Below the pieces are notes generated by a model that had not been told where the DNA came from, ran no database searches, and was given only the letters and a program-made list of their open reading frames with translations. A stretch of DNA of 19,056 nt from Arcobacteraceae bacterium (GTDB lineage Bacteria; Campylobacterota; Campylobacteria; Campylobacterales; Arcobacteraceae). A program made the translations under genes and the position numbers. The DNA lies in NCBI GenBank assembly GCA_048268245.1, contig JBLWVX010000040.1, positions 1 to 19,056 of the forward strand, given 5' to 3'. This document shows, piece after piece, positions 1-19,056 of the stretch (its first letter is position 1; every line of letters starts with the position of its first letter).

Positions 1-523
1 AAGCTTTATGAAAACATGGAATATGATATAAAAAAGCAAATAGATAAAATAGAAAAACAAGAGTTTTATTTATAAGCTCATCTAAATAAAACTCTTGTTT
101 TTCTATTTTATCTATTTGCTTTTTTATATCATATTCCATGTTTTCATAAAGCTTTAGTAAATCATCACTTGCTTGTTTTATACGCCCCAGTCTTTTTAGA
201 CTCTTTTCATCATCTATCTTTCTTTGTAGCATTTGTGTATTCATTTGTATAGTTGATACTGGAATATTTAGTTCATGTATTGTTTCTTTTATACTTTGTT
301 GTAAAGCTTCATCACTTTTAAAAAGTGGTTTTAAAATATTGTTTGCAAAACTTAAAAATATAATTAAGCCCAAAATAACTAAAGGCAAAATAATAAATAT
401 AAAATTTTCTTGATTTAGTCCAAAAATAGATACAAGCATAAAGTTAAAATATAAAACTAATGTAATTGTAATTATAAATACAATTGAAATCGATATTAAA
501 AAGTCTCTTTTTTTAGAATTCAA
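1..523 (-). CDS. Sensor histidine kinase, 5' part (runs off the window; bases ~1-63 corrupted by a fold-back)
   Basis: Hand translation from TTG 523 (RBS AGGA; overlaps regulator stop): two hydrophobic segments, then H-box KETIHELNIPVSTI. Directly downstream of a response regulator. Confidence 0.85.
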   Translation of the reverse strand, partial: MNSKKRDFLISISIVFIITITLVLYFNFMLVSIFGLNQENFIFIILPLVILGLIIFLSFANNILKPLFKSDEALQQSIKETIHELNIPVSTIQMNTQMLQRKIDDEKSLKRLGRIKQASDDLLKLYENMEYDIKKQIDKIEKQEFYLDELINKTLVFLFYLFAFLYHIPCFHKA

Positions 524-1172
524 TTTTATATCCTACACCTTTTATATTTGATAAAGAGTCTTTTCCTAAAAGTTTTTTAATTGAGTTTATATAAACCCTA
601 ATTGAGCCTTCACTATACTCCTCACCTGCACTCCAAAGTTTTGAAATAATCATTTGTTTTGTAACTATTTCACCTCTGTGTTCTATAAAAAGTTCTAGAA
701 GTTCAAGCACTTTAATAGGAAGATTTAAATCAGCTCCACTTTCATATACTCTTTTAGAAATACTATCAAACTCTAAAGTTTCAGTAAGTTTTATAGCTTC
801 AAAACTTTTTTTATTTCTTTTAAATAAAGCTTTTATTCTAAGTATAAGTTCATCTAAATCTACAGGTTTTTTCAAGTAATCATCACAACCTTTTAGAAAA
901 CCTTCATGAAGTGTCTCTTTATCTTTGTATGATGTAAGAAAAATAGATGGTGTTTCATCTCCAGCTTGCCGTAATTGTTCTAAAAGATCAAGACCATTTA
1001 TTTTTGGTACATTTATATCAAAAATATATAAATCATATTTGTTTTCATAGTTTAAGTCTAAACACTGCTCACCATCGTAAGCTATATCTATTTCAAAGCC
1101 TTCATCTTCTAAAAAGTCTTCAATTGTTGATGCAAAAAGTTTATCATCTTCTAGTAATAATATTTTATACAA
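513..1172 (-). CDS. OmpR/PhoB-family response regulator
   Basis: Receiver motifs LLLEDD, FDINVP, DDYLKKP; winged-helix C-terminus SIRVYINSIKK...KGVGYK. Confidence 0.95.
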   Translation of the reverse strand: MYKILLLEDDKLFASTIEDFLEDEGFEIDIAYDGEQCLDLNYENKYDLYIFDINVPKINGLDLLEQLRQAGDETPSIFLTSYKDKETLHEGFLKGCDDYLKKPVDLDELILRIKALFKRNKKSFEAIKLTETLEFDSISKRVYESGADLNLPIKVLELLELFIEHRGEIVTKQMIISKLWSAGEEYSEGSIRVYINSIKKLLGKDSLSNIKGVGYKIEF

Positions 1173-1264
1173 TAATATTTCCCTTAATTTTATAGGTTTA
1201 TATTATATTATGTAATAGTTAAAATTTTGTTAATTTATTTTTATTAGATAGGATTCTTCAAAGA

Positions 1265-1729
1265 TTATTTAAAATCTTTGAAGTTTTGTCTTAAAGCTTC
1301 ATAAGCTACAATTGATACAGAGTTTGCGATATTTAAACTTCTTGCATCATTTGTCATAGGTATTGTAATACACCCTTCTTTATTTTTATCCATAATACTT
1401 TCAGGAAGTCCAGCATCTTCTCTACCAAAATAGAAAAAGTCACCAGTTTCAAACTTAGCATCAAAATAAACTTTATCAGTTTTTGTAGTTGCGAAAAAGT
1501 GTCTATTTGAAATTGGATTTTTTTCCCAAAACTCTTCTATATTTTCATACTCATAAACTTCTAAATCATACCAATAGTCAAGTCCAGCACGTCTTACTTC
1601 TTTTTCTGTAATCTCTCCAAAACCATAAGGCTTTATAAGATGAAGAGTACAGTTCATAGCAAAAGCTAATCTTCCGATAGTTCCAACGTTTCCTGGGATT
1701 CTTGGTTCATGTAATACTATATTAAACAT
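1265..1729 (-). CDS. trmL: tRNA (cytidine/uridine-34-2'-O)-methyltransferase, SPOUT family
   Basis: VLHEPRIPGNVGTIGR, RRAGLDYW, FGREDAGLP, IPM...RSLNIANS...YEALRQ. Confidence 0.95.
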   Translation of the reverse strand: MFNIVLHEPRIPGNVGTIGRLAFAMNCTLHLIKPYGFGEITEKEVRRAGLDYWYDLEVYEYENIEEFWEKNPISNRHFFATTKTDKVYFDAKFETGDFFYFGREDAGLPESIMDKNKEGCITIPMTNDARSLNIANSVSIVAYEALRQNFKDFK

Positions 1730-2562
1730 TATAAAATTACCGTTTTATTTCCGTATACAAATACTCTATCTTCTAGTAATAACTGGAAAGCATTAGATAA
1801 TACGATTTTTTCTACGTTTCTTCCTGCTTTTCTCATATCTTGCCAAGAGAAAGTATGGTCAACTGCTACAACATCTTGAGAAATAATTGGACCTTCATCT
1901 AAATCATCAGTAACATAGTGAGCAGTAGCACCAATAATCTTCACACCTCTTTCATGAGCTTGCTTATATGGATTTGCTCCAATAAATGCAGGTAAGAATG
2001 AGTGGTGAATATTTAACACTTTTTGTGGATATTGTTGAACAAATTTTGGAGTTAAAATTCTCATATATTTTGCAAGTACAATAACTTCTGGCTCATACTT
2101 ATTGATTTCTTCAATCATTAAATCTTCATGAGTCTCTCTATCCATTCCTTCTGCACTAATACAAGTAAATGGAATATTAAATTTCTCAACTAAATCTTTT
2201 AAATCTTCATGATTTGCAATTACAGCTTTAATATTTGCATTTAACTCACCATCAATATATCTAATAAGTAAATCACCTAATACATGAGACTCTTTAGTAG
2301 CTAAGATTACTACATCTTTTTTAGCTTTTTTATTTAGTCTGATTCTTGAGCCTTGTGGTAAAACCTCTTTTAGCTCTTTTAGTAAAATATCTTTTGAAAT
2401 GTTCCCTGAGATTCTTGTTCTCATAAAAAACTTGTTAGTATCTGGGTCAACATACTCAGCATTTCGCTCGATGTTTAAGTTGTTTGCAAAAAGTACTTTA
2501 GAAATGTTGTATACTAAACCTTTTGCATCTTCAGTATCAATTAAAAGTATATACTCTTCCAT
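1729..2562 (-). CDS. purU: Formyltetrahydrofolate deformylase
   Basis: ACT-like N-terminus; VLAKYMRIL, NIHHSFLPAFIGANPYKQAHERGVKIIGATAHYVTDDLDEGPII. Confidence 0.97.
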   Translation of the reverse strand: MEEYILLIDTEDAKGLVYNISKVLFANNLNIERNAEYVDPDTNKFFMRTRISGNISKDILLKELKEVLPQGSRIRLNKKAKKDVVILATKESHVLGDLLIRYIDGELNANIKAVIANHEDLKDLVEKFNIPFTCISAEGMDRETHEDLMIEEINKYEPEVIVLAKYMRILTPKFVQQYPQKVLNIHHSFLPAFIGANPYKQAHERGVKIIGATAHYVTDDLDEGPIISQDVVAVDHTFSWQDMRKAGRNVEKIVLSNAFQLLLEDRVFVYGNKTVIL

Positions 2563-2637
2563 TATCGTCCTATAATATTATTCTCATTAAAATTAAATGA
2601 GAATAATACCTTTTTCTTAATTAATAGATAATTTAAC

Positions 2638-3894
2638 TTATACCATATGAGAAAGTTTTTCTCTATATGCCTCTAAATCAAACTCTTTTACTCTTGCAAC
2701 ACCAGTTTCAACTGCTGCGTTTGCTACTGCTGCACTTACTTCAACCATAAGTCTTTTATCAAATGGTGTTGGAATAATATATTCAGGACCATAAGATAAG
2801 TCACCAAACATCACTTTTAATTCTGGATATAATGGCTCTTTTGCTAAGTCTGCAATAGCTTTAGCTGCAGCCATTTTCATAGTCATGTTAATTTTTCTAG
2901 TTTGCACATCTAATGCACCTCTAAAAATAAACGGAAATCCAAGTACATTATTTACTTGATTTGGGAAATCACTTCTTCCTGTTCCAATAATTGCATTTGG
3001 TCTTACTTCTCTAACTTCTTCAGGGAAAAGCTCAGGTGTAGGATTTGCAAGTGTAAATACGATTGGGCTTTCACTCATAAGTGCAATATGCTCTTTTGTA
3101 AATGTACCAGGTCTAGATAATCCTAATACCATATCAGCATCTCTAAATGCTTCTTCCATAGTAAGTGCATCATCAATCATAAAGTCTTTTTTATACTTGT
3201 TTAGATCTGTTCTACCTTTATGAATAACACCTTTTGAATCACACATAATTAAGTTTTTAACACCTAATTCTTTATACATGTTTGAACAAGAAATAGCTGA
3301 AGCTCCTGCACCTACAACTACTACTTTCATATCTTCTGGTTTTTTATTCATCATAGAAGATGCATTGATTAAACCTGCAGTTGTAATAATAGCAGTTCCA
3401 TGTTGGTCATCATGCATAACTGGAATATTTAGTTCATCAACTAATCTTCTTTCGATTTCAAAACACTCTGGTGACTTTATATCTTCTAAGTTAATTCCAC
3501 CAAATGTTGGTGAAATCGCTTTTACTGTTTCACAAAATTTATCAATATCTTTTTCATCAACTTCAATATCAAAAGAATCTACTGCTGCAAATTTTTTGAA
3601 TAACACAGCTTTTCCTTCCATAACTGGCTTTGAAGCTAATGCTCCAATATCACCAAGTCCTAGTACAGCTGTACCATTTGAAATAACTGCCACTAAATTT
3701 CTTTTTGAAGTATAAGTATATGCAGCTTCTGGGTTTTCTTTGATTTCTTCACAAGGATATGCAACTCCAGGAGAGTATGCAAGAGATAAATCTCTTTGTG
3801 ATTCTAATCTTGTAGTTGTAGCAATAGCAACCTTTCCAGGGTTTGGAACTTTATGGTAATCTAATGCTTCTGTTTTTGTTACTTTAGTACTCAT
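2638..3894 (-). CDS. NAD(P)-dependent malic enzyme (MaeB-type catalytic domain, no PTA-like C-terminal fusion)
   Basis: LSLAYSPGVA, NGTAVLGLGDIG, KPVMEGKAVLFK, INLEDI, HDDQHGTA, GAGASA, ANPTPE, GRSDFPNQVNN; 418 aa. Confidence 0.95.
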   Translation of the reverse strand: MSTKVTKTEALDYHKVPNPGKVAIATTTRLESQRDLSLAYSPGVAYPCEEIKENPEAAYTYTSKRNLVAVISNGTAVLGLGDIGALASKPVMEGKAVLFKKFAAVDSFDIEVDEKDIDKFCETVKAISPTFGGINLEDIKSPECFEIERRLVDELNIPVMHDDQHGTAIITTAGLINASSMMNKKPEDMKVVVVGAGASAISCSNMYKELGVKNLIMCDSKGVIHKGRTDLNKYKKDFMIDDALTMEEAFRDADMVLGLSRPGTFTKEHIALMSESPIVFTLANPTPELFPEEVREVRPNAIIGTGRSDFPNQVNNVLGFPFIFRGALDVQTRKINMTMKMAAAKAIADLAKEPLYPELKVMFGDLSYGPEYIIPTPFDKRLMVEVSAAVANAAVETGVARVKEFDLEAYREKLSHMV

Positions 3895-4229
3895 TCTAAT
3901 CCTTAATATTTCTGCTTTCTTTAAAATGTGGTAAAATAGTAACAGAAGTAAGCTTAAAAAAGATAAATTTTGAAACTAATTTAATTTACAAGTTTCATTT
4001 AAGTTAATTATGTAAAAGTTATGTAAATTACTACATATAATTAATTTTTCTAATACAACTTTAATAATTAAATATATTCTATTTTACATTTAAATGACTG
4101 ATTTCATGGTAATTTATAAATTATTTGATATTTAAAACTTAAAGCTCAAATATTATAAAAAATAAATTTTTAAGCCTTAAGTTTTTTTAAGAATTAGAGT
4201 ATTTTTGAGTAAATTCGTAAAGATTTGAT

Positions 4230-4898
4230 TTAAAGTTTTATAACACCCGCAAATCTACCAGTTTTTGGGTCTTTTCTATAAGAATAATGATCAGTTTCTG
4301 AACATTTTGTACAAATTTTTGAAATTTTTATATTTTTTACTTGATTTTGTTCTAAAATTGCACGGTTTATACCTTGTAGGTCTATATTTTTTCCATTTAT
4401 AAACTCTTTCCCAAAGTTTTTTTCTACTATATTTAAAAGCTCATCGTTTACTTCATAACAACACTTTTGAATACTAGGCCCCATAATAGCTTCAATATTT
4501 TCACCTATACATCCAAAGTTCTTTTTCATAATATCAAGTGCTACTTGCACTATTTTTAAAAAAGTTGAGTTTCTTCCTGCATGAAGTGCAGCTATAACAC
4601 TCTCTTTTTTGTCATGTAAAAGTATAGGTATACAATCAGCAACCATCACCATCAAAGGAAGGTTCTTTTCGTTTGTGATTAAACCATCACAATCATCTAT
4701 ACATCTTGGGGAGTCATGGTTTACTATAACTACATTGTTTCCATGAACTTGATTCATATATCTTAAATCACCAAATCTATATCCATGCTTTTTAGCTAAA
4801 GCTTTTTGATTTTTATCTACATTATGTCTTTTATCTCCAATATGATAAGCTAAATTTCCATCACTTTTATCTGTAAAAACTGCTAATATATCTTCCAT
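4230..4898 (-). CDS. pgeF: PgeF/YfiH-family protein (purine nucleoside phosphorylase / laccase-like)
   Basis: MNQVHG, DGLIT, VADCIPIL, HAGR, GPSIQKCCYEV, CT...YSYR...GR. Confidence 0.92.
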   Translation of the reverse strand: MEDILAVFTDKSDGNLAYHIGDKRHNVDKNQKALAKKHGYRFGDLRYMNQVHGNNVVIVNHDSPRCIDDCDGLITNEKNLPLMVMVADCIPILLHDKKESVIAALHAGRNSTFLKIVQVALDIMKKNFGCIGENIEAIMGPSIQKCCYEVNDELLNIVEKNFGKEFINGKNIDLQGINRAILEQNQVKNIKISKICTKCSETDHYSYRKDPKTGRFAGVIKL

Positions 4899-4982
4899 AA
4901 GTTTCTACCTTTTGATTTTTTTCTTATTGTACTGTAAAAAGTTTGATTTTGATATAATGTTATTTTTAAACAAAGGATACAA

Positions 4983-5594
4983 ATGAATAGATTTGATGAA
5001 GCAGCTAAAACATGGGATAAAAAACAATCAAGTATAGATAGTTCAAATACCTGCGTAAAGAACCTTTTAGAAAAAATTACACTTAAAGATGATGCAGAGA
5101 TTTTAGACTATGGTTGTGGTACTGGATTTATAGCTTTTGCTTTAAGTAATGATACAAATAATATTTTAGGAATGGACTATTCAGATGGAATGGTTTCAAG
5201 ATTTAATGAAAAAGCAAAAGAATTAAACTTCGATAATATAAAAGCTATAAAACATAATATAAATGAAGAAGAACTTCCCAAAGAGCAATTTGACTTAGTA
5301 ATCTCTTCAATGACAATGCATCATATAAAAGATACAAATATGTTTGCTAAAAAATGTTTTGAGGCATTAAAAAAAGATGGTGTTGTATGTATAAATGATC
5401 TTGAAAAAGAGGATGGAACTTTCCATAAAAAACACAACAATGATGGAGTTGAACACTTTGGTTTTGAAAAAGAAGAAGTATGTAAAATCTTTGAAAAAAT
5501 AGGCTTTGAGATTATTTCATCTGATACTGTATTTATTCATGAAAGAAATGATAAGGAGTATCCACTTTTTAATCTAATCGCAAAAAAAAGGTAA
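4983..5594 (+). CDS. Class I SAM-dependent methyltransferase
   Basis: ILDYGCGTG, GMDYSDGM, FDLVISSMTMHHI; RBS AAGGA; extended -10 TGATATAAT at 4950-4958. Confidence 0.92.
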   Translation: MNRFDEAAKTWDKKQSSIDSSNTCVKNLLEKITLKDDAEILDYGCGTGFIAFALSNDTNNILGMDYSDGMVSRFNEKAKELNFDNIKAIKHNINEEELPKEQFDLVISSMTMHHIKDTNMFAKKCFEALKKDGVVCINDLEKEDGTFHKKHNNDGVEHFGFEKEEVCKIFEKIGFEIISSDTVFIHERNDKEYPLFNLIAKKR

Positions 5595-5608
5595 ATAATT
5601 TTACCTTT

Positions 5609-6052
5609 TTAGTGCATTGCACTACATGGACTCATACCAGTTTTGAAAAAGTTTGCTGTAACAGTATCCATAGTTTCAATATGATTTACTAACCAACTTA
5701 ATAAATCTCCTTCTAAATAAAAAATCAAAGAATCAATATCATCACTATTTATAAAACTATTCAATATATAAGCCATATTTTCCAAACATCTATCATGTTC
5801 ACCTTTATGCATCATATAAGGAGGAAATCTTAACTCAAGCATTTTTGCTTCTTCTCCTTTGAAGTGTTTAACTGTATGATCATACCACTTTTCATAACAA
5901 GCAATAAGATCTTTTCTATCTTCATCTTTTTTCGTATTTTTATAAACTACTGATTTTTCATATAGTTCATTTATAATATCAACATCTTCAAAATGTACAT
6001 CATTCATAAAATCTTCTGCAACTAATGGTAAGTTATTTTTATCTATAAGCAT
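5609..6052 (-). CDS. Single-domain bacteriohemerythrin
   Basis: Diiron ligand pattern H...HFxxEE...HKGEH...WLVNHIETMD. Confidence 0.9.
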   Translation of the reverse strand: MLIDKNNLPLVAEDFMNDVHFEDVDIINELYEKSVVYKNTKKDEDRKDLIACYEKWYDHTVKHFKGEEAKMLELRFPPYMMHKGEHDRCLENMAYILNSFINSDDIDSLIFYLEGDLLSWLVNHIETMDTVTANFFKTGMSPCSAMH

Positions 6053-6101
6053 TATCAGCCTTTTTGTTTTTTATGAATTTTTACATAATTTATAAAAATA
6101 A

Positions 6102-6782
6102 TCATTGATTGATATCAATAGTTCTCGTATCTATTATCTTAAATTTTTCAATATCAATATTTGAACTAAAATATTTACCATCTTTTTTATAATGAACTAT
6201 AATCTCTGAGCCATCTATAAATCTCCATGATACAAAACTTTGTAGTTTTTCAAATAATTCGATATATTTCTTTCCAGAAGGAGTTGATAAAACTAAAGAA
6301 AATTTATCTTGAATAGATAATCTTGCATCCTTATTTGTATCTTCTTTTACTACTAAATACATCAAAGCTTTTGTATCTTTTGATGCTGATATTAAATTAT
6401 TCTTTTCTAATCTAAATAGATCTAAAATAAGTTTATCATTTTTTTTAAATAACCAATAAGACTTGCTATTTTCTAAATCTGTAAATAAATAGTTTTTTAC
6501 TGAATAAGTATGCTTTGAATAATATGATTGTTCATAATCTTGTGTTAAAACAAGAGGTGTTAATTGATATTTGTCATTTAAAAACTGTACATTTCCTTCA
6601 AGTTTGTAATTTTCTTTTGAATCTTTATTATTTTGAATATTTACAATATTACTTACTTTTTTATAACTTTTATTTTGAATAAATCCATAAACCAATAAAC
6701 TCACTCCAAGAAGACTAATAGCCAATATAATCAAAGAATTTACTCTCCATATAAATCTAAAAAAACTGTTGTTGTCACTCAT
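6102..6782 (-). CDS. Hypothetical membrane-anchored protein
   Basis: 226-aa ORF with an N-terminal TM helix and a DxNxD-type loop (EDTNKDARLSIQD). Confidence 0.75.
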   Translation of the reverse strand: MSDNNSFFRFIWRVNSLIILAISLLGVSLLVYGFIQNKSYKKVSNIVNIQNNKDSKENYKLEGNVQFLNDKYQLTPLVLTQDYEQSYYSKHTYSVKNYLFTDLENSKSYWLFKKNDKLILDLFRLEKNNLISASKDTKALMYLVVKEDTNKDARLSIQDKFSLVLSTPSGKKYIELFEKLQSFVSWRFIDGSEIIVHYKKDGKYFSSNIDIEKFKIIDTRTIDINQ

Positions 6783-6897
6783 AATAATCCCTATATTTTT
6801 TTATTTACTTTAAAATAATTTTGTGTATTAAAAGTGAATATACGAATATATCAAGAGAGTTTTGATAAAATCATATTTTTAAATTAAGGAAATATAT

Positions 6898-7695
6898 ATG
6901 TCAAAAGAAAAATTCGTAATATTTGGTAATCCAGTAGCTCACTCAAAATCACCACAAATGCAAAATGCAGGTTTTGAAGCATTAAACTATGATGGAGTAT
7001 ATGAAAAACATCATTTAGAAGATGGAGCAACTATAAAAACTACTTTTTTAGAAAACTCATATGAAGGAGCAAATATAACAGTTCCACATAAAGAGTTTGC
7101 ATATAAAAATGCCGATGAAGTAAGAGGTTTAGCAAACAAAATCCAAGCAGTAAACACATATATAAAAGAAAATGGAAAAATCATAGCATACAATACAGAT
7201 GCACCAGGCTTCTTAAAAGCAATAGAGTCTTTTGGAGAGATAAAAAATGTACTACTTTTAGGAGCGGGAGGAACAGCTAAAGCAATCGCCCTAGCCTTAC
7301 AGGAAAAAGGTATCAAAGTAACAGTTCTAAATAGAAGTGCAGGAAAACTAGAGTTTTTTAAAAATGAAGGTATTACTTCATACTCATGGGATGATTTCAA
7401 ACCAGAAGAGTATGACCTAGTTGTAAACTCAACAAGTGCAGGATTAAAAGATGAGTATCTACCATGCGACAAAGAAATCCTAGAACCTATCCTAAAGCAA
7501 GCTTCTTTCGCTTTTGACTGTGTATATGGAAAAATCACACCATTTTTAGCATTAGCTAAAGAGAATAGCTGTGAGATAAAAGACGGTGAAGACATGCTTT
7601 TATATCAAGGTGTCTTGGCGTTCGAATTATTTACGGGTCATAAAGCCGATAATACGGTAATAGAAGCAATGAGAAAAGGTTTAAAAGGAGAATAA
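6898..7695 (+). CDS. aroE: Shikimate dehydrogenase; last 34 codons lie within the att junction
   Basis: GNPVAHSKSP, GANITVPHK, AVNT, NTDAPGF, GAGGTA, NRS, DGEDMLLYQG. Confidence 0.97.
   Translation: MSKEKFVIFGNPVAHSKSPQMQNAGFEALNYDGVYEKHHLEDGATIKTTFLENSYEGANITVPHKEFAYKNADEVRGLANKIQAVNTYIKENGKIIAYNTDAPGFLKAIESFGEIKNVLLLGAGGTAKAIALALQEKGIKVTVLNRSAGKLEFFKNEGITSYSWDDFKPEEYDLVVNSTSAGLKDEYLPCDKEILEPILKQASFAFDCVYGKITPFLALAKENSCEIKDGEDMLLYQGVLAFELFTGHKADNTVIEAMRKGLKGE
7589..7599 (+). repeat. attL core AAGACATGCTT
   Basis: Identical to 17999-18009; near-palindromic; similarity stops immediately upstream. Confidence 0.85.
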
Positions 7696-7710
7696 AAAGT
7701 TCTTCTTTTC
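7683..7710 (+). terminator. Probable terminator overlapping the aroE stop
   Basis: AAAAGGAGAA-TAAAAAG-TTCTTCTTTT hairpin; equivalent hairpin at the other aroE tail. Confidence 0.5.
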
Positions 7711-7727
7711 TAGCCTATATCTAGCTA
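7709..7727 (+). repeat. Putative integrase arm-type sites (left)
   Basis: TCTAGCCTATATCTAGCTA matches TCTAGCCTATTTCTAGTTA at 17855-17873 (17/19). Confidence 0.75.
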
Positions 7728-7793
7728 GATATGGAATAAAATCTTTTTGTTAATTTTAATTTACTTTAAATATAATAAACAAAAGGATTATTA

Positions 7794-7973
7794 ATGCTAC
7801 TAATAAGTGAAAAAAAACTTATCTCTTTATTTAAAAAATATGAATCTTTCAAAAAGATTTTTCATTTAGGAAAAAAAATAAAATATGAAGAATGGAAAGA
7901 TTTACCACTTGATGAAAATTTCCCTACAAATAAAATTTTAGAAGAAAAAAAGGATAAAAACAAATGTCATTAA
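7794..7973 (+). CDS. Small hypothetical protein, 59 aa (not in ORF track)
   Basis: MLLISEKKLISLFKKYESFKKIFHLGKKIKYEEWKDLPLDENFPTNKILEEKKDKNKCH*; RBS AAAAGGA 7781-7787; TATAAT 7771-7776; overlaps next start. Confidence 0.65.
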   Translation: MLLISEKKLISLFKKYESFKKIFHLGKKIKYEEWKDLPLDENFPTNKILEEKKDKNKCH

Positions 7974-8179
7974 GTCTTTATACACAAATAGAAGAGTTTA
8001 CAAAAAATTATAAAAAAGATCTTTGGAAAGAATTACTAAAAGAGAAAAAAGTTCAGGAATATATAGATAATCAAGTAACCATGATAGAAAATGAACTAAA
8101 AGGCTATTTAGATATGGGTTATTATGAAAATGAAGCTATGGAAATTATTAGAGCTGAATATATGAACCCTTCAAATTAG
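7964..8179 (+). CDS. Small hypothetical protein, 71 aa (loosely TnpV/DUF1896-like)
   Basis: RBS AAGGA; helical acidic protein ending GYYENEAMEIIRAEY. Family resemblance is weak and from memory. Confidence 0.65.
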   Translation: MSLSLYTQIEEFTKNYKKDLWKELLKEKKVQEYIDNQVTMIENELKGYLDMGYYENEAMEIIRAEYMNPSN

Positions 8180-8188
8180 GAGAACTAT

Positions 8189-8548
8189 ATGTTAAAAAAA
8201 TACCCTTATGAAAGAAAAGAGATATTTGATTATGATGAATATATCAAATTTATGGAAAGTAAAAAAGTAAGGCATGGAAAAAATAGAACAAATACATTAT
8301 TAGATTTTGTTGATGAAGAAACTCATGCAATGCTATTAAAAAAATGTGCTTTAGACCTAAATAAATTTGATCCTACTCCACCTGAAATAGATAAACATCT
8401 AAATTTTACAACAAGAGTATTAATAGAATTACTAGAGAAATATCCTGATGATGAAGATGTTAAAGAAATTTCTAAAGAAGAAAACACAAAAGAGAGATGT
8501 TCAACTAACTGGTATGAAAAATTTGGATACAAATATACTAATCTTTAA
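8189..8548 (+). CDS. Hypothetical protein, 119 aa
   Basis: RBS AGGAG; third gene of a compact operon. Confidence 0.75.
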   Translation: MLKKYPYERKEIFDYDEYIKFMESKKVRHGKNRTNTLLDFVDEETHAMLLKKCALDLNKFDPTPPEIDKHLNFTTRVLIELLEKYPDDEDVKEISKEENTKERCSTNWYEKFGYKYTNL

Positions 8549-8755
8549 TTTAATTAATATTAAAATTTGATAAGAGAAAGAGATAAAGCTATTTTATCCT
8601 ACTAGTTGTAACTTGTATTTTCTGAGGATATAAATTATGACTATATCTCACAAAAATTAACCTTTAACAGCTAATTAAAGGCAACAGTAACAGAATTCTA
8701 TTGCTTAGGGCTTTCTCAGCCCTAACATATACAAAACTAAACTTTTATATATTAT

Positions 8756-8890
8756 AAGCGTACTAAAACGAGAACTTTTCTAAATTATAAACCTTATGAA
8801 CTTTACAAACTCCCTAAAATTGGCATATTTAAAATCAGAGATTAAAAAATTTATGTATTTTAATGGCTAGTTTCTCATTTTAGTACGCTT
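8756..8890. repeat. 19-bp inverted repeat pair
   Basis: AAGCGTACTAAAACGAGAA (8756-8774) and TTCTCATTTTAGTACGCTT (8872-8890), one mismatch. Confidence 0.85.
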
Positions 8891-8933
8891 TAAAATTTTT
8901 TAAATACTAATCCTCAGTGCCATATACAATCTC

Positions 8934-8962
8934 TTGTAATTGTAATTTAAAATTGATACAAT
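8934..8962 (+). promoter_or_regulatory. Sigma70-type promoter
   Basis: TTGTAA (8934-8939), 17 bp, TACAAT (8957-8962) with extended TG. Confidence 0.6.
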
Positions 8963-8968
8963 TATAGC

Positions 8969-9115
8969 AATGGAAGATACAAGGTCTCCCTTGTACCTTT
9001 TGGTTTTTAATATAATGGTAGTGCGAATACCATTAAAACCATTACTATAATGAGTAATCTCAAAGTGGTGTACTCCTTTCGGGGAGTCGCCCACTACTGC
9101 ACCCAAAGCTTTTTA
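8969..9115 (+). ncRNA. Candidate small structured RNA
   Basis: Four adjacent hairpins downstream of the promoter, the last capped by TTCG; T-run at 9110-9114. Confidence 0.45.
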
Positions 9116-9173
9116 TGTTGTAAAAATTGAACCTGTTATCCTAATTACTTTTATAAGAATGTCCAAAAAAATC

Positions 9174-10571
9174 CTATCTTTTTTGAAAATTGTTTCTCTC
9201 ATCATAAACTGGAACTATTTCTATATCTCTCCAGTCTGTAAAAGGTTTTTTATTTTGTTCATAAGTAGAATTTGTCTTTTTTTCTTGAGTAAGACTTGTA
9301 AACTGTTTAGAATAAAAATCTCCTATACTTTTTAAAGCTTTTAATAGTCTTTTGATACTTTGCTCGTTTTTATTGCTTTTCTTCTTATATAGGCTATTAA
9401 AGTCATTTATAAAGGCATTTGAATTAATCTCTTGCTTTTTCCCAAGTAATGTTTTCTTTTCATAACTGTTTTTTCTAATAATCATCATTAGTTCATCTTC
9501 TTCAATTTGTAAATTATTACTCTCTTGAGTAGATAACTCTTCTAATGCTTTGATTAATTCAGGATCTTCAAAAATCTTCTCTATCTCTTTCATTTTAGAA
9601 TTAATATTGAATATAACATCTTGATACATCTCTTTTGATTCTTGTTGATCTTTTAGATCATGTTCTAGTTTTGAATTTACATCTTTTTGAGTTAAAACTT
9701 CTTTTCTTAAATCTTTTAAAACTTCAAGCATTTTTGAACTCTCTAACTTCTCATTTCTTATTTGATTTTTTAGATCTTTATTTACAGCTTCAACCCTTGC
9801 ATAATCTTCTCTAATAGCTTTGTTTAACTGTAATTCTGCTCTTAGTTTTTTAATTTCATCTTGTAGATCTTTTTGTTTTGCATATTGGGTTTGATTTTCT
9901 TGCTCTTTTTGTTTTCTATATACTCTATGATGAACACCTTTTTTATCATTTATTTTAACTTTTCTATCTCCAATTTGAACTGTATGATAGCTGCTCTTTT
10001 TACCTCTTTGTATATCTGGAACATACTTTTTAGAGATATCCCAAATGTTATCTTGTAACTGGCTAAAATATGTTTTCTTCCAATTTTTTCTAACCATCTC
10101 CCCGTTTTTATCTATATTGTCAAATAAAAAGTGAATATGTCTATTAATCTTTTCATTTGAATCTTCATCAATATGCCCCTCATGATTATGATAAGCCCAA
10201 TGTCTAACTTTTGTATTATTCTCTTTTTCAAATTTAGAAACAAAGTCATTTATTATATTTACAATATCTTCATTTGATATCTCAACATCAGTTCCAACAA
10301 TCAACATACCCTCTTCGATTTTAACTGCATCACTTCTTAACTTTCTTTTTTTATCTAAATTTTCTGCATATCTTTGTTCAGCTTCTTTCTCCCAGTTCTT
10401 AAAATCTTCATTTAGTTTTCTATAATCTGTATATGCTTTTGATTGTATAATCTCTGTTGCATCCTTCAACCAATAATTAGCTTTTTTCATAGCACTATTA
10501 TGTGCTAGATTTGCAGGTGTAGGAGGTGGATTTTTTCTAGGTCTTATTTTGACTGCATTACAATTCGCCAC
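9174..10571 (-). CDS. MOBV (Mob/Pre)-like relaxase with coiled-coil C-terminus
   Basis: LAHN, LRSDAV, HNHEGH...RHIHFLF (HxxE..HUH). Likely start is GTG 10571 behind RBS AAGGAG, not 10604. Confidence 0.8.
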   Translation of the reverse strand: MANCNAVKIRPRKNPPPTPANLAHNSAMKKANYWLKDATEIIQSKAYTDYRKLNEDFKNWEKEAEQRYAENLDKKRKLRSDAVKIEEGMLIVGTDVEISNEDIVNIINDFVSKFEKENNTKVRHWAYHNHEGHIDEDSNEKINRHIHFLFDNIDKNGEMVRKNWKKTYFSQLQDNIWDISKKYVPDIQRGKKSSYHTVQIGDRKVKINDKKGVHHRVYRKQKEQENQTQYAKQKDLQDEIKKLRAELQLNKAIREDYARVEAVNKDLKNQIRNEKLESSKMLEVLKDLRKEVLTQKDVNSKLEHDLKDQQESKEMYQDVIFNINSKMKEIEKIFEDPELIKALEELSTQESNNLQIEEDELMMIIRKNSYEKKTLLGKKQEINSNAFINDFNSLYKKKSNKNEQSIKRLLKALKSIGDFYSKQFTSLTQEKKTNSTYEQNKKPFTDWRDIEIVPVYDERNNFQKR

Positions 10572-10605
10572 GCTAATTCTCCTTTCTTCTTTTTCATAAA
10601 TCAAA

Positions 10606-10810
10606 GAGTTAAAATCGTAAGATTTTTACTCGCCCAATTTTCTCACCCCTCGTGGGTAGAAAACTCATAAACACTAAAATTCATTTTTAGGGTGGAGTGA
10701 GTAACTCACTCCACTATAACTTGAAAGTTATCGTTCGCTCGAAAACTGACCCACGAGGGGATACAGTTTTTTTATGTGGCTTCGCCACTCTTATTTTTGA
10801 AAAATAAGAT
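10606..10810. other. Putative oriT / single-strand-origin region
   Basis: About eight abutting hairpins upstream of the relaxase, including perfect GTGGAGTGAG-TAA-CTCACTCCAC (10692-10714) and ATAACTT-GA-AAGTTAT (10716-10731). Confidence 0.65.
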
Positions 10811-10834
10811 GTTTTGATGTTCGTGGGTTTGGAA

Positions 10835-11278
10835 TTAAAGCTTCCATTTTCCACTTACTTTTTTTAGATATATAGAGTTACAATTGTTAGGGGATTCAAA
10901 ATTTTGATATGCAAAAATAGTAAAGAATACTAAAGCTCTTTTTCTCCATTGATCATACTTAATATATTTAGTTTTGAAAGAGTAAGAGAAGTTAGTTTGT
11001 TTATTATAAAGGCTGTTTCTATCTCTTTTTTCAACTCTATTTTTTATACTCCAGAATTGTGCTATTTTTCTATTTATTGAGTTAGTGTCTTTATCTGCAC
11101 TATATGGTCTTAGTTTTTCAATGATCTTATCTCTAGTTTTATAATCATCATGAGATTTCATTTTAAATACTTCTTGTAACCAAATTTGAACTACATCTTG
11201 AGCTTGTGTTTTATCTTCTGCGAATGAAACTGTTAGTATATTCATTAGTATTGCTGTTATTAGTATTAGTTTTTTCAT
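10835..11278 (-). CDS. Exported protein with signal peptide (entry-exclusion candidate by position)
   Basis: MKKLILITAILMNILTVSFA signal; C-terminal YLKKVSGKWKL typical of NTF2-like/DUF4878-type folds; RBS AAGGA. Confidence 0.75.
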   Translation of the reverse strand: MKKLILITAILMNILTVSFAEDKTQAQDVVQIWLQEVFKMKSHDDYKTRDKIIEKLRPYSADKDTNSINRKIAQFWSIKNRVEKRDRNSLYNKQTNFSYSFKTKYIKYDQWRKRALVFFTIFAYQNFESPNNCNSIYLKKVSGKWKL

Positions 11279-11293
11279 TGTTTTTTTCCTTTT

Positions 11294-13489
11294 TTATGCG
11301 TTAAATGTGTATCTTGATTTATACTGATTAGATAAATCATCTGCTAATTGTGTTGTATTTGAAAGATTGTCTAAACCTATCATTTTGAATACGTAATCGG
11401 CTCCATGAACTATTGTTTTCCAAACGATATAAATTGATAAGAAAATAGCAAATATTGAGATTAGTTCTTTAACTATATACGAAAGTAAAGTTATTACAAA
11501 ACCACTTGTACTATTTTGCAATAATGCAAACTGCTCTAATGAGAAGACTATGATATTATCATGTACAAAGCTATAAAAGAACATAGCAAGATACACTGAT
11601 ACAACTATAAGAACTGGTCTTAAGAAAATAGTTATCCCAGTAACAAGGAAGTCTATAATTTTTCGGCTCTGTCCCGTTGAAAGTGCAAATGCAACCACAA
11701 AAGGAGATATAAGAACATAAATTATAAGTTCATATAAATATAAAATAATTGCCAGTATCGTTGCTATTATTCCAGTTACTAAAGGTAGAAATTTTAAAAT
11801 ATATGTCACTATATAAGCTGTTAGTGCAAGACTTAAAAATGGTGTTGCAATTGTTCCTAAAATTCCAGTTGCCGTGCCTATTACTGGTATTTGGCTAATA
11901 AGAGAAGATAAGCCTGATCCTAAATTCATGCTCATAGAAAAAATATCTCCTGCTCCAGGAAAAATCAAGTAGATAACCTTTGCAAAGCTCTCACCAAGCA
12001 TGTCTTGGGCATATTGTGTACTGTTTGACAATAGATCTTCTAGCCAGTTATTGCTTTCATCTGTTGGATTTATTTGAGCTTTTCTAATCTTTACTTTTAC
12101 TTCTTCATTCAAAGGCGGATTTTCATTTGAACTAATAAAACTTAACTCTGTTAAGACTTTAACAGTTGGAACTAAGATAGAAGAATACCAGCCCATTTCA
12201 TCACTTCTTCGATCTAATAATTCTGAAACTTTATCTAATCTATTTGTGATTTCTGCATTTTGATATGCTGATTTAATTCTCTCCAAATGATATTCATATT
12301 GTGTTTTTTGAGTGTAGGCAACTTTAAGTCTTTTTTCTACATTTCTACAACCTTTTATAGTTGTTGTATCATTTGCTCTTAGATATTGTTCTAATTCATT
12401 GATTTTTTCTTCATCAGTTATCTGATAAGTAGTTAATTCAGGAAATTTTTCGATACAAACTTGAAGAGCTGTCTCATAGTTAATTATTACCTGTTCTTCT
12501 TTTTTTAAAAGTGCTTTTAAGTTAGCTTCTTCTTCAACTCCACTTGCTCCCGTTGCATTGTAGCTATATTTTACAAATTGCTTTAATGCCACCTTATTTG
12601 CCTTATCTGCCATACTTGTACTTTCAAATATAAAGTACTTAGCTATTAGTTGGAACATACTGTCAGAGTAATTGTTATCTACTTTTATGGGTAAAAAGAA
12701 TATTAAAAAAGCTATTATGATAATAGATAATCGCATTGTGAACGGCTCTTCGTAGGATAAAGCCTTTTTTTCTAATTTTTTTAAGCCCAGTTTTGCGACA
12801 TATAGAACCATAAAAAATAGTGATAAAAAAACAACTAAATAGGAAACTATATACTCGTAAGATTGGTCTAAATAGTAGAATAAATCAACAAAATAAGTTA
12901 AGTTTTGAGTGTTTAAGCTGTCAATTTGATTCAATAATAAATTTGGTTCTGATGTATCAGCTGAATCAGGACTATAAACAGCATTGGGATTTGCTTTCAC
13001 AAGTGTTCCACTTGCTGTCGTATCTTGAAGATTAATCATATCTTGATCTAGTGTTGCAAGTCCTGATATAAATTTACTCATAGTTGTTTTTGAACTATCA
13101 TAATTATCAATATTTGCGTAGTTAGAATAGTTGTTATTTGTTTTACTTGCGAGTGTTGAATCTGCATAGTTTGCTTTAATTGATTCTTGTTCTTTTACAC
13201 AATCAATATCTAAAGTATTAGCCATAATTGATAATTTTCTATTTTCTTGTTCTTGGTCTACTGCAAAGGCATAGAATACTTCGCATGAAGTAAGACCTGA
13301 TTTACTGTCAAAATCAATCATTTTTGTCTTATATTTAGTAGTGTCAAGAACTCTACAAGATGGCTCACAAATTCCATCTGATGGACTTTGATAAGGGCTT
13401 AGAAAAAAGTTATTGTCTAAGTCTGCTCTTACACTTGTATTAGCATAAAGATTTATGAAAAAAAGGAAGAAAAATATTAAAACTTTCAT
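11294..13489 (-). CDS. DotA/TraY-like (VirB6-analogous) polytopic membrane protein
   Basis: Signal peptide MKVLIFFFLFFINLYA from ATG 13489 (ATGA overlap), soluble domains and many C-terminal TMs with SPFVVAF...TIFLRPVLIVVS, resembling the TraY/DotA LRPxLxV motif. Confidence 0.65.
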   Translation of the reverse strand: MKVLIFFFLFFINLYANTSVRADLDNNFFLSPYQSPSDGICEPSCRVLDTTKYKTKMIDFDSKSGLTSCEVFYAFAVDQEQENRKLSIMANTLDIDCVKEQESIKANYADSTLASKTNNNYSNYANIDNYDSSKTTMSKFISGLATLDQDMINLQDTTASGTLVKANPNAVYSPDSADTSEPNLLLNQIDSLNTQNLTYFVDLFYYLDQSYEYIVSYLVVFLSLFFMVLYVAKLGLKKLEKKALSYEEPFTMRLSIIIIAFLIFFLPIKVDNNYSDSMFQLIAKYFIFESTSMADKANKVALKQFVKYSYNATGASGVEEEANLKALLKKEEQVIINYETALQVCIEKFPELTTYQITDEEKINELEQYLRANDTTTIKGCRNVEKRLKVAYTQKTQYEYHLERIKSAYQNAEITNRLDKVSELLDRRSDEMGWYSSILVPTVKVLTELSFISSNENPPLNEEVKVKIRKAQINPTDESNNWLEDLLSNSTQYAQDMLGESFAKVIYLIFPGAGDIFSMSMNLGSGLSSLISQIPVIGTATGILGTIATPFLSLALTAYIVTYILKFLPLVTGIIATILAIILYLYELIIYVLISPFVVAFALSTGQSRKIIDFLVTGITIFLRPVLIVVSVYLAMFFYSFVHDNIIVFSLEQFALLQNSTSGFVITLLSYIVKELISIFAIFLSIYIVWKTIVHGADYVFKMIGLDNLSNTTQLADDLSNQYKSRYTFNA

Positions 13490-13989
13490 TTTATTTTCTC
13501 CTCTTTGCAATAGAAATAGCTTACTGTTTTATTGTCTTTTAGAATTTGAAAATATTCTCTTCGTAAGTCAGTAAGAAAACTATAAAAAAAGTATGCTATA
13601 AGTGCGTATTTTACGATGTAACCGCTATTTTCAAAGCCAAGCATATATGAAAAAAGTAAGAACCAAACAACAGTCGCTATGAAACTCTTGAAATCATCAT
13701 ATTTTTTATTAATTAATATTCCTAAAGTTGTTACTGTAAAGCCTGTAATTACGTATGTTGTCATGTTTTGTAACTCATATACAGTTACGAAATATGAGAT
13801 AAAAATCAAAACGGGTAGATACTTAAGTATTAAGAAACTTGTCTTATTCGTAAGTTTTGAAAAATTGTAAATGTTTGAACCGTTTTCTTTTTCAAAAATA
13901 ATTTCATTTTTATCTTGATTAACTAAAGCATCTGTAGTGATAGTGAAAAATGGGAAGAATCTTGTTTTTGTGTAATTTATTTCTTGCAT
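13486..13989 (-). CDS. Integral membrane protein (~4 TM)
   Basis: 167 aa with hydrophobic core; coupled to the downstream gene and 1 bp from the upstream one. Confidence 0.8.
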   Translation of the reverse strand: MQEINYTKTRFFPFFTITTDALVNQDKNEIIFEKENGSNIYNFSKLTNKTSFLILKYLPVLIFISYFVTVYELQNMTTYVITGFTVTTLGILINKKYDDFKSFIATVVWFLLFSYMLGFENSGYIVKYALIAYFFYSFLTDLRREYFQILKDNKTVSYFYCKEEKIK

Positions 13990-13990
13990 T

Positions 13991-14248
13991 TCATACCCCT
14001 ACTTTTGCGTTAAATCCCGACAGATAAGGGTCTAATATTCTAATACGAGCGATATCTTTTTTTAAAAATTTACGACTACAAAGATTTAATTCGCTCCAAT
14101 TTTTTTTTGATTTTCTCCAAGTTTGAATCGTGCTTTTCGATCGTGCGTAAAGCTCTGCAACTTCTTCTATAGAGATATATTCTGTATTATTATTTGTTTT
14201 TTCATGTAGAATTTGAATTTCTTTTTCAATTTTTTCATTGATTTTCAT
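13991..14248 (-). CDS. Excisionase-like HTH DNA-binding protein
   Basis: YISIEEVAELYARSKSTIQTWRK...RKFLKKDI; RBS AAAGGA. Confidence 0.8.
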   Translation of the reverse strand: MKINEKIEKEIQILHEKTNNNTEYISIEEVAELYARSKSTIQTWRKSKKNWSELNLCSRKFLKKDIARIRILDPYLSGFNAKVGV

Positions 14249-14302
14249 AATTATATAATCCTTTTAATTATTTAAAAAGAATTGAATAATCAAGCAAAGT
14301 AA

Positions 14303-14330
14303 AAAAGTTAATAAAATTTTATTAACTTTT
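14303..14330. promoter_or_regulatory. Perfect 28-bp palindrome abutting a + strand extended -10
   Basis: AAAAGTTAATAAAA|TTTTATTAACTTTT followed by TGGTATAAT (14330-14338). Confidence 0.65.
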
Positions 14331-14529
14331 GGTATAATAAGCCTGATTAAAGCCTTTCTCGGGATTTAATTTTCCTCTTTTTTTAAGCTTGGCGGCAGAA
14401 AAAAGAGGAATTCTTACATATTTCTACTTATATTCATTAGTCTCCTTTTATATTAAAATAAGTTATTTTATTTCAAATTGTAGTGAATTCATACTTACAT
14501 TAAACTTAATAAAATCCCCATTCTATCGG

Positions 14530-14616
14530 TGTTATAAATTGATATGTTTTAAAAAGGGGTATCTATTTAGAATCTAGTTTTTTGTTATTATTTGATATGT
14601 TTTAAAAAGGGGTATC
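14530..14616 (+). repeat. 34-bp direct repeat x2, 53-bp period
   Basis: 14530-14563 and 14583-14616; identical 25-bp core TTGATATGTTTTAAAAAGGGGTATC. Confidence 0.9.
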
Positions 14617-14765
14617 CAACTAAAATAAAATTTTAAAATTAATTTATTTTTTTAAGTTTTTGCTATTTCGAATTATATCCAACCAATATCCAATTATATT
14701 CAATTGTGTCGAATTGATTTAAAGATTGCCTATTTTATGGGCTTTGAAAAAATCCTAAACTTTTA

Positions 14766-14794
14766 TTGTATTACTTTTTGTTTTGCACTAGAAT
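14766..14794 (+). promoter_or_regulatory. Sigma70-type promoter of the rightward HTH gene
   Basis: TTGTAT, 17 bp, TAGAAT. Confidence 0.6.
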
Positions 14795-14840
14795 TGTCTG
14801 TAGAAATTAAATACATTAAATAACACATGAAAGGTATTCA

Positions 14841-15107
14841 ATGGAAAGGTATTCAATGAGTATTAACGAGGAATCAATATTTAATTCAATGCTACAAGCC
14901 CTAGTATTCCGCCATGGTGTGTTGCTAAACTCGAAACAATGTGCAAAAGTACTAGGTATAAGTACTAGAACGCTAGATGAAAGAAGAAAAGCATCAAAGG
15001 ACTGCCCTGCATATATTCAGAATGGAGATCGATTAATCGGCTATCCCGCTCAAAATATTGTGCAATATCAAATAAATAAAGCTAAACAAAGCATTAGAAT
15101 TGCGTAA
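14841..15107 (+). CDS. AlpA/Xis-like HTH protein (alternative start 14856)
   Basis: LLNSKQCAKVLGISTRTLDERR...CPAYIQNGDRLIGY. Confidence 0.85.
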   Translation: MERYSMSINEESIFNSMLQALVFRHGVLLNSKQCAKVLGISTRTLDERRKASKDCPAYIQNGDRLIGYPAQNIVQYQINKAKQSIRIA

Positions 15108-15186
15108 AAAAACTGTGAAAATCTCATTAAAAGGAGGTCTTAGCAGTTTTTTTTGAAGTTTGGCGACTCAAAACTGCTAAAAAGAT
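15106..15186 (-). ncRNA. Candidate antisense RNA overlapping an attenuator
   Basis: Minus-strand promoter TTGATT (15221-15216), 17 bp, TATAAT (15198-15193); stem-loop with CGCCAA in the loop; ends in a U-run at ~15106. Confidence 0.6.
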
Positions 15187-15289
15187 AGCTACATTATAAC
15201 TAATATCTAAATTAAAATCAAATTTTATCTTTCTTTTTTTTCAAAAAAAATCAACTTAAGTGTTGAGGATAAAGTAATGTCCAAAAAAA

Positions 15290-16008
15290 CTATAAAGCGG
15301 TAGAGTGTAAGGACTGCACAGTAAGCGAAATCTTGCGATAAAACAAAAACTTGCATAAGGTGAGAATGAACTTACCGAAAACAATCACAGCCAAATAAGA
15401 GACCAAATCAGCACCGTGTGAGGAATGGAAAGAGGTACGATTCACGGTGGAGATGCCCGTTCTACTATTTTATAGTAGCAAGGACATTCCTATATGTTTA
15501 CCAGTTAATATATAAAACAGAGGTTTTTAAATTAGTGATAATACTAATACTGGATTAATTAAATATGTAGGTTATTAGATAAGGGGAACCGTCTAATGTA
15601 ATTGTGTCGTAGATTAAGAGCTGAACAATAATCTACTTAAGTCGTAGCGTAGTGTCCTGCAAAAGCCGAGTCATTTGCACATTATAGACTAACTTGTCCT
15701 GTACTATTTTGTTAAATCCAAAGTAGTACAAGGGCAAGTTGTCTCCACTTCGGAGCCATTCCCTACCAAATCATTTTGACATAGCCAAAGGCAAACGGCA
15801 AGATTAAATCAAAAGAGTGGAGATAACTGAGACAAAAAAGGTGGAAGATTTAAATAAAAATCTAATACAATTTGATTATAGAAAATTAATTCTATGTTTA
15901 AAACCATCGGAGTTCGTTTTGGACGTTAAGCTAACGGTTACATTTTGTAAAGCATTAGCATACACCCGTAAAAATATAGTAGTTTTTGGTCTACTTCTTT
16001 TTTGTTTC
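15290..16008 (+). ncRNA. Candidate large structured ncRNA (~700 nt), unknown class
   Basis: No credible ORF; GC-richer than flanks; more than a dozen nested local and long-range helices whose mismatches are G-U on the + strand; terminal hairpin plus U-tract. Boundaries approximate. Confidence 0.6.
15978..16008 (+). terminator. Possible intrinsic terminator
   Basis: AGTAG-TTTTTGGT-CTACT followed by TCTTTTTTGTTT. Confidence 0.45.
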
Positions 16009-16020
16009 TAATTAATGAAT

Positions 16021-16302
16021 CTATAAAATTGAAATATTTAATTTTTTTCCTAAAGCAGTTGTTGCACTTTCAAGTGTACTAAGAGTCAAAGAACTGTTAT
16101 CAGGATTTAAAAGTCTATTAACAACAGCTCTACTTGTATTCATCATTTCTGCCATTTTTGTTTTTGTGATTTTTTGAGCTTTCATTTCTTGTTCTAATTG
16201 ATAAGCAATAACTCTTTTTATAGCTATATCATTTGTTTCTTCATAAATACCATCTTCTTTTAAAAACTCATTAAAATCACTACCAATATGTTTATTGTTC
16301 AT
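16021..16302 (-). CDS. XRE-family HTH antitoxin (HigA-like)
   Basis: MNNKHIGSDFNEFLKEDG...ITKTKMAEMMNTSRAVVNRLLNP...SLTLSTL; start 16302 overlaps the toxin stop. Confidence 0.88.
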   Translation of the reverse strand: MNNKHIGSDFNEFLKEDGIYEETNDIAIKRVIAYQLEQEMKAQKITKTKMAEMMNTSRAVVNRLLNPDNSSLTLSTLESATTALGKKLNISIL

Positions 16303-16657
16303 CACATTCTCCAGTATCAATTTTTTTTCTTCTTTCTATTGCTGTATTTTTTTCTTTATCAGGCATTTTTTGGTCTTTTTTGATAAACCCATGTAAAAGT
16401 ATCATACAATCTTTATATATTGTAAAAACAACTCTTGCAATTTTATCACTTGCCAATTTACTTCTTACTTCCCAAAGTTTATATTTACTATCAACTTTTC
16501 TAACTAAAGGCATACCTATAGGAAAACCAAACTCAACTGTTTGGATGTCTGAACCAATAATCTTCCTATCTTCTTTATCAAGAGTTAATAACCATTCTTT
16601 AACTGGTTCATTTCCTGATTCAGTTTTATAAAATCTTACAGCGATTATTTTTTCCAT
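16292..16657 (-). CDS. RelE/ParE-superfamily toxin (HigB/Gp49-like)
   Basis: FYKTESGNEPVKEWL, GFPIGMPLVR, LWEVRS, ILLHGFIKK; toxin-first gene order. Confidence 0.9.
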   Translation of the reverse strand: MEKIIAVRFYKTESGNEPVKEWLLTLDKEDRKIIGSDIQTVEFGFPIGMPLVRKVDSKYKLWEVRSKLASDKIARVVFTIYKDCMILLHGFIKKDQKMPDKEKNTAIERRKKIDTGECDEQ

Positions 16658-16680
16658 AAAAAACCTTATTTATTTTGTCT

Positions 16681-16709
16681 ATTGTATCAAAATTGATACA
16701 CTTTGTCAA
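16681..16709 (-). promoter_or_regulatory. TA operon promoter with operator palindrome
   Basis: TTGACA, 17 bp, TACAAT on the minus strand; palindrome TGTATCAA-AA-TTGATACA (16683-16700) overlaps the spacer and -10. Confidence 0.85.
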
Positions 16710-16712
16710 TAC

Positions 16713-17813
16713 TTACATCAAACTCTTAATCAAATTATCCACATGTTTTTCCCCACTACTCTTGTTTAATTTTGCATATCTCATAGTTGCATTTATATCA
16801 TTATGATTCATAAGTTTTTTGATTGTAAGTATAGGTGTTTCATTTATGGCTAAATGACTTGCAAAAGTATGTCTTAATGTATGAATTGTAACTTTATTTA
16901 ATGGTTCTGTTCCCTCAGGGTTAAAAAGGATGTCAAATATAGGTTGAAGTTTTCTATAATAATATTGATTTGTATAATTTTGATTTTTTGTATTCTTAAA
17001 TAAAAAATCATCTTTTTTTATATTTGAATCAGATATGAACTGCTCTATTTCTTTTTTTAACTCTTCATTTAAAAATCCATAATATTCACTATTATTCTTG
17101 AAGTCAAACAGTCTTATAGATCCATTTGATTTAATATCTGATGATTTTATATTACAAATAGTTTGTAATCTTCCACCAGTTGCTAAACCCAACATTACAA
17201 AGTAATATAATGATCTATCATTTTTAATCGTTTCTCTTAACCTCTTAATCTCATCAATTTCTAAATACCTTAATCTTGTATTATCAACTTTTAATTTTTT
17301 AACCCCTTTACATGGGTTCTTTTCAGTAACATCATTTTCTATCGCCCAATTAAAAATTCCACCAACTTGCTGAACTATAAAATTAACTGTTGCAGGCATT
17401 AAATCTTTTTCAATTTCCACTTGAAAATTTTCAATATCAGCTTTTGTAATAGTTTTTAGAGGCTTTGAACCTATAAAGTGTTCTTTGATTCTATTTTCTA
17501 CTCTTGCTCTAGTTTTTTTATTCTGCTTATTATGTAGTTCTTTATAATCATAAAACTGTTTTGCAATTTCTAATAGTGTTTGAGACTCTTTTTTTACTGC
17601 AATATGTGGTAGATCTTCACCTAATCTAATTTTAGATGTAATTTCATTTCTTTTTTGATGACAGAAAGCCTCTCTAATACCCTCACTATGAAGCCCTATT
17701 TTCTTCCATACATCTTTTTTATTTTCTTTATATGTGATATAATAAGATTTATCCCCATTTTGAAGTTCTTGAAAATAAACTCCAGTATATCTTTTGGATT
17801 TTTGTCTAGCCAT
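16713..17813 (-). CDS. Tyrosine recombinase / integrase
   Basis: Catalytic R (TGGRL), K (DFKNN), HTLRH, H (LMNHND), Y (TMRYA); N-terminal arm-binding region. Likely start ATG 17813 (MARQK) after AAGGTG. Confidence 0.95.
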   Translation of the reverse strand: MARQKSKRYTGVYFQELQNGDKSYYITYKENKKDVWKKIGLHSEGIREAFCHQKRNEITSKIRLGEDLPHIAVKKESQTLLEIAKQFYDYKELHNKQNKKTRARVENRIKEHFIGSKPLKTITKADIENFQVEIEKDLMPATVNFIVQQVGGIFNWAIENDVTEKNPCKGVKKLKVDNTRLRYLEIDEIKRLRETIKNDRSLYYFVMLGLATGGRLQTICNIKSSDIKSNGSIRLFDFKNNSEYYGFLNEELKKEIEQFISDSNIKKDDFLFKNTKNQNYTNQYYYRKLQPIFDILFNPEGTEPLNKVTIHTLRHTFASHLAINETPILTIKKLMNHNDINATMRYAKLNKSSGEKHVDNLIKSLM

Positions 17814-17873
17814 TATTTTTAACACCTTTATTTCTAGCTGATATATAAAACTTATCTAGCCTATTTCTAGTTA
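17805..17873 (+). repeat. Putative integrase arm-type sites (right)
   Basis: TCTAGY copies at 17805, 17833, 17855 and 17866; same motif as at 7709 and 7720. Confidence 0.7.
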
Positions 17874-18000
17874 TATATTGTATTTAATTGTTTCTTAATA
17901 CATACAAATGTAAAATCTAATTTTTAAAAAGCTCTTATAAAAGCCTATTTTGTGGCTAAATGTAAGTTAATGTATTTAGATGTAAATTAGAGATATAAAA

Positions 18001-18105
18001 GACATGCTTCTTTTCCAAGGTGTTTTAGCATTTGAATACTTCACAAAACAAAAAGTTAGTGATGATGTGGTTGAAGCTATGAGAAAAGGGTTGAAAGGAG
18101 AGTAA
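18001..18105 (+). pseudogene. aroE: Displaced aroE 3' fragment at attR
   Basis: Translates to DMLLFQGVLAFEYFTKQKVSDDVVEAMRKGLKGE*, 25/34 identical to the expressed AroE C-terminus. Confidence 0.93.
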
Positions 18106-18120
18106 GATTACTCTTCTTTT
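18094..18120. terminator. Bidirectional terminator-like hairpin
   Basis: AAAGGAGAGTAA-GA-TTACTCTTCTTT between converging stop codons. Confidence 0.6.
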
Positions 18121-19056
18121 ATTTCTTGTCTTTTATCCATAATCTTATTTTTTTCTTATTATTCTTATCTATTTTATAACTAGTAATAAAACTTCTTTTA
18201 TTTAATATTTCAATAAATATTTTATTATAGTCATTTTCAATTAACAAAGTTTGTTTACCATCAAGATTACTTATTTTTGAATAGTCTACTGGTAAAAGTT
18301 TTAACAATTCTACTAATTCATCATCAGAAATGTATTCATTTTGTTCATTTAAAATTGTTATTCTTTTTTCCATTGACTCTAATGATATAATCATATTTAA
18401 AATATAATCATAGTTTTTCTCTCTACTTCTATCATCTATTTTATAAACTATCTCTGCAAGTTCATTAGAGTTAATTAATTTACTACCAATTCTCACTATT
18501 ATTTCTTTTTTTTCTAGTCTACTAAAATTTGTCGCCTTTAATATTAATTTTAAATCATTTGAATCAATTTCAAAAGTTTCCACATTTTTAATAAATTCTT
18601 TTTTTGATTTTTCAATTAAATCAATATGTAAATTTGTATTCTTTATTTTCAAATTATTGTAATTTAATTCTGTTAACTTTAATTTTCCATTAGAAATAAG
18701 TAGTCGTATTTTATCTTCATCTAATTCTTTCATATTTAAAGACAAATACCAATGATCATTACTTTTTATTAAATTTTTATATGAATCATAGTTTATATTA
18801 TTTTCTTCTAGTATTTTTCTTCTTAATATTTTCATTTTATTATTATAATGAGGGCTAGTTTTTATTATTAACGAATCTGAGTTAATCTTAATTTTTGACA
18901 ATTCTATCGCATTTTCGATTTTATTTAAATATGTAATAAGATTAGAATCTATCTTATCTATATATGAATAATATTCAATTATATTTTCCCACAAAGGCTT
19001 AACTTTATTAAATTTAATTAAGTTATCCCAAATTTTTGATTTTTCAATTTGATTTA
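18119..19056 (-). CDS. C-terminal part of a large accessory protein, YobI-like/KAP P-loop NTPase-associated region (5' end outside window)
   Basis: Frame stays open to the window edge (...IWDNLIKFNKVKPLWENIIEYY...). This W-x-N-I-x-x-Y-Y pattern resembles YobI-like tails, but the NTPase motifs are not visible. Confidence 0.6.
   Translation of the reverse strand, partial: NQIEKSKIWDNLIKFNKVKPLWENIIEYYSYIDKIDSNLITYLNKIENAIELSKIKINSDSLIIKTSPHYNNKMKILRRKILEENNINYDSYKNLIKSNDHWYLSLNMKELDEDKIRLLISNGKLKLTELNYNNLKIKNTNLHIDLIEKSKKEFIKNVETFEIDSNDLKLILKATNFSRLEKKEIIVRIGSKLINSNELAEIVYKIDDRSREKNYDYILNMIISLESMEKRITILNEQNEYISDDELVELLKLLPVDYSKISNLDGKQTLLIENDYNKIFIEILNKRSFITSYKIDKNNKKKIRLWIKDKK

Follow-up and report, generated by a model that had tools for sequence, protein, structure and literature searches.

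A conserved non-coding element with a strand-specific fold on integrase islands of Arcobacteraceae

The window analyzed here, a 19,056-nt stretch of an Arcobacteraceae genome, was established to carry on its + strand a non-coding element whose type 1 body (15296..15844, ~549 nt; alignment A2) folds into several domains held together by compensatory changes, recurs across the family and lies on a chromosomal island. We consider the chances about even that this element acts as a folded RNA, a ~550-nt multi-domain non-coding RNA cassette that would be a backbone module of integrative (ICE/IME-type) islands. A preliminary description of the sequence had proposed an undescribed large structured non-coding RNA, which is well supported by covariation, the G-U bias of one strand, the non-coding nature of the region and the lack of an Rfam match. 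The limits it gave, 15290-16008, needed correction: the structured body is 15296-15844, with a conserved leader from 15130, and 15849-16010 is a separate module found alone elsewhere.

Fold, strand and coding potential of the body

The + strand folded at -174.7 kcal/mol against -145.5 ± 5.2 kcal/mol in 20 shuffles (z -5.6), in agreement with the nested + strand helices first described, and the - strand gave a z of -3.8. Alignment A2 comprised 30 distinct copies with a pairwise identity of 62.5-97.5% (median 81.9%). From the 30-copy alignment RNAalifold alone returned 101 pairs, with compensatory changes in 31. The merged model contained 108 pairs; 97.1% of its cells were paired, and in 34 pairs both sides had changed. 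None of 500 shuffles scored as high on any of five measures, and a control in which partners were slid by 1-3 columns gave 9-13 double-changed pairs as against 34. The homologue and covariation check proposed at the outset thus came out in favor of the fold, with compensatory changes above controls as is the general criterion for a structured RNA. Among 3230 cells there were 254 G-U and 31 A-C cells, so the early remark that mismatches were mainly G-U on the + strand was accurate, and several of the G-U pairs were invariant. Because G-U exceeds A-C and some G-U pairs never vary, the + strand is the folded strand, although this bias alone is no proof of RNA since folded single-stranded DNA also tolerates G-T wobbles. 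The loops included a GNRA-type GGAA cap in 30/30 copies, C-GAAA/GAGA/AAAA-G in place of an A/U loop in 11/30 and a CUUCGG cap in 4/30.

The core spans GCGGTAGAG (15297) to GGTGG (15844), and all parts given here are on the + strand. The 5' domain (15296..15461) is made up of P1-P4, helices 1-4 of the model: P1 (15296-15300/15457-15461), P2 (15305-15311/15350-15356; three pairs with double changes), P3 (15359-15364/15371-15376; four) and P4 (15407-15418/15443-15454; two). The junction GACCAAATCAG between helices of this domain was the same in 30/30 copies, and an invariant 26-mer, GGTACGATTCACNNTGGAGATGCCCG (15434..15459), covers the apex and 3' strand of P4 and the start of the 3' strand of P1. 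Hairpin P5 lies between the 5' domain and the central multibranch domain (15483..15608; P6-P8, helices 7-13), where P6 (15483-87/15604-08) closes both P7 (15489-15571), which has three hairpins inside it, and the GGAA-capped P8 (15573-15598), and where AARGGGARCCGTC was present in 30/30 copies. The P9 hairpin GTAGATTA/TAATCTAC (15609..15636; helix 14) has a conserved 12-nt loop, with its motif in 26/30 copies, and the long hairpin P10 (15695..15736; helices 15-16) has six double-changed pairs, the conserved loop GTTAAAT and the sequence TTGTTAAAT in 27/30 copies. P11 (15737..15828, arms 15737-15750/15815-15828; helix 17) surrounds a swappable insert domain whose versions are mutually unrelated (19 of the 30 copies have variant A, 7 have B and 4 have C). 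The core is closed by a purine-rich invariant 3' tail, ACTGAGACAAAAAAGGTGG (15826..15844; ACUGAGAYAAAAAAGGUGG), which reads ACTGAGAN-AAARAAG(T)GTGG in 28 of the 30 copies, AACGATGACAAAAAAGGTGG in the other two and GAGATAAAAAAGATGG or GAGAGAAAAAAGATGG in copies from a second family.

Seven of the pairings named in the preliminary description were retained in this model and three were not. GGTGAG/CTTACC, CACCGTG/CACGGTG, CCTATATGTTTA/TAAATATGTAGG, the GGAA-capped stem and the P9 stem were all kept with compensatory changes, as was the long stem at 15695-15711/15719-15736. No support was obtained for the long-range helix AATCTTGC (15329-36) with GCAAGATT (15798-805), for GCAAGGACATT (15478-88) with AGTGTCCTGC (15651-60), where GACAT 15483-87 pairs with GTGTC 15604-08 instead, or for a pseudoknot between 15422-28 and 15756-62; in these three, 64% of cells were paired and 143-374 of 500 shuffles were as good.

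The longest open frames in the 30 copies were 41-78 aa and shifted in frame, variability by codon phase was flat (0.120/0.129/0.118) and 521 of 562 gap runs were not multiples of 3, which bears out the statement that about 700 nt are free of a credible ORF. Neither a conserved frame nor three-base periodicity, the test applied for a protein-coding gene, was found. Short ORFs of 42-64 aa overlap 15290-16008 in the window (none is longer than 64 aa) and could be taken as remnants of a decayed protein gene, but this candidate was rejected on the lack of a kept frame and of codon periodicity and on indels that are mostly non-triplet; chance palindromes in AT-rich DNA were rejected on covariation far above controls, and we regard both as refuted. 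An Rfam 15 scan of the window at gathering cut-offs, which included ROOL, GOLLD, OLE, HEARO, raiA, RNase P, tmRNA, group I/II introns and RNAI, gave no match; at E up to 10 the region 14000-16400 gave only five chance-level matches of 19-26 bits, and the loci of six relatives gave tRNAs only. The Rfam check therefore placed the element in no family and left its novelty intact. ARAGORN found no tRNA or tmRNA gene in the window, and the GGTAGAG and T-loop-like UACGA within the element are a resemblance to tRNA only.

Relatives, leader and a second body

BLAST searches of 184 genomes of the same family (Arcobacteraceae) with 15200-16020 as query gave near full-length matches in 16 of the 183 other genomes, spanning several genera, at 73-88% identity and E 5e-60 or better. 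Some match was seen in 71/184 genomes, those beyond the 16 being short, AT-rich and low-scoring, and an additional divergent copy was present in the Arcobacteraceae genome G124, which is not among the 16. A metagenome search with the invariant 26-mer yielded 26 contigs, of which 13 hold new full-length copies, 2 are duplicates and 11 are truncated at a contig end; these copies match the 26-mer by design since they were found with it, and the 26-mer occurs in all 16 BLAST-found genome copies independently of that search. No copy of the element was found in a plasmid collection of 72,556 records or in phage and viral-contig collections, and every copy is chromosomal or on a metagenome contig. 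The covariance model covers 89 nt of the core only and may therefore miss distant relatives; it found one copy among 140 other-family genomes in an order-wide sample of 151 and copies in 2/151 genomes of that second Campylobacterales family.

Homology with the window starts at 15129-15246 and ends at 15844-15875. The body measures 529-581 nt across copies, from CGGTAGA to GGTGG, and conservation ends at GGTGG (15844) in 30/30 copies. Just 3' of ...GAGAYAAAAAAGGTGG it breaks off and variable cargo starts; columns 3' of the tail could not be aligned, and similarity was lost at the tail end in every alignment. Many metagenome assemblies break within or at the edge of the element (L052, L061, L064, L065, L067, L070, L071), as would be expected of a conserved repeat flanked by strain-specific DNA. 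One contig filed under a Candidatus Paceibacteria MAG (L036) has a core identical to the Arcobacteraceae genome copy L002, and its placement there is probably a binning error.

The leader consists of two parts, both on the + strand. Part 1 (15130..15180) opens with a Shine-Dalgarno-like box, AAAGGAGG (15130-15137), followed by hairpin H0 (arms 15140-15150/15170-15180), the loop of which carries the invariant motif AGTTTGGCGAC (15157-15167). The H0 loop AGUUUGGCGAC was invariant on about six different stem sequences, two of those from the second family, and GTTTGGCGAC occurred once, on the same strand and 5' of the element, at 58 of 80 loci. A peptide encoded in H0 was rejected as neither start codon nor frame is conserved, and a kissing interaction of the H0-loop UUUGGC with GCCAAA 15388-94 was rejected as the other-family copy has GCAGAA at the partner site but an unaltered loop. 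Part 2 (15251..15282) has two small hairpins, TCAACTTAAGTGTTGA and GGATAAAGTAATGTCC (z -3.1, 200 shuffles), which are kept in alignments A1/A2. The strict leader pattern was found once per genome in 15/184 genomes of the family.

A small HTH gene lies 5' of H0 at six loci, the window included; most of the other loci, termed class II, have a promoter and a three-stem RNA motif in its place. The sigma70-like class II promoter (TTTACA/TTGTAA-17-TATACT/TATAAT, + strand) was present at 16/18 loci, ~395-452 nt 5' of the element, with the hexamers kept and the spacer varying. The three-stem junction behind it, ~115 nt, has 40 pairs with 95.8% of cells paired and 10 double-changed pairs among 16 sequences. 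It was seen at about 9300-9480 in L039, and also in L040-L045, L049, L033 and L050 among others, ~400 nt 5' of the large element, and is absent from the window.

Parts of 15231-15848 are covered by contigs from the wastewater RNA libraries X5, X10 and X13, which come from three studies. This is weak support for expression because these are assembled contigs of mixed communities in which DNA carry-over is possible, and no transcript ends were seen. The same libraries did not cover 14255-15160, a flank specific to the window's variant; neither this nor the contig ends at 15848 was used as evidence, because contigs break where variants diverge and the RNA is common to many strains. A promoter scan of the window gave 9 sites, not above the 12.0 ± 3.4 in shuffles, a scan for an intrinsic terminator 3' of the tail found none (not above shuffles), and no conserved antisense promoter was detected by a scan, which remained at the shuffled background, or by reading of A2.

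The copies from the second family together with that of G124 form a divergent type 1 subfamily of ~650-740 nt (tail end minus GGTAGAG-like start), which keeps the core motifs and the H0 loop, the latter on another stem, and has a tail reading GAGA(T/G)AAAAAAG(A/G)TGG. Its members lie at L020:110-900, L077:1190-1895 and L078 (- strand), two of them from the other Campylobacterales family, and carry an extra insert (GCUGGCGUAGUUGUAUG...CCAGCGG). In three of the 15 genomes with the strict leader pattern (G057, G126, G127) the leader is followed by another large non-coding body, type 2. The type 2 loci (L023:1397-2100, L024:710-1400 and L026:1650-950 on the - strand) have a body of ~550 nt behind an SD-like box, H0 with the loop GTTTGGCGAC and TCAACTT..GTTGAGGATAAA hairpins, and leader part 2 is likewise kept 5' of this body. 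Type 2 has only AAGAGACC and a UGGCGUAGUGUAUG motif in common with type 1; it has no A-run tail, gave no Rfam match and adjoins a tRNA gene and an HsdM gene.

The islands that carry the element

The last 29 codons of aroE are present in the window in two versions, 7606-7695 and 18016-18105, which form a direct repeat (D1) of 70% identity across 90 nt and both translate to QGVLAFE..EAMRKGLKGE*. Between them, within 7606..18105, lies an island of ~10.3 kb (about 7696-18015). The preliminary description had spoken of a Rep-less element, with a rep gene to be expected at this place. A plasmid framing of this kind is not supported: the window is no plasmid but carries a chromosomal 10.3-kb island in the aroE 3' end, no plasmid, phage or viral-contig copy of the element was found, and the island cannot be called Rep-less because it holds, besides an integrase, several ORFs whose function is not assigned. 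A search for a further att copy, by which the window's island would fall into two elements, was negative.

The island contains a tyrosine integrase (16713..17825, - strand; Pfam PF00589, E 6.8e-24), a Gp49/HTH toxin-antitoxin pair, an AlpA-like gene and ORFs without assignment. The toxin-antitoxin cargo (16021..16657, - strand) is next to the 3' end of the element and convergent with it, with a Gp49/HigB-like toxin at 16292-16657 (PF05973, E 2.7e-16) and an HTH antitoxin at 16021-16320 (PF13744, E 2.5e-7). Directly 5' of the leader is the gene for a small HTH protein of 88 aa (14841..15107, + strand), which had weak Pfam and PHROG HTH matches and homologues 5' of the element in L038 (56% identity), L046 and L031. 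A 738-aa ORF (11294-13510, - strand) is 25% identical to an 801-aa ORF adjoining the element in L047; it had no match in Pfam, NCBIfam or PHROG, and its protein-atlas leads, to DotA/TraY-like conjugation membrane proteins (0.87-0.88) and TraG_N-like clusters, were weak and below 0.9. With respect to the integrase and the AlpA-738-aa operon, the cassette has opposite orientations in the window and in L047.

We mapped 16 loci and scanned 130 neighboring proteins. Intergenic gaps at carrier loci were 1.2-1.7 kb, the DNA 3' of the tail was unrelated between loci and its genes were mostly convergent with the element; across loci the cargo included type I RM, AbiE, ParE, Fic, Zeta and McrB-like genes. 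Because the genes downstream are variable and mostly convergent, the cassette is not a leader of these genes. Related integrases lay within 10 kb of the element at 7/16 mapped loci, and L040 and L045 had an integrase of a different family near it. Pfam identified conjugation and partition genes (NikA-like, ParA-like, VirB5-type T4SS, TrbL, TrwC) in L039, L045, L048 and L079, on the same strand as the element and 3' of it, and L040 had BLAST-cluster relatives of a ParA-like gene and a TraD/TrbC-like match far below cutoff. The order in L079 was integrase, Gp49, HTH, a 104-aa ORF, the element, two - strand ORFs, ParA-like and TrwC, and the folded strand was co-oriented with transfer-type operons in 7/8 loci. 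Three islands adjoin the same carB-Sua5-like core genes, with the element within ~300-750 nt of the junction; in L043, at ~6 kb the smallest of the three, the element is accompanied by nothing but AbiE, ParE, an HsdS fragment and an integrase.

Possible roles and known systems

The grounds for reading the element as a folded RNA are the promoter, the RNA-type loop caps, the conserved wobbles, the interchangeable bodies and the inversion of the cassette with respect to L047. If it does act in this way, the body at 15296-15844 (+) would be transcribed and expressed as a self-contained cassette behind the conserved leader, and the cassette would be a backbone module of islands with a tyrosine integrase, in Arcobacteraceae and in one further Campylobacterales family at the least. 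Part of these islands are full conjugative elements, and others hold only an integrase, toxin-antitoxin or defence cargo and the RNA. The RNA would then work in its folded state, through the many unpaired nucleotides that never vary, probably by binding a conserved host component, and would be neither an mRNA nor the leader of genes downstream nor a palindrome acting as DNA; a host partner is probable because no island protein but an integrase is constant. Its action may favor maintenance or spread of the island. Against this reading stand, besides the promoter and terminator scans of the window and the tolerance of folded single-stranded DNA for wobbles, that the retention of just this region and an integrase in minimal islands would have a simpler explanation in a cis-acting DNA site, and that a plain trans-acting RNA leaves the sharp 3' limit and the purine-rich tail unexplained.

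The last of these points is where an RNA serving as primer or origin would have its strength. ColE1 RNA II is ~550 nt long and its primer ends in an A run. Here the core is 529-581 nt and the invariant tail GAGAYAAAAAAGRTGG has an A6 run and a sharp limit in 30/30 copies and in the second family, and the purine-rich end could form a persistent RNA-DNA hybrid, be cut and prime synthesis by host polymerase into the cargo side, and an excised island would replicate without Rep in a ColE1-like manner. Minimal islands such as L043 lack a recognizable replication gene, an HTH gene or a promoter with a small structured RNA lies upstream as copy-control parts would, and ParA-like genes are present in L039 and L045 (Pfam), with BLAST-cluster relatives in L040, L033 and L079. 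We nevertheless hold such a primer to be unlikely: there were no matches in 72,556 plasmid records and no autonomous replicon, Rfam gave no RNAI match with the cut-off relaxed to E 10, a conserved antisense promoter was not detected, type 2 shares the leader but has no A-run tail, and the invariant loops and junctions have a tertiary-looking detail beyond what priming needs. Of the features that mark a ColE1-type replicon, neither an antisense RNA I nor residence on an autonomous plasmid was found, and to our knowledge such replicons occur in enterobacteria only. A function in single-stranded DNA, as a single-strand origin or a site for priming, perhaps with an oriT nick at H0 or at the 3' limit, for mobilization or rolling circle, would account for the element being, with the integrase, the only constant part of minimal islands, like an oriT, for an invariant H0 loop on varied stems, like nick-site hairpins, for a mosaic break at exactly one nucleotide and for a strand-specific fold, known single-strand origins being orientation-specific folded DNA. 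We think this improbable too, given the GNRA- and UUCG-type caps and conserved G-U pairs, the + strand promoter upstream in class II loci and a length of ~550 nt, two to three times that of known single-strand origins. In F and R388 the rule is that the coding strand of the transfer genes stays in the donor, and here the folded strand is that coding strand in 7/8 loci, with the window's cassette inverted relative to the backbone; single-strand origins would be ~150-300 nt of folded DNA on the displaced strand and would keep a fixed orientation to leading-strand synthesis. As a regulator in cis, the element would be the long structured 3' UTR that follows the HTH gene, or a transcript that controls convergent cargo or integrase expression as an antisense RNA or an insulator; this would fit a position directly behind the HTH gene in six loci, the convergence on - strand cargo in most loci and the lack of a terminator between element and cargo. 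The cargo is unrelated across loci, so there is no common cis target, non-coding modules replace the upstream gene in class II loci, and size and conservation of unpaired bases are above those of known attenuators; we therefore rate a cis-regulatory RNA as very improbable.

A more far-reaching proposal, which we regard as speculative and rather doubtful, is that the RNA would be the sole element-encoded factor besides the integrase for persistence or spread of minimal islands, either as a Rep-independent RNA-primed origin of excised elements, which would be the first such origin beyond ColE1-type plasmids, or through catalysis or self-assembly, the shared leader and interchangeable 550-nt bodies (type 1, type 2) being modular RNA 'genes' that set element identity or compatibility. 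We know of only about ten bacterial ncRNA classes above 500 nt with complex conserved folds, and each has given new biology or stays a puzzle. The present element offers unusually clean covariation, a defined setting on integrative and conjugative elements and a tractable minimal island of ~3-6 kb with the RNA, a toxin-antitoxin pair and an integrase, and for these reasons it may show what a large RNA does for mobile DNA; should the RNA supply replication or mobilization, islands without Rep or transfer genes would be seen differently.

ColE1 RNA II resembles the element as a structured ~550-nt RNA with a purine- or A-run end, and differs in that the element has no plasmid context, no RNA I and no sequence relation to it. 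TnpB/IscB omega RNAs likewise have a conserved scaffold that ends sharply at variable DNA, but no TnpB or IscB gene was nearby, the scaffold here is much larger, and the variable side is internal cargo here as against the flank of the element for omega RNAs. ROOL and GOLLD (RF03087, RF02033) share the 500-800 nt class, many branches, conserved unpaired bases and residence on mobile DNA, and form RNA-only complexes according to PMC12286853. There is no match to them in sequence or structure, however, and the element is also set apart by its fixed leader and by a 3' tail that does not vary; its hosts are Campylobacterales and its carriers integrase islands or conjugative elements, whereas theirs are Bacillota and relatives and prophages. 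Rolling-circle single-strand origins such as sso1 of ICEBs1, ~200 bp with three stem-loops (PMC4595007), are also non-coding and mobile with a strand-specific fold, but the element is two to three times larger and has RNA-type loops, an upstream promoter and an ill-fitting orientation to transfer genes.

No description of the 550-nt body was found in the published literature. Stav et al. 2019 (PMC6429828) report HRC-4 as a candidate without a name; it comes from an intergenic region of 1503 nt in Arcobacter sp. L (gaps at the carrier loci here are 1.2-1.7 kb) and has 14 examples in Arcobacter and environmental DNA in varying gene context. It is described as a small three-stem junction, which fits the class II module, absent from the window, and not the 550-nt body; the class II three-stem junction is probably the published HRC-4 candidate. 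At the HRC-4 coordinates (NC_017192.1/908385-909887) there was no nearby match among the BLAST matches listed.

Two further features were noted beside the element in the window. The separate module at 15849-16010 recurs as 110-160 nt at 71-85% identity in at least eight other loci of Arcobacteraceae, there without toxin-antitoxin genes and without the element; its folding is weak (z -0.6 on the +, -1.6 on the - strand), and a 64-aa GTG ORF that overlaps it is partly kept in two loci. The AlpA-like and HTH genes are divergent and 590 nt apart, and between them, at 14530-14634, lie two tandem 52-nt direct repeats of 83% identity, which look like operators or iterons.
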